A stretch of DNA of 62,895 nt, filler included, from Octopus bimaculoides (Eukaryota), in the NCBI RefSeq assembly GCF_001194135.2. It is 5 parts of 5 records of this genome, joined end to end, with 100 filler letters (N's around TTAATTAATTAA, not from the genome) between each part and the next. Parts side by side here need not be neighbours in the genome. Positions count along the whole stretch, not along the records: positions 45,078 to 53,391 come from NC_068982.1; 4 more parts are not named here. One strand, 5' to 3'. The position numbers and the translations under genes were made by a program. The notes under the pieces are model-generated. The model made no database searches and was not told the DNA's origin. It saw only the letters and a program-made list of their open reading frames with translations. Positions 1 through 62,895 of this stretch are shown piece by piece (position 1 is the stretch's first letter; each line of letters begins with the position of its first letter).

Positions 1-31
<31 letters not shown>

Positions 32-647
32 CATATATATATATAAATTCAGGCGATATGCGATGAATATATTTGATATGAAAATATTCATCTCAAATCT
101 CCTGACTTTCTTTATATTTTATATACTCCCCACGAAATAAACTTCACTGGTTGGATTTACTGGATTTCAACTGCATTGGACTGTACGTTACACTCTTTTG
201 TTTTGCTGTACTATGCGGTCTGTAGCCTGCTCCATTAAAGGAGCATATTTGTGAGTACCACTGGATTAGTTAAAACCATATACTATATGTATATATTTTA
301 CTTATTTCAGTCATTAGACGTGTCCATGTATATATGTTAGAAAATACAAATGGAATTTAAAAATGTACAACTGTTTCGGTGGATTTTAAATATCATGTTT
401 TATACCTACACTACACCTAGAACCAACTCCAGATTCAGATCTGTGGTTTAAAATGGATTTGGCACATACAAATCTGTAGTATCCTACCGAAATGTGATAC
501 CTTCATTCATTTTTACCTCATTGTGAACTCATTGCTATTGTAAAATAGCCATTTCTGGCGTCCTACGTGTTGATGTATCTAGGTCCCATTGAGTCTTTAT
601 AACTAACTTATAGGTATGTGAATGTGTGTGTATGATTACATATATGC

Positions 648-680
<33 letters not shown>

Positions 681-1489
681 TGTATGTGTGGGCATATTAA
701 GGAAATGCATGTGTGTATGTATGTATGTATGTATTTAAGGAAATAACACTACTAAACATGCCATCTCTGTTTTTTTTTATTTTTCGAAAGACAGAAAAGA
801 GAATAAGATCTGGCAGTTAATTTTCACAGAGCAACCATGTTACAAGCTTTCTCTTAGTTTTGTTGCACGTATTTATGTGGGCAATTCAGTACACTCCGAT
901 GGATTTTTGTGAATAATTAAGATTTATTTGAAGCAACACCGTTTTTGTCGATCGTTCATATCTTGTATATTGATATTTATGCACAAACTCATTGATCAAA
1001 AATCATTTATCAATTTTATTAGTATATTGTTCACAAAAATATGTGCTTTTTAATAGATTCATGAGACGTTTAATGGTTAAATAAAGTATATATCTCTGGT
1101 AGTCAAATTAGCTTCATTGCAACTAGTATTACTGTATCTATTCGATATACATGTTTGATGATATTAGCGATTAAATTAAGTCAAGTTATGCTGTCATCCC
1201 AATATAACCATACTCAACATTCTAAATTGTCTTTAAAATGTTAGTTATGTATATACTCTAGTTATTTGCATTAATTGGGTAATTGAAAATCGTCAGAGCG
1301 TCAGAGTAAATGCCTTGAAGTATTAGGTCCGGATTTTGCAATCTGAGTTTAAATCACAGCTTCAGCAAAAGGGATTGAAGTATCGTTGCGAAAACACCTA
1401 AATCTCCTTCACAAGTGAAGACTGACTTTGAAGTGCTGATATCTAAAAGAACTTAGATATTCCAATGCAAAGTTGCTTGAAATTAGAGT

Positions 1490-1695
1490 TTGCAGAATCG
1501 TTAGAGCGCCAAGCAAAATACTTCGCAGCATTTCGTCCGTCTTTACGTTTTGAGTTAAAATTATAATGCTGTCGGCTGTGCCTTTCCTCTTTTCGGGGTT
1601 GATAGAAGTACCAGGGACCACTTGAGTCGACGTAATCGACCTACCCACTTTCTCGAACTTACTGGGCCTTGTGCCAAAATTTGAAACCAATATTC
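1490..1695 (+). mobile_element. Degraded SINE family B copy
   Basis: Matches the intact copy at 9410-9638 (gcagaatcgttagagcgcc...cttttcggggttgatagaagtacc...cttgtgccaaaatttgaaacc). Confidence 0.7.
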
Positions 1696-1743
1696 GAATT
1701 TTCAGAATCATGACTGAGTTAATCAAAATGCCTTCAGGTATTT

Positions 1744-1917
1744 AGGCGTGAAGGCTAGTGGCTTAGTGGTTAGGGCATTCGGCTCACGATCGTGAATTCA
1801 ATTCCCGGCGGCGCGTTGTGTCCTTGCGCAAGACACTTTATCTCGTGTTGCTCCATTCCACTCAGCTGGCAAAAATGAGTAGTACCTGTATTTCAAAGGG
1901 TCAGCCTTGTCACACTA
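1744..1917 (+). mobile_element. tRNA-derived SINE related to family C
   Basis: A/B-box-like head (gtggcttagtggttaggg...gaattcaattcccgg) followed by ttcaaagggtcagccttgtcacact, shared with the copies at 54421 and 57422. Confidence 0.7.
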
Positions 1918-1919
1918 GG

Positions 1920-3000
1920 CGGGTATGTTATTTTCATTTTTTCAAGCTTCTCTTTGGAGAACCTCGTGAAAAGTTGTGGTTAAGGTCACAAAACAATGAT
2001 ATAATTTTATGTGCGATTTCGATTTTAGCAACATCCTGCTACATACCCCTTGAAGACTGAAACCCCGCCAAGATAGGGGTAAAAAGAAATTTAATCAATT
2101 TAAAACGCTATAATGTACGTAAATATATAGTATATTAGCTTAGCATGAGGTTTTTAATACGCTGAATCAAAAAAGGTATTAATTTTTCAATTTGATTTTC
2201 CAATATGGTGGAGACCTAAGATGGCGGCCAAGATACACAATTGTTTAATGAAATCAGTAGCTGTTACCAAGAATGTCATGTGATAAGTCTTATATATGTT
2301 TTTGAGGTCATAGAATATGAATTTAATTTGGAATAAATAGCTTAATAACAAATAATTTAATAATTTAATTTTACAAAAGAAAAAAAAGACATTTCCCGGG
2401 TTTTGTAATTCATATTATACAGTAATACTCTCAAAACCAATATGGCTTCAGAACCTTAGACCAACTCATCCAACGCATTATTGAAATCAATAAGGCTTAC
2501 ATCTGTCTTGTAACTCACATTATGCAAATATATTTTCAAATTTATTGCGTATATTTCCATTTTTTGACAATTTTAAGACGGTAAATGTCGCTGGCTTTTG
2601 GCATTGAAAGGGCAATGACTCTGGCATGTCTGATTTATAAATGTAGCCTATCGATCTTTTCTTTATCTTGCATATCTGCCATCTGATAAGCATCTACCTC
2701 AGAGCGGCTAGTAAACGGTCCACCATGATTTTTTTTAAATATCCGAGTCTGTTGTTAGTCATCTATCTACCGCAATGTTGGCGATTTCCTTCTTCTCTAG
2801 TCTCTCCACCATTAACTGCTGCTGGCGATTATCCCATTCTTTAATGATGTCAGGCACTCACCAACCCACCCCAAGTTTGGTGAGTTTGGTATATTGCCTA
2901 AATGCCCCAGACTCTCGACGTTCAATCAGATCAGCCGACTTATATTTAACTTGGAAAGAAGATGCGAATTTGTCTTGCTTGGCACATTGACGACTCGACT
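1920..3000 (-). mobile_element. Highly degraded CR1/L2-like LINE RT remnant
   Basis: Minus-strand translation gives DVSLIDFNNALDELV (resembles LDFSKAFD) and other broken RT-like segments; many stops. Confidence 0.4.
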
Positions 3001-4976
3001 CTTAGCTAATACATTCCACACTGCATTCTGAGTAGATATTTTGAATGGGAGCTCTCTTTCATGAAACATCAGGTTTTGTACCACGGGTTCGTTGATAGTT
3101 CCTACGCCTTCCACATAATTAATTAATTTTGAAGCTCCCCTTGCACTCAGTCTTTTTCTTTTCTACAGGTAGTGTAACATCGATCTAATAGTAATGTTTC
3201 ACCACTAATTTTCAAAATTTTGAAAATAATGATTATATTTTATATCAGAAAATAAACAATAAACAATTCAACAATGATTGGAATCAAATTAATGATATCC
3301 GAAAAGTATTCTGACTCAACCTGGTACACTTGAAATAATATTAATCATCTCCACGTTCAGGCACCAAAGTCAAATGAGAACTGACTATTTAATTCCTTTT
3401 CTGTGACTGCAAAGCAGTTGAAATCTTGAATCATTTACTAGTATGTTCCGTATAAGAATCGCTTTGTTGTGCATGTCATTCGAAGAAAACTTTCTCTCCT
3501 GGATGTGATGAATGCGCAAGAATACATAAACAGTGAGGTTTTATCATGAACATGAATAATAACATGTTCATCTCGGTTCTAAGTACACATCTGGCGAACG
3601 CTCTCTGTTGAGCATTTAAAACAATGCACGTTATGCACAGTTAGTTTTGAACTCCATAATTTGTTGTATCTTACTAAAATCTGTGTTCAATATCTTAGTT
3701 TTAGTTCCTAATTTACAATTTGATTTACTTATTCAGTAAAATCAGCTTTAAAAAAAGCAAGCATAAATTTTCGGTAGCCACTGTTTTTGAATCAACATCA
3801 CAAATGCTTGCTTTTATTTTACTTTATTTCTGTTACCCATAAAATATCTATCAGTAATATTCTGGTTTCGAGTCAGTCGGCAATAATTACTATCTTTCAA
3901 AATGTGATATTTTGTCAATCAAATTCAATGGCTACGTAACTTGCAAAGGGTCGCGGAAAGAATTGTTTTTCTTTTATTTTGGGAATATTTGAGAAAAATT
4001 TAAGACTTTCATGTATATTTTATATTAACAGATGTACACGATTTTACCAGAATTACAAAAATTATCAGGAAGTTACTCCTCTATTGACCTTGTACTGGAG
4101 ATGAACTGCCGTACAAGACTTTTGCTATTAACGTACAAAGCTGTAGCATACAACTTGAAACATGCAACATGACTTTTATAAAATAAATTTAATAATTATT
4201 TTGGGAAGAAAGAGATAGTTGATTATATCGAACTAGTATTTGACTGAAAACTTTATTTTACTGACTACGGAGAGATAAAAAAAAAACAAAGATACGCCTC
4301 AGTAGTATTTTGAACGTAGTGCCACAAGGAATGCTGCAAAGCATATTTTCAGCGATCTGAAATTACAGAAATAAGGGCTACAAAAGCATCTGAGGTGTAG
4401 AAATGTTAGGGACTATTTCACCTTTTACATCGCCCATCGCTCTGCTGGCTTCCCACTACTCCAAGTACCGGCCCACCGCTATAAAAGTAATATGTTGAGT
4501 TTGCTCTATTGTTCTTTTACCTATAATAGTAAAATTAGAGCCACAAAGATCGGTTGCGACAGTAAAACTTTGGGACTGCCGTTTTCGGACCTGCACATTT
4601 ACACGCAAAACAAAATATAATTAGATTGTTTCTTCACTTCAGAATCATGCAAGCAATAAGCTATCTCACAATCGATAAACAAAAGGGAATAACATGTTTA
4701 GGGACTCTTCATTTGACAGCATTACTGACCCTTAAAACAAACATGGCTTTCTGCCTAAGAAAGAACTTGTTATTCGTTTACTTTACGGGAAGCAGTGTAA
4801 TTGCTGTTCAAGCCTCACAACTCTTATTGTTCGCTAACACTTAGCAAATAGATTTACTGGATAGAATCCAAGTATTTTTCACTGAAAGAATAAGATCAGT
4901 TAAAGTTCTGAATTACTTGGAATGGTTCCAGATTTGTAAGTTATGCTTTCTACATAGACATATGAAGAGAGAGAGG

Positions 4977-5007
<31 letters not shown>

Positions 5008-5513
5008 GAAAAGACGGAAAGAGGGAGAGAGAAATGAAATTCAAATATTACAGCACTGATTAGGAGTTCGCTTCGCAATCCCATGCTTCCGCAGTTGANN
5101 NNNNNNNNNNNNNNNNNNNNNNNNNNNNNNNNNNNNNNNNNNNNNNNNNNNNNNNNNNNNNNNNNNNNNNNNNNNNNNNNNNNNNNNNNNNNNNNNNNNN
5201 NNNNNNNNNNNNNNNNNNNNNNNNNNNNNNNNNNNNNNNNNNNNNNNNNNNNNNNNNNNNNNNNNNNNNNNNNNNNNNNNNNNNNNNNNNNNNNNNNNNN
5301 NNNNNNNNNNNNNNNNNNNNNNNNNNNNNNNNNNNNNNNNNNNNNNNNNNNNNNNNNNNNNNNNNNNNNNNNNNNNNNNNNNNNNNNNNNNNNNNNNNNN
5401 NNNNNNNNNNNNNNNNNNNNNNNNNNNNNNNNNNNNNNNNNNNNNNNNNNNNNNNNNNNNNNNNNNNNNNNNNNNNNNNNNNNNNNNNNNNNNNNNNNNN
5501 NNNNNNNNNNNNN

Positions 5514-5548
<35 letters not shown>

Positions 5549-7315
5549 TTGAGGGAGAAAGTCAAAACAACACTTATCTCCTCCATACTGAATTAATGTC
5601 TAAGCATCACGAAGCTACCGAAAAAACTCCATAAATACATGCGATTGAAAGCGGGTAGATATTTCAAAAGATATTTCAAAAGACCCCACATTGATTGCGA
5701 ATTAGCTAATTTCAAGATTAAAATCTTAAATAGATTTTCATCTATCTCTATCGCGATATATGTAAAAAAAATATATAGGAACAAGTGTTAATACATAGCC
5801 ATAACAAAGCGAGTTTGCACGTCTATACACAAACACTTGCAAGGATAGATTCGAAAAAGTCAGACTAAAATCTTCACACGACTACCACATGTATTTATAT
5901 CAAACGTAGGATCGCAGAAAATGCGGGTTCTAGATGAGGAATGAAAATATTATGCTAATGTTTTATTTATTTATATTCATAAAATAAGGATAAAAATCAC
6001 GTTAATGATAATTATCAGGTAGTCAGCATGGAAAAAAAACAATTTATAGCAATTTATTCATTAAATAATATAATTACATATATATAATTATTAATTTAAG
6101 ATATATATATATCTTTATATCTTTCGTTTATTTTTTCATTTTTTTCACCTCTTACTTATTTCATTTATTAGACAGTAGCCATGCTGGGGCACCGCCCTGA
6201 ATTAATTTTTGTTGAACGTATCGACTCCAGAATATTTTTTTTTCCTTTTTAATTTGTGCAGTAATTAGAATGCGGCTGTGCTGAGACACAACCTTGAATA
6301 ATTTTTAGTCAAATTATCCACCCGGAATTTTAGTCAAATTATCCACCCGGAATTTTATTTAATGATTTTCAAGCAGCGCACGAAGAGAAGCCTAGAAAGT
6401 ATCAACCAGTGCATGAAGTTAAGCCTAGAATGTATCTCCACATGCTAGAAATAACAATCAAATATCTTGAAATTCTTCTACAACGCCTTCGGTTTTATTT
6501 TTTGGTTATTCTTCGTAATTTTTTTTTTTTTTTTTCCTGAAAATCTTTTCATTTGTTTCAGTCATTGGACTGCGGTAATCCTGGGACACCGCTTTGAAGA
6601 ATTTGTTGTCGCAGAAAAATCATTTGAAAATTTATATTTAAAGTCTTTTGTTTTGGTCTCTTAGCACTTGCAGATTAATGAGAATGAGCTGACATTTTGA
6701 ACTAGCTCCGGCTGTTGAAGGTCTTACAGAATTATAGTGCCGAAGGCTAATCATTCAAACATATTTGTTATCGTTTTTATGTTTCTACACATTTCTAGAT
6801 GTAAATGCTTTCCCTTTTGTTAGAATTCAGACAATATTTACATTGAATAATAAACAATCTTGTGTTCTGTTATTCTGTTCTACTTGTCTATTTTCGATTT
6901 AATATATTTTTTTTCTTAAAAATTGCAATATTTCAAAATAAATATTTTTTTACAACCGCGATTATCGTTTTTGCTTACGTTAAATTATAATTTTTTTTTA
7001 AGGTTTCGCTGTTATTTCTAGCATGTTGAAAGACTTTCATGGCTTAATTTTATGTACTGGGTGAAAATTACCTAAAATAGATTCTCGGGTCGGTACATTC
7101 GACAAAAATTCTTCAAGATGGTACCCTAGCATGGCCGCAGTCCTGTGACTCAAACTAGTTGAAAGGTTTATAGAAAATGAAAAAAAAATGAAGAGTAATC
7201 AAAAACTATAACTGGGTTTTGTCCAAGGGTCTTTTGTCCTAGGGGGATTTTGTCCGGATCCCAATAATACATATGTATGTACGTACGTATGTATGTATGT
7301 ATGTATGTTTGTGTG

Positions 7316-7347
<32 letters not shown>

Positions 7348-7384
7348 TGTATGTATGAATACATGCATGCATGCATGTATTTAT

Positions 7385-7498
7385 GTATGTAAGTATTTCA
7401 TTATTCGGTTTATTTCAAGATTTCTTCCCAATAGAGAAAGAACCGGTTTCTAACCGTGATCCAAGGTTCTTTCATTGAAAGGTATCTTTATATGCATG
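7385..7498 (-). mobile_element. 3' UTR of RLE (R4/Dong-like) non-LTR element
   Basis: Same sequence as 8945-9050 and similar to the 3' UTR at 50170-50285; abuts (TATG)n. Confidence 0.7.
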
Positions 7499-7744
7499 NN
7501 NNNNNNNNNNNNNNNNNNNNNNNNNNNNNNNNNNNNNNNNNNNNNNNNNNNNNNNNNNNNNNNNNNNNNNNNNNNNNNNNNNNNNNNNNNNNNNNNNNNN
7601 NNNNNNNNNNNNNNNNNNNNNNNNNNNNNNNNNNNNNNNNNNNNNNNNNNNNNNNNNNNNNNNNNNNNNNNNNNNNNNNNNNNNNNNNNNNNNNNNNNNN
7701 NNNNNNNNNNNNNNNNNNNNNNNNNNNNNNNNNNNNNNNNNNNN

Positions 7745-8100
7745 TATTTTATTCACTTAGTTTTACATGTTTACACTTTTATCGCCTTCAAATTATTCTC
7801 CATTTGAAGCAATGCATCTGTTCCGACGCGTTTGCTACCGTTCGAACCAGTCTTAGAACTCTTTCGAAATGATGACTTTTATCGCCACCCTCGTTTTTTT
7901 TTTTTCTTCACCACTTTCACATTTGCAAATTCCATAAAACCAGCTTACAACACCAGTGATGAACTTCAAAAAAGGGCCCGGATTAACTTTCAGCTGTTCT
8001 TTTAGTTCATGACACGCATTTTGATTTTCCGTGAGCAAGTGAGGCACAAATTTTGCTGCAACACTTTTCATTCGCAATTTCTCACTCAGAATTCGTTGGC
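7745..8100 (-). mobile_element. Mariner transposase remnant, internally deleted
   Basis: KSVAAKFVPHLLTENQ...FLKFITGVVSWFYG resembles mariner xVPxxLT and ITGDESW; a C-terminal RCIASNGExFEG-like segment follows. Confidence 0.75.
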
Positions 8101-8800
8101 AGCAGAATGATTACAAGCAAGCGACATCCGAAATCCCTAAAAATTTTACTCACCAGTACCAAATTACCCACCAAAATTACAACCCCTCTAGTAAAAAAAC
8201 TACAACCACCCTAACTCCGAGACTTGCATCTATCTATTGGAGGGCTCAACATACAAATTTAAGTCAGGTCAAACTTTCACCATAAAATATCATTTCACCT
8301 TTGTATCGAAGAGCTTAATATATATCCTCAAATGTTCTGGATGCGATGGAGACAACATAGGTCAATCTAATTTGACCTTGTTGGACAGACTAACGGTACA
8401 CAGGCAACAAATCCGGGACCCCACGACCAGGAAAATTTCCGTAAGTAATCACCTTGACCAATACCCCGCAGACATAAACTCGAAATACCAAATTTTCCCT
8501 CTCTCTCAATGCACCCGTAGCACTTCAACCTAATTCCGATTGAATCAGGAAAGTATACACATTGAAAAATATAAGCCAAAGCTAAATATCCTTTAGAAAG
8601 AAGAAAAATCACTAAAAAGAAGAAAAAACTCAATTTCTCCACACAAACAAATAACCAGATACAACAAGCATAATTCAAAATAATTTAGTAACAGTCTTCC
8701 TCTTGGTTTTCGAAACATCAACTCCTCATCACTATATAATAACATCATACACCTTCTCAAACACCAATCGCTGACGTCAGCTATCTCTAGACCAATGAAA
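8100..8800 (+). mobile_element. Penelope-like element 3' part (GIY-YIG endonuclease remnant)
   Basis: ORF 8237-8533: LIYILKCSGC...NIGQS...LLDRLTVHRQQIR, then ESIHIEKYKPKLN, typical of the PLE GIY-YIG domain. Confidence 0.8.
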
Positions 8801-8944
8801 TTTTACNNNNNNNNNNTCCCAATAATACATATGTATGTACGTACGTATGTATGTATGTATGTATGTATGTTTGTGCGTATATGTATATGTGTATGTATGT
8901 ATGTATGTATGTATGAATACATGCATGCATGTATGTATGTATGT

Positions 8945-9300
8945 AAGTATTTCATTATTCGGTTTATTTCAAGATTTCTTCCCAATAGAGAAAGAACCGG
9001 TTTCTAACCGTGATCCAAGGTTCTTTCATTGAAAGGTATCTTTATATGCATGTATGTATGTATGTATGTATGTATGCATGCATGCATGTATGTATGTATG
9101 TATGCATGTATGTATGTATGTATGCATGTATGTATTCTCACGCATACAGTTACATATCTAGACATGCTCATATATATATCTAAATGATAAACTTCTGGAA
9201 AGTTTGAAAGATTTTCACATATCCAGTAGTAGACTGGATCTGTAGCCTTCGAATTAGTTTTCTCCTTTGTGGTTTTGAGAAGCCTAATTTCTCAAGATTG
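8945..9300 (-). mobile_element. RLE (R4/Dong-like) element 3' end, cut by gap
   Basis: Encodes a LEKLGFS...IRRLQIQ...KFII-like C-terminus plus 3' UTR, homologous to 49652-50285. Confidence 0.8.
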
Positions 9301-9400
9301 NNNNNNNNNNNNNNNNNNNNNNNNNNNNNNNNNNNNNNNNNNNNTTAATTAATTAANNNNNNNNNNNNNNNNNNNNNNNNNNNNNNNNNNNNNNNNNNNN
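9301..9400. other. 100-bp scaffold gap with TTAATTAATTAA spacer (assembly artefact)
   Basis: N44-ttaattaattaa-N44; same layout as at 23821, 44978 and 53392. Confidence 0.95.
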
Positions 9401-9409
9401 CACACACAA

Positions 9410-9638
9410 GGCGAGCTGGCAGAAACGTTAGCACGCCGGGCGAAATGCCTAGCGGTATTTCGTCTGCCGCTACGTTCTGAGTTCAAATTCCGTCGAGGTC
9501 GACTTTGCTTTTCATCCTTTCGGGGTCGATTAAATAAGTACCAGTTACGCACTGGGGTCGATATAATCGACTTAATCCGTTCGTCTGTCCTTGTTTGTCC
9601 CCTCTGTGTGTAGCCCCTTGTGGTTAGTAAAGAAATAA
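9410..9638 (+). mobile_element. Near-intact tRNA-derived SINE family B
   Basis: ggcgagctggcagaaacgttagcacgccggg...gagttcaaattcc (B-box-like)...gaggtcgactttgcttttcatcctttcggggtcgattaaataagtacc. From memory the central domain resembles the Sauria/Meta-type SINE core. Several copies in this window. Confidence 0.85.
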
Positions 9639-10577
9639 CACACACGCACACACACACACAATGAGGTCGAGTGGGCTAGTGGTTAGGTAGCAGCACCAGC
9701 GACTGCGAGATTGTGGGTTCGATTTCTGGATCGAGTAGTGCGCTGTGTGTTGATCGAAACATTTCAACTCACGCACTTCTGCGATCAGTTCGACACCTGA
9801 CTTGTGGTACGCCGTGCAGCTGTACGGGCAATGACTATTTGATGGAAGGAACAAGCTTATATGCACTGAAAGCATTTGATCACTATAAACAAGTTAACTG
9901 TGCAGATTGTACACTGTGCACTTGTACAGGCAATGGAGATTTGATAGAAGGAGTGAGCTTATATGTATCGAAACCATTTGATCACCATAAACAAATCAAC
10001 TGCGTAGATAGTTTAGCAAGAAATTGCAGAACCCTCTTTCTGGGACTGAGAGACAACCTTAAAAATAAGTAAATTAAAGATGCATTAAAGCTTTGCAATC
10101 AAGAATCGAACGCCAACCGTTTTCTCAGTGCTTACATATAAACTTACACAATCAGGTTTTCTGCAACTTCTACTTAAAAGATTTTACTTTATCGAAGATT
10201 GCGTCTTTGGATTTACAAAGATTCTAGATTCTTTTTAAATAACCTGTTTCTTCTCGTCTGTACACTCTATTTAGTGGTCTTAGATGATGTATGTGGCAAA
10301 AAAGAAGCACGTAAAAGCAGAATATGAAGTTCTTCCGAGTGAGACGTGTCAAACATTTGAACCAAGCATCATTTAAGCATGAGCTTCGTAATTTCAAGAG
10401 ACGGATAAAAGAACAAAAAAACAAAAAAAAAAAACTGAACAAAATTGAGGGATGGGGAAAATATATAGCAAAAGACACAAGGGAAGGAGGAATAGGAAAA
10501 AATATTCGCATTCTTTTATTCTGTTTAGGTTTTATATTAAGAAAGGAAAAATGTTTTCAGTATCGGCTGACTTACAT

Positions 10578-10673
<96 letters not shown>

Positions 10674-10844
10674 CATGTACACAAATACCTTACATTCCCC
10701 CATACAAACACACACATACACATACACACACATAAGTGAGTATATCTATGTATGCCTGTACATTTGTATATGTGTATATATGCATATATGGATATATAAA
10801 TGTAACACATGTGAATGATTATAAATAGCTGAATATATATATGT

Positions 10845-10894
<50 letters not shown>

Positions 10895-11094
10895 CGTATG
10901 CACGTGTGTATGTATGAACGTACATATGCATAATTTTACTGAGTTTCTTTGAGAAAGTTCGAGCCGGTTGCTAACAAAGTAATAACACTTCTTGAGTTAA
11001 GAGAGTCCCCGGTGTTTATAAATATGTGGTCGATTTTGTGTGCTGGTTGAACTGTCGATACATGCAGCCTAGTGTGTGCGTCTATTCACATAAA

Positions 11095-11660
11095 TATCTT
11101 ACATAGAAAATTTTTGAAATGTCTAACAAATCTTCACTAATAGATTGGATTTGGAGAATCCACCTGCTTCTTTTGACCTTTTTCAATGAGCATTTCTAGG
11201 TTTTTGTGCAAATTTGTTAGTACATAACCTAATGCAGCTATGATCATAGGTACATATGAGAATTCATACTCAGGGCTACAAGAGCTGTCCATTCCGTATT
11301 AATTCGCCATAAATGTTCTCTTTTCCCTGCTCTATTGATTGTACATTCACATCCACTGGGGTAGCTGACCGCCACAACGGTGCATGAATTTTGTTCCCTG
11401 TCCCACAGAACAATATCAAGTCTGCTCTGTTTGCACTGAACTGATGTTTTTTATTGGGGTGTTCCACCAGAATTCCTTGTTTTTAAAGGAGTCAATACCT
11501 GCTGGTTCTGGCTTACCTTCGATGCATGTGTCAGAGCAGACTTTCTTGAGGATAGCATTGTAAATATTCTTTGCAACTATATCATGCTTAATGGGCAGGT
11601 ATTATCTCGAAGACACTTTGAGGTACCTGTTGATGATGTGGGCGATATCTTCCACACTGG
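11095..11660 (-). mobile_element. Degraded RLE (R4/Dong-like) element with CCHC knuckle and RLE remnants
   Basis: Minus-strand segments HDIVAKNIYNAI, NRADLIL, PMIIAALGYV and VKICxTFQKF. Confidence 0.7.
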
Positions 11661-12300
11661 TATAGCAGTATGTTATCAATCAGTTTCATTTCTGTATTTC
11701 TTGTCCATAGAGAAAGAGCCGGACTCTAACAGATTCAAGGCTCCTTCATTGGAACTTTTATCAACATCATCTAGGTATTTGTGCATGTGTGTGTTTGTGT
11801 GTGCAGTATTTGGTGTTAGCGTATGCGCAGATTTGTATGTTTGTTTTATGGATGCGTTTTTATGTCTAGATGCATGCATATGTATTTATGTGCTAAATTT
11901 TTGGAAAGGTTTACATATCTTTACAGTTCCATTGATGGCTTGAATCTGTAGTCTTCTAATCAGCCTTTTTCTTTCAGGTTTTGAGAACCTTAATTTTTCC
12001 AGGTTTTTGTTGAGGCAGTTCGTTACATATCCCAATGCCCCAACAATCACGGGTATGAATCTGAACTTGTAGTNNNNNNNNNNNNNNNNNNNNNNNNNNN
12101 NNGGTGGAGTATCTGCAAATTTCTCAGTAGCTCGGCGTAGTTGTTCACTTTTTCTCTAATCTTTAGTGGGATGTTGACATCCGCAGGACAGCTGATTTCT
12201 ACTACTGTACAGAGTTTCTCTTCTCTGTCCCATATTACTATATCCGGTCTATTATGTCTGCACTTTATTGGTGGACATTCCACCAATACTCTTTCATATT
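11660..12300 (-). mobile_element. 5'-truncated RLE (R4/Dong-like) element
   Basis: HNRPDIVIWDREEKLCTVVEISCPADVNIPLKIREKVNNYAELLRNLQ (PD-(D/E)xK-type RLE); 5' end abuts (TATG)n. Confidence 0.9.
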
Positions 12301-12718
12301 GTGAGTATGTATGTATGTATGTATGTATGTATGTATATTTTTACACATATTTCTATTTGCGAAACTGCGTGGTTTTGTGGTTTGGGGGCTGCTAGATCGT
12401 GCATTCGGTTCCAGGACCGGGCGGCGCGTTGTGTTCTTCTTAAGCAAAGTGCTTCATCTGACGTTGCCTTGTGATTATTTCGTCCTCTGCCGCCTGGTGC
12501 ATATGTGCACCTGTACAGGCGATGTTGAACTGATGGAGGGAAAGACAGGTACTGTGCATCACATACGTTTGATCACAATAAACAATTTATTTGTGCTGGT
12601 CATTCATTGTGCTGAACATTAGTACCTGATTCCGACGGAAGATTCCATGTTTTATATACATTGATATATATCTATGTATATATGCATATATAGGTATAGC
12701 TATAGATGTGTATGTAAT

Positions 12719-12795
<77 letters not shown>

Positions 12796-14369
12796 AGAAA
12801 ACAAGACCATGGACATTGACTTCGTACTCTTTCATTTTATCTGTTACACATGCGTGAGTATTCAGCGACACAATAGATGCACCTCATAATGCCTACCTGT
12901 TAAGCAAACACATCTTCGAACAATAAGAAAAGAAATATAAGTGAGAGACAAGCAGCTTACAAATTTAAACATCCGGGAGGGACAAGGCTAGAGAGGAAGT
13001 GAACAGGAGGGTTAGGTTGATATATCGACTTGCATAACAATAAAGTGAACTGGTATTTCTAAGGATAATGGTTTGTAGTTGGGCTGAACGTTGGTGTCAT
13101 ATGTTGCATTTCTTACGGCTCATATCTCTGTGTCTTTACATGGATTGTTAACACCTAAAGTACATAATAGGCAGAATATATATGTTGAAGAGGAGTTAGC
13201 AATTTCTATTTAAATTGAAAATAACACTGAAAACGTGATACCCACCACACTAGTATGCAGCGAGCCAGCGAAGTCGATAATATGCACACAGACACACATA
13301 CACATACACGCTCACGCACACTCACAGAGACACAGAAACAGACACACACAAACACATACACACATACACACACATGTATATATATGTATGTGTGTGTGTA
13401 TATATGCGTGTGTGTGATTGATAGATATATAGATATTGTTTATTCTTCTATATATTTTCTATCGCTCTTCATAGACATACGCTAGCACATATGCATATGA
13501 GTAAATGAATGTGTTAGCGAAAGGATGGGGGCTTCTTTCAAATTCTAGCTGGGTTCAGAGCACTCATGTGCTGTTTTGAAAATATTCACATATTGGAGGT
13601 AAATCGATGGCGACGACGACGACGATGATTATAATTAGCATCATGATCATCGTTATCATCATTATCATCTACAACAACAGCCACAGTAAAAGAGGCAGAA
13701 GCAGTATGAACATGGTCACAAACGTAACTGTGGACGCGTTATGTGTAACGGGCGAGGTGGACCATGTACCGAGCGTATATAACAATAACGGCTTCCTATC
13801 TTTGACAGATGAATACAGCAATGGTTGTAAATCAAGACGGAAATAAAGGTATGACATTCTTATACTTTGCTGCGAATATTTCAAAACTATTACGGAGAGA
13901 ACTCGACACACAGACAGAAATACAATGGACGGATAACTTTACATAGCTAACATATAACTGCAAAAGATTTGTGACGTTATTTTATTGCTACTGTTGTCGT
14001 TCGTGTAATTGTTGTTGTTGCTGCTGTCACTACAGACATTATTGCCATCGTCAGGGTGGTGGAGGTGACATAAAATTTGGAGTGCAATGTTTACTCTCAT
14101 CTCTTTCAGGGTTCAAATCCGAATGAGTTCTGTTATGCTATTAATTCTGTTAGGGTTGAGACCAATGAAATGAGTTTTGTCTTTCATGTGCCAGTCTGCA
14201 GGAGCTAGAAATCTTGGATAATTCTTACCTCCTCTGTTATATGCAATATTTTAAATAATCGGAAAGGTCTCTTTGTAATAATCCAATAAGACTGTCAGAT
14301 ATTATTTTCTGTCTCTGTGTGTGTCTCTCTCTCTGTGTGTCTCTCTCTCTCTCTCTGTCTCTCTCTCTG

Positions 14370-14455
<86 letters not shown>

Positions 14456-14751
14456 TTGGTTTCTTCCTTTCCTGGTCTTTGATCATCCTTAAGTGTCCAA
14501 ACCCTTGTCTTCTCATATCATGACAAGCTTCAACACTTAATAACCACTAGAAAACCTGAAGGAATGAAATGAGTAGCTATCACATATTCATGGAGGTTCT
14601 GGGAGTGGCGTCAGTGAACTCGAACAAGGGGGACAAGATCGGAGAGCGATAATAAATATTCTTGTTTTATTTCGAATGACGCTCATATAGCAGAATGCAT
14701 GGTTTGCAATGTTGATATGCGTGCGTTATTATTTGTATTTTTTTGCCTCAG

Positions 14752-14828
14752 GTCAGACTTAGTTCAGAAAAAAACTGTCATCAAAGGGTTCTTAACAGTG
14801 ACTATCCCGTCTTTTATCCAAATATTGC
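14752..14828 (+). CDS. Candidate internal exon, unknown gene (VRLSSEKNCHQRVLNSDYPVFYPNI)
   Basis: Strong acceptor (tttgtattttttttgcctcag), open frame, weak donor GC|GTATAG; phase 0 to 2 fits the 16723 exon. Confidence 0.3.
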
Positions 14829-16378
14829 GTATAGATGTATCAATATCTCGTATATTGTGTATCTACCATTATATATTCCGCTTTATCTATATATTCCACT
14901 ATATATATATATACAACCACATCTACCACTATATATTATGTATCTACCACTGTATGATATCTTGTATACAATTTATTTAATGTATTTTAAACTATATAGT
15001 ATCATCTATATGGTGTATCTAGGACCATTGTATACCTAGGAATTTAAGGCAACAGTGGGTGGTTTCAGTCAGATATAGCTAGCATTTCTAACATATTAGG
15101 CAATCAGTTAAAGTCTTCCTTGCTGGCTACAGGTATCGTTATTTCATCCAAAACCATAATATGCTAATATCTAATTTAAAGAATATTTGGGTGTTTTTTT
15201 TTTTGTGTAGAGTGAGTGGCCAGTTAGGGATTTCATTGGTAGATTATTAAGTGTTGTCATCTTTGTAATTATAAATACGGCAACGGACTGAGAGAACCGT
15301 TGAAACAAAGTGCATAGCGACATTTCTTCCAACTTATTTACATTCTGAGTCCAAACTCCACCTTTGCTCCTTATCCTTTCGGAGACGATAAATTAAGTAG
15401 AGTCGGAGCCCTAGGTTCAATACATTCAATTCGCAACTCTCTTTAAAATTGCTGGGCTTGTCACCAATTTTTTTTTTTTTTTTTTTTGGTAAATATAAGT
15501 TAGTATATTAACAATGCTATTTGGACATAAGTAACTGCTTTTTTCCTGCTATTGCTGATGTTATTGTCGATTTTACGCTAGCGTCTCTCCCTATTGGGAG
15601 TTTTATTTGTTATATCTTTCTCTGATTTTCCCACTGTTTACACGAACGTTTTCTTTTCGGACAAAACCCTTTGTAACCTTCGTACTGTCTTTGTCCTTAC
15701 GTGTTTTTAATTTATATTAGCCCTTGTGGCCAATAAAACCAGAATCAATTATTATTATTATTATTATTATTATTGTTGTTGTTGTTGTTGTTGCTGTTGC
15801 TGTTGTTGTTGTTGTTGTTGTTGTTGGGGTTATTATAAGTATTATTGATGTTACTTTTACTATAGTGATTTTGATAACTGTCGGAACTATGCTACTTGGT
15901 TTGATGACGGCGACAGCAATGGTGATGACGAGGACGATGACAAGAAAGACGATAATGATGATGACGATGATTAGGATGTTGTTGCGTCTGGCCCGCATTG
16001 CATGACCACAATGACAACATGACAATATGGTCAAAGAGCAGGAAATGGCTGTCAAGGGACAACCTCTACTTAAACTTGTAGAGGCCATATACACCAGAAT
16101 GTTAGAATACATAAGAGTTAATTATACATACACACACACACATACACAAAAACACACATATACACACATTCACACACATGTACACACATTCACACACATG
16201 TACACACGCACACATATAAACCCACATGTGCACATATATACATACATTCATTGATATATACGTATGTACATGTACGTAGATATGTAGAGACCTACACAAA
16301 CATACGTACATACGTAGGTGTACATCTGTGCATATATTTGTATATATGTGTGTGTGTGTGTGTGCATATATATATATA

Positions 16379-16441
<63 letters not shown>

Positions 16442-16722
16442 ATTATATATGTATAAATATATATGTATACAACACTTAGTACACATACACATATGCATAA
16501 CGTATAAACAGTGACTTGTTCCTTTGCATATCCACGAACGCAACCGCACAATCGCTGACATTGAAACATATAAATGTGGGTGTGTGTGTGCGTGTGTGTG
16601 TGTGTGTATATGTGTGTGCGCGCGCGTGTATTGTGCGTATTTTGCTAACTTCATAATAAGGAGTCTCCCTCCACACCTGCTGTCTGTCATAAGCTCGTCT
16701 GGGTTTTCTTTTCTGTCTGTAG

Positions 16723-16823
16723 AGAAGTGTATCCTAGAGATGTAGACGAAATACTTTGCTTGCCTCCTAAAATCGACTACACCAACACTTCCAGGAGAAT
16801 CCTATGTATATCTGGGAACGAAG
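16723..16823 (+). CDS. Candidate exon, unknown gene (EVYPRDVDEILCLPPKIDYTNTSRRILCISGNE)
   Basis: Acceptor ttttcttttctgtctgtag, donor AAG|GTATGC, non-repetitive open frame (phase 2 to 1). The frame also reads through the donor to a stop near 16900. Confidence 0.45.
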
Positions 16824-17626
16824 GTATGCCTCAAGAAGCTCAAGTCAGAAAAACTGCGGATGTGTTGAAATGTAGTATGATAACCTGGGAGGATGAAATT
16901 TAAAAAAATTAATGTAGCTTTCCTCCTAGATGGAACTCAGTTGATCAAATCTTTACACTCTGAAGTTTTCGCTAGAAATCATGATCTGTGTTGTTAATAG
17001 AAGATAAGCATGCTTGTGAATTTTGAAAAGGTATATGAACCCGGGTCATGGAACGTAATTTGGAGATTTAGCGGAAACTTGAGGCAGCTTGTTATCTGTA
17101 CAGATGCCCTTGTGTTTAAGTTCGGGTAAATAGTGATAAACCGAAGCATTTTAACATATGTTCTGGAATTCACCTGTATTTTTTCGTATATTCTTTCTAT
17201 AACATTTATGTGCTAGATTGACATGCCTAACTGGCTGGAAGTGTGATAAGAGCCGATGAGTGTGGAATCAGCCGGCTTGCATGTACAGACGACATGATAC
17301 GACGTTGCTCGCCACAAAGTAACCTTCAGCATGGACTACATAGGTTCACTGGAATGATAATCTGTATTGCGAAACCTGAGACATCAGTCCTCTCGAAAAC
17401 CCTGGCCAGTGTGTTTTGCACGTTAATAGAAATATACTAAAGCACGTTAAGATCATCACTAGAAAGGCGCTGGTTAAACAATAATAATGTTTAATGTTTA
17501 TTCGATGAATAATGAGTTCTTGTAGTTATGGTCATTAATCTTTAGTGAGCAAAAGAGTTTGATCACAAGCAACCGGTATAGGGTCAACTAAAACAGTCAT
17601 TGCAGTATCATTATTCAATGGATGCA

Positions 17627-17828
17627 GACGCGAGCTGGCAGGGTCGTTAGCGCGCCGGGCAAAATAAGTATTTGGCCCGTTGCTCTGTTCTGAGTTCAAA
17701 ATCCTCCGAGGTCGACCTTGCCTTTCATCCTTTCGGGGTCGATAAATTAAGTACCACCAGCGTACTAGGGTCGATATAATCTACTGGCTCCCTCCCTCGA
17801 AACTTCAGACCTTGTGCCTATAGCAGAA

Positions 17829-17830
<2 letters not shown>
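17627..17830 (+). mobile_element. SINE family B copy
   Basis: Colinear with 9410-9638 through the conserved core. Confidence 0.85.
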
Positions 17831-17881
<51 letters not shown>

Positions 17882-17976
17882 CATCATCATCATTCTTCTT
17901 CTTCTTCTTCTTCTTCTTCTTCTTCTTCTTCTTCTTCTTCTTCTTCTTCTTCTTCTTCTTCTTCTTCTTCTACTTC

Positions 17977-18043
<67 letters not shown>

Positions 18044-18060
18044 ATCATTATTATTATTGT
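17829..18060. repeat. Compound trinucleotide microsatellite (ATT)n-(CAT)n-(CTT)n-(ATT)n
   Basis: Seen directly; source of the poly-I/poly-L ORF 17814-18071. Confidence 0.95.
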
Positions 18061-18094
18061 TGTGGTTGTGATTATTATTTGGTGTAAACTCTTA

Positions 18095-19130
18095 GCTTAT
18101 GTTGCTGCGTATGATAGAAAGTGTCAGCTGTCCACAGTCAGCAGACTAAGGTGACATTTACTGTCATGCTTCAAGAATTCTGCGAAGAATTCTCGCAGCT
18201 CCAAGCAATGCTGATTTTTGTAGGTCTTCTAGCCTTGCATTTGTAACAATCTTTTTGATAGCTGAGAGCTGATTCTTCCAAGGGCAACATTTACTATTAG
18301 TATCACGTCTACTGTCCTCATTGACCACAAACGTCGTATTTCCCATTTCAATTCGTCGTAGTTGTTCAGTTTTTCTTCTTTCTCTTTGATCCTGTTGTCA
18401 CCGGGACATGCTATGTCGATTATCATGCAAGCTCTGCCTTTTTTATTCACCACAACAATGTTCAGTTTCTGATGACTAGTCAGGTGATCGCAATAAATCA
18501 TTGCGTCTCATATGATTTTGTAATCGTCATTCTCGGTGACTCCTTCTGGGGTTTTCTCATACCACGTCTTTGCCCTTTGTAGGCCGTGATTTCCTCGGAG
18601 CTCCCAATGAAGCATTCTTGCTAAGTTGTCATATCGTCTTTTGTAATCACATTGTACCAATTTCGGACATTCGGTAACGTTGTGCAATAACCGTTTCACC
18701 CCTCTTACTACACATTTTGCATTTGTCGCTGTCGGTAGTATTGTCAATTCAGCACTTCACATAGTTAGTCCTTAACGATTGTTCTTGTGCTGCGCATATA
18801 AGTGCTTATGTCTCTGTCTTCAGGTCCCTCATTATCATCCATAGCCACCGGTCTTCGTATATGTCTTGTCTCTTGCAAACTGACCATACATTTTTTTCTT
18901 CTTCCATGCTGTTTATTTTTCTTGTGTCCTTTTCCTTATAAGTTTTTCCTTCTTTACACAATTATCACTTTTGATGACGCCACACTTCTTCACGTGTTTC
19001 AACAATGGTTCCACGCTATATTTTACACACCACCACATTTCGGATCTTATTATCTATATACAATATTCGATCTACACAGCTATATTCTTCTATATAAAGC
19101 ACTGATTTAGTTCCTGTTCAACATTCGTTT
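18095..19130 (-). mobile_element. Second R4/Dong-like RLE non-LTR family, 5'-truncated and decayed
   Basis: KKMYGQFARD...ALICAAQEQSLRTNY...KCKMC (zinc knuckle)...CPKLVQCDYKRRYD...IIDIACPGDNRIKEKEEKLNNY...LQKSALLGAARILRRILEA; 3' end runs into (TAA)n on the minus strand. Confidence 0.85.
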
Positions 19131-19844
19131 CAGTAAATTATAAAATTCTTCTATAAAATAATTTTTTTTTTACCCTACCATTCTCTTGGATAATATCGAT
19201 GATGGTATGCAACGAGGGCATAACATTCACGCCTAAATGGTTTCCGTGATCCTCTACAGAAATCTTTACCAGAATTGTACCACTGACATAACTGACCGTC
19301 GGGATGATACTGTCAAAGACAGATAAAAGTAAAAGTGGTGAAAAAAACAAAGAAGGAACAATTTACCGAAGAATTCCTCTCTAGTTTAAAGATAAGGAAA
19401 TGGCATATTGTAACATATATTTGTTAAAAAAATCAACACACATTAAAGCATGCGGGAAGGCAAAATTCATACCGTTTAGTTGCGAATACAGAAAATAGAG
19501 CGAGGAATATCAAATTCGTATGGCACATTCATATGTTGTTTCTTTTCACGCCCACCACCACTCCGGTCTAATGGAAACTACACCTGATTAGTTTAAGGTG
19601 TTTGCATGTGTATTTACATGAAACCTTACATAGCATAGAGACATATTTATTGGATTCTTTACGGATCCAATGAAAATTCGTTGAAAGTCAGATCTGTGTT
19701 GATACATTTGTATTTGTGTTTGATACTTTTAGTTATCATTAACACATCAATGATTAAGAGAGGATTAGCGAGAATTTTCAACACTTAGTTTTGTCTTATA
19801 ATCTGCAAAAATATTCTGAGTACTGTCAAAGAATAAAGAGCACA

Positions 19845-19877
<33 letters not shown>

Positions 19878-20885
19878 GGCGCACACACACACACACGAAG
19901 AAGAAAAAGAAAATGGTAGCAACGCAAACAAAACAAAACAAAACAACAACAACTACAGAACAAGAGCAAAAACTAACAAAACCAATAGAAATATGAGCAG
20001 CAACAATAAAAACAACACAACATTAATTATACCACCACCACAACCACCACCGCAACTTCAACCAGCATTTCCACCACCACCACCACCACCATCATCATCA
20101 TCATTGTTGTTGCTTACATCAACGTCAGCGATGTAAACGATAATTATGTTCCTGTTACCCACCAGCATCGCCATTTCGATGACGAACACCTCCATTTCGA
20201 TGACGAACATACACCACCGGCTTGCCAAATCTTCATTATCGCTGCTAACACCGTCGTCATCATCTGCAGCGTGTTGCCTTCGCAGTAGTGTTCTTCGACG
20301 GTGTCGTCACAAACATCATCATTGTCTTTGTCACCTGCGAAAACAATATTATCAACAACATTATTAAATACGTCATCACTGTCATCCCCAAAATCAAAAA
20401 CCATCATTATCTCTAAGTACATCACCATCATCATCGTTATCACGAACAGCAGCAGGAATAGCAACTTCAACAGCTTTACAACCGCGACATTAATAACAAC
20501 ACCAGCAACCAGAATATCAACGGCACAAAGAATGACTTGCATTTTGGTAAAAATAAGGAATATCATGACATGGAGATTATGGAATTATCGCAATCTCTAT
20601 GGAAAATTCCAATCTATGCCACGAGTAAAAGATAAGAAATGGCAAAAGAATAAAGAACGTGTACTTGTATGAAGGAAATCAAAAGTTTGTCTAAACATGA
20701 CATGCTACTACATCACAAACAAATCCGAGAATATAAGGAAAACTGTTTAAAGTTACATACACATACACACAACCCATATGAAGGTATGTTTGTACGTAGG
20801 CATGTTTGTACGTATGTATGTATATATATATGTGTGTGTATATATATATATATGCATGTATGTATATGTATGTAGACACACAAAC

Positions 20886-20934
<49 letters not shown>

Positions 20935-21672
20935 TATATAGCTATCAAGCGAAGGAAGACAACTCGTCCGGCCATAATTTTTTCAGAGGATTTTTTCTTG
21001 AACTACCACTGGCGTTCTTGTGTTAAAAAAAAAACACATTCTTTGCAGAGAACAGATATCGTTTAGAGAAACTGAAGATATGTCTAGTTCACGCTAGATA
21101 TGAAACCAATGTTTTTTTTTCTAAAGCTTTANNNNNNNNNNNNNNNNNNNNNNNNNNNNNNNNNNNNNNNNNNNNNNNNNNNNNNNNNNNNNNNNNNNNN
21201 NNNNNNNNNNNNNNNNNNNNNNNNNNNNNNNNNNNNNNNNNNNNNNNNNNNNNNNNNNNNNNNNNNNNNNNNNNNNNNNNNNNNNNNNNNNNNNNNNNNN
21301 NNNNNNNNNNNNNNNNNNNNNNNNNNNNNNNNNNNNNNNNNNNNNNNNNNNNNNNNNNNNNNNNNNNNNNNNNNNNNNNNNNNNNNNNNNNNNNNNNNNN
21401 NNNNNNNNNNNNNNNNNNNNNNNNNNNNNNNNNNNNNNNNNNNNNNNNNNNNNNNNNNNNNNNNNNNNNNNNNNNNNNNNNNNNNNNNNNNNNNNNNNNN
21501 NNNNNNNNNNNNNNNNNNNNNNNNNNNNNNNNNNNNNNNNNNNNNNNNNNNNNNNNNNNNNNNNNNNNTATATATATGTATATATATATATATATCACAC
21601 TACAAAAGAAAATAGATTGACCATATCGTCAGAAATGTGAACTTTAAACGGATTTTGTTATTTCTTCTACAG

Positions 21673-21762
21673 TTTAGCTGCGACCAAACAGATGACGAGC
21701 TGCACATTACAATTTACTCAGACAATATTGAATACGGCTTGCCGAGACGACGACCGCCATGA
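21673..21762 (+). CDS. Candidate terminal exon (FSCDQTDDELHITIYSDNIEYGLPRRRPP*)
   Basis: Strong acceptor ttttgttatttcttctacag, stop at 21760-21762, AATAAA at 21883-21888; frame ambiguous. Confidence 0.3.
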   Translation, partial: FSCDQTDDELHITIYSDNIEYGLPRRRPP

Positions 21763-22129
21763 TGTCTAATCGGGTTTGGTGGTCTTCCACAGAAATTTTT
21801 AACAGAACTGTGATGTGAGGCTGGTATAACTAACCATCGCAATAACAGTGCCAACGCTAATCCGAGTACCACTTCTAAATGAAATAAAAATTTAAAATAT
21901 ATGAATTTTTACGCATCTATGTATGTGTGGACAGTGTGTAATTAAGTAATAAATTGAACTACATTCACGTTATTAGTTAAATATTTCACATCTGCGCTAT
22001 ATGTGTTTGGATGCTGTTTGTGTCCCTGTGGGTACATGATGTGAGCTTATCTGCGTTTCACTATGTATGTGTACGCGACTGAGTGTACATGAACTATCCA
22101 TCTATCCGTAACTCTACCTACCTACCTAC

Positions 22130-22189
<60 letters not shown>

Positions 22190-22298
22190 ATATCTATCTA
22201 TTTATCTATCCATCTATCTATCTATCTACCTACCTGTCTGCCTATCTATCATCTCTATCTCTCTCTTTCTCTCTCTCTCTCGCTCTCTTTCTCTCTCC

Positions 22299-22360
<62 letters not shown>

Positions 22361-23179
22361 GTAAATTTATATACATATATGCCTATATCAATCAATATAT
22401 AAGTGAAATATATACATATATACGTATGTATGCGTGTGTGAGTGTATGTGTGTGTGTGAGTGTGTATGCGTGTGTGTATCAACGTAAGCATTTAAGGAAC
22501 TTAAAAAGAAGACATGAAAACCCTACGGGGAACGAATGTGTGAGCGCCCAAATACAGAAACATATACGAAGACACACACACATACACACAGCGACATCCA
22601 CAGACACAAACACCTACGCATATACACACACATAGACACAAATCACATAGAGACATACACAAGCAAGTAGGTGTTTATAGAAAAAAAGCAGCAAATGGGT
22701 TGTTTATATATAAAAAAGAATCCATCTAAGTATGAAGTGTAAATGGAGATTGCAGGGGAAATATCTTTTAGATTTCACACATATATATACTTATGTGCGT
22801 GCGTGTGTGTGTGTGCGTGTGCGCACACGCATATGTACACATACATACATACATACATACATACACACATACATACATACATACATACACACATACATAT
22901 ATGTATATATATATTCATGTATGTATGTATGTATGTATGTATATATGTAATACACAGCGATGTGGTGTGACTGTGGCTCTACCTTATATTTTCCATCTTT
23001 CACCCCAGAAAACTTAATCATAAGGAAACTGCGTTGTTTTGCCTACGTGCTTACCAATACGCACATATACACCCATGCACATAAAGATAGATGTATACGT
23101 AATTATATGTAAATACATGTATATATATACATGCATATATATACATATATATATATATACATATATATACATACATACA

Positions 23180-23228
<49 letters not shown>

Positions 23229-23820
23229 GCAAACACACGTACACACATATATTATGTAGATATGCATGTATATGTAGATGCATACATATGATGTCAGAAA
23301 TTCGCTTCCCAGCACTCTCCGTTTACACTTCTACTTAGATAAATTCTGTTATATTTTTTCCTTTATAAACACTGCATTTCAGACAACCATAATATGGAAA
23401 AAAAAAACACAAATAAAATCAAACTTCATTACACACACTAACACACACACGGACTTACACACAAACATACAAACACACTTACACACACACACACACACTC
23501 GCACGCACACACATCTGCAAATACGTAAAGCGAATAGAAGAAATTCTGAGAAGCAAGCGAAAACAACAATAATACAAACAACATCTAAATAGGATTTTAA
23601 ATGACAGTTCAGAATAAAAAAATGGCGACTTGCCTCTGTAGGGTAGATGTGTGTGTTGATTGATTGAAATGTAAGAAATTGAAGTGACAAGAATATACGA
23701 GATGAAAATTAAATAGCTAGAGACGATAGTAATAAACTCTATATTTTTATGGTGAAATTATATAATTGGTGGTTGTAACAAACTATATTGCTCAGCCTTG
23801 TGTATGTGCATTTATATATA

Positions 23821-23920
23821 NNNNNNNNNNNNNNNNNNNNNNNNNNNNNNNNNNNNNNNNNNNNTTAATTAATTAANNNNNNNNNNNNNNNNNNNNNNNN
23901 NNNNNNNNNNNNNNNNNNNN
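23821..23920. other. 100-bp scaffold gap with TTAATTAATTAA spacer
   Basis: Seen directly. Confidence 0.95.
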
Positions 23921-23939
23921 ATATATATACATATATATG

Positions 23940-24090
23940 ATGGGCTTCTTTCAGTTTCCATCTACGAAATCCACTCACAAGGCTTTGGTCGGCCCGAGGC
24001 TATAGTAGAAGACACTTGCCCAAGGTGCCACGCAGTGGGACTAATCCATGTGGTTGGGAAGTAAGCTTCATACCACACAACCACACCTAT
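23940..24090 (-). mobile_element. tRNA-derived SINE family A head
   Basis: Reverse complement of ...gcaccttgggcaagtgtcttctactatagcctcgggccgaccaaagccttgtgagtggatt..., matching 32399 and 62175. Confidence 0.9.
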
Positions 24091-24130
24091 AAATGTTATA
24101 CAATATCTTCTATGTTCTTTACATTATATA

Positions 24131-24260
24131 TGTGCGTGAATGTGCAAGTGTATTTGTGTGCGTGAATGTGCAAGTGTATTTGTGTGCGTGAATGTGCAAG
24201 TGTATTTGTGTGCGTGAATGTGCAAGTGTATTTATGTGTGTGAATGTGCACGTGTATTTT
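24131..24260. repeat. Minisatellite, 26-bp unit x5 (tgtgcgtgaatgtgcaagtgtatttg)
   Basis: Three exact and two diverged tandem units. Confidence 0.9.
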
Positions 24261-24959
24261 TGTGTGTGTGTGTACACACTACACACTGAAAGAGACACAG
24301 AGGTGGATATAAGATGGTGTGTACGGGTTGAAGGAGCATTACACATGTACTTTGACACATTGACAGGTATACATCATTTGTTTATGACAAAATGCTAAAA
24401 TATTCTTTCTACCTTTAGTAGTAGGAAGGAGGCAGGAGGAGGGACAGAGGAGGAGGAAGAGGCAGCAGTCCTTATCCAATATCTTCAGCACTGTCTCATT
24501 TTGTACCCTCCTGAATTATGCCCTCTGACTTTCAATGCTCTCAGCAGGCATTGCTTCATTACAACTTTTCTCATCATTCAACATCGTTATTACATATATT
24601 TCAAAACATGTTTTTTTGACTGACAGATGTTTTTCACAACATTTATTACTTTTAATTCAAACACACACACACACAAATGTATGTATATGTATCCATTCAT
24701 GCATATGTATCCATTCACTCACACAGTAACATGCATACAAAATATATGTGCAGATACATATATTAAGGAACAAATACATACATTCACATACACAAATGTG
24801 TGCAGGTACCACATAGATATGTGCTCAGGCAGTAACACTCATACATATATATACATACAAATATAAAAATGTGCAGATATATACATGTGCAAATGCATAT
24901 AACTTAGGCATTGTGAGATCCATAAGCTCCCTTTTGTGTGGACAATGTGCCATATTACA

Positions 24960-25570
24960 TCTCACTCTTATTTAAATGATCCCCATTTGAGGTCTTCATG
25001 TGTCCACACCAGGGTGTTCATGGATTAACACTTTTTCCATTTTCATTCTTGAAGTAACCATGTCATTGCAGTCTTTGCCTGACAATTTGCACAAAATGTA
25101 ATTTTTGCCTTATCACATTTTGCAGTAGCTGGGATCTGCCTTAGAATAATATTTCCTCATTTGCAATTCTATCTTTGAGGAACTTCTGTAGATGTCATTA
25201 GTGGAATGTGTCTAGCTTCTTGGCCACTTCCATCAACATTTTCCAGACTTCATTGCCAAACAAAACTGCTGAGAGAATTAATCCATTATATAACTGAACC
25301 TTCATGTCAGTACTGGTGCCTGTTGTTGCCTAGATTTATCAATTCAACCGTTCACATAACTAGCTATGCTTCCATTACTACTGATTACTCTGCCATGGTA
25401 CGAGAAATTGCCATTGCTTTGATGAAGTTGAACAGTTGAGTTGTGGCATTAATCTGCATTACTTTGGTCTTTCCGCAGCTAATTATGAACTTGATCTTCC
25501 CTGCTCTCATTTCTACCAGCAATACAATATCATCAGCAAAGGCTAGGATCACCATATCTTTCTACTTTGC
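24960..25570 (-). mobile_element. Old RTE-type LINE RT remnant
   Basis: Minus strand reads ILAFADDIVLL...KTKVMQIN (YADD-equivalent region). Confidence 0.65.
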
Positions 25571-25599
25571 CCCACCCCTACCCAAACCACCACTATAAT

Positions 25600-25950
25600 C
25601 CTACAATACTTGCATTGTTAGCCTCTTCATACAAGTTTACATACTAAATGTAAATGTAGACAATATTGATAAGGATGAGTTTTATTAACAGTTCTAAACC
25701 CCAATCAGTAACATTTCTAATCATGATGTCAAGTTGTTTATTGGTGACTTCAATGCATAGATCAGTAGTAGTAACCAGTAAAGCAGCCAACCATGTCACT
25801 GAGCCACATGGATGGTTGCAATGAGACCAGTGAAAATAGAGAATGTTTGGATACTGCTGTGAAATGTGAACAGCTGCCACATTGGTAGCATTTATTTTTG
25901 TGCACCAAACGATTCATAAAATGTCATGGCAATCATTAGATGACACACTG
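25600..25950 (+). mobile_element. Old RTE-type AP-endonuclease remnant
   Basis: DIDKDEFY...HDVKLFIGDFNA matches the LINE EN motif GDFNA. Confidence 0.65.
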
Positions 25951-25997
25951 AAGATACATATATAAGTGTAGATACAAACAAGAGTGTGTGCCAATAC

Positions 25998-26045
<48 letters not shown>

Positions 26046-27153
26046 GTGCAGATACATATGTATGCAGAACCTATACATTTGGGCACAAATACATGCATAC
26101 ATGTCTACATAGTTGCTGTCTAAATTCCAAAGAAAATACCCGGCTTCCGGTTTGTAAGCTTACTCACATTATTGATGAGAAATTTTAAGAACATAATTAC
26201 AGTGTGCATGCAGACACGTGTGTGTGTGCATATACACATAGTTGCTTGACCTAGAAAGAGCAGCCAAATTTCTCTCATATTACTCTCTTCTACTGTCTTA
26301 AAAATGTGGGAACAAAACGTGAGAATTTATGAATATACAGAACGTTCAAGGTTAAGACTTCAATACTTCTCTTAATTGAGGTGCTCATCAAAGATTCACT
26401 TGTAGTTAATCAACAACCACACTGACTATAAATTCTGAATGATTGACATTATTTTTAAATAACCAAAATTAAAAATAATTATCTGTTAAAGGGACTAGAG
26501 CTTTGAATTAGAGATTGAAGATTATCAAGAACTTTTGAATTTGTATAAGGCCAAATTTTGTAAGGAAGCAAACAATTTTTTTTTTTTATAGCAACATTCA
26601 CAACACTTTTCAGAGCCTCCAAGACTGTTGAGCAGAAAGCAAATGTTTCCTCAAACTGACCCTGGTTTGAATTCTTGCAACAGAGTGAATTTCACCCACA
26701 ACACCCAATGGCCATGCAATTGTGTTAAACTGGGGCAACAGATTAAGTCTACCACCTCAAAAACAGAAGCAATGTTTATGATGAACTTCTATTTATAATT
26801 TCCATTACCAAATTCCATTCACACAGCTTTGGTCAGCTCAAGGCTATGATTGAAGACATTTGACAAAGGTGCCACACAGTGGGACTGACCCCAGAAACAC
26901 AGTCATCATTATTTTCTTGTTCACATGGATCAGACGGAATTTTTTAAAGTGGATTTTCTACAGCCAGATGCTCTTCCTGCTACAAACCCTCACCTGTTTC
27001 CATGTAAGGTAATATTTTGCCATGAATGACATATTTTCATGGATGATCGGAAACAAAGGATACCACTAGAATGGTGATGACGTGATGTCAAGCCAAGAAG
27101 ACACAAACATAGACTCATGCACATATACATACATACAATTACAAACACATATA

Positions 27154-27370
27154 TGAGGTGATACTGAAAAGTTCCTGGCTTTGGGTAAAAGAAAATAGAG
27201 GAGGATCAGTTAATTATGATTTTAGTCAACATATTCCCCTCTCAGATTCACACACTTATTGCAGTGGTCCTTCAGTTTTTCTAAGCCCTGGAAAAGAACT
27301 CATATGGCTGGGACTCCAACCAGGTCTTTTGCAATATCCTTAAAGCCAGAAACTTTTTAGCGACCCCTCA
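27154..27370. mobile_element. Mariner-type MITE, 217 bp
   Basis: Imperfect ~30-bp TIRs (tgaggtgatactgaaaagttcctggcttt / aaagccagaaactttttagcgacccctca) flanked by TA on both sides. Confidence 0.8.
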
Positions 27371-27397
27371 TATATATTCATAAACACACACACATAA

Positions 27398-27530
27398 TGG
27401 GCTTCTTTCAGTTTCCCTCAACTAGATTCACTCACAGTGCTTTTATTCACCACCCAAGGTGCAAAGCAGTGAGACAAAATCCAGAACCATGCGGTTGGGA
27501 AGCAGACTTCTTAACCACATGGCCATGCTT
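27398..27530 (-). mobile_element. SINE family A head, degraded
   Basis: Reverse-complement match to family A with an internal deletion. Confidence 0.75.
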
Positions 27531-27751
27531 GCACACAATGAAATTCTTAACTGCACAGCCATGCTTGTGTCCTTAAAATCAATTTGGATGCATTTGATCA
27601 ATTCTAGAAGGATAAAAAGTAAAGTAGACTCACAAAATATCTGAATTCTGCACATGGGATAAAACTATGAAACAGCTGTATGTTGCATCATGAAGGACAT
27701 AGGCAATCAGGAATGACAAAATGCCAAGCTGAAAATATTGCTGCTACTTAC

Positions 27752-27771
27752 TGTTGGGAATGTGGGAGGAT
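27752..27771 (-). CDS. 20-nt micro-exon of unknown minus-strand gene ((D)PPTFPT)
   Basis: tctag|ATCCTCCCACATTCCCAACA|GTAAGT; phase 1 to 0 fits the preceding exon. Confidence 0.55.
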
Positions 27772-28336
27772 CTAGATTATAATTTGGAAATTTATTATAT
27801 TAGTGAATTATGGTGGTCAACAAAATGTTCACAGACTAGCAGTACAGCTTTGTACATCATCATCATCATTTAATGTCTGTTTTCCATGCTAGCATGGGTT
27901 GGACAGTTTGACAGGAGCTGGCCAGCCAGAGAGCTGCAACAGGCTCCGATTTCTACAGCTGGATACCCTTCTTAATGCCAACCACTTTACAGTGTTCTGG
28001 TTGCTTTTAACATGGCACCGGCACTGGTACTTTTACATGGCTTTTAAGTGGTACAGTTTTATTTTAAACATTAAGTTGCTTTTACAGTTAACAAATCCTA
28101 CAGTCTTTTTAAATTAATATTTGAAAGAATGTGTATGTATTTTACTGTCTCTACTATATTTTTATGTATTTGATACAAAAGTATGACTGCTTTGTAAGCA
28201 TATGTAGCAGAAGTTTCCACCCACTGTTGCAATCATTTCAGTACTGTGAGAAATTATGGAACAACAGAAGGTGATAGAGGCTTATTTTGATACCTTACTC
28301 TGTCTTATAATTTCTGTATTTAAATCCCATCATTAC

Positions 28337-28383
28337 CTGTCTTTGGATAACAATCCTGACTAGCACTCATGCAACATATGATT
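28337..28383 (-). CDS. 47-nt exon of unknown minus-strand gene (IICCMSASQDCYPKT)
   Basis: tttatttatttattggtctcaattgtag|...ACAG|GTAATG; only one frame is stop-free (phase 2 to 1). Confidence 0.55.
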
Positions 28384-28489
28384 CTACAATTGAGACCAAT
28401 AAATAAATAAATAAAAACAACAGGGCATTAAGTGCATGCACATACACACATGTACTTACATGTGTACTAGCACAAACAAACATAAACAT

Positions 28490-28790
28490 ACCAAAAAATT
28501 ACAATTGCAACACATTAATGAAACTGTAAAAATATGTAAAACATTCCAGAAGTTTACAGTGTAAATGTATACACATACACATGCTAGGTACACATGTATA
28601 TAAGTCAAGACAAACAGATTCATGCAATAACATGTATGTATAAATATACATACAAACTTAATATACACATACATGAAAACCTAGTTGATGTCCAAATTCC
28701 AATTATGGTTCTTTGTTTCTGAGTTGAAGACAAGTGCTCTATTGTAAACAAATTGGAAAAATAATATCAGAAGAACATACACACACACAC
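28490..28790 (+). mobile_element. Old, degraded 3' end of RLE family
   Basis: ETVKICKTFQKFTV* followed by a diverged version of the 50170-50285 UTR. Confidence 0.55.
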
Positions 28791-28820
28791 ATAAATGATG
28801 AAATATAATATAAAAACTAC

Positions 28821-28858
28821 CTTGTAAGGAGGGGTTGTTTCTTTTCTAAATTTGTTAT
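28821..28858 (-). CDS. 38-nt exon of unknown minus-strand gene (ITNLEKKQPLLT)
   Basis: tttttttatatttcag|ATAAC...ACAAG|GTAGTT; phase 0 to 2 links the 38327 and 28383 exons. Confidence 0.55.
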
Positions 28859-29835
28859 CTGAAATATAAAAAAATATCAATATTATAACAGCATCTGTCA
28901 AATTTAATTAAAATAATAAGTGTTATCTTTTATTATAAACAAAATTAATAAAATCAAAAATAAAACCATACCATATTTACATAGATAATTATGCACTATT
29001 TTTCTCCATGAAAAAGAAAGATGATCATCTGATTTCCACAATACTGACTCTACAGCAGATACTCTTATACAACCTACACCAGTAAAGTTCAAAGGTCACT
29101 TTTGAATTTGCTTATGTTTTGTTTATGATTTGAACATTTTCAATGTATTTTATACAGCAATTATAATAAACCTGACTATACAACACTTCTTGGATATATC
29201 ACAGTACTGTAGAAAAATTTGTGAGCTCCTTTGTAATGTTCCTTTCATTTTCAAGTAGTCAATATGTGTAGGAGTCTAATGTTGAGTAAAATTTATTTCC
29301 TCTACAACAAAGAGTTATACTGAATGTATAAAAGGTTTAATTATTAATTATTTAATTACTTTAGAAATTATTAATTATTAATTTTTATTGTGTGCTAATT
29401 GCAAAACATGCTTGTACATAGCTTAGAAGGATCACAGCATGAAATCAAAGAGGAAATCTGGAAGCTGTTGAATGGCAATGATTCATTAGAAGTCTTCTTG
29501 CCACATGACCATGACACTGCCCTTGTCTGCCAGTTTGATGACAATATCATCACAGCTTTGAAGGGGGTGGAGAGAGAGAGAGAGAGAGAGGTTTGGCACA
29601 GAAGATATTGGTGCATCATGATAGCATTTGGAAACTGAAGCAGTCTACTGCATGTGAACAAGCATCAGTAAATAGATCCAGAGTGCTGAACTGATCAAGG
29701 CCCAGCATCCAGTGTGATGGTCAGTAACCCAGGTCTGTGAAGTAGTTGGAGGATTTTGGTGTGGGAGATGTGCCTCTATACACACACATGCACACATATT
29801 ACCATGCTATGCACATACGTTAATATATGTATATA

Positions 29836-30676
29836 CAAGGTGTTCAGGCTAAATTTGATAATTTTTTTTTAAATCAAGAACAGTGTTCAATAAGTCAATG
29901 GCATTGGACACCATAAAGATTAAAGTTGTAGATGAGAAAATGTTAGTGGGCATGGAAGACTGGAAGCTATCTAAATATTTAGAAAAAAGCTACCTGTATT
30001 ATAATTCATGCCAAGTATCAAAATGCCAACAGCATGACTGCTACTCAATGCTCTGTGAACACTGTAAAGGTTGTAAGACATGACATACAGCTGCAGCAAA
30101 GACTATGAAACTATGGCCAGGGGTGGGGGTGGGGGTCACAACAGGTGTTTTTACTGCATCTGCACACCGGAGTTCATTTCCACATCTTTGAACACGGCCT
30201 TTAGTCACAATTCAGACAGTTATGTGAAGCTGCAAGAGACTGTTGTCACTCCCTGATAGGAGAAGGTTGTTGCTGGAAAGAGTCAGAAGTGATTGTTGAA
30301 GAATTTTTCTATGACTTCACCAGCCCAAATTTTTGACATCCTAATTCTGCCAATTGTAATCCCATGGATTACTATGTGTGGGACACAGTTGAGAAAGACA
30401 GCAACTGCTCTACCTGCAACACCAAGGCTGAGCTGGTAGCCAATATCAAGGGAGTGTTTGAAGATATTCCCAGGAAATCTGTGAAAAAACGCCTGCACCA
30501 GGTTCTGGAGCTGTCTTGAGGTCACGGTGGTGGAGGCTGAGGGTGACTATTTTGAGCAAACTATTAACTCCCAGTTTATTTTTTTTAGATTTTTTAAAAA
30601 GTACTTTCATTTTTGGATGTGATATTGTGCTTTCTTTTCCTTTGATGCAAATGTCAAATTTAGCCCAGATACCCTG
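29836..30676 (+). mobile_element. Internally deleted Tc1/mariner-superfamily element (maT/DD37D-like)
   Basis: TIRs caaggtgttcaggctaaatttgata / tgtcaaatttagcccagataccctg; transposase C-terminus PNSANCNPMDYYVWDTVEK...EAEGDYFE (WPPNSPDLNPxDY-like). Confidence 0.8.
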
Positions 30677-31949
30677 TGCATACATATTTACATTCATACA
30701 TATGTACAGAAATGCATCCATCCATTCACTAGGACATTCCATCAGTTATGATGACGAGTGTTCCAGTTGCTCATGAAATTAGCATGCAGGTTGCTAGAGA
30801 GACACGCATACCCTCAAAGAGATTCAGCATGACACGCTGAATGTGACAAGGCTGGCCCATTGAACTACACATGCAACACATTTTTGCCAGCTGAGTGAAC
30901 TGCAGCAATGCAAAATAAAGTGTCTTGCCCAAGGACACAGCATGCCACCTGCAATTACAGTCATGACTTTACAATCTTAAACCGAATGCACAAACCACTA
31001 AGCCATGCACCTCCAAACATGTATAATATATGTCCTTTAATGTGTAGGTACATGTGTGTGTGTGTACATGAGAAAGAGAGAAAGATAGAGGGGCATTTGA
31101 AGAGAGAGCAAGAGCATTGAAAGATAGAGCTTTGGGAAAAGATTTGCTTTTATAACTTTGACACATAAGGCACATTGAAATTGTAAGCAAACTTTTTGAA
31201 AAACTGCATGTGTGGGTGTGTGTTAGCCTTTATCAATGTCAAGTCTTTTTATATAAGGGTGTGTGTGCGTGCGCATAGGTGCATGTATGTTTGTATGGAG
31301 GAATGGCTGTTAAGTACAGGCATGGCCTTTTGGAATGAGTATGACTGTGTGGTTTTTGTTTCCCAAGAAAGTAGTCTTGGGATCAATCCCACTGTGAGGC
31401 ATCTTGAGCAAATGTCTTCTGCTATTGCTTCAGACTGACCAAGGCCTTGTATGTGGCTCTGGAAGACAGAAAGTGTGTGTGTGTAGTTAAGAAGTTTGCT
31501 TTGCAACTATGTGGTTTCAGTTTCAGTCCCAAGTGTCTTCTACTATAGCCCTGAGCTAACCAAAGCCTTGTGAGGAATTAATAGATGGAAACTGTAAAAA
31601 GCCTGTCTGTGTGTGAGTGTGTGAATGCTTACAGTCTGCAACATGTCCACAGGAAATTGCTTGAGGAAAAACAGTGAGACTATATTGACTTTTCCCTGTC
31701 AACAATTCATTCTGTACCTCTGCACTTTTGAAGACAAGTAGAATGAAAATCCTGTACTTGCAAACAGGTAAGGGTTAGCAACAAGGAGGGTATCCAGCTG
31801 TAAAATAATACCTCAATAATAGCTCTTCACTCAATCTAAGTAAGAATACTGAAAATTAATAATGATGCTCATTTGTAACAATTACATGATATTAAGGCAA
31901 GGTAACAAAAAAAAAAAAATGGATACTAAGTGAATGACTATTGTATATA

Positions 31950-32065
31950 TAGGCACAGGTTCAGTTCCACTGTGTGGTACCTTGGGCTTCTACTATAGCC
32001 TCAAACCGACTAAAGCCTTGTGAGTGGATTTGGTAGACAGAAACTCAAAGAAGCCTGTCGTATAT
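31950..32065 (+). mobile_element. SINE family A head, CpG-decayed
   Basis: ggttcagttccactgtgtggtacc...aaagccttgtgagtggatttggtagacagaaac. Confidence 0.75.
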
Positions 32066-32101
32066 GTGTGTGTGTTATAATTTAGAACAAACAGTAAAAG
32101 A

Positions 32102-32287
32102 TTGTCATTATAGTACTTGGAGTTTCGAATGCTAGAGCGAAGAGCTACGATACATTCTCGTCAGCTATTAATGACAAGAGACGCTATGAAAAGCCATTAA
32201 ATAAAAGCATCTGTTGCCAATAATAGCCAATGAGAATGCATCGTAGATCTTCGCTCCGACATTTGAAATTGAGTGCTATAATGACAA
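32102..32287. mobile_element. Palindromic MITE-like element, 186 bp
   Basis: Imperfect ~80-bp arms beginning ttgtcattatag and ending ctataatgacaa. Confidence 0.7.
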
Positions 32288-32398
32288 CCTCTTACTTTTG
32301 TTCTAATTTATAACATATATAAATAATCCTCTATTTATCTAATATTGTTTCATTCTTTTGTTGTTACATTTTATTATTTTTATTATATACATATACAT

Positions 32399-32818
32399 AG
32401 GTGCAGGAGTGGCTGTGTGGTAAGTAGCTTGCTTACCAACCACATGGTTCCAGGTTCAGTCCCACTGTGTGGCACTTTGGGCAAGTGTCTTCTACTATAG
32501 CCTCAGGCCGACCAAGCCTTGTGAGTGGATTTGGTAGACAGAAACTGAAAGAAGACCGTCGTATATATGTATATGTATATATATATGTGTGTGTGTGTGT
32601 GTGTATGTTTGTGTCTGTGTTCGTCCTTCAACATCGCTTGACAACTGATGCTGGTGTGTTTACATCCCTGTAACTTAGCGGTTCGGCAAAAGAGACCGAT
32701 AGAATAAGTACTAGGCTTACAGAGAATAAGTCCTGGGGTCGATTTGCTCGACTAAAGGCGGTGCTCCAGCATAGCCACAGTCAAATGACTGAAACAAGTA
32801 AAAGAGTAAAAGAGTAAA
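32399..32818 (+). mobile_element. Full-length SINE family A (head, microsatellite spacer, tail)
   Basis: gcaggagtggctgtgtggtaagtagcttgc...ggttcagtcccactg head; tail ...ggcggtgctccagcatagccacagtcaaatgactgaaacaagtaaaagagtaaaagagtaa. Confidence 0.9.
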
Positions 32819-33039
32819 CAGAATATATATGTATATTTTTATATAAACACAGGCCTATTCCCCATTTTTTGTAGGAGTGGGTAGCTACAGCAAGACACAC
32901 ACTAGGCATTCTATTCATTTCCCAACTCAAAGAGGCAACCCCTGTTCTATATACTAATACATTCTATATATATTAATACGAAATTGATTGAATAAGTATT
33001 ATTACAATAATAAATGTGTACATGTACCTGTGAGTGTAA

Positions 33040-33770
33040 CTAAATCTGTTAGTTTAATAGCCTCTCTTAATGACTTAAAAAGCAACAGTGGCAATGATAC
33101 AGAATTTCTAAAACTAAGTCTGTAAGATAATAGTTTTTGGTACCATGCTGACTTAAGGAAGTGAACTGATTTTCTTTGAAGTGGAATGGTAACAGACACA
33201 AAGGGTAATTGTTAAAGGTTATTCTTTTATGACATTCTTATCTTTAAATGTTCTTTTTCTATTTTCCTAAAATTCCAAACAAGTCTGTGGTTAAAGTTTC
33301 ATTATTTTTTTTATTTCCCTTAATTTGTTTTTGTTAGGTTTTTTAAAAACTTGTATCTCTTTGTATTTTCTCATTCCTCTTTGTCAGAGGAATCTAAAAA
33401 TGGTATTTGATGGGGATGGAGGGGTAATTTGGTGAAACTAAAGATAATACAGCAGTGTCTTGACTCTGGTCACTCCAAGACGTGCATGCATACAGCTATT
33501 ATTGAATCATATTAATGCAATATTGCACATAATTGATGTAACATTCAGCAACTTAACAGCCAATAATGACGCACTGAAACAATTGCAGTGATTTGTCACA
33601 ATGTAATAAAGCCTGTTCAATCCATCTCCCCATATTGAAATTTTTTTGTTTATACTCTATGGATATTTGCAGATTTCCACATTTATAGATCCAGTAACAG
33701 GAAAAGTCCTACTGTATAACACTTGCTAACTGATATCCATAGAAGAGTTTGTAGAATACTCTATAAGGTA
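33040..33770 (+). mobile_element. Possible very decayed P-element/THAP9-like transposase remnant
   Basis: IQLLLNHINAILHIIDVTFSNLTANNDA and STFIDPVTGKVLLYNTC loosely resemble the THAP9 segments QAQLLRLTIGKLSDIGITVLAVTSD and TFQHP...YFFDSCH (from memory); many stops. Confidence 0.35.
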
Positions 33771-33936
33771 TTTTACCCAGATTTATATATATATATATAT
33801 ATATATATGGCTGGCTGGCTGGCTGGATGGATGGATGGATGGAGAGATAGATAGACAGACAGACTGATAGATATATAATATAATAATATTATAGATAGAC
33901 TGATAGATATATAATATAATAATAGCAATAATTCTT

Positions 33937-34417
33937 GGATGCAATTTATAAATATTTAATACATCGCTATGAGCATTTCCACAAATCACATGACTTTAAC
34001 ATCAGAGTTTGTATCCTTGGGATGAGTACAGTATAGTCTGTATTATCCATGGGCATCCAGTTGATCATCATCATTGATTCATGTCATCAGACGATACTGC
34101 ATTAGTGGATGAATCACAGAGGGATGTTTAACCCTTCTTGCCAGTATGAAGGCCAATCTAGCTATATGCTTCATATTCTTAATAGCTATATGTTAGATTG
34201 GCCTTCATACTGGCAAGAATGGACAAACATCCCTCTGTGATTCATCCACTAATGCAGTATCGCCTGATGACATGAATCAATGATGATGATCAACCGGATG
34301 CCCATGGATAATACAGACTATACTGTACTCATCCCAAGGATACAAACTCTGATGTTAAACTCATGTGATTCGTGGAAATGCTCATAGCGATGTATTAAAT
34401 ATTTATAAATTCCATCC
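33937..34417. repeat. Long inverted repeat / foldback, ~224-bp arms and 33-bp spacer
   Basis: 33937-34160 is the reverse complement of 34194-34417 with only a handful of mismatches. ORFs 33783- and 34365+ begin with nearly identical peptides. Confidence 0.95.
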
Positions 34418-34509
34418 TANNNNNNNNNNTATACACACACACACACACACATATACATATCTATATACACACACACATTCACACACACACACACATATAT
34501 ATATATCAT

Positions 34510-37075
34510 TACATGCATGGTTGTTCCTAAATACAAAAACTCTTTCTGGTGAAGAATGTATCCTTCAGCATAGACTAGTCATTAGTGACTTTAGACTCGA
34601 GGCCAGAAGGATGCCAAGAAACAGACCAATCTGGAAAAGATGGATTTGGAAGCTTAAGGTCTGGGATTTAGGAACATCCTGAGAAATTTGATGAGAGGGA
34701 GGAGGAATTACAGACTTGCAACATAGAGGGCAACTGGGAATTCCTACACAACAGATTGATGAGTGCCACAGACCAAATTTTCAGCTGGTGCAAAGTCACA
34801 CCCAGACTTAGGGAGGTGTGGTGGTGGAACGATGCTATAGATAAGACAAAGAAGCAGGCCTGGAAGAGTGAGGGTAGCAGGGAACTGTATCAGACAACCA
34901 GAAGGGAAGCTAGGAGACAGGTATATCTAGCCAGGGGAGAAGCAGAAAAGAAGTTGTTTGCCTATTTTCATCGACATGAGGACCAAAGACTTGAAGTGTT
35001 TCAGATTGCAAGGCAGTGAGTGAGAGAAAATTGTGATGTCATATGAGAGAAATGTGGTTGCATGAATGATGGTGCATTTAATGATTCTGCAAAGAAAGAG
35101 GCTTGGAAATGCCATTATGAAAGACTACTAAATGTAGAGAATGCATGGCAGGAAGAAAGTCTGCCAAATGTTGACCCAACTGAAGGATCAGCTATCTGAA
35201 TCAATAGTACACTGGTAGATAAAGCAATTAAGGATATGAAGACAGGGAAAGCTCCTGGCCCATCAGGAATCACCACTTAAAATATCTGGTGGTGTGGGTT
35301 ATGGTCTAGTCACCTGTATTGTAAATCGAGTGGTTCACGAAGAAGTCATATCCAATGACTGGTGGAGCAGTACCATAGTCAACTGCTACAAAGGTAAAGG
35401 TGATGCCTCCTAGATAGAAATAATAACAGAAGTATCAAGTTGTTGGATCAGGAGATGAAAATTATGGAGAGGGTCATAACCCAACTAATTAGGGAGAGAA
35501 TTAGTTTAGATGAGATGCAGTTTGGTTTTGTGTCAGAGAGAAGTAACACTGGTGTTATATTTCTGGTAAGACAGCTACAAGAGAGATACATAGCCAAAGA
35601 TGAACCTCTGTACTTGGCTTTTGTTTACTTAGAGGCAGTCTTTGACAGGGTCCCTCAGTCTCTTATCTGGTGGTCAATGCAGAAACTAGGGATAGATCAG
35701 AGATTGGTGAGAGCATGTACAGGGACGCTACCAGTAAGGTGAGGGTTGGCAATGAGTACAACAAAAGATTCAGGGTACAAGTAGGGGTACACCAAAGATT
35801 GGTTTTCAGCCCCTTCTTATTCATCATAGTCCTCTAGCAATAACAGAGGAATTTAAGACAGGCTGCCCCTGACATTGTTCTTAAAGCTGAAACACTACCA
35901 GAACTAGAAGTTTCATGTATGGAAGCAAGGTCTAAAATCAAAGGGCCTTAGAGTTAACGTAGCAAAAACCAAAGTCTTAGTAAGTAGGAAGGCAGACAAA
36001 TTACAAATCCCTTCAGGCTGATAGCCCTGCTCGATCTGAAGAAAAGGTATAGGTAGAAACTCCATAAGATGTACCTGGTGTAAGATATGGACACATAAGA
36101 GGTGCAGCAATATCAGAGGAAGGTTAACAGGGAAACTAGCTTTTGTATGTGGAAGATGCACAGGTACAATAAACACTGAAAATGTGCAGAAAATAGACTC
36201 CCTCAACTGCCATGGGTATAAGCTAGAGGTAGTAGATACCTTCCATTATCTAGGTTACCAAGTTAGTAGCAGAAGTGGATGTTCCAAGAGTGTAGCTGTG
36301 AGAATAAGATTAGGCTGGGCAGAGTTCAGAGAGATCCTACCTCTGCTGGCAACAAAGGGCCTCACCCTCAGAGTGAAAGACAGATAGTACAATGCCTGTG
36401 TGCAAACAGCTATGCTACACGGCAGTGAAGCATCATTTGTGACAGCTGAGGACACATAAGAGGCATCAGATGTGGTGTGCAAGAGAGGCAACTGTGCTGG
36501 TATGGTCATGTGATGCGTATGGACAAGGACAGCTGTATAAAGAAGTGCCGATCTCTGTGAAGGGAACCTGTGGTAGAGGTAGACTCAGGAAGACATGGGA
36601 CAAGGTGGGGAAGTATGATCTTTGAACTTTGGGCCTCACAGAAGTAATGACTAGAGACTGAGACCTTTGGCGAGATGCTGGTGTCACATAACTGGCACCT
36701 TTACAGGTGGCATGTAAAAAGTACCAATTGAGCAATGGGCCTCATGGAGGCAAAGTGCCCGATGCTGGTGGCACGTGTAAAGCTCCTTTCAAGTATTGGG
36801 CCTCAAAGAGGCAATGATGAATGACAGAGACATTTGGCATTATGTCGTGTTTGAGAAGCAGACTCAAGCCATGCAAAATCGCAGTCATGGCAGATAGTGG
36901 TGTCAAGTAAATGGCACCTGTGCTGGTGGCACATAAAAGCACCCATTACACACTCAGAGTGATTGGCATTAGGAAGGGCATCCAACCATAGAAAACCAGA
37001 CTGGACGTGCAGCCTTCCAGCCCTGGCCAAACCATCCAACCCATGGACAACAAACGTTAAATGATAATGAGAATG
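34510..37075 (+). mobile_element. 5'-truncated, decayed RTE-clade LINE
   Basis: EN end (GEECILQHRLVISDF), RT (LDEMQFGFV...LYLAFVxLExVFDRVP) and the typical 3' tail ggcattaggaagggcatcca...caacccatg...atgataatga; many stops and frameshifts. Confidence 0.9.
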
Positions 37076-37105
37076 ATATATATACATGTACATAATTACA
37101 TGTAT

Positions 37106-37254
37106 GAGTGGTTGGCGTTAGGAAGGGCATCCAGCTGTAGAAACTCTGCCAAATTAGATTGGAGCCTGGTGTTGCCATCCGGTTTCACCAGTCCTCAGTC
37201 GAATCGTCCAACCCATGCTAGCATGGAAAGCGGACGTTAAACGATGATGATGAT
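37106..37254 (+). mobile_element. Young short RTE 3'-tail insertion
   Basis: gagtggttggcgttaggaagggcatccagctgtag...gcatggaaagcggacgttaaacgatgatgatgat; CpGs retained. Confidence 0.85.
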
Positions 37255-37364
37255 ATTTACTTACATGTATAATTATATATATATAATTATGTATGTATAA
37301 ATAAATATATATATACATATATATACGCATACATATATATAATTACATATGTATAAATAAATAA

Positions 37365-37411
<47 letters not shown>

Positions 37412-37491
37412 GATGAATGTACATACATACATGCCCTGTTTATAATTATACCATATGTTACATATATATAAACACATTTATGAATATACAT

Positions 37492-37551
<60 letters not shown>

Positions 37552-37584
37552 NNNNNNNNNNNNNNNNNNNNNNNNNNNNNNNNN

Positions 37585-37632
<48 letters not shown>

Positions 37633-37795
37633 ATATATACACATACATATAAACACACATATACAGATATGCATACATATACATACACACACATATATAT
37701 CAACACATATATGTATCTATGTATATTCATACATAGATACATAAATTAGAAGGCAATACTGTAAGTAGACAGATCATGCAAGTATGTATGTGTGC

Positions 37796-37846
<51 letters not shown>

Positions 37847-38326
37847 NNNNNNNNNNNNNNNNNNNNNNNNNNNNNNNNNNNNNNNNNNNNNNNNNNNNNN
37901 NNNNNNNNNNNNNNNNNNNNNNNNNNNNNNNNNNNNNNNNNNNNNNNNNNNNNNNNNNNNNNNNNNNNNNNNNNNNNNNNNNNNNNNNNNNNNNNNNNNN
38001 NNNNNNNNNNNNNNNNNNNNNNNNNNNNNNNNNNNNNNNNNNNNNNNNNNNNNNNNNNNNNNNNNNNNNNNNNNNNNNNNNNNNNNNNNNNNNNNNNNNN
38101 NNNNNNNNNNNNNNNNNNNNNNNNNNNNNNNNNNATATATATATATATATATATAATTATGCGTGTTTATGTGTGATTACACATATGGTTATTGAAACAA
38201 TACAAATCTGTAGAGTTTTTTAAACCCTGCCTTTTTATAAAACAAAAACAACTATTAATGAAATTTATTAAAGAAAAACAACAAAAAAAATCAGAGCATA
38301 AGAATTGAATGATAATAGAGACTTAC

Positions 38327-38654
38327 GTTCTGCGAGGAACTGGGTGCAATAACTTGTGAAGATTCGGGAGAACTGTGGTCCTTTATTTTGTCAAAGGAAA
38401 CTGAGGTATATAGGCCTCTGTTACTATCAGACATTTGGGATCTAACACGTGTCCATTCTGTTTGATGCTTTGTCCTTTCTTGGTGTCTTCCAGACATATC
38501 CATATATTCAGATTGTGTGTTTGTTGTGCTATTATTGTTGTTATTATTATTATTATTATTATTACTAGTATTATTGTTATTATCATTCTGCTGCTGCTGC
38601 CAGTCTTGCTTAGAATGTGCTACATGTTGAAAATCTCCATATAATCTGGGATTT
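38327..38654 (-). CDS. 328-nt exon of unknown minus-strand gene, Q/N/S-rich
   Basis: Acceptor ttttttttcttcttttttatag, donor AAC|GTAAGT, 109 open codons NPRLYGDFQHVAHSKQDWQQQQNDNNNNTS-N11-STTNTQSEYMDMSG...SSSQN; phase 2 to 0. Confidence 0.7.
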
Positions 38655-39501
38655 CTATAAAAAAGAAGAAAAAAAGGACAATCCAGGTTTTACATTTTCA
38701 ATAATAATAATAATAAGGATAATGATGATGATGGCGATGATGATGATGATGATGATAAAGAGAAGAACTTACATATATACATACACCCAAGCACAGATTT
38801 CGGAACAGTATATCTGAAAGGTATCTTTGCATCCAACTCTTAATTTGGTGTCTCTGAAATGCTAACCTACTTTCGGATAGACCATCTGTTTAGTTAACAA
38901 TTAGAGTTTAATAGAGTAACAATCATTATGCCAGTTAGAAACAGTAAATAAAGAACTGGCGTACACTTAAAAGTAAAGGTTATGTCAATACTAGGCGTAA
39001 GATGTTAGGAGTGAGATAAAGTCAGGAATAAAACAGCTTGAACTTAAATAAAACAACCAGTAAATATTTGCAGAGTTTATTAAATTTTAGTTAAATATCA
39101 ACAATATAAAAATGGTAATAGAAATTAAAGCCATTTGGAGAAAATTATTCAATATTTTGAAAATAAAGAGTCCTTGTAAATGCTAGTAAGGAAATAAAAA
39201 AACAAAACAAAAAAAAAAACGGTATCCTCTGAAAATATAAGGTACCTGTCTCACACCAGGATAAGATGGTTGGTGCTAAGAAAAGAGCCCAGCTGTTGAA
39301 ATAACCCAGATTTGCAAACCCCCTTCAATTCATTCTAGCATGAAAAACTTTAAAAAAAATAAAAAATAAAAAAAAGACAAAAATACTAAGAAAAACAAAA
39401 AAACTAAATTTTCATTTATAAGAGAAGACAGACTGAAATAGTAAAGAAGATCTCCCTTTCTCTCTATCTCTGCGTGTGTTTGTGTGTATGTGTGTGTGTA
39501 G

Positions 39502-39612
<111 letters not shown>

Positions 39613-39892
39613 AAACTTTTCAGCTTTTGGAATAGGTCATAGTGAGCATAGCTTTTACAAACCTTTCAAACTTGTAGGGATACTAATTGATGTTGCTGGT
39701 TGGTTCCAGATCAACCCCAGGTCAGTGCAAATGCAAGAAATTTAATATAAAACATCAGGGTCAAAATTGCAAGTGTAATGTTATAATACTAGATACTAGA
39801 GTATATAAAATAGTACTCAGGAAGACCCATACTCCATAACAGAAGTGTTAAGGTTGTTCCCCCTGGTGAAGAGGCCAGGCCTGTGCAAGAAT

Positions 39893-40130
39893 CCTGTGCC
39901 GGTGACATGTAGAAAGCATGCATGCCAGTGACACATCAAAGCACTTCTGCAGTGCCACATCAAAAGCACACACTGTAAAATAGTTGGCATTAGGAAGGGC
40001 ATCCAGTTGTGGAAACCTTGCTAAATCAGACTGGAGTCTGGTGCAGCCCTCCAGCTTGCCAGCCCTGGTCAAACCATCCGACCCATGCCAGCATGGACAA
40101 CAGATGTTAAATGATAATGATGATGATGAT
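39893..40130 (+). mobile_element. RTE 3'-tail copy, decayed
   Basis: ggcattaggaagggcatccag...acccatgccagcatggacaacagatgttaaatgataatgatg. Confidence 0.75.
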
Positions 40131-41528
40131 AATATTAATAAAAAAAATAAAATTAAAATATATTACTGATTTTAGGTGCAAAAATATGGTCATGGAGGGT
40201 TACATATTCAAGATGACATTGTACAGGAAGGCATGCAGTAATCCTGTGGCTTAACACTACTATCTAGTGTTCAGTGCTTTTAGCCAAATCTACCATGTTG
40301 TGTGCATCTAGACGAGGTCTCTAGTCGGAACATGATTTTCTTTTAAACTCCCAAATGTAAATTTATATTCATAATGTTTCTTCATAATTACTGAATTGGT
40401 CCTAAGTAATCTCTAATTTTGTCTAACATGCAATTAAAACCTCCAAATTACAACAACATTTGTGCCTTACTACCATGATGATATCTCTGAATTGTCTCAC
40501 ATTCATGACTAAAACTAGATTCAAATCACTAGACTTTCCATTGAATGCCAGAAAATATTTTAGCTTCAAACAACTTTTGACAATATGAAATTCTAATAAT
40601 ACCCTTAACTGAGTACTGACCCTATATCTGTGACGCTCTTGCTGCTGCCCATGCATGCAAACACACCCTAGACTGTATCTGGAAGGCTATCCAAATGATT
40701 TACAAACATTTGCTCACCAATCTCTGAACAACAGATACATTGTATCCACTCTTGGTCTCTTCTACTCCCATTATAATAGTCTCAGAAGTTTCCAGTAAGC
40801 TAGTTACTACAACCAACACTCACAGCCACCCAACACACCTCTTCTCCTCCCATCACCCACAATGTGTCTGGTTTCACCTCTCACCCAGGTCTCACACATG
40901 CACCATACCTAATCCTTCCTCTCCATACCATCAACCCCCTAGGGTTACTTCCAGCCTTTTCTTTTTTGCCTTGAAGGTCAACTTTCAAGAAAAACATTCA
41001 AGAGGGGTACAAGCTACATCAAGTCTCGGGTGTCCAGCAAAGATATAGTCACATTCTATCATCTTAGTTAAGCTATAACATTTGTAATGCCAATCCAGTT
41101 CTTGATTAAAGCCATTTCTTGTTCTTTTCTTACACTGCCAGTGCTAATTATCATTATTTCAATGTTCATTTTTCTGTGCTTGCATCAGTCAAACAGAATC
41201 TGCTGATGTAAATTTTCTCTGGCCAGATGTCTTTCCTGTCACCAACCCATACCTGTTTCCAGACAAATTAATAATCCTCTAATCTCCTGAACAATGAACA
41301 GCCCTATCACAGCTATGCACCAAACTGGAAATAACACATTGTTGTTTGAATCAGTATTTTGTATACAAACGTTGCACAAAATGCCAAGCACAAGCATGTT
41401 TTTGCAGTGGACTGCAAGCAAAAGACACTGACCGTATTGACAACAAAGCTTTTGTTTGCAGTTAGCAAACACACACAAAGATAAAGGAAAATATAAACTC
41501 ATTCACACAAATACACACACACACACAG

Positions 41529-41571
<43 letters not shown>

Positions 41572-42614
41572 ATATACTTCTTTAGTTTCAGTCTATAAGT
41601 TATCTCTTGCAAGGTATTAGTTAATCCATGGCTTCAGTACAGAACACCAGCTAACAAGAATCATGCAATAGGATCAAACCCCTAACCACATAGCCCCACA
41701 GCCAACTCCTTTGCCACACAGACGTACCTAGAAATATGAATGAACAGCAACTCACAAGATCTTTCATCCTATAGAAATCTGGACCCTTATTTATAACTAA
41801 TTGCAAAGAATATAATGTACATAACACCTCATTACGGAAACAGAGATTCTTTGATTTATCCTACTCTTATGTGAAAGGATTCCATTCTAACACTCTGAAT
41901 GGGACCCCACTCCCACCGCATCAGTTTTACTTTTTTTATACAATGCTAAATTTTTCCTTTCCTCTTCTTACATACTCCATATCCAAGAAAGAGTGAGTGT
42001 GCATGCATGTGGGAAGGGAATTGGCCAGTACTTTGTCCATGGTATAAAACTGTCAGTGCAAGCAGTGCAATTCATTCCCAATCATCCATGTAAACATATC
42101 TGGCCATGCAGGAGTATTATCATGTTAGTGACAGAAAGGGCATCTAACTATAGAAAATTTGTGTCAGTGAATTCCATCTGAGCCATGCAAGCACAGAAAA
42201 ACAAACTTTAAAACAATGATGATGAGGATGAACACTAAATAGCAGAAATCAATATAAGCAAATTAATTACATATAACTAATGCAACAGAAATAGTAGGGT
42301 CATACAGCAAATCATTTCTATGAGTTCCTCAAAAAATGCTTTTGGGTTCAATCCTTTGTACCTTGGGCAAGTGTTTTCAACCACAATCTTGGTTAAATGA
42401 AAGTTATGGGAGTGAAATGTAGGAGTGAAATGTAGGAGTGAAATGTAGAGCAAAAAAAGATGTCAGAGAAGTTCAAAGATATATTTTATTGGCAGCAAAT
42501 GGTTGAAATCCTCATACAAAGAGCAAATGCAAATGGTTTCTCCCATTACACAAATAGACAGATGTGTTACAAGTGTGACACAGCATGGTGGTGGTAGTCA
42601 TGCTGGCACAAGGC

Positions 42615-42925
42615 TAAGTGATTAGGATATTCTGATCATAATCATAAGGTCATGAGCTCCATTCCCAGTGGTGCATTGTGTCCTTGAGTAAGATACTTTA
42701 TTTCATATTGCTCCAGTCCACTCAGCTGGAAAAAATGAGTTGTGTCAGTGGTTCAAAGGACCAGCCTTGTCACATTCTGCATTATGCTGAATCTCCCAGA
42801 GAACTATGTTAAGGGTACACATGTCAGTCGAGTGCTCAACAACTTGTACATTAATTTTATGTGTAGGCTGTTCCGCCGATCGAATCAATTGGAACACTTG
42901 TCATCATAACCGATGGAATGGTAAG
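42615..42925 (+). mobile_element. SINE family C-related copy, CpG-decayed
   Basis: Colinear with the 1744 head and the 54421/57422 body (ccagccttgtcaca...gagaactatgttaagggtacac...). Confidence 0.7.
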
Positions 42926-44049
42926 TGGTGGTGGTGAAATATGGGTGTTGAACGAATCTGGATGATTTGTGGGTGGACACAGGATAAAAATGAGCTGTTA
43001 GGAAGAGGCTATGATGAGCATTAATGTAACAGTTTATATATGTAAGAAAAGTAGTTGCACAGCTATAAACATGAAATGAAATGCTAGGTAAAAAAGATAA
43101 AAGAAAAAAAAACAGCTGTGTACCTCAGTGGGAGGTACACTCAGGTGTCAGTAGAAGAAGAAAAAGAGAAAAGAAAAACATTAAAGAGAACATGGGAAGA
43201 AGTGGTGAGGTAAGATCTCACGGATGTTTGGGTGTCACAAACAAGTTGACACAGAATTGAGTGAAGTGACAGCATGTTGTATGGTAGATCTGTCCAACCA
43301 TGTCAACATGGAAAACAGACATTAAAAATTACAATAACAACGATGATAATAATGATGATGATGACAAACATTTTTTACAAATATATGGATTTCCAGGAGA
43401 TTTTGTTTTATTCATTTAAAAATTAAAAAAAAAAGTTCTTTCTACATTAAAACATTCAACCTATTCTGAATATTCAATCTTTAGTGTTTCTTTCTTTCTT
43501 TTTTTTTTTTCTTTTTTGCTGAGAGGCAAAAATATGCATACCTTATGCAGAATTTGAACTGATGACTAACACTTGAAGAATGTCACTATTAACCTACTCT
43601 GTCTCTCATTTCAACAACAAACAAGTTAGGTTACTAGTAATATACTAATATCAAAACATTTAATCTTTAACATTTCACTATATCAACAACAATTGGTCCA
43701 ACATTTTGAGCTTTTTTAAAAAATATTTTTCCTTTTATTTATTATTCATGTTATCTCTCTTTTAGATCACTGATACCCTTGCAAAATACATAAGGTTACA
43801 ATTTTCAATTCCACCTCACCCTTCTTGAAACATAAAGGGCTTTGAACATCCTTTATCTTTAATCTCTTACTTGTTTCAGTCAATGGACTGAGGTCATACT
43901 GAGGAACTGCCTTATAGGGTTTTAGTTAAATGAATCAATCCTAGTATTTCTTTTTTAAGTTTGATATTTATTCCGTCTCTTTTGCTGAACATTACAGGAA
44001 TGTAAACAAACCAATACTGATTGTCAAATAGTGGGGGTAACACACACAC

Positions 44050-44215
44050 AATGGGTTTCCCTGCAGTTTTCATCTACCAAATTCACTCACAAGGCACTGT
44101 CAGCCCAGACTCTAGTAAAAGGCACTTGCCCAAGGTGCTGCACAATAGAACTGAACCTGAAACCATGTGGTTGCAAAACAAGTTTCTTAGCCACACAGCT
44201 ATAACTGTGCATAGA
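44050..44215 (-). mobile_element. SINE family A head, decayed
   Basis: Reverse-complement match to family A. Confidence 0.75.
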
Positions 44216-44619
44216 AAGCAATTTTTTTTTTTTAACATAAGCGCAAAACTTCAGTTTTATTTTAAAGCAATATCCATGCCGGTGCTACATACAAAGCACC
44301 CAGTACACTCTGTGAAGTGGTTGGCTGTAGAAACCAAGCCAAAATAGACTATTGGAGCCTAAGCAGCTCTCCTGCTGGCCAATTCTGGTCAAACTTCCCA
44401 ACCTATGCTAGTATAGAAAACAGATGTTTGACGATGATGAATTTCAAATCGCTCTAAGACAGGGAATGCTTTGCCTATATTCTAATCGGAAACCACTCAC
44501 TGACAATGTCTCTCAAAACTAATACCGAGAGAATGATTTAAGCTTTAAGACCTAACCAACAATTTAATAGAAGTTGCATATTTATGAACAGAAAAAAAAT
44601 TAAAGGTTCATTATTTTTA

Positions 44620-44977
44620 TCAGCAGTGATGAGGGTCATAGCCCAACTAATTAGGGAGCGAATCAATTTAGATGAGATGCAGTTTGGGTTCGTGCCAGGT
44701 AAAAGCACTACTGATGCCTTATTTCTAGTGAGACAGTTGCAGGAGAAATACCTAGCCAAGGATAAACCTCTGTACCTGGCTTTCGTTGACATGGAGAAAG
44801 CCTTTGACAGGGTCCCCCGATCCCTTATCTGGTGGTCAATGAGGAAACTTGGGATAGAAGAATGGTTAGTGAGAGCTGTGCGAGCCATGTACAGAGATGC
44901 TGCCAGTAAGGTGAGGGTTGGAAATGAGTACAGCAATGAACTCCGGGTAGAGGTAGGGGTCCACCAAGGTTCCGTCC
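44620..44977 (+). mobile_element. Young RTE LINE RT fragment, cut by gap
   Basis: Open frame LDEMQFGFVPGKSTTDALFLVRQLQEKY...AFVDMEKAFDRVP...VGVHQGSV; same family as 34510-37075 but less mutated. Confidence 0.9.
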
Positions 44978-45077
44978 NNNNNNNNNNNNNNNNNNNNNNN
45001 NNNNNNNNNNNNNNNNNNNNNTTAATTAATTAANNNNNNNNNNNNNNNNNNNNNNNNNNNNNNNNNNNNNNNNNNNN
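44978..45077. other. 100-bp scaffold gap with TTAATTAATTAA spacer
   Basis: Seen directly; separates the chitinase block from the CpG-depleted block. Confidence 0.95.
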
Positions 45078-46648
45078 TGGACTTGATACCTGTCAAAAGC
45101 TGAATATTGTGTCAATCAACGGTGAAGTGAAGGCAGCTCCAAGCAGGATTGACAGAGATATGCCTATCAAGAACCGACCATCAATCACAAATAAAGAAGA
45201 ACTGATAAGCATGTACCCAGAATGCTTTGACGACACTGTCGGGTGCTTTGAGAAATGTCGATACCACATAACAGTCGACCCCAATGCCGAACCAATTGTC
45301 CACCCACCTCGCCGAGTTCCACTAGAACTAAAAGAGAAGCTGAAGGCAGAGTTGGACAGAATGGAAAAAAAAAAAGAAATAATCACCAAAGTCAAACGGC
45401 CAACTGACTGGGTGAACTCTATCGTAATCAAAGAAAACCCAATGGTACCCTACGAATATGCCTCGACCCAAGAGATCTGAACAAGGCATTAAAACGAGAG
45501 TATTACCCAATTCCAACCCTTGAAGAAATTCCACCATCATTAGCTGGATCCAAGATATTTAGCAAACTGGATGCCAGTAATGGGTACTGGAATGTGAAAA
45601 TAGACAAAGAATCATCGATGCTAACTACTTTCAACACACCCTTTGGCAGATACCGATTCAACCGACTCCCATTTGGATTGAAAGTGAGCTAAGATGTTTT
45701 CCAGCACCAAATAGATGAGACCTACCAAGGCTGCAAGGGAGCAATTGGGATAGCAGACGATATCCAAGTGCATGGCACGAATGAGATCACACATGACTTC
45801 AATTTACATGAAGCTATGGAGAAAACCCGACAAGCAGGTATCAAACTCAATGCAGACAAGTGTGTGATCAAAGCAAAAGAATGTAAATTCTTTGGAATGA
45901 TACACTCTGCAGAGGGAGTAAAACCAGACCCCGCTAAAGTGGAAGCCATCAGAGATATCAAAGAACCCAAAGATAAGAAGGAACTCAGGAGCTTCCTGGG
46001 ACTCATCCAGTACATGGGAGCCTTCATACCCAAGCTGGCCGATCACACTGCAAATCTCCGAGAACTAAACAAAGATGACGTAGAGTTTGATTGGTTTGCT
46101 TCACACACACAGGATTTCAACGCAGTCAAAAAGCTCATCAGTAAGGAGACAACTCTGCAGTCCTATGATAGACGCAAACCAGTAACGCTCCAAGTTGATG
46201 CTTCTATGAGAGGAGTTGGCGCAGCATTGATGCAAGAAGGTAAACCTATTGCATTTGCCTCGAAAGCTCTCTCACCCACAGAGACAAGGTATGCAAACAT
46301 TGAAAGGGAACTCCGGGAAGTAGTATATGGCTGTGAAAAGTTTCATACATACCTGTATGGCAGACATTACAATACTGAATCAGACCATCGCCTGCTCGAA
46401 CAAATATACAGAAAAAAACCTCACAAAAGCACCAGCCAGACTACAAAGGCTACTGTTGAGGCTCCAAAAATACGACTACAATATCAGGTACAAGCCAGGA
46501 AAGGACCTGATATTGGCAGATGCTCTTTCCAGACTATCCTCACATGATAAACAGGAGATGGAAGGACTAAGTGTAAAGGTCCACCACATTGTAAATGTAA
46601 CAAACACAAAGCTGGAACAAATCAGAGAGGAGACCAGCAAAGATGAAC
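45078..46648 (+). mobile_element. Ty3/Gypsy LTR-retrotransposon pol fragment (RT and RNase H), frameshifted
   Basis: PRRVPLELKEKLKAEL, FSKLDASNGYW, GIADDI, LQVDASMRGVGAAL, YANIERE, YKPGKDLILADALSR; several frameshifts and an in-frame stop; no LTR visible. Confidence 0.93.
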
Positions 46649-46864
46649 CTAGAACCATGTGATTTGGGAAGCAAGCTTCTTGCCACACAGCCACTCCTGC
46701 GTCTATATGTGTGTGTGTGTGTGTGTACGCACAGTTAATATGTATACACAAACACATGTAAAATGTCCATTTGTAAAAAAAAGACAAAAGAAAAGAATTT
46801 GAGGTTCACGAATTGTGAAGTTTATAAATGCAAACAGATACACACACGTATAGGTTCAGCTTAC

Positions 46865-46965
46865 CTTGCAATTCGTTGTACATCATAACCAACATCAATA
46901 ATTTGTTTACCTGCGGCTACAGCAATAGTTAACAGGTATCTGCGTGTTAATCTTCGCCTGAGCAG
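46865..46965 (-). CDS. GH18 chitinase exon (LLRRRLTRRYLLTIAVAAGKQIIDVGYDVQRIA)
   Basis: gcaatag| acceptor and AG|GTAAGC donor; phase 0 continues ...FVLLLQ; matches the GH18 LLTAAVAAGK...GYD segment. Not in the ORF track. Confidence 0.88.
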
Positions 46966-47040
46966 CTATTGCAAAATATATGCAAGGTGCAAATGTTTAT
47001 AAATTCATGTGACCAAAGATTTTGACTAACCAGAGAAGTG

Positions 47041-47110
<70 letters not shown>

Positions 47111-47390
47111 NNNNNNNNNNGGAGACAGACACACAGACATGAGGAGACACACACACACAATCAATTCTCTTTTAACGTTTTCTCAAATGTTCTACAATTT
47201 AATCTCTAGTACCCTATAAAAAAAACAGTTTTTGCGGTTTTGCTGATCGCAGACCGTTGACTGTCTCACGCGCTTCCACTCTTGCCATGGTGATGGTTCT
47301 GGTCATTTGGGAAGACAACTCCTGGTTCTCAGAAAGACTCATTCTGAAAATTCACTCAGTGTCTCAAAACTAACTTCAATAGACGTGTAG

Positions 47391-47598
47391 TGGCGCGAAA
47401 TTATAGCCGCCATTACGGAAGTACTATCTGCACATGCGCAATGGACTTGCCTTTCCAGAAGCCCCTTGAGTGTGCATGCGTAGTAAAACTAGTACTTAAA
47501 GAGTTTGTTTCACTTTGTAAGTCTCTTCAGCACGATACCTTCGACGTGACAACACCTTGCTCCTCAACGAAGCACTTTTCACCACGATGCTATCGATA
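47391..47598. promoter_or_regulatory. Housekeeping-type promoter motif cluster
   Basis: TGGCGCGAAA (E2F, 47391-47400), GCCGCCATT (YY1, 47406-47414), CGGAAGT (ETS, 47416-47422), TGCACATGCGCA (NRF1-like, 47429-47440), TATCGATA (DRE, 47591-47598); CpG-retaining unique sequence. Confidence 0.6.
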
Positions 47599-48275
47599 TG
47601 ATGGCTATTTGCTCCTCTGGCATGCATCAAGGAAGCTCTTAACCTTCCAATTCCTTTTAGAACTTAATCAGCGGCTGCTAAGCTGAATGACACAGGATTT
47701 GTAAAACCAAGCATCATCAAAAAATAAAACTTATTTTTATTATGTTGTTAATTGTTCTACTGTTCCTTAATATATAATGCTGTTGAAAGGTGATAGAAAG
47801 AGACTAATGTCTCTATTGCAACAATCAGCCATTTTACATACGCGTCGCATTTTTGTCTCTCTTTCTCATTCGGCAGTTATTTATATTGTTCGTTGTAATT
47901 AGCTAACATCAAATCTGGCAATAATCGTATCAAGTTAAATGTTTATGAGCTTGCTTCCTTTATTCTACACGCATCTTTTTCCCAACAAAGAACCATACAT
48001 TCTCCGCGACCCAAACAAGCATCTACATTTATATAGACCTATAAAGATTCCCATTACAGTATATACAATTCATGCTAACATTCGTACGCTCTGCTGTTAG
48101 GTAAAAATTGCGGAATATACTTTTGCTCGACTTTAGTACGGCACCAATGATCTTAACAGAAATTTCAAAGTGAAATTACCTTAATTACCTTTTCCTATAC
48201 TATGATACATTCCATGCTAAAAAGTTTCATAAATGCTATAATAACAATTAGAAATTATGTAAAACAGTTGTGTAC

Positions 48276-48534
48276 CTGTAAAAGTAAAACAAAATTATAT
48301 TTGTCTTTTGGTGATCCGCCTCTGTATGCTACTGCGGGATATTCCCAGTCAATGTCTAAACCGTCTAAGCTGTAACGATTTAAAAACTTCGAAGCGCTGT
48401 TTAGAAACTCTTCTCTCGACCGTGCAGTGGAAGCCATTGAGCTAAATTTTCTGGCATTTGTACCCCAGCCTCCCACAGAGAGCAATATTTTTAGTTGTGG
48501 GTTGCGTTTCTTTAGACGAACTATTTCATTCAGC
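48276..48534 (-). CDS. GH18 chitinase catalytic exon
   Basis: ttttatatttgaag| ... CAG|GTACAC; LNEIVRLKKRNPQLKILLSVGGW...LDGLDIDWEYP...FVLLLQ with the intact DxxDxDxE motif; phase 2 to 0. Confidence 0.95.
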
Positions 48535-48744
48535 CTTCAAATATAAAAGTATTTAAAATTTGAAAGTGTAGTGTTGGTATATTTCAAATATCGGTTAAAG
48601 TTAACAATTCATAATATTTTAGTTACGCTTGAAATCTGTTAGGACATGAATAACTAAGATAAACCTGAAGTCTGCAGGCAATTATAATCAATAACTACAT
48701 ATCAGATACATTTGTAATTCACCTGGAAATAAAATCAATAACAA

Positions 48745-48905
48745 TAAATATACATTGGTTTCAAATGTTGGCATAAGACCAGCGATTCTTGGGAAGGAGC
48801 TAAGTCAATTATAGCGATCCCCAGTGCGCAACTGGTACTTATAACATCGACGCCGAAAGGGTGAAAGGCAAAGTGGACCTCGGTGGAGATTGAACTCAGA
48901 AGAAA
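48745..48905 (-). mobile_element. SINE family B copy in chitinase intron
   Basis: Reverse complement of the gaggtcgactttgcctttcatcctttcggggtcgat core. Confidence 0.7.
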
Positions 48906-49651
48906 TAGATAAAATAATGCCAGTGGGTTTGTGAAGTTTACTGAATGAACGAATCTATCAATAACTGGGTTTTTGCATAAGCAAAAGCAACAAAACGCAT
49001 ACATACAAACACACACACTCACACACATATACATGAACATATTTATGCAAACACACACACACACACACACACACTCATTATATAATAGCACATAACTAAA
49101 GGAAGTGACGTCAAGTAATCCGGGTGCTATGTTGCTGCCGAAAAGAAAGACTTGCAAAAGGGACCTGCAGCAGACTAGGCTGCAGTGTTGGAGTGTCTAT
49201 CAATGTCAAAAATCAAGCGAAGAAGCCTGTACCCGAGTGTTTTTAAAGGGAAGCAAGGCCTTTCATTAGGCAAATCCTGATCTCTAATCAACGCATTGCC
49301 TTTGCCCCCAAACAAGAAGAATTAGTCTACATAATCTCATACAAACGAAGTTGTAGGTGTTACATTAGAGCTTTCTTTCTCCAACAGTAATATCTAAACA
49401 AAGGCCACAGTTCTCTAACTCCCAGCTGCCGGATGGCCGTTGACTCTACTGGTTTCATCCACCCTTTAACAGATTACGTTTTTTGTCCTGCAGAGTGTCC
49501 AACGAAAATCATCCCCCCACCCCAACAAGCATTGGTAGGGTGGCCGGTTTAGTCGCTGTTGGCCCGACCAGGCAACAAGTTCGACTGGATTACATGTTAC
49601 CAGTAGTATCATACATACATACATACATACATACATACATACATACATACA

Positions 49652-50285
49652 AGGAATACTAGTGGAATGTACCAGTGAAGACCTCAGTAAAATGTAAGCA
49701 CAACAGACCTGATATAATGATTTGGGACAGAGAAGAGAAACTGTGCACAGTTGTGGAAATTATCTGCCCAGCGGATGTTAACATAAAGGTGAAGATCAGT
49801 GAAAAAGAGAACACCTATGCTGAACTATTGAGAAATCTGCAGTTACTCTGCCCAGATTACAAGTTCAGGTTTATACCTGTAATTAATGGGGCCCTGGGAT
49901 ATATAACATACTGCCTAAATAGTAATCTTGAGAAATTAGGCTTCTCAAAAGGAGAAAGGAGAAAGCTAATTCGAAGACTACAAATCCAATCTATCACTGG
50001 AACTGTAAAACTCTGTAAAACTTTCCAGAAGTTTATCATTTAAGTATATATGAGCATGTCTAGATATGTAACTATAGGCACGAGAATACATACATAAAAC
50101 ATACGAATCTGCACATTCATACATACATACATGCATACGTACATACATACATACATACATACAAACAAAAACAAAAATACCCTGTTGTTGATGTTGAAAT
50201 TCCAATGAAGGAGCCTTGGATCTAGGTTAGAAACCGGTTTTTTCTCTACTGGCAAGAAATCTTAAAATAAACTGAATAATGACAT
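49652..50285 (+). mobile_element. 5'-truncated RLE (R4/Dong-like) element with complete 3' end
   Basis: ORF 49675-50043 KHNRPDIMIWDREEKLCTVVEIICPADVNIKVKISEKENTY...IPVINGALG; flanked by (CATA)n on both sides. Confidence 0.92.
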
Positions 50286-50327
50286 ACATACATACATACA
50301 TACATACATACATACATACATACATGC

Positions 50328-50620
50328 ATGTATAACAGGCCGGATATTGTTGTTTGGGATAAACAAGTGAAAGTGTGTGCTGTCACAAAGATCAGCTGTC
50401 CTGTTGATGTGAATATCTCCTCAACAACCAAAGAGAAAAAAAGATATCTATGGACAATTGCTTTGAAACCTCCAGTTTCTATCTCCAGATTATGGATAAT
50501 GACCAAGTGACAATCTGCATAAGCTTTGATTTGCAGTAAAAGAAATCAACCAACTGACTCTTGCACATTAAAAATACAACCTGTAAAGGGAACAGTAAAA
50601 CTCTGCAATACTCAAGTTTA
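50328..50620 (+). mobile_element. Second, more decayed RLE copy in tandem
   Basis: YNRPDIVVWDKQVKVCAVTKISCP directly after the (CATA)n that ends the previous copy. Confidence 0.75.
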
Positions 50621-50732
50621 AAATGCGACTTTGCTTTTGTTATCTCCATTCCAGCGATGGAGTTTTGTATCTTTCTTAGAAATCAGATCCTTCCTCTGAG
50701 GAAGAATTAAAATAATTATAAACAGAAGAGAA

Positions 50733-50790
<58 letters not shown>

Positions 50791-50967
50791 AGAAATGGAT
50801 AATAAGGAGGTATGGAGATGTTGGTGTATTCAGCTGTAATGGAAAATGAGAAAGGGTTGACGGTAGGTGAATTAATCATGAAAGCCTGATAATGCATGTT
50901 CAATATAACATGGACAATGTAACAAACACGGGGCAAGTAACAAGAGTTTGGCGAAAGTTTTACTTAC

Positions 50968-51139
50968 ATTGCAACGTCATTCCACTCTGTCGTTTTCACT
51001 TGGTTCCCATTTAATGTGGCAAAAGCAAATAGAATATGGGTGCATAAGCTTGGATCGATATTATTTGGAATAAATTTTCCTGAACCTCTTCGATACTGTG
51101 ACCAGTTGGTGTAATAGCAGAACAACAACTGCGAAAGAA
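50968..51139 (-). CDS. GH18 chitinase N-terminal exon
   Basis: LSQLLFCYYTNWSQYRRGSGKFIPNNIDPSLCTHILFAFA...EWNDVA; acceptor ttttttcctactcag, donor AT|GTAAGT. AT+G joins in frame to the 48534 exon. An alternative acceptor would start the exon at 51128. Confidence 0.95.
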
Positions 51140-51902
51140 CTGAGTAGGAAAAAAAAAAAACTCTTTTACGGACCACAATTCTTAAACGGGAAGATTGCAA
51201 GGAGTTGAGTCAATAGTTGACTCGTATTTTGTCGCCTACATTTCGATGCGCCAAAACATTTACAAACCAACACCGAACTATAATTAGGTACAAATGTGGA
51301 GTACAACAATATACTCATCTTTCTGAATTGACGGGCACCACTTGTTTTCTTAACGAAACACTTTCAAACTTGGGACACTGGTAGAATGTGTCATATAAAA
51401 CATCTTTTTCTCTTAGCCTTCTTAACAAAAATTTCTACATTGCAAGTTATTTCATGTTAAATTTGTCGTATTTCTAGATCCCAATATACGACTGACTTGC
51501 ATTTCTTTGGTTTGCAATGTCGAGATTAATTATTCCTGAAATTAATGCTTGAAAAGGTTTCCACTTGCTTTTTAATATAAAAGATCTTGAGTAAGTTTTT
51601 GCGATTAGGAGAAACAACTGTATCTACATCAAGTGAATTCAGGGGATACAATGTGGATTCTATCTTTTACTTGTTTCAGTCATTTGTTACTGCGGCCATG
51701 CTGGGGCACCACATTGAAGAATTTTTAGTCGAACAAATCGACCTCAGTACTTTTTAAAGCCTAATACTTATTCTACTGGTTTCTTTTGTCGAACCGTTAA
51801 GTTATAGGAATGTAAACAAACCAGTATCGGTTGTCAAGCGATGTAGTGGGAGACAAACACAGACAAAAGTATATATAGATTATATACAGATATATACATA
51901 CG

Positions 51903-52055
51903 ACGGGCTTTTTTAAGTTTCCGTCTACGAAATACACTCACAAGGCTTTGGTTGGCGCGAGACTTTAGTAGAAGACATTTGACCAAGGTGCCACGCAATG
52001 AGACTGAACCTGTAACCATGGGGTTGGGAAGCAAACTTCTTACCACACAACCACC
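51903..52055 (-). mobile_element. SINE family A head
   Basis: Reverse-complement match to family A. Confidence 0.85.
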
Positions 52056-52170
52056 GCTTCTGGCTTTATAAAAATGCCTCATGTATTTTCTATTTATTCG
52101 CAGCTAAATAACTGCTTTGCTCAGACGCGACCGATGCTTGTAGCTGGTGGGGGTTCCCCATCTATGTTAC

Positions 52171-52264
52171 CCACAAGCATTATACACTTAAAGGCTGAAA
52201 AAAAAGACAGAAAGTAGTGTATAATGTTAGCCAAGAGAGTCAATACTTCGTTAATGCAGGTCAT
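52171..52264 (-). CDS. Candidate signal-peptide exon of the chitinase (MTCINEVLTLLANIIHYFLSFFSAFKCIMLV)
   Basis: Hydrophobic open frame ending in phase 1 at G|GTAACA, which would give ...MLV-VLS-QLLFCYY. The donor is mediocre and the true first exon may lie elsewhere. Confidence 0.25.
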
Positions 52265-52402
52265 ATTTGAGCTTTCCAGAAAGGTAGCGGTTAATCTGGA
52301 GTGAAGTATTTCCTGGAACAGGAAGTTCGTCAAAGAGCATCAGAGATTGTAAATCTAAGTAAATATATATATATGTATAACTGCGCATTCATATGTGTGT
52401 AT

Positions 52403-53002
52403 CATCAGAACATTTGAACCAAGCAGAAAACCTCACTGGCCGGTGTCGTCACCAATTACAGCGACAAACTGAACATTTGCAAGAAGTTCTTAAACTGGAA
52501 TCTGCCAGAGATAATTCCATTGCATATAATGATGTAATGACTGAAGAGTTTTGAGACCTCCAACCAAAGAATATAGAATTCAATCAACAAGCAGAAGAAG
52601 CAAGATCGTTAAAAGATGAAGTTGATGAACTTCGATACTTAGCTTCACAACAAGCAAGAGATGAAACATTAATTTAATGGTATAAAAGAAAATTTGAGGA
52701 AATGGGTGAACTAAGAAATAAAGTGAATGAACGATATGGAAGTAATAACAAACATACTGAAGAAGAAAAAAATTGCTATGGAAACGGAACTGTGCGAGTT
52801 TACCCAGTAGAAGTCTCAACTGGACGTGATGGCGAGCCAGATAACCAAACTTGAGAATGGCTTTGCATACCAAACCCAGAGAGCTGATAAAAATGAAATG
52901 GATTACAGAATGGCTAAAAATGAATTAACTAATCTCCAAAAAGAGAAAAAGAAATTGGAGAATGAACGTGATGCTATGAAAGAGGTTATTAAAAAAGATT
53001 AA
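52403..53002 (+). pseudogene. HOOK: Intronless HOOK-family (microtubule-tethering coiled-coil) pseudogene fragment
   Basis: QLQRQTEHLQEVLKLESARD...AEEARSLKDEVDELR...YKRKFEEMGELRNKV...SQLDVMASQITKLEN...RADKNEMDY...LQKEKKKLENERDAMKEVI aligns by eye with the HOOK1/3 coiled coil. Stops at 52552, 52675 and 52808; frameshift near 52730. Confidence 0.8.
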
Positions 53003-53107
53003 GAGAAAAGCTGTACTTTACAGACACTGACCAGCTTGGAACATCCAGAAACATTTATAGGTTCTCCCTTTGCAGGGACCAAAGTACTGACTTATTAGTA
53101 AAATACT

Positions 53108-53391
53108 CACTTATTAGTAAGATTAAAATAGTCACATTATTAGTAAGATTAAAATAGTCACATTATTAGTAAGATTAAAATAGTCACATTATTAGTAAGA
53201 TTAAAATAGTCACATTATTAGTAAGATTAAAATAGTCACATTAATAGTAAGATTAAAATAGTCACGTTATTAGTACGATTAAAATAGTCACATTATTAGT
53301 AAGATTAAAATAGTCACGTTATTAGTACGATTAAAATAGTCACATTATTAGTAAGATTAAAATAGTCACATTATTAGTAAGATTAAAATAG
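53108..53391. repeat. Minisatellite, 26-bp unit (cacattattagtaagattaaaatagt) x ~11, runs into gap
   Basis: Seen directly; two units share the variant cacgttattagtacg. Confidence 0.95.
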
Positions 53392-53491
53392 NNNNNNNNN
53401 NNNNNNNNNNNNNNNNNNNNNNNNNNNNNNNNNNNTTAATTAATTAANNNNNNNNNNNNNNNNNNNNNNNNNNNNNNNNNNNNNNNNNNNN
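53392..53491. other. 100-bp scaffold gap with TTAATTAATTAA spacer
   Basis: Seen directly. Confidence 0.95.
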
Positions 53492-53896
53492 ATGCGTGTG
53501 CACGTTTGCATCTGTTGGTCTATATATGTATTTGCGATAGTTTGTGTGTGTGCGTGCGTGGACTAGTTGTGAGTGTCTGTTTATTTAGTCGGGGTTCACT
53601 GTGCACCTGTCTCTCTCTCTTATCGCTTCTTTTCAGTCTCGCTGCAGTTGTGGACTGAAATGTCGTTATTGGCTTCCATAGATATTTCTATCATTGTTAT
53701 TAGTCTTGCATGTGTGTGTGTGTGTGTGTTTCGATATGTTTGTTTACCTTTGAATCAGAGGAAGAGGTTGGGGAGAGCGAACAGCCATGCACACGCCCAA
53801 ATGCACACACATACACACACTTACGTACACACATACAATATACATACATATACAAGCATACAGATACGGACACACATATATACATACATATAAACA

Positions 53897-53937
<41 letters not shown>

Positions 53938-54420
53938 NNNNNNNNNNNNNNNNNNNNNNNNNNNNNNNNNNNNNNNNNNNNNNNNNNNNNNNNNNNNNNN
54001 NNNNNNNNNNNNNNNNNNNNNNNNNNNNNNNNNNNNNNNNNNNNNNNNNNNNNNNNNNNNNNNNNNNNNNNNNNNNNNNNNNNNNNNNNNNNNNNNNNNN
54101 NNNNNNNNNNNNNNNNNNNNNNNNNNNNNNNNNNNNNNNNNNNNNNNNNNNNNNNNNNNNNNNNNNNNNNNNNNNNNNNNNNNNNNNNNNNNNNNNNNNN
54201 NNNNNNNNNNNNNNNNNNNNNNNNNNNNNNNNNNNNNNNNNNNNNNNNNNNNNNNNNNNNNNNNNNNNNNNNNNNNNNNNNNNNNNNNNNNNNNNNNNNN
54301 NNNNNNNNNNNNNNNNNNNNNNNNNNNNNNNNNNNNNNNNNNNNNNNNNNNNNNNNNNNNNNNNNNNNNNNNNNTCTTTAACTTCTATTGATTTAAAATA
54401 AATATGTACGTATACATGAC

Positions 54421-54790
54421 TATGGCTCGGTGTTTAGGGCAGCGGACTAGCGGTCGTGGGATCGCGGTTTCGATTCCCAGACCGGGCGTTGTGAGTGTTT
54501 ATTGAGCGAAAACACCTAAAGCTCCACGAGGTTCCGGCAGGGGATGGTGGCGAACCCTGCAGTACTCTTCCACCACAACTTTCTCTCACTCTTACTTCCT
54601 GTTTCTGTTGTATCTGTATTTCAAAGGGCCAGCCTTGCTACACTGTGTCACGCTGAATTTCCCCCGAGAACTACGTTAAGGGTACACGTGTCTGTGGAGT
54701 GCTCAGCCACTTGCACGTTAATTTCACAATCAGGGTGTTCCGTTGATCGGATCAACTGGAACCCTCGTCGTCGCAACCGACGGAGTGCCA
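54421..54790 (+). mobile_element. tRNA-derived SINE family C
   Basis: Highly similar to 57422-57805 along its whole length. Confidence 0.9.
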
Positions 54791-56832
54791 CGACGATGAT
54801 GCCAGTGCCTATACATAAGTGGAGTTACCATTACGTCTGCTAAAATTCAAATTATTCTTCCCTTCCACTTAATAATGGTTACTATCGTAATAACTTGGGA
54901 CTCCTCGGTGCGTCGAATCATAAAAAAATGGCGTCTTTGAATTGGAGTTGTCACTCTTACATTAGTTGGGTTTCATTAAACGTTGTCAATCAATGTTTAC
55001 CTCTCTTTGCAGCATGTATTGTCGCAATTAATTAAAGTTATTTAATTAAGAATGTTAGTACTTGTTTCCCGATGTGTATGTTAGCTGTGTAATCATTGCT
55101 GTCCGCCTGCCTGTCGGCCTATCAGTCTGTCGATATGTCTATCGGTCTGTATGTTTGTAACGTTGTCCGTCTCTCAGTATCTGCCTATTTATCCATCTGT
55201 CTGCCCATCTGTCTGATGTCTGTCTCATGAATATTTATCTATCTATCTGTCTATCTATCTATCTATCTATCTATCTATTTAACTGCTATTTCTAGCAGGT
55301 CAGACCCTTAGGATGACGTTAAACCATTGGTTTGTTGTATGGTTTTATTTTTGGACAAATGTTTCTCCGTTGTATATGCAGTTCACTTTGCATGTGTTGT
55401 ATGTGTGTACGTGTGTTTGTGAATGTATGTGTGTGTGTGCGAGTGCATGTGCGTGTGTATATATGAAGAGAGAGAGGGAGAAATAGATATATATATAGAT
55501 AGATAAGATAGGTAAATAGGTCGACAAATTATTAGATACAAAGAATGGACGAATTACAGGAAGGCAAAATGATACACAAAATTTCAAATAGAACGGAGAA
55601 AGAACAGAGAGAATGAGAATGAGAAATGGAAGGAGAGAAAGACGGAAAGAGAGAAGGAGAGAGAGCATGAGACAATAAATGAGGGGAAATAAAGTGAGAG
55701 AAAAAGAGAGGGGTTTAAGGTAGGCTAGGCCTTTGATAGGGAGAGGTTTCTAAACTATGACCGATAACGTAAAACCTATAATCGATAAAATTGGCTGCGA
55801 ACTATTTAATCCCATTCGTTAGACTTCGGCCCATTCCTGCATTGTCCTGCTCCTATTCATTCCACCTGTTATAAGGGCGTTCACTATTCCGCTACATACT
55901 GTGCCCATCTAAACACATTCGATGCACCTAGCCCTCCATTTTATGTCATCCCTGCTGTGACTCATTGTTTTGACACAACATTAAGTTGCTCTTTTTTTTT
56001 TATTTGCTCGTTCGTATCACAATTACATCTCTCGGGAAATTGCTTCTCTCTCTTCCTCTATCTCTGTCCCATTCTCTTTCTCTCACTGCTCTCCTTTTTT
56101 TAAAACCTCCAATCTCCATGGCTTTACACCGTTCATTAGCCGTATTTTCGTATTCTCAGTGACCCCCTATCAGCTAATCTGAGAAGATCTACCGTAGATA
56201 TACCGAAGAGCTTCCATCTTTTGCTTTTGCACAGACTTAGTAATGAAATTACATGCAATCAGCCGAGTCACACCACGATGACTCATCCACGTTTCATATG
56301 AAAGTATAAACATGTAAGTAGAACCTGTTGAAGGTATTCGGTTTTTCTGTTTATTTTTTAACGAGTTTCAGTCGCTGGACCGCGGCCAAGTTGAGACACA
56401 GCTTCCAAGGGTTCAGCGGATTATATCGATTCCACTCCTTACCGTGTTTCTATTTTTATCTTATCGATTTCTCTATGTTGAACTGAAAACTTACGGAACA
56501 TCAAGGGAAAATTATATGAACAATATTTGTGGCTTAAAGGGCTTGGGCAAGCATAAACACAGTCCCTACCCCTCTCTCCATAGGCACATACATACATACA
56601 TACATACATTCATACAAACTGACATACATGCATATATATATACACACATACATACATACATACAGACTGACATACATGCATACATACAAACGTACATAAA
56701 TACGTACACATATGTATGTATATATGTATATGTATATATGTATATGTATATATGTATATTGATATGTATAAGTATATACGTATGCACACACACACACATG
56801 CATATGTATATGTATATATACGTATATATGTA

Positions 56833-56882
<50 letters not shown>

Positions 56883-56999
56883 ATCCCCGGCTCGTGGATT
56901 TGTTGTTGGATATGGATAAAACGCTTACTTCTCAAATACGTCGTCTCAAGTTCAGTCCCNNNNNNNNNNNNNNNNNNCCCCCCCCCCAGCTTCAGTAAG

Positions 57000-58000
57000 A
57001 CCTTGTGAGTAGCATTTTATTCGACCACCAGTACTGTTTCTGTAGAACCAGGTCCGCTGCTGACCCTCTCTCTTCGTCCGACATCCATCATCCCAACGGA
57101 CCCACCAGTGGTATTTTGCATTGGAAGAATTCGGTAAAAGCAGCGTTGTCGCCCTCGACATCAGTAAAGCTCTTGCCTGGCCAGTTTGGTAAGTGGATAT
57201 CCTGTGAAGACTTCCTGCTTTTAGTCTCCACCAGTCTTTCATCGCTTGCATCATCAGCCCCAGCTCACACTACACCATGATTGCATATGTCGACAGAGCT
57301 CCTTCTGTCCCTCAATCAATCAGTTCTGATGTGTCCCCAAGTTTTAGTCGCGCACACTCTTCTTTCGATACATTCATTTGACGCCGCATCCAACAATACA
57401 AACTCTTCTATGCTGCTCGGGTGGAGGCGCAATGGCCCAATGGTTAGGGCAGCGGACTCGCTGTCATAGGATCGCGGTTTCGATTCCCGGACCGGGCGTT
57501 GTGAGTGTTCATTGAGCGAAAACACCTAAAGCTCCACGAGGCTCCGGCAGGGGATGGTGGCGAACCCTGCTGTACTCTTCCACCACAACTTTCTCTCACT
57601 CTTACTTCCTGTTTCTGTTGTGCCTGTAATTCAAAGGGCCAGCCTTGTCACACTGTGTCACGCTGAATATCCCCGAGAACTATGTTAAGGGTACACGTGT
57701 CTGTGGAGTGCTCAGTCACTTGCATGTTAATTTCATGAGCAGGCTGTTCTGTTGATCAGATCAATTGGAACCCTCGACGTCGTAAGCGACGGAGTGCCAA
57801 CAACATATGTTGCTCGGGCAGGACAATGCTATCCTTCATTCTTTCCAAACCGTCCGCAGCCATGCAAAATGTATTTGCAACGGAGACGCAGCTCACCAAA
57901 CTGACTCAATGAAAAAGACCTCAAAAAATCATACAATAAGGAAGATGTCAATTTTGTCTCAACGACAAAAGATAAAACGCTGTTCATATGAAGAAGACGG
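57000..58000 (+). mobile_element. Decayed CR1/L2/Jockey-like RT remnant interrupted by a SINE
   Basis: EFGKSSVVALDISKAL (cf. VALDISKAFD) and a degenerate SGVPQGS/YADD region; resumes after 57805. Confidence 0.6.
57422..57805 (+). mobile_element. Full-length SINE family C with target-site duplication
   Basis: ggcgcaatggcccaatggttagggcagcggactcg...ggtttcgattcccgg head; TSD tatgctgctcggg (57409-57421) / tatgttgctcggg (57806-57818). Confidence 0.9.
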
Positions 58001-58104
58001 CATCATCGCACGGCATCTCCATTTATCATGACCAGCATCCAGAACCCTTAATTGTTAAGTCTCACTCTCATCGAATATCAACTCTCCTACATAAATGCAG
58101 GAAC

Positions 58105-58235
58105 GTCTACCAAATTGACTCACAAGGCTTTGGTAGGACCGCGGCCAAATTAGAAGACATTTGTCCAAGTTGGCTTGGTGTGGAACTGAAACTGGAACCA
58201 TGTGGTTGGGAAACAAACTTCTTACCACATAGCCT
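58105..58235 (-). mobile_element. SINE family A head, decayed
   Basis: Reverse-complement match to family A. Confidence 0.7.
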
Positions 58236-59071
58236 CTGTGGTGTGTGCGTGTGCGTGTATGCGAGAGAGAGGGAGAGAGAGAAAGAGAGAATGGAGAAAG
58301 AGAGAAAGAGAGAGGGGGAGACAGAGAGGGAGAGAGAAGGAGAGAGAGGGAGAGAGGGAGAGAGAGAGAGAGTACATGTGTTTATATATGCAATTATGAT
58401 AATGTAACGGTCTTGTCATGTATATATCAAACTATGAATGGAAGCTGACGTGTGTATATAGGTAAATAAATGTGCTTATATANNNNNNNNNNNNNNNNNN
58501 NNNNNNNNNNNNNNNNNNNNNNNNNNNNNNNNNNNNNNNNNNNNNNNNNNNNNNNNNNNNNNNNNNNNNNNNNNNNNNNNNNNNNNNNNNNNNNNNNNNN
58601 NNNNNNNNNNNNNNNNNNNNNNNNNNNNNNNNNNNNNNNNNNNNNNNNNNNNNNNNNNNNNNNNNNNNNNNNNNNNNNNNNNNNNNNNNNNNNNNNNNNN
58701 NNNNNNNNNNNNNNNNNNNNNNNNNNNNNNNNNNNNNNNNNNNNNNNNNNNNNNNNNNNNNNNNNNNNNNNNNNNNNNNNNNNNNNNNNNNNNNNNNNNN
58801 NNNNNNNNNNNNNNNNNNNNNNNNNNNNNNNNNNNNNNNNNNNNNNNNNNNNNNNNNNNNNNNNNNNNNNNNNNNNNNNNNNNNNNNNNNNNNNNNNNNN
58901 NNNNNNNNNNNNNNNNNNNNNNNNNNNNNNNNNNNNNNNNNNNNNNNNNNNNNNNNNNNNNNNNNNNNNNNNNNNNAATATATACACACACATACATATA
59001 TATATATATATGAACGTGGTGTGTGTGTGTATCTGAATATATAGTTATCGTATTTACAGATACCCACACGC

Positions 59072-59165
<94 letters not shown>

Positions 59166-59185
59166 ATTTCTGTCTTTTTCTCTTC

Positions 59186-59217
<32 letters not shown>

Positions 59218-60237
59218 TTCTATCTCTCTCTCTATCTATCTATATACATGTGTGTGTGAGTGTATGAATATATATATATATGATTGTATGTATATATGTA
59301 TAAATGCGTGTATATAGTGTTGTTAAATGTGTAAGTATATGTATATATACAGACATACACACACACACATGTCATTCATCAATCTACCTACGTATGTACT
59401 TACACACCCATCCATCTACCTACCTACCTACCTACCTACCTATCTCTCAAGACCACTGTTCGTCTAACTATGCACGTACACATGAGCTGTATACACTCAC
59501 TCGTGCATTAGGTCATGTATGTATAAAGAATGCCTACATGTGAGTAAATGCATGCATGCATCGTTGCGCGAAAACACGAGCCCCAATAAGTATATGCACA
59601 ATTATGTACCGTATATATCTCTATATATATACACACATGCATTCATTCAGGCATGCAAATCGATTGTTTGCATGCATGATTGCATGCATGGATGTATTTG
59701 TGCATGCATACATGTACGTATATATGCACTGGTCTGTGCAATCGTAAATGTATGTGTGTGTGTGCATGTGCTGTGTAAAAGCATGTGTTTATAAGCGACT
59801 CCATGTTTTTGTAGATGTGGTTACGAAGTCAGTGTCCTGTTTATCCAGCCGTCAGTCTGTCAGTATGTCAGTCTCTCTAGCTGTCTGCCTGTCTGCCTGT
59901 CTGCCTGTCTGCCTGTCGCCGTGCAGCCATTGTTCACATGACTCAGCTGCTTATGATGCAACGATTCCAGCGAATAATGCTTCGCTCTCAGTTCGCTTTC
60001 TTGTTATTGCCATGCAATAGTGATGGAGAAATGCGATGATGACTCAACTAATTCTAGTCGGCTCAGAGAGACAGAAGGAGAGAGAGAGAGAGAGAGAGAG
60101 AGTGTGTGTGTGTGTGAGAGAGAGAAAGAGAAAGGCCCAGCAAGCAAGAAGCATATATAATTTGTGTGTATATATATATTTATGTATATAAGTATATATA
60201 CATATATATGTATTTGTGTGTGCGTGTGTATGTATCG

Positions 60238-60295
<58 letters not shown>

Positions 60296-60814
60296 GGAGA
60301 GAGATAGACAGAAAGATAGATAGACAGATAAATAGACACATAGATAGATAAAGAGAGGGAGAGAGAGAGAGAGAGAGAAAGGAAGGGAGAGAGAGAGAGA
60401 GAGAAAGAGAGAGAAAGAGAGAGAAAGAGAGAGTTTGGGGTACAAGTCAAGAGCTGACCCTAGGCTCGTTTGCAGCACCTGACTGCATACATTCATACAC
60501 ACACACATACAGACATATATACGAACAGACAGACAGACAGATAGATAAATAGATACATACATGCATACATGCATACATACGTATATATATATATGTATGT
60601 ACATATATAATTGGAAAGCCAAGTGAAGAGAGAGAGTGGAGGAGAGAGGAAGAGAGAGGGTTTGAGGGAGGTGTGTGTGTGGGGGGGGAGAGATAGGGAG
60701 AGGCTGGGAAGAGAAGGGATCAGGAAATGCTGGAAGAAAATAGTTGGAAAACCTTGGCAATATTTTATTGTTATTTGGGAGCCTAAGAGACACACAGACA
60801 GACGGAGAGGCAAT

Positions 60815-60851
60815 CTAGCAGCAGAGTGTGTGATGGGAAGAGGATAAGGTG

Positions 60852-60896
<45 letters not shown>

Positions 60897-61380
60897 GGAA
60901 GAAGGAAAGAAAGAAAGGAGAAGGAAAGAAAGAAAGAAAGAAAGAAGGAAGAAGGAAATAAAGAAAGAAGGGAAGGAAGAAGGAAAGAAAAAAGGAGCGA
61001 AGGAAGGAAGGAAAGAAAGAAGGAAAGAAAGAACAGAAGAAAGAAAGAAAGAAAGAAAGAGGGAAGTAAGGAATTAAGGAAGGAAACAAAGAAGGAAAGA
61101 AAGAAAAGGAAAGAAAGGAAGAGAGAAAGAATAAAAAATGAATGAATGAGCAAAGAGAAAAGAAAGGAAGAAAGAGAGAGAGAAATAGAAAGAAAAAGAA
61201 GAGAGGAAGAATTTAAAAAGGAAAAAAGAAAAATATAAAGAAGAAACGAAGAAAGAAAGAAAGTGTAGAGGAAGGAAAAAAGATAAAAGACGAAAAGAGA
61301 GAAAAAAGAAAGTAAGAAAGAAGAAAGGAATAAACAATAAAAAAAAGAAAGAAAAGTCATTAAAAAACTGAAAGAAAAAT
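60815..61380. repeat. Polypurine low-complexity tract (GA/GAAA/GGAA)n
   Basis: Seen directly; source of the K/E/R-rich and F/L/S-rich pseudo-ORFs. Confidence 0.9.
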
Positions 61381-61787
61381 ATAGAAAATGTAGAAAGTTG
61401 GATAATTTTGAGAGAGAGTGATTGATTGAAAGATTCAGTGATTGCCTGATTGGTTAATCGAAGGAATTATTAGTAATTATCAGGATTTGAAAGATTAATC
61501 TCAACGAGAAGGCAAGAATTCCGGTTGGTCATTAAATTTGTAGATTCTGTCTTATCGTCTGTTCTGCCAATGTGTGTGCGTCGTAAGAACGACGGACGTT
61601 TATCTGTTAAATGACTCGATTCCCTTTGGTTGTTAATAAGTGATGTGGGGAGGTACAGTAGCTGGTTTAGAAGAAGAAGAAGAAGTGATTGTACTGTAGA
61701 ATCATGTTACATTATCAGTGTTGCTTTCTAACCTAATTCCTAATTCTCGCAGACCTTAGAGAACTGCAACGAAAGGCCACACCAGCA

Positions 61788-61846
<59 letters not shown>

Positions 61847-62096
61847 ATATATATATATAAAATAGTAAATAATATATACTATATATATATATATGTATAT
61901 ATACGTGCATATATGGGTACAGGACATCACCCACCGTGCAAACAACATGAAATACATAAACAATGAAAGAAAACTGGAAAACAGGTCAAGTAAATAAAGA
62001 GAAAGGACCCTTCATCAGTTGTCGGCTGTCTGTCTACTCCTCGTTTCAAGCATTCTATATATATGTATGTATATAGATTCAGCAACATTATACATA

Positions 62097-62168
<72 letters not shown>

Positions 62169-62174
62169 CTATAT

Positions 62175-62560
62175 AGGCGCAGGCGTGGCTCTGTGGTAAG
62201 AAGCTTGCTCCCTAACCACATGGTTCCTGGTTCAGTCCCACTGCGTGACACCTTGGGCAAGTGTCCTTTACTATAGTCTCGAGTCGACCAAAGCCTTGTG
62301 AGTGGATTTGGTAGACGGAAACTGACAGATACCGCCATGTGTATGTATGTATGCATGTATGTATGCCTGCATGTATGTATGTATGTGCGAGGGGTGTATA
62401 AAAAGTCTTGAGCCTCAAAATAAAACAAAACATGGTACAAAACTTCAAGGCTCAAAGCTATGAAGGCTCAAAATTTTCATACACCCCTCGTATGTATGTA
62501 TGTATGTATGTATGTATGTATGTATGTATGTATGTATGTATGTATGTATCTATCTATCTA

Positions 62561-62591
<31 letters not shown>

Positions 62592-62598
62592 ATGTGTA

Positions 62599-62648
<50 letters not shown>

Positions 62649-62825
62649 GTGTTTGTCCCCCACCATCACTCGACAACTGGTATTGGTGTGTTCATGCCAA
62701 CGTAAAATAGCGGTTCGGCAAAAGAGACCGATAGAATAAGTACCAAACTTTAAAAAAAAAGGCACTGAGGTCGTTTCATTCGACTAAAAATTCTTCAAGG
62801 CGGTGCCCCAGCATGGCCGCAGTCA
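62175..62825 (+). mobile_element. Full-length SINE family A with expanded internal microsatellite
   Basis: Head 62175-62340, tail ~62650-62825 (ggttcggcaaaagagaccgatagaataagtac...ggcggtgccccagcatggccgcagtc). Confidence 0.9.
62388..62490. mobile_element. 103-bp mariner-type mini-MITE nested in the SINE microsatellite
   Basis: TIRs cgaggggtgtataaaaagtcttgagcct / aggctcaaaattttcatacacccctcg; followed by TA. Confidence 0.85.
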
Positions 62826-62895
62826 TACCTACACACACACACACACACACACACACATGCACGCATACACGCTTTATGAGTCCGTAGTCGTTTGT

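What the first reader, a model, noticed from the sequence alone, without database searches (positions are those of the whole stretch)
47391..47598. Housekeeping-promoter motif cluster inside a chitinase intron
Seen: within about 50 bp lie E2F (TTTCGCGCCA on minus), YY1 (AATGGCGGC on minus), ETS (ACTTCCG on minus) and a one-mismatch NRF1 palindrome; a perfect DRE (TATCGATA) follows ~150 bp away. The sequence is unique and keeps its CpGs, and lies between two chitinase exons (48276 and 46965). Donor-like sites face both ways: GTTAGT on minus at 47374 and GTAAGT on plus at ~47517. Established: these motifs typify constitutive, often bidirectional promoters, not secreted-enzyme introns. Inference: an active promoter of another gene, or of an antisense transcript, is embedded in the chitinase locus.
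Basis: partly seen in the sequence, partly recalled or inferred. Interest (0 to 1): 0.72.

Follow-up and report, generated by a model that had tools for sequence, protein, structure and literature searches.

The report
Promoter-like motif cluster in chitinase intron
A 55-base stretch inside an octopus chitinase intron carries four classic housekeeping-promoter motifs far more tightly packed than chance allows, so it looks like a real or former gene start site, but nothing available here can show that it is active or what it would transcribe.

Summary
They lie in the 1.3-kb intron between GH18 chitinase exons B (48276-48518) and C (46864-46970) of an octopus gene.

Four motif classes within 60 bp are expected about 1e-6 times per piece. 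Even under the block's own GC- and CpG-rich composition, only about 1.4 are expected per 2.7 Gb.

The supporting arguments are weaker:
- CpG retention is locus-wide (o/e 0.8-0.96), not specific to the block.
- The donor-like hexamers occur at chance frequency.
- "Unique" could only be tested against 28 kb of octopus DNA.

On the minus strand the order is NRF1-like, ETS, YY1/TISU-like ATGGCGGC, E2F. That is the usual layout of a short-5'UTR housekeeping promoter and points along the chitinase strand, not antisense.

No coding exon, known RNA family, stable RNA fold, transposon feature or repeat copy was found.

Best reading: a genuine or recently genuine RNA polymerase II promoter module. Activity, product and copy number are untested. 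Interest is modest.

The parts
47391..47400 (-). E2F consensus TTTCGCGCCA (TTTSGCGC core)
   Evidence: Exact match. There is only one other TTTSGCGC in the piece, at 51248.
47406..47414 (-). YY1 core AATGGCGGC, TISU-like. Its ATG (47413-47411) opens a 13-codon frame, MAAIISRHYTSIE.
   Evidence: Exact 8-mer ATGGCGGC, unique in the piece. TISU/YY1 elements lie downstream of the TSS up to +30 in one orientation (PMC2518114). The four bases before the ATG fit the TISU consensus poorly (my reading).
47416..47422 (-). ETS core ACTTCCG (CGGAAGT on plus)
   Evidence: Exact match, unique in the piece.
47430..47439 (.). NRF1-like palindrome GCACATGCGC (9 of 10 bases of GCGCATGCGC)
   Evidence: It is the only site in the piece within one mismatch.
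47474..47480 (.). Second NRF1-like half-site GCATGCG
   Evidence: A weak, half-site match only.
47591..47598 (.). Palindrome TATCGATA (the insect DRE)
   Evidence: Exact match, unique in the piece; 0.07 expected per shuffled piece. A role outside insects is not established (own knowledge). My search of molluscan papers for the word listed none that hold it.
47378..47640 (.). GC-richer block (GC 0.46 against 0.32 in the rest of the intron) that holds the motifs
47369..47413 (-). Hypothetical first exon (ATG at 47413 through GAA at 47375) plus donor-like GTTAGT (47374-47369). It ends in phase 0, as chitinase exon C begins.
   Evidence: Read directly. The donor is weak (T at +3, A at -1) and the phase match has a 1 in 3 chance. 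This part is inference only.
47517..47522 (+). Donor-like GTAAGT
   Evidence: There are 3 such hexamers in the piece, about the chance number.
48276..48518 (-). GH18 chitinase exon B (catalytic DGLDIDWEYP), followed by donor CAG|GTACAC
   Evidence: tblastn, E 6e-21; ORF.
46864..46970 (-). GH18 chitinase exon C (LLTIAVAAGKQIIDVGYDVQRIA), preceded by acceptor ...TTGCAATAG|
   Evidence: tblastn; sequence.
47044..47120 (.). (AC)n microsatellite ending in a 10-N assembly gap (47111-47120), about 270 bp from the cluster

Best explanation
The block is a compact RNA polymerase II promoter module of the housekeeping (ETS / NRF1 / YY1 / E2F, TATA-less) type. It is either still in use or was until recently. 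Its main direction is the minus strand, the same strand as the chitinase.

Proposed layout, read 5' to 3' on the minus strand:
- an NRF1-like site (47439-47430)
- an initiator-like TGCAGA around 47430
- an ETS site (47422-47416)
- a YY1/TISU-like ATGGCGGC (47413-47406) about 16 nt downstream of the proposed start
- an E2F site (47400-47391)
- TATCGATA and a second NRF1 half-site 60-180 bp upstream

What is shown: the motifs, their order and spacing, and their strong non-randomness.

What is inferred: that transcription starts near 47420-47435 and runs towards lower coordinates. The product would be a short or unannotated transcript, either non-coding or an alternative 5' exon. Divergent plus-strand transcription may accompany it, as is usual at such promoters.
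For: - Four motif classes fall within 60 bp, against a maximum of 2 in 300 shuffles. Expectation is about 1e-6 per piece and 0.3-1.4 per 2.7 Gb, even under the block's own composition.
- 20 kb of real O. vulgaris DNA shows only 4 scattered single hits of the library.
- Four of the five motifs are exact matches to strict consensus, so there is little decay.
- The minus-strand order NRF1, ETS, YY1(ATGGCGGC), E2F matches the known position and orientation bias of the TISU/YY1 element just downstream of the TSS (PMC2518114). The factor set matches CpG-island and bidirectional promoters (PMC4730256).
- The block is GC-richer than its intron (0.46 against 0.32).
- It has no similarity to the repeats that are readily seen in the same piece and in L001.
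Against: - There is no transcript, chromatin or conservation evidence of any kind.
- No downstream exon was found. No frame of 47160-47760 has a protein relative, there is no Rfam family, and the putative transcripts fold no better than shuffles (z 0.69 and 0.24).
- The minus-strand donor GAA|GTTAGT is weak.
- Unique DNA on both sides keeps CpG o/e at 0.73-0.96. Bodies of broadly expressed octopus genes are methylated (PMC9476566), and the 20 kb next to an LSM gene has o/e 0.28. That argues against a long, broadly expressed transcription unit starting here.
- The motif vocabulary comes from vertebrates and insects and has not been validated in cephalopods.
- The motif library was chosen after seeing the finding. 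With a vocabulary of about 100 motifs, the chance expectation rises several thousand-fold, to roughly 0.01-0.03 per piece.
Confidence: 0.4

Rival explanations
1. Inert copy. The block is the promoter or 5' end of a housekeeping gene, or of a low-copy retroelement (LTR or LINE 5'UTR with an internal promoter). It arrived in the intron by duplication or transposition and is not used here.
For: - The piece is full of imported sequence: a HOOK processed pseudogene, a Ty3/gypsy fragment, two LINE tails and SINEs.
- The block is a GC-richer island of about 260-450 bp next to a microsatellite and an assembly gap.
- No downstream gene was found.
- Octopus DNA outside methylated gene bodies loses CpGs slowly (PMC9476566), so CpG-rich motifs could survive without selection.
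Against: - There are no copies in the piece or in 20 kb of O. vulgaris DNA, where the abundant repeats show up at once. That sample would miss families below several thousand copies.
- No transposon protein, LTR ends or poly(A) tail were seen.
- The one candidate target-site duplication is at chance level: 47.5% of shuffles give one.
- There is no protein similarity to a parent gene.
- The motifs are nearly undecayed, whereas the pseudogene and SINEs nearby are 20% or more diverged.
Confidence: 0.3
2. The main product is an antisense (plus-strand) transcript, or another gene on the plus strand, starting near 47445-47500 and using the GTAAGT at 47517.
For: - The same motif set characterises bidirectional promoters (PMC4730256).
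- CGGAAGT and the NRF1-like site read equally well on plus.
- A GTAAGT lies about 70 nt downstream and an AATAAA at 47723.
- An 82-aa ATG frame with a good Kozak context starts at 47442 (my reading of the sequence).
Against: - The orientation-specific YY1/TISU element points the other way (PMC2518114).
- GTAAGT occurs at chance frequency.
- The plus-strand frame has no relatives and no Pfam hit.
- Plus-strand downstream DNA (47641-48730) has CpG o/e 0.88-0.93, so there is no sign of a methylated, broadly expressed gene body (PMC9476566).
Confidence: 0.12
3. Chance. This is a GC-richer intronic stretch that happens to contain several short CpG-bearing words. A reader with a large motif vocabulary recognised them as a theme.
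For: - The library and window size were fixed after the fact. With about 100 candidate motifs, the expectation per piece rises to roughly 0.01-0.03, and higher across a whole scan.
- There is no independent functional signal.
Against: - Expectation under the block's own composition is 4e-6 per piece.
- All four motifs belong to one small, coherent class and sit in the canonical order and orientation.
Confidence: 0.1
4. An intronic regulatory element of another kind, such as an enhancer, silencer or boundary element (YY1 or TATCGATA-type), acting on the chitinase or a neighbouring gene without initiating a stable transcript.
For: The block sits in an intron of a probably tissue-specific gene. 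YY1 is implicated in chromatin looping, and TATCGATA overlaps boundary-factor sites in insects (own knowledge).
Against: ETS, NRF1, E2F and a TISU-like ATG in tight promoter order is not typical of tissue-specific enhancers. Nothing here tests this reading.
Confidence: 0.08

Closest known systems
TISU-type (YY1, short 5'UTR) TATA-less housekeeping promoters of mammals, e.g. PSMD8 (PMC2518114)
   Same: ATGGCGGC core in a single orientation, placed just downstream of an ETS site and a plausible initiator, with no TATA box. The ATG would give a 5'UTR of about 16 nt.
   Different: The four bases before the ATG (CGTA) fit SAAS poorly. No protein continues from the ATG beyond 13 codons. The organism is a cephalopod, where TISU has not been described. 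No TSS data exist here.
CpG-island / bidirectional promoters enriched for GABPA(ETS), NRF1, YY1 and E2F (summarised in PMC4730256)
   Same: The same factor set, tightly clustered, in a GC-richer segment that retains CpGs.
   Different: It is not a CpG island relative to its surroundings (o/e 0.96 against 0.93 next door). There are no flanking head-to-head genes. It lies inside an intron.
Internal promoters of retroelements (LINE-1 5'UTR with its YY1 site; LTR U3 regions)
   Same: A short, self-contained cluster of ubiquitous-factor sites, including YY1, that can sit anywhere in a host gene.
   Different: No element body, no terminal repeats or target-site duplication above chance, and no further copies in the 28 kb available.
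Drosophila DRE/DREF housekeeping promoters
   Same: An exact TATCGATA about 170 bp upstream of the putative minus-strand start.
   Different: It is a single copy and distant from the core. DREF-type use of this word is known from insects, not molluscs (own knowledge).

Membership tests
Housekeeping-type RNA polymerase II promoter (ETS/NRF1/YY1/E2F class) | Tight cluster of the cognate binding motifs, beyond chance | tested here: met
   4 classes in 60 bp; shuffles reach at most 2; expectation 1e-6 to 4e-6 per piece.
Housekeeping-type RNA polymerase II promoter (ETS/NRF1/YY1/E2F class) | Mapped transcription start sites, open chromatin or H3K4me3 | not testable with these tools
   No expression or chromatin data are reachable.
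Housekeeping-type RNA polymerase II promoter (ETS/NRF1/YY1/E2F class) | A downstream transcription unit (exon, ORF or known RNA) | tested here: not met
   No protein relatives for any frame of 47160-47760. No Pfam hit. No Rfam hit in the block. Fold z-scores 0.69 and 0.24. First exons of about 13 codons or fewer, and novel non-coding RNAs, would escape these tests.
Housekeeping-type RNA polymerase II promoter (ETS/NRF1/YY1/E2F class) | Conservation of the block at the orthologous site in related species | not testable with these tools
   No orthologous locus could be fetched: searches found nothing. Only one unrelated 20-kb O. vulgaris locus was obtained.
CpG-island promoter | CpG o/e and GC clearly above the flanking DNA | tested here: inconclusive
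   GC is higher (0.46 against 0.32), but CpG o/e is 0.96 against 0.93 in the adjoining intron. The whole locus appears unmethylated.
TISU element | SAASATGGCGGC within +30 of the TSS, single orientation, ATG used as start codon | tested here: inconclusive
   ATGGCGGC matches 8 of 8 and only the -4 position of the SAAS prefix matches. The TSS is unknown. The frame runs 13 codons to a weak donor, or 24 codons to a stop.
Transposable-element promoter (LTR or LINE 5'UTR) or transposon end | Multiple copies in the genome | tested here: inconclusive
   No copy in the other 7.1 kb of the piece or in 20.3 kb of O. vulgaris, where the SINE shows 6 or more copies. The sample is too small for families below several thousand copies.
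Transposable-element promoter (LTR or LINE 5'UTR) or transposon end | Element body, terminal repeats or target-site duplication | tested here: not met
   No transposon protein adjoins the block. The inverted and direct repeats are short. The best candidate target-site duplication arises in 47.5% of shuffles. The SINE profile finds nothing significant.
Processed pseudogene / retrocopy | Similarity to a parent mRNA or protein, plus a poly(A) tail | tested here: not met
   No protein similarity. No A-run at either edge. By contrast, the HOOK fragment at 52393-53002 is detected easily.

The most novel reading that the evidence does not exclude
A vertebrate-style TISU/ETS/NRF1/E2F housekeeping promoter is active inside the intron of a tissue-specific octopus chitinase. 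It could act in two ways. It could drive divergent transcription whose antisense arm overlaps and modulates the chitinase. Or its 13-codon first exon could splice in frame (phase 0 to phase 0) onto exon C, making a signal-peptide-less GH18 isoform that lacks the catalytic motif. Either case would show that this promoter grammar, including the short-5'UTR translation element, operates in cephalopods.
Probability: 0.08. Interest if true: 0.45.

Novelty: new member of a known kind. Interest (0 to 1): 0.25.

Why it matters
If active, this would be an intragenic promoter of the constitutive type nested in a secreted-enzyme gene. It would be a small, concrete case for studying overlapping transcription and promoter grammar in cephalopods, where promoter architecture is little characterised. 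It would also flag an unannotated transcript. If it is an inert copy, it illustrates how promoter-like sequence can persist in a genome where most CpGs are unmethylated. Either way the consequence is local and of modest general interest.

Tried and rejected
- **Coding exon or nested gene.** ORF segments from all six frames of 47160-47760 were searched against 5.8 billion proteins and exhaustively against 1.84 billion representatives. There were no hits. Pfam on the 98-aa and 42-aa ORFs found nothing.
- **Known RNA gene.** Rfam at E<=1 gave nothing in the block, there are no tRNAs, and the putative transcripts fold no better than shuffles.
- **Diverged copy of the abundant octopus SINE.** A weak 22-nt resemblance (D6) was followed up with a profile built from 8 copies. 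It found nothing significant.
- **Insertion flanked by a target-site duplication.** AA[A/T]TGTTCTAC at 47185 and 47750 is at chance level: 47.5% of shuffles give such a match. A TG...CA pair with a 5-bp TCAAA repeat, seen by eye, was judged equally unconvincing.
- **Orthologous or same-genome loci.** Five exact-product look-ups of window ORFs found nothing.
- **JGI metagenomes.** A motif-anchored pattern found nothing. A control with the octopus SINE consensus also found nothing, so that collection holds no octopus DNA and the negative result means nothing.
- **Close chitinase ortholog.** The best hit was 43% identity. That tool returned only proteins shorter than about 1.75 times the query, so full-length octopus chitinases may simply have been out of reach.
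- **CpG o/e step at the block as a sign of a methylated gene body downstream.** The low values to the left are explained by the gypsy fragment and the microsatellite; unique DNA there is 0.73.
- **C/D-box snoRNA at 47719-47668 (minus).** It is the only such pattern in the piece, but 0.17 are expected by chance and there is no Rfam support.

Full report
**What is in the sequence.** The piece (45078-53391) is octopus DNA.
- A LINE-tail ORF at 49675-50043 matches predicted proteins of Octopus vulgaris and O. bimaculoides at 79-82% identity.
- A tRNA-derived SINE at 51663-52054 has at least six copies in a 20-kb stretch of O. vulgaris chromosome OX597824.1, fetched as L001.
- On the minus strand lie three exons of a GH18 chitinase:
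  - exon A, 50976-51125: FCYYTNWSQYR...
  - exon B, 48276-48518: ...DGLDIDWEYP..., ending CAG|GTACAC
  - exon C, 46864-46970...AVAAGKQIIDVGYDVQRIA, after ...TTGCAATAG|
- The finding lies in the 1305-bp intron between exons B and C. That intron also holds an (AC)n microsatellite and a 10-N assembly gap at 47111-47120.

**Check of the observation.**
- E2F TTTCGCGCCA (minus), 47391-47400
- YY1 AATGGCGGC (minus), 47406-47414
- ETS ACTTCCG (minus), 47416-47422
- NRF1-like GCACATGCGC, 47430-47439, one mismatch
- TATCGATA, 47591-47598
- GTAAGT (plus), 47517
- GTTAGT (minus), 47374 down to 47369

Each of YY1, ETS, NRF1-like and TATCGATA is the only such site in the 8.3-kb piece.

- The cluster has 4 classes in 60 bp and 5 classes in 220 bp.
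- 300 dinucleotide-preserving shuffles never exceeded 2 classes.
- The analytic expectation is about 9e-7 per piece and 0.3 per 2.7 Gb.
- A Markov model trained only on the GC-richer block gives 4e-6 per piece and 1.4 per 2.7 Gb.
- 20 kb of real O. vulgaris DNA shows four scattered single hits and no clustering.

The library was chosen after the fact. A vocabulary of about 100 motifs would raise the expectation several thousand-fold, to about 0.01-0.03 per piece. Even so, the thematic coherence and canonical order make chance unlikely. I put it near 10%.

- CpG o/e in the block is 0.96. The rest of the intron is 0.93, exon B plus flank 0.88 and the exon A region 0.80. By contrast the LINE fragments are 0.21-0.24, the gypsy fragment 0.44 and L001 0.28.
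[quoted passage not shown] Methylation is concentrated in the bodies of about 14,000 broadly expressed genes, and promoters, transposons and about 17,600 genes are unmethylated (PMC9476566).
- CpG retention here therefore marks an unmethylated locus, as expected for a tissue-specific gene. It does not mark a CpG island. What sets the block apart is its GC content (0.46 against 0.32).
- GTAAGT occurs three times in the piece, about the chance number.
- 'Unique' holds within the piece and against L001. Those 28 kb can only exclude very abundant repeat families.

**Anatomy and direction.** Read on the minus strand, the order is:
1. NRF1-like site
2. an initiator-like TGCAGA
3. ETS
4. YY1 as ATGGCGGC
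5. E2F

TATCGATA and a second NRF1 half-site lie 60-180 bp upstream. This is the layout of TATA-less short-5'UTR promoters. There the YY1/TISU element sits within +30 of the start site in one orientation, and its ATG is often the start codon (PMC2518114).

From that ATG (47413) the frame reads MAAIISRHYTSIE and then meets GAA|GTTAGT. It ends in phase 0, and exon C begins in phase 0. An in-frame junction is therefore possible, but that has a 1 in 3 chance, the donor is weak, and the product would lack both the signal peptide and the catalytic motif. I treat it as a curiosity.

The factor set also fits bidirectional promoters (PMC4730256). Some plus-strand initiation is plausible. However, the only orientation-specific element points along the chitinase strand, not antisense.

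**Search for a product.**
- ORF segments from all six frames of 47160-47760 have no relatives in the word-indexed search of 5.8 billion proteins.
- The exhaustive search of 1.84 billion representatives also found none.
- Pfam finds nothing in the 98-aa plus-strand or 42-aa minus-strand ORFs.
- Rfam at E<=1 finds nothing in the block, and there are no tRNAs.
- The putative minus and plus transcripts fold no better than shuffles, with z 0.69 and 0.24.
- The lack of CpG depletion in unique DNA on either side argues against a long, broadly expressed and therefore gene-body-methylated transcription unit starting here (PMC9476566). Short transcripts, or the first part of a gene, would be exempt from this argument.

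**Search for a mobile-element origin.**
- The block has no similarity to the rest of the piece.
- It has no match to a profile of the SINE.
- No transposon protein adjoins it.
- The best candidate target-site duplication, AA[A/T]TGTTCTAC at 47185 and 47750, arises in 47.5% of shuffles.
- The piece does contain much imported sequence: a HOOK processed pseudogene, a Ty3/gypsy fragment, two LINE tails and SINEs. A low-copy inert import therefore remains a serious rival.

**What could not be done.** No orthologous or same-genome locus could be fetched. JGI metagenomes contain no octopus DNA, as the control shows, so the negative pattern scan is uninformative. Genome-wide copy number, cross-species conservation and all expression or chromatin evidence are therefore missing.

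| Reading | Probability |
|---|---|
| Genuine or recently genuine Pol II promoter module oriented along the minus strand | about 0.4 |
| Inert duplicated or transposon-borne copy | about 0.3 |
| Chance | about 0.1 |
| Another kind of regulatory element | about 0.08 |

It belongs to a known kind (intragenic or alternative promoter), has no demonstrated product, and is of modest interest until copy number, conservation and 5'-end data are checked.

Noticed in passing
window 52393-53002 (+): Fragment of a HOOK-family coiled-coil gene with no introns, several in-frame stops and at least one frameshift. It is a processed pseudogene (Pfam PF05622, E 1e-19 on the stitched translation).
   Followed up: partly
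window 53099-53391: 26-bp tandem repeat (TAAAATAGTCACATTATTAGTAAGAT), 11.3 copies at 95% match, running to the edge of the piece.
   Followed up: no
window 51663-52054 (minus orientation) and 46644-46706: tRNA-derived octopus SINE and a head fragment of a second copy. There are six or more copies in 20 kb of O. vulgaris. CpG o/e is 0.89, much higher than in the LINE fragments.
   Followed up: partly
window 45109-46662 (+): Ty3/gypsy-type pol fragment (RNase H domains PF17919 and PF17917) split over several frames. It lies in the chitinase intron downstream of exon C.
   Followed up: partly
window 49675-50043 and 50328-50620 (+): Two 3' fragments of a LINE, with a conserved RPDI(M/V)(I/V)WD... 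C-terminal region. They are followed by (ACAT)n and (AC)n tails respectively. CpG o/e is 0.21-0.24.
   Followed up: partly
window 48729-48920: Unnamed repeat with three copies (69-82% identity) in the 20-kb O. vulgaris locus L001.
   Followed up: no
window 47719-47668 (-): The only C/D-box-like pattern in the piece: UGAUGA, then 46 nt, then CUGA, with a 4-bp terminal stem. It is on the chitinase strand, upstream of the motif cluster. 0.17 are expected per shuffled piece and there is no Rfam hit. Probably chance.
   Followed up: partly
window 47111-47120: 10-N assembly gap inside the (AC)n array, 270 bp from the motif cluster. The join between the block and exon C rests on scaffolding.
   Followed up: no
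window 46864-51125 (-), chitinase exons: The best protein match to the three exons was only 43% identity (41% to an O. bimaculoides chitotriosidase-like protein). No start codon or signal peptide lies in the ORF that holds exon A. Either this paralogue is unannotated, or the search missed it: it returned only proteins shorter than about 1.75 times the query.
   Followed up: partly
L001 19405-20327 (-): An LSM-domain gene adjoins the O. vulgaris LINE copy. The 20-kb locus has CpG o/e 0.28, far below the chitinase locus (0.60 overall, 0.8-0.96 in unique DNA). This fits the mosaic methylation described for octopus (PMC9476566).
   Followed up: no
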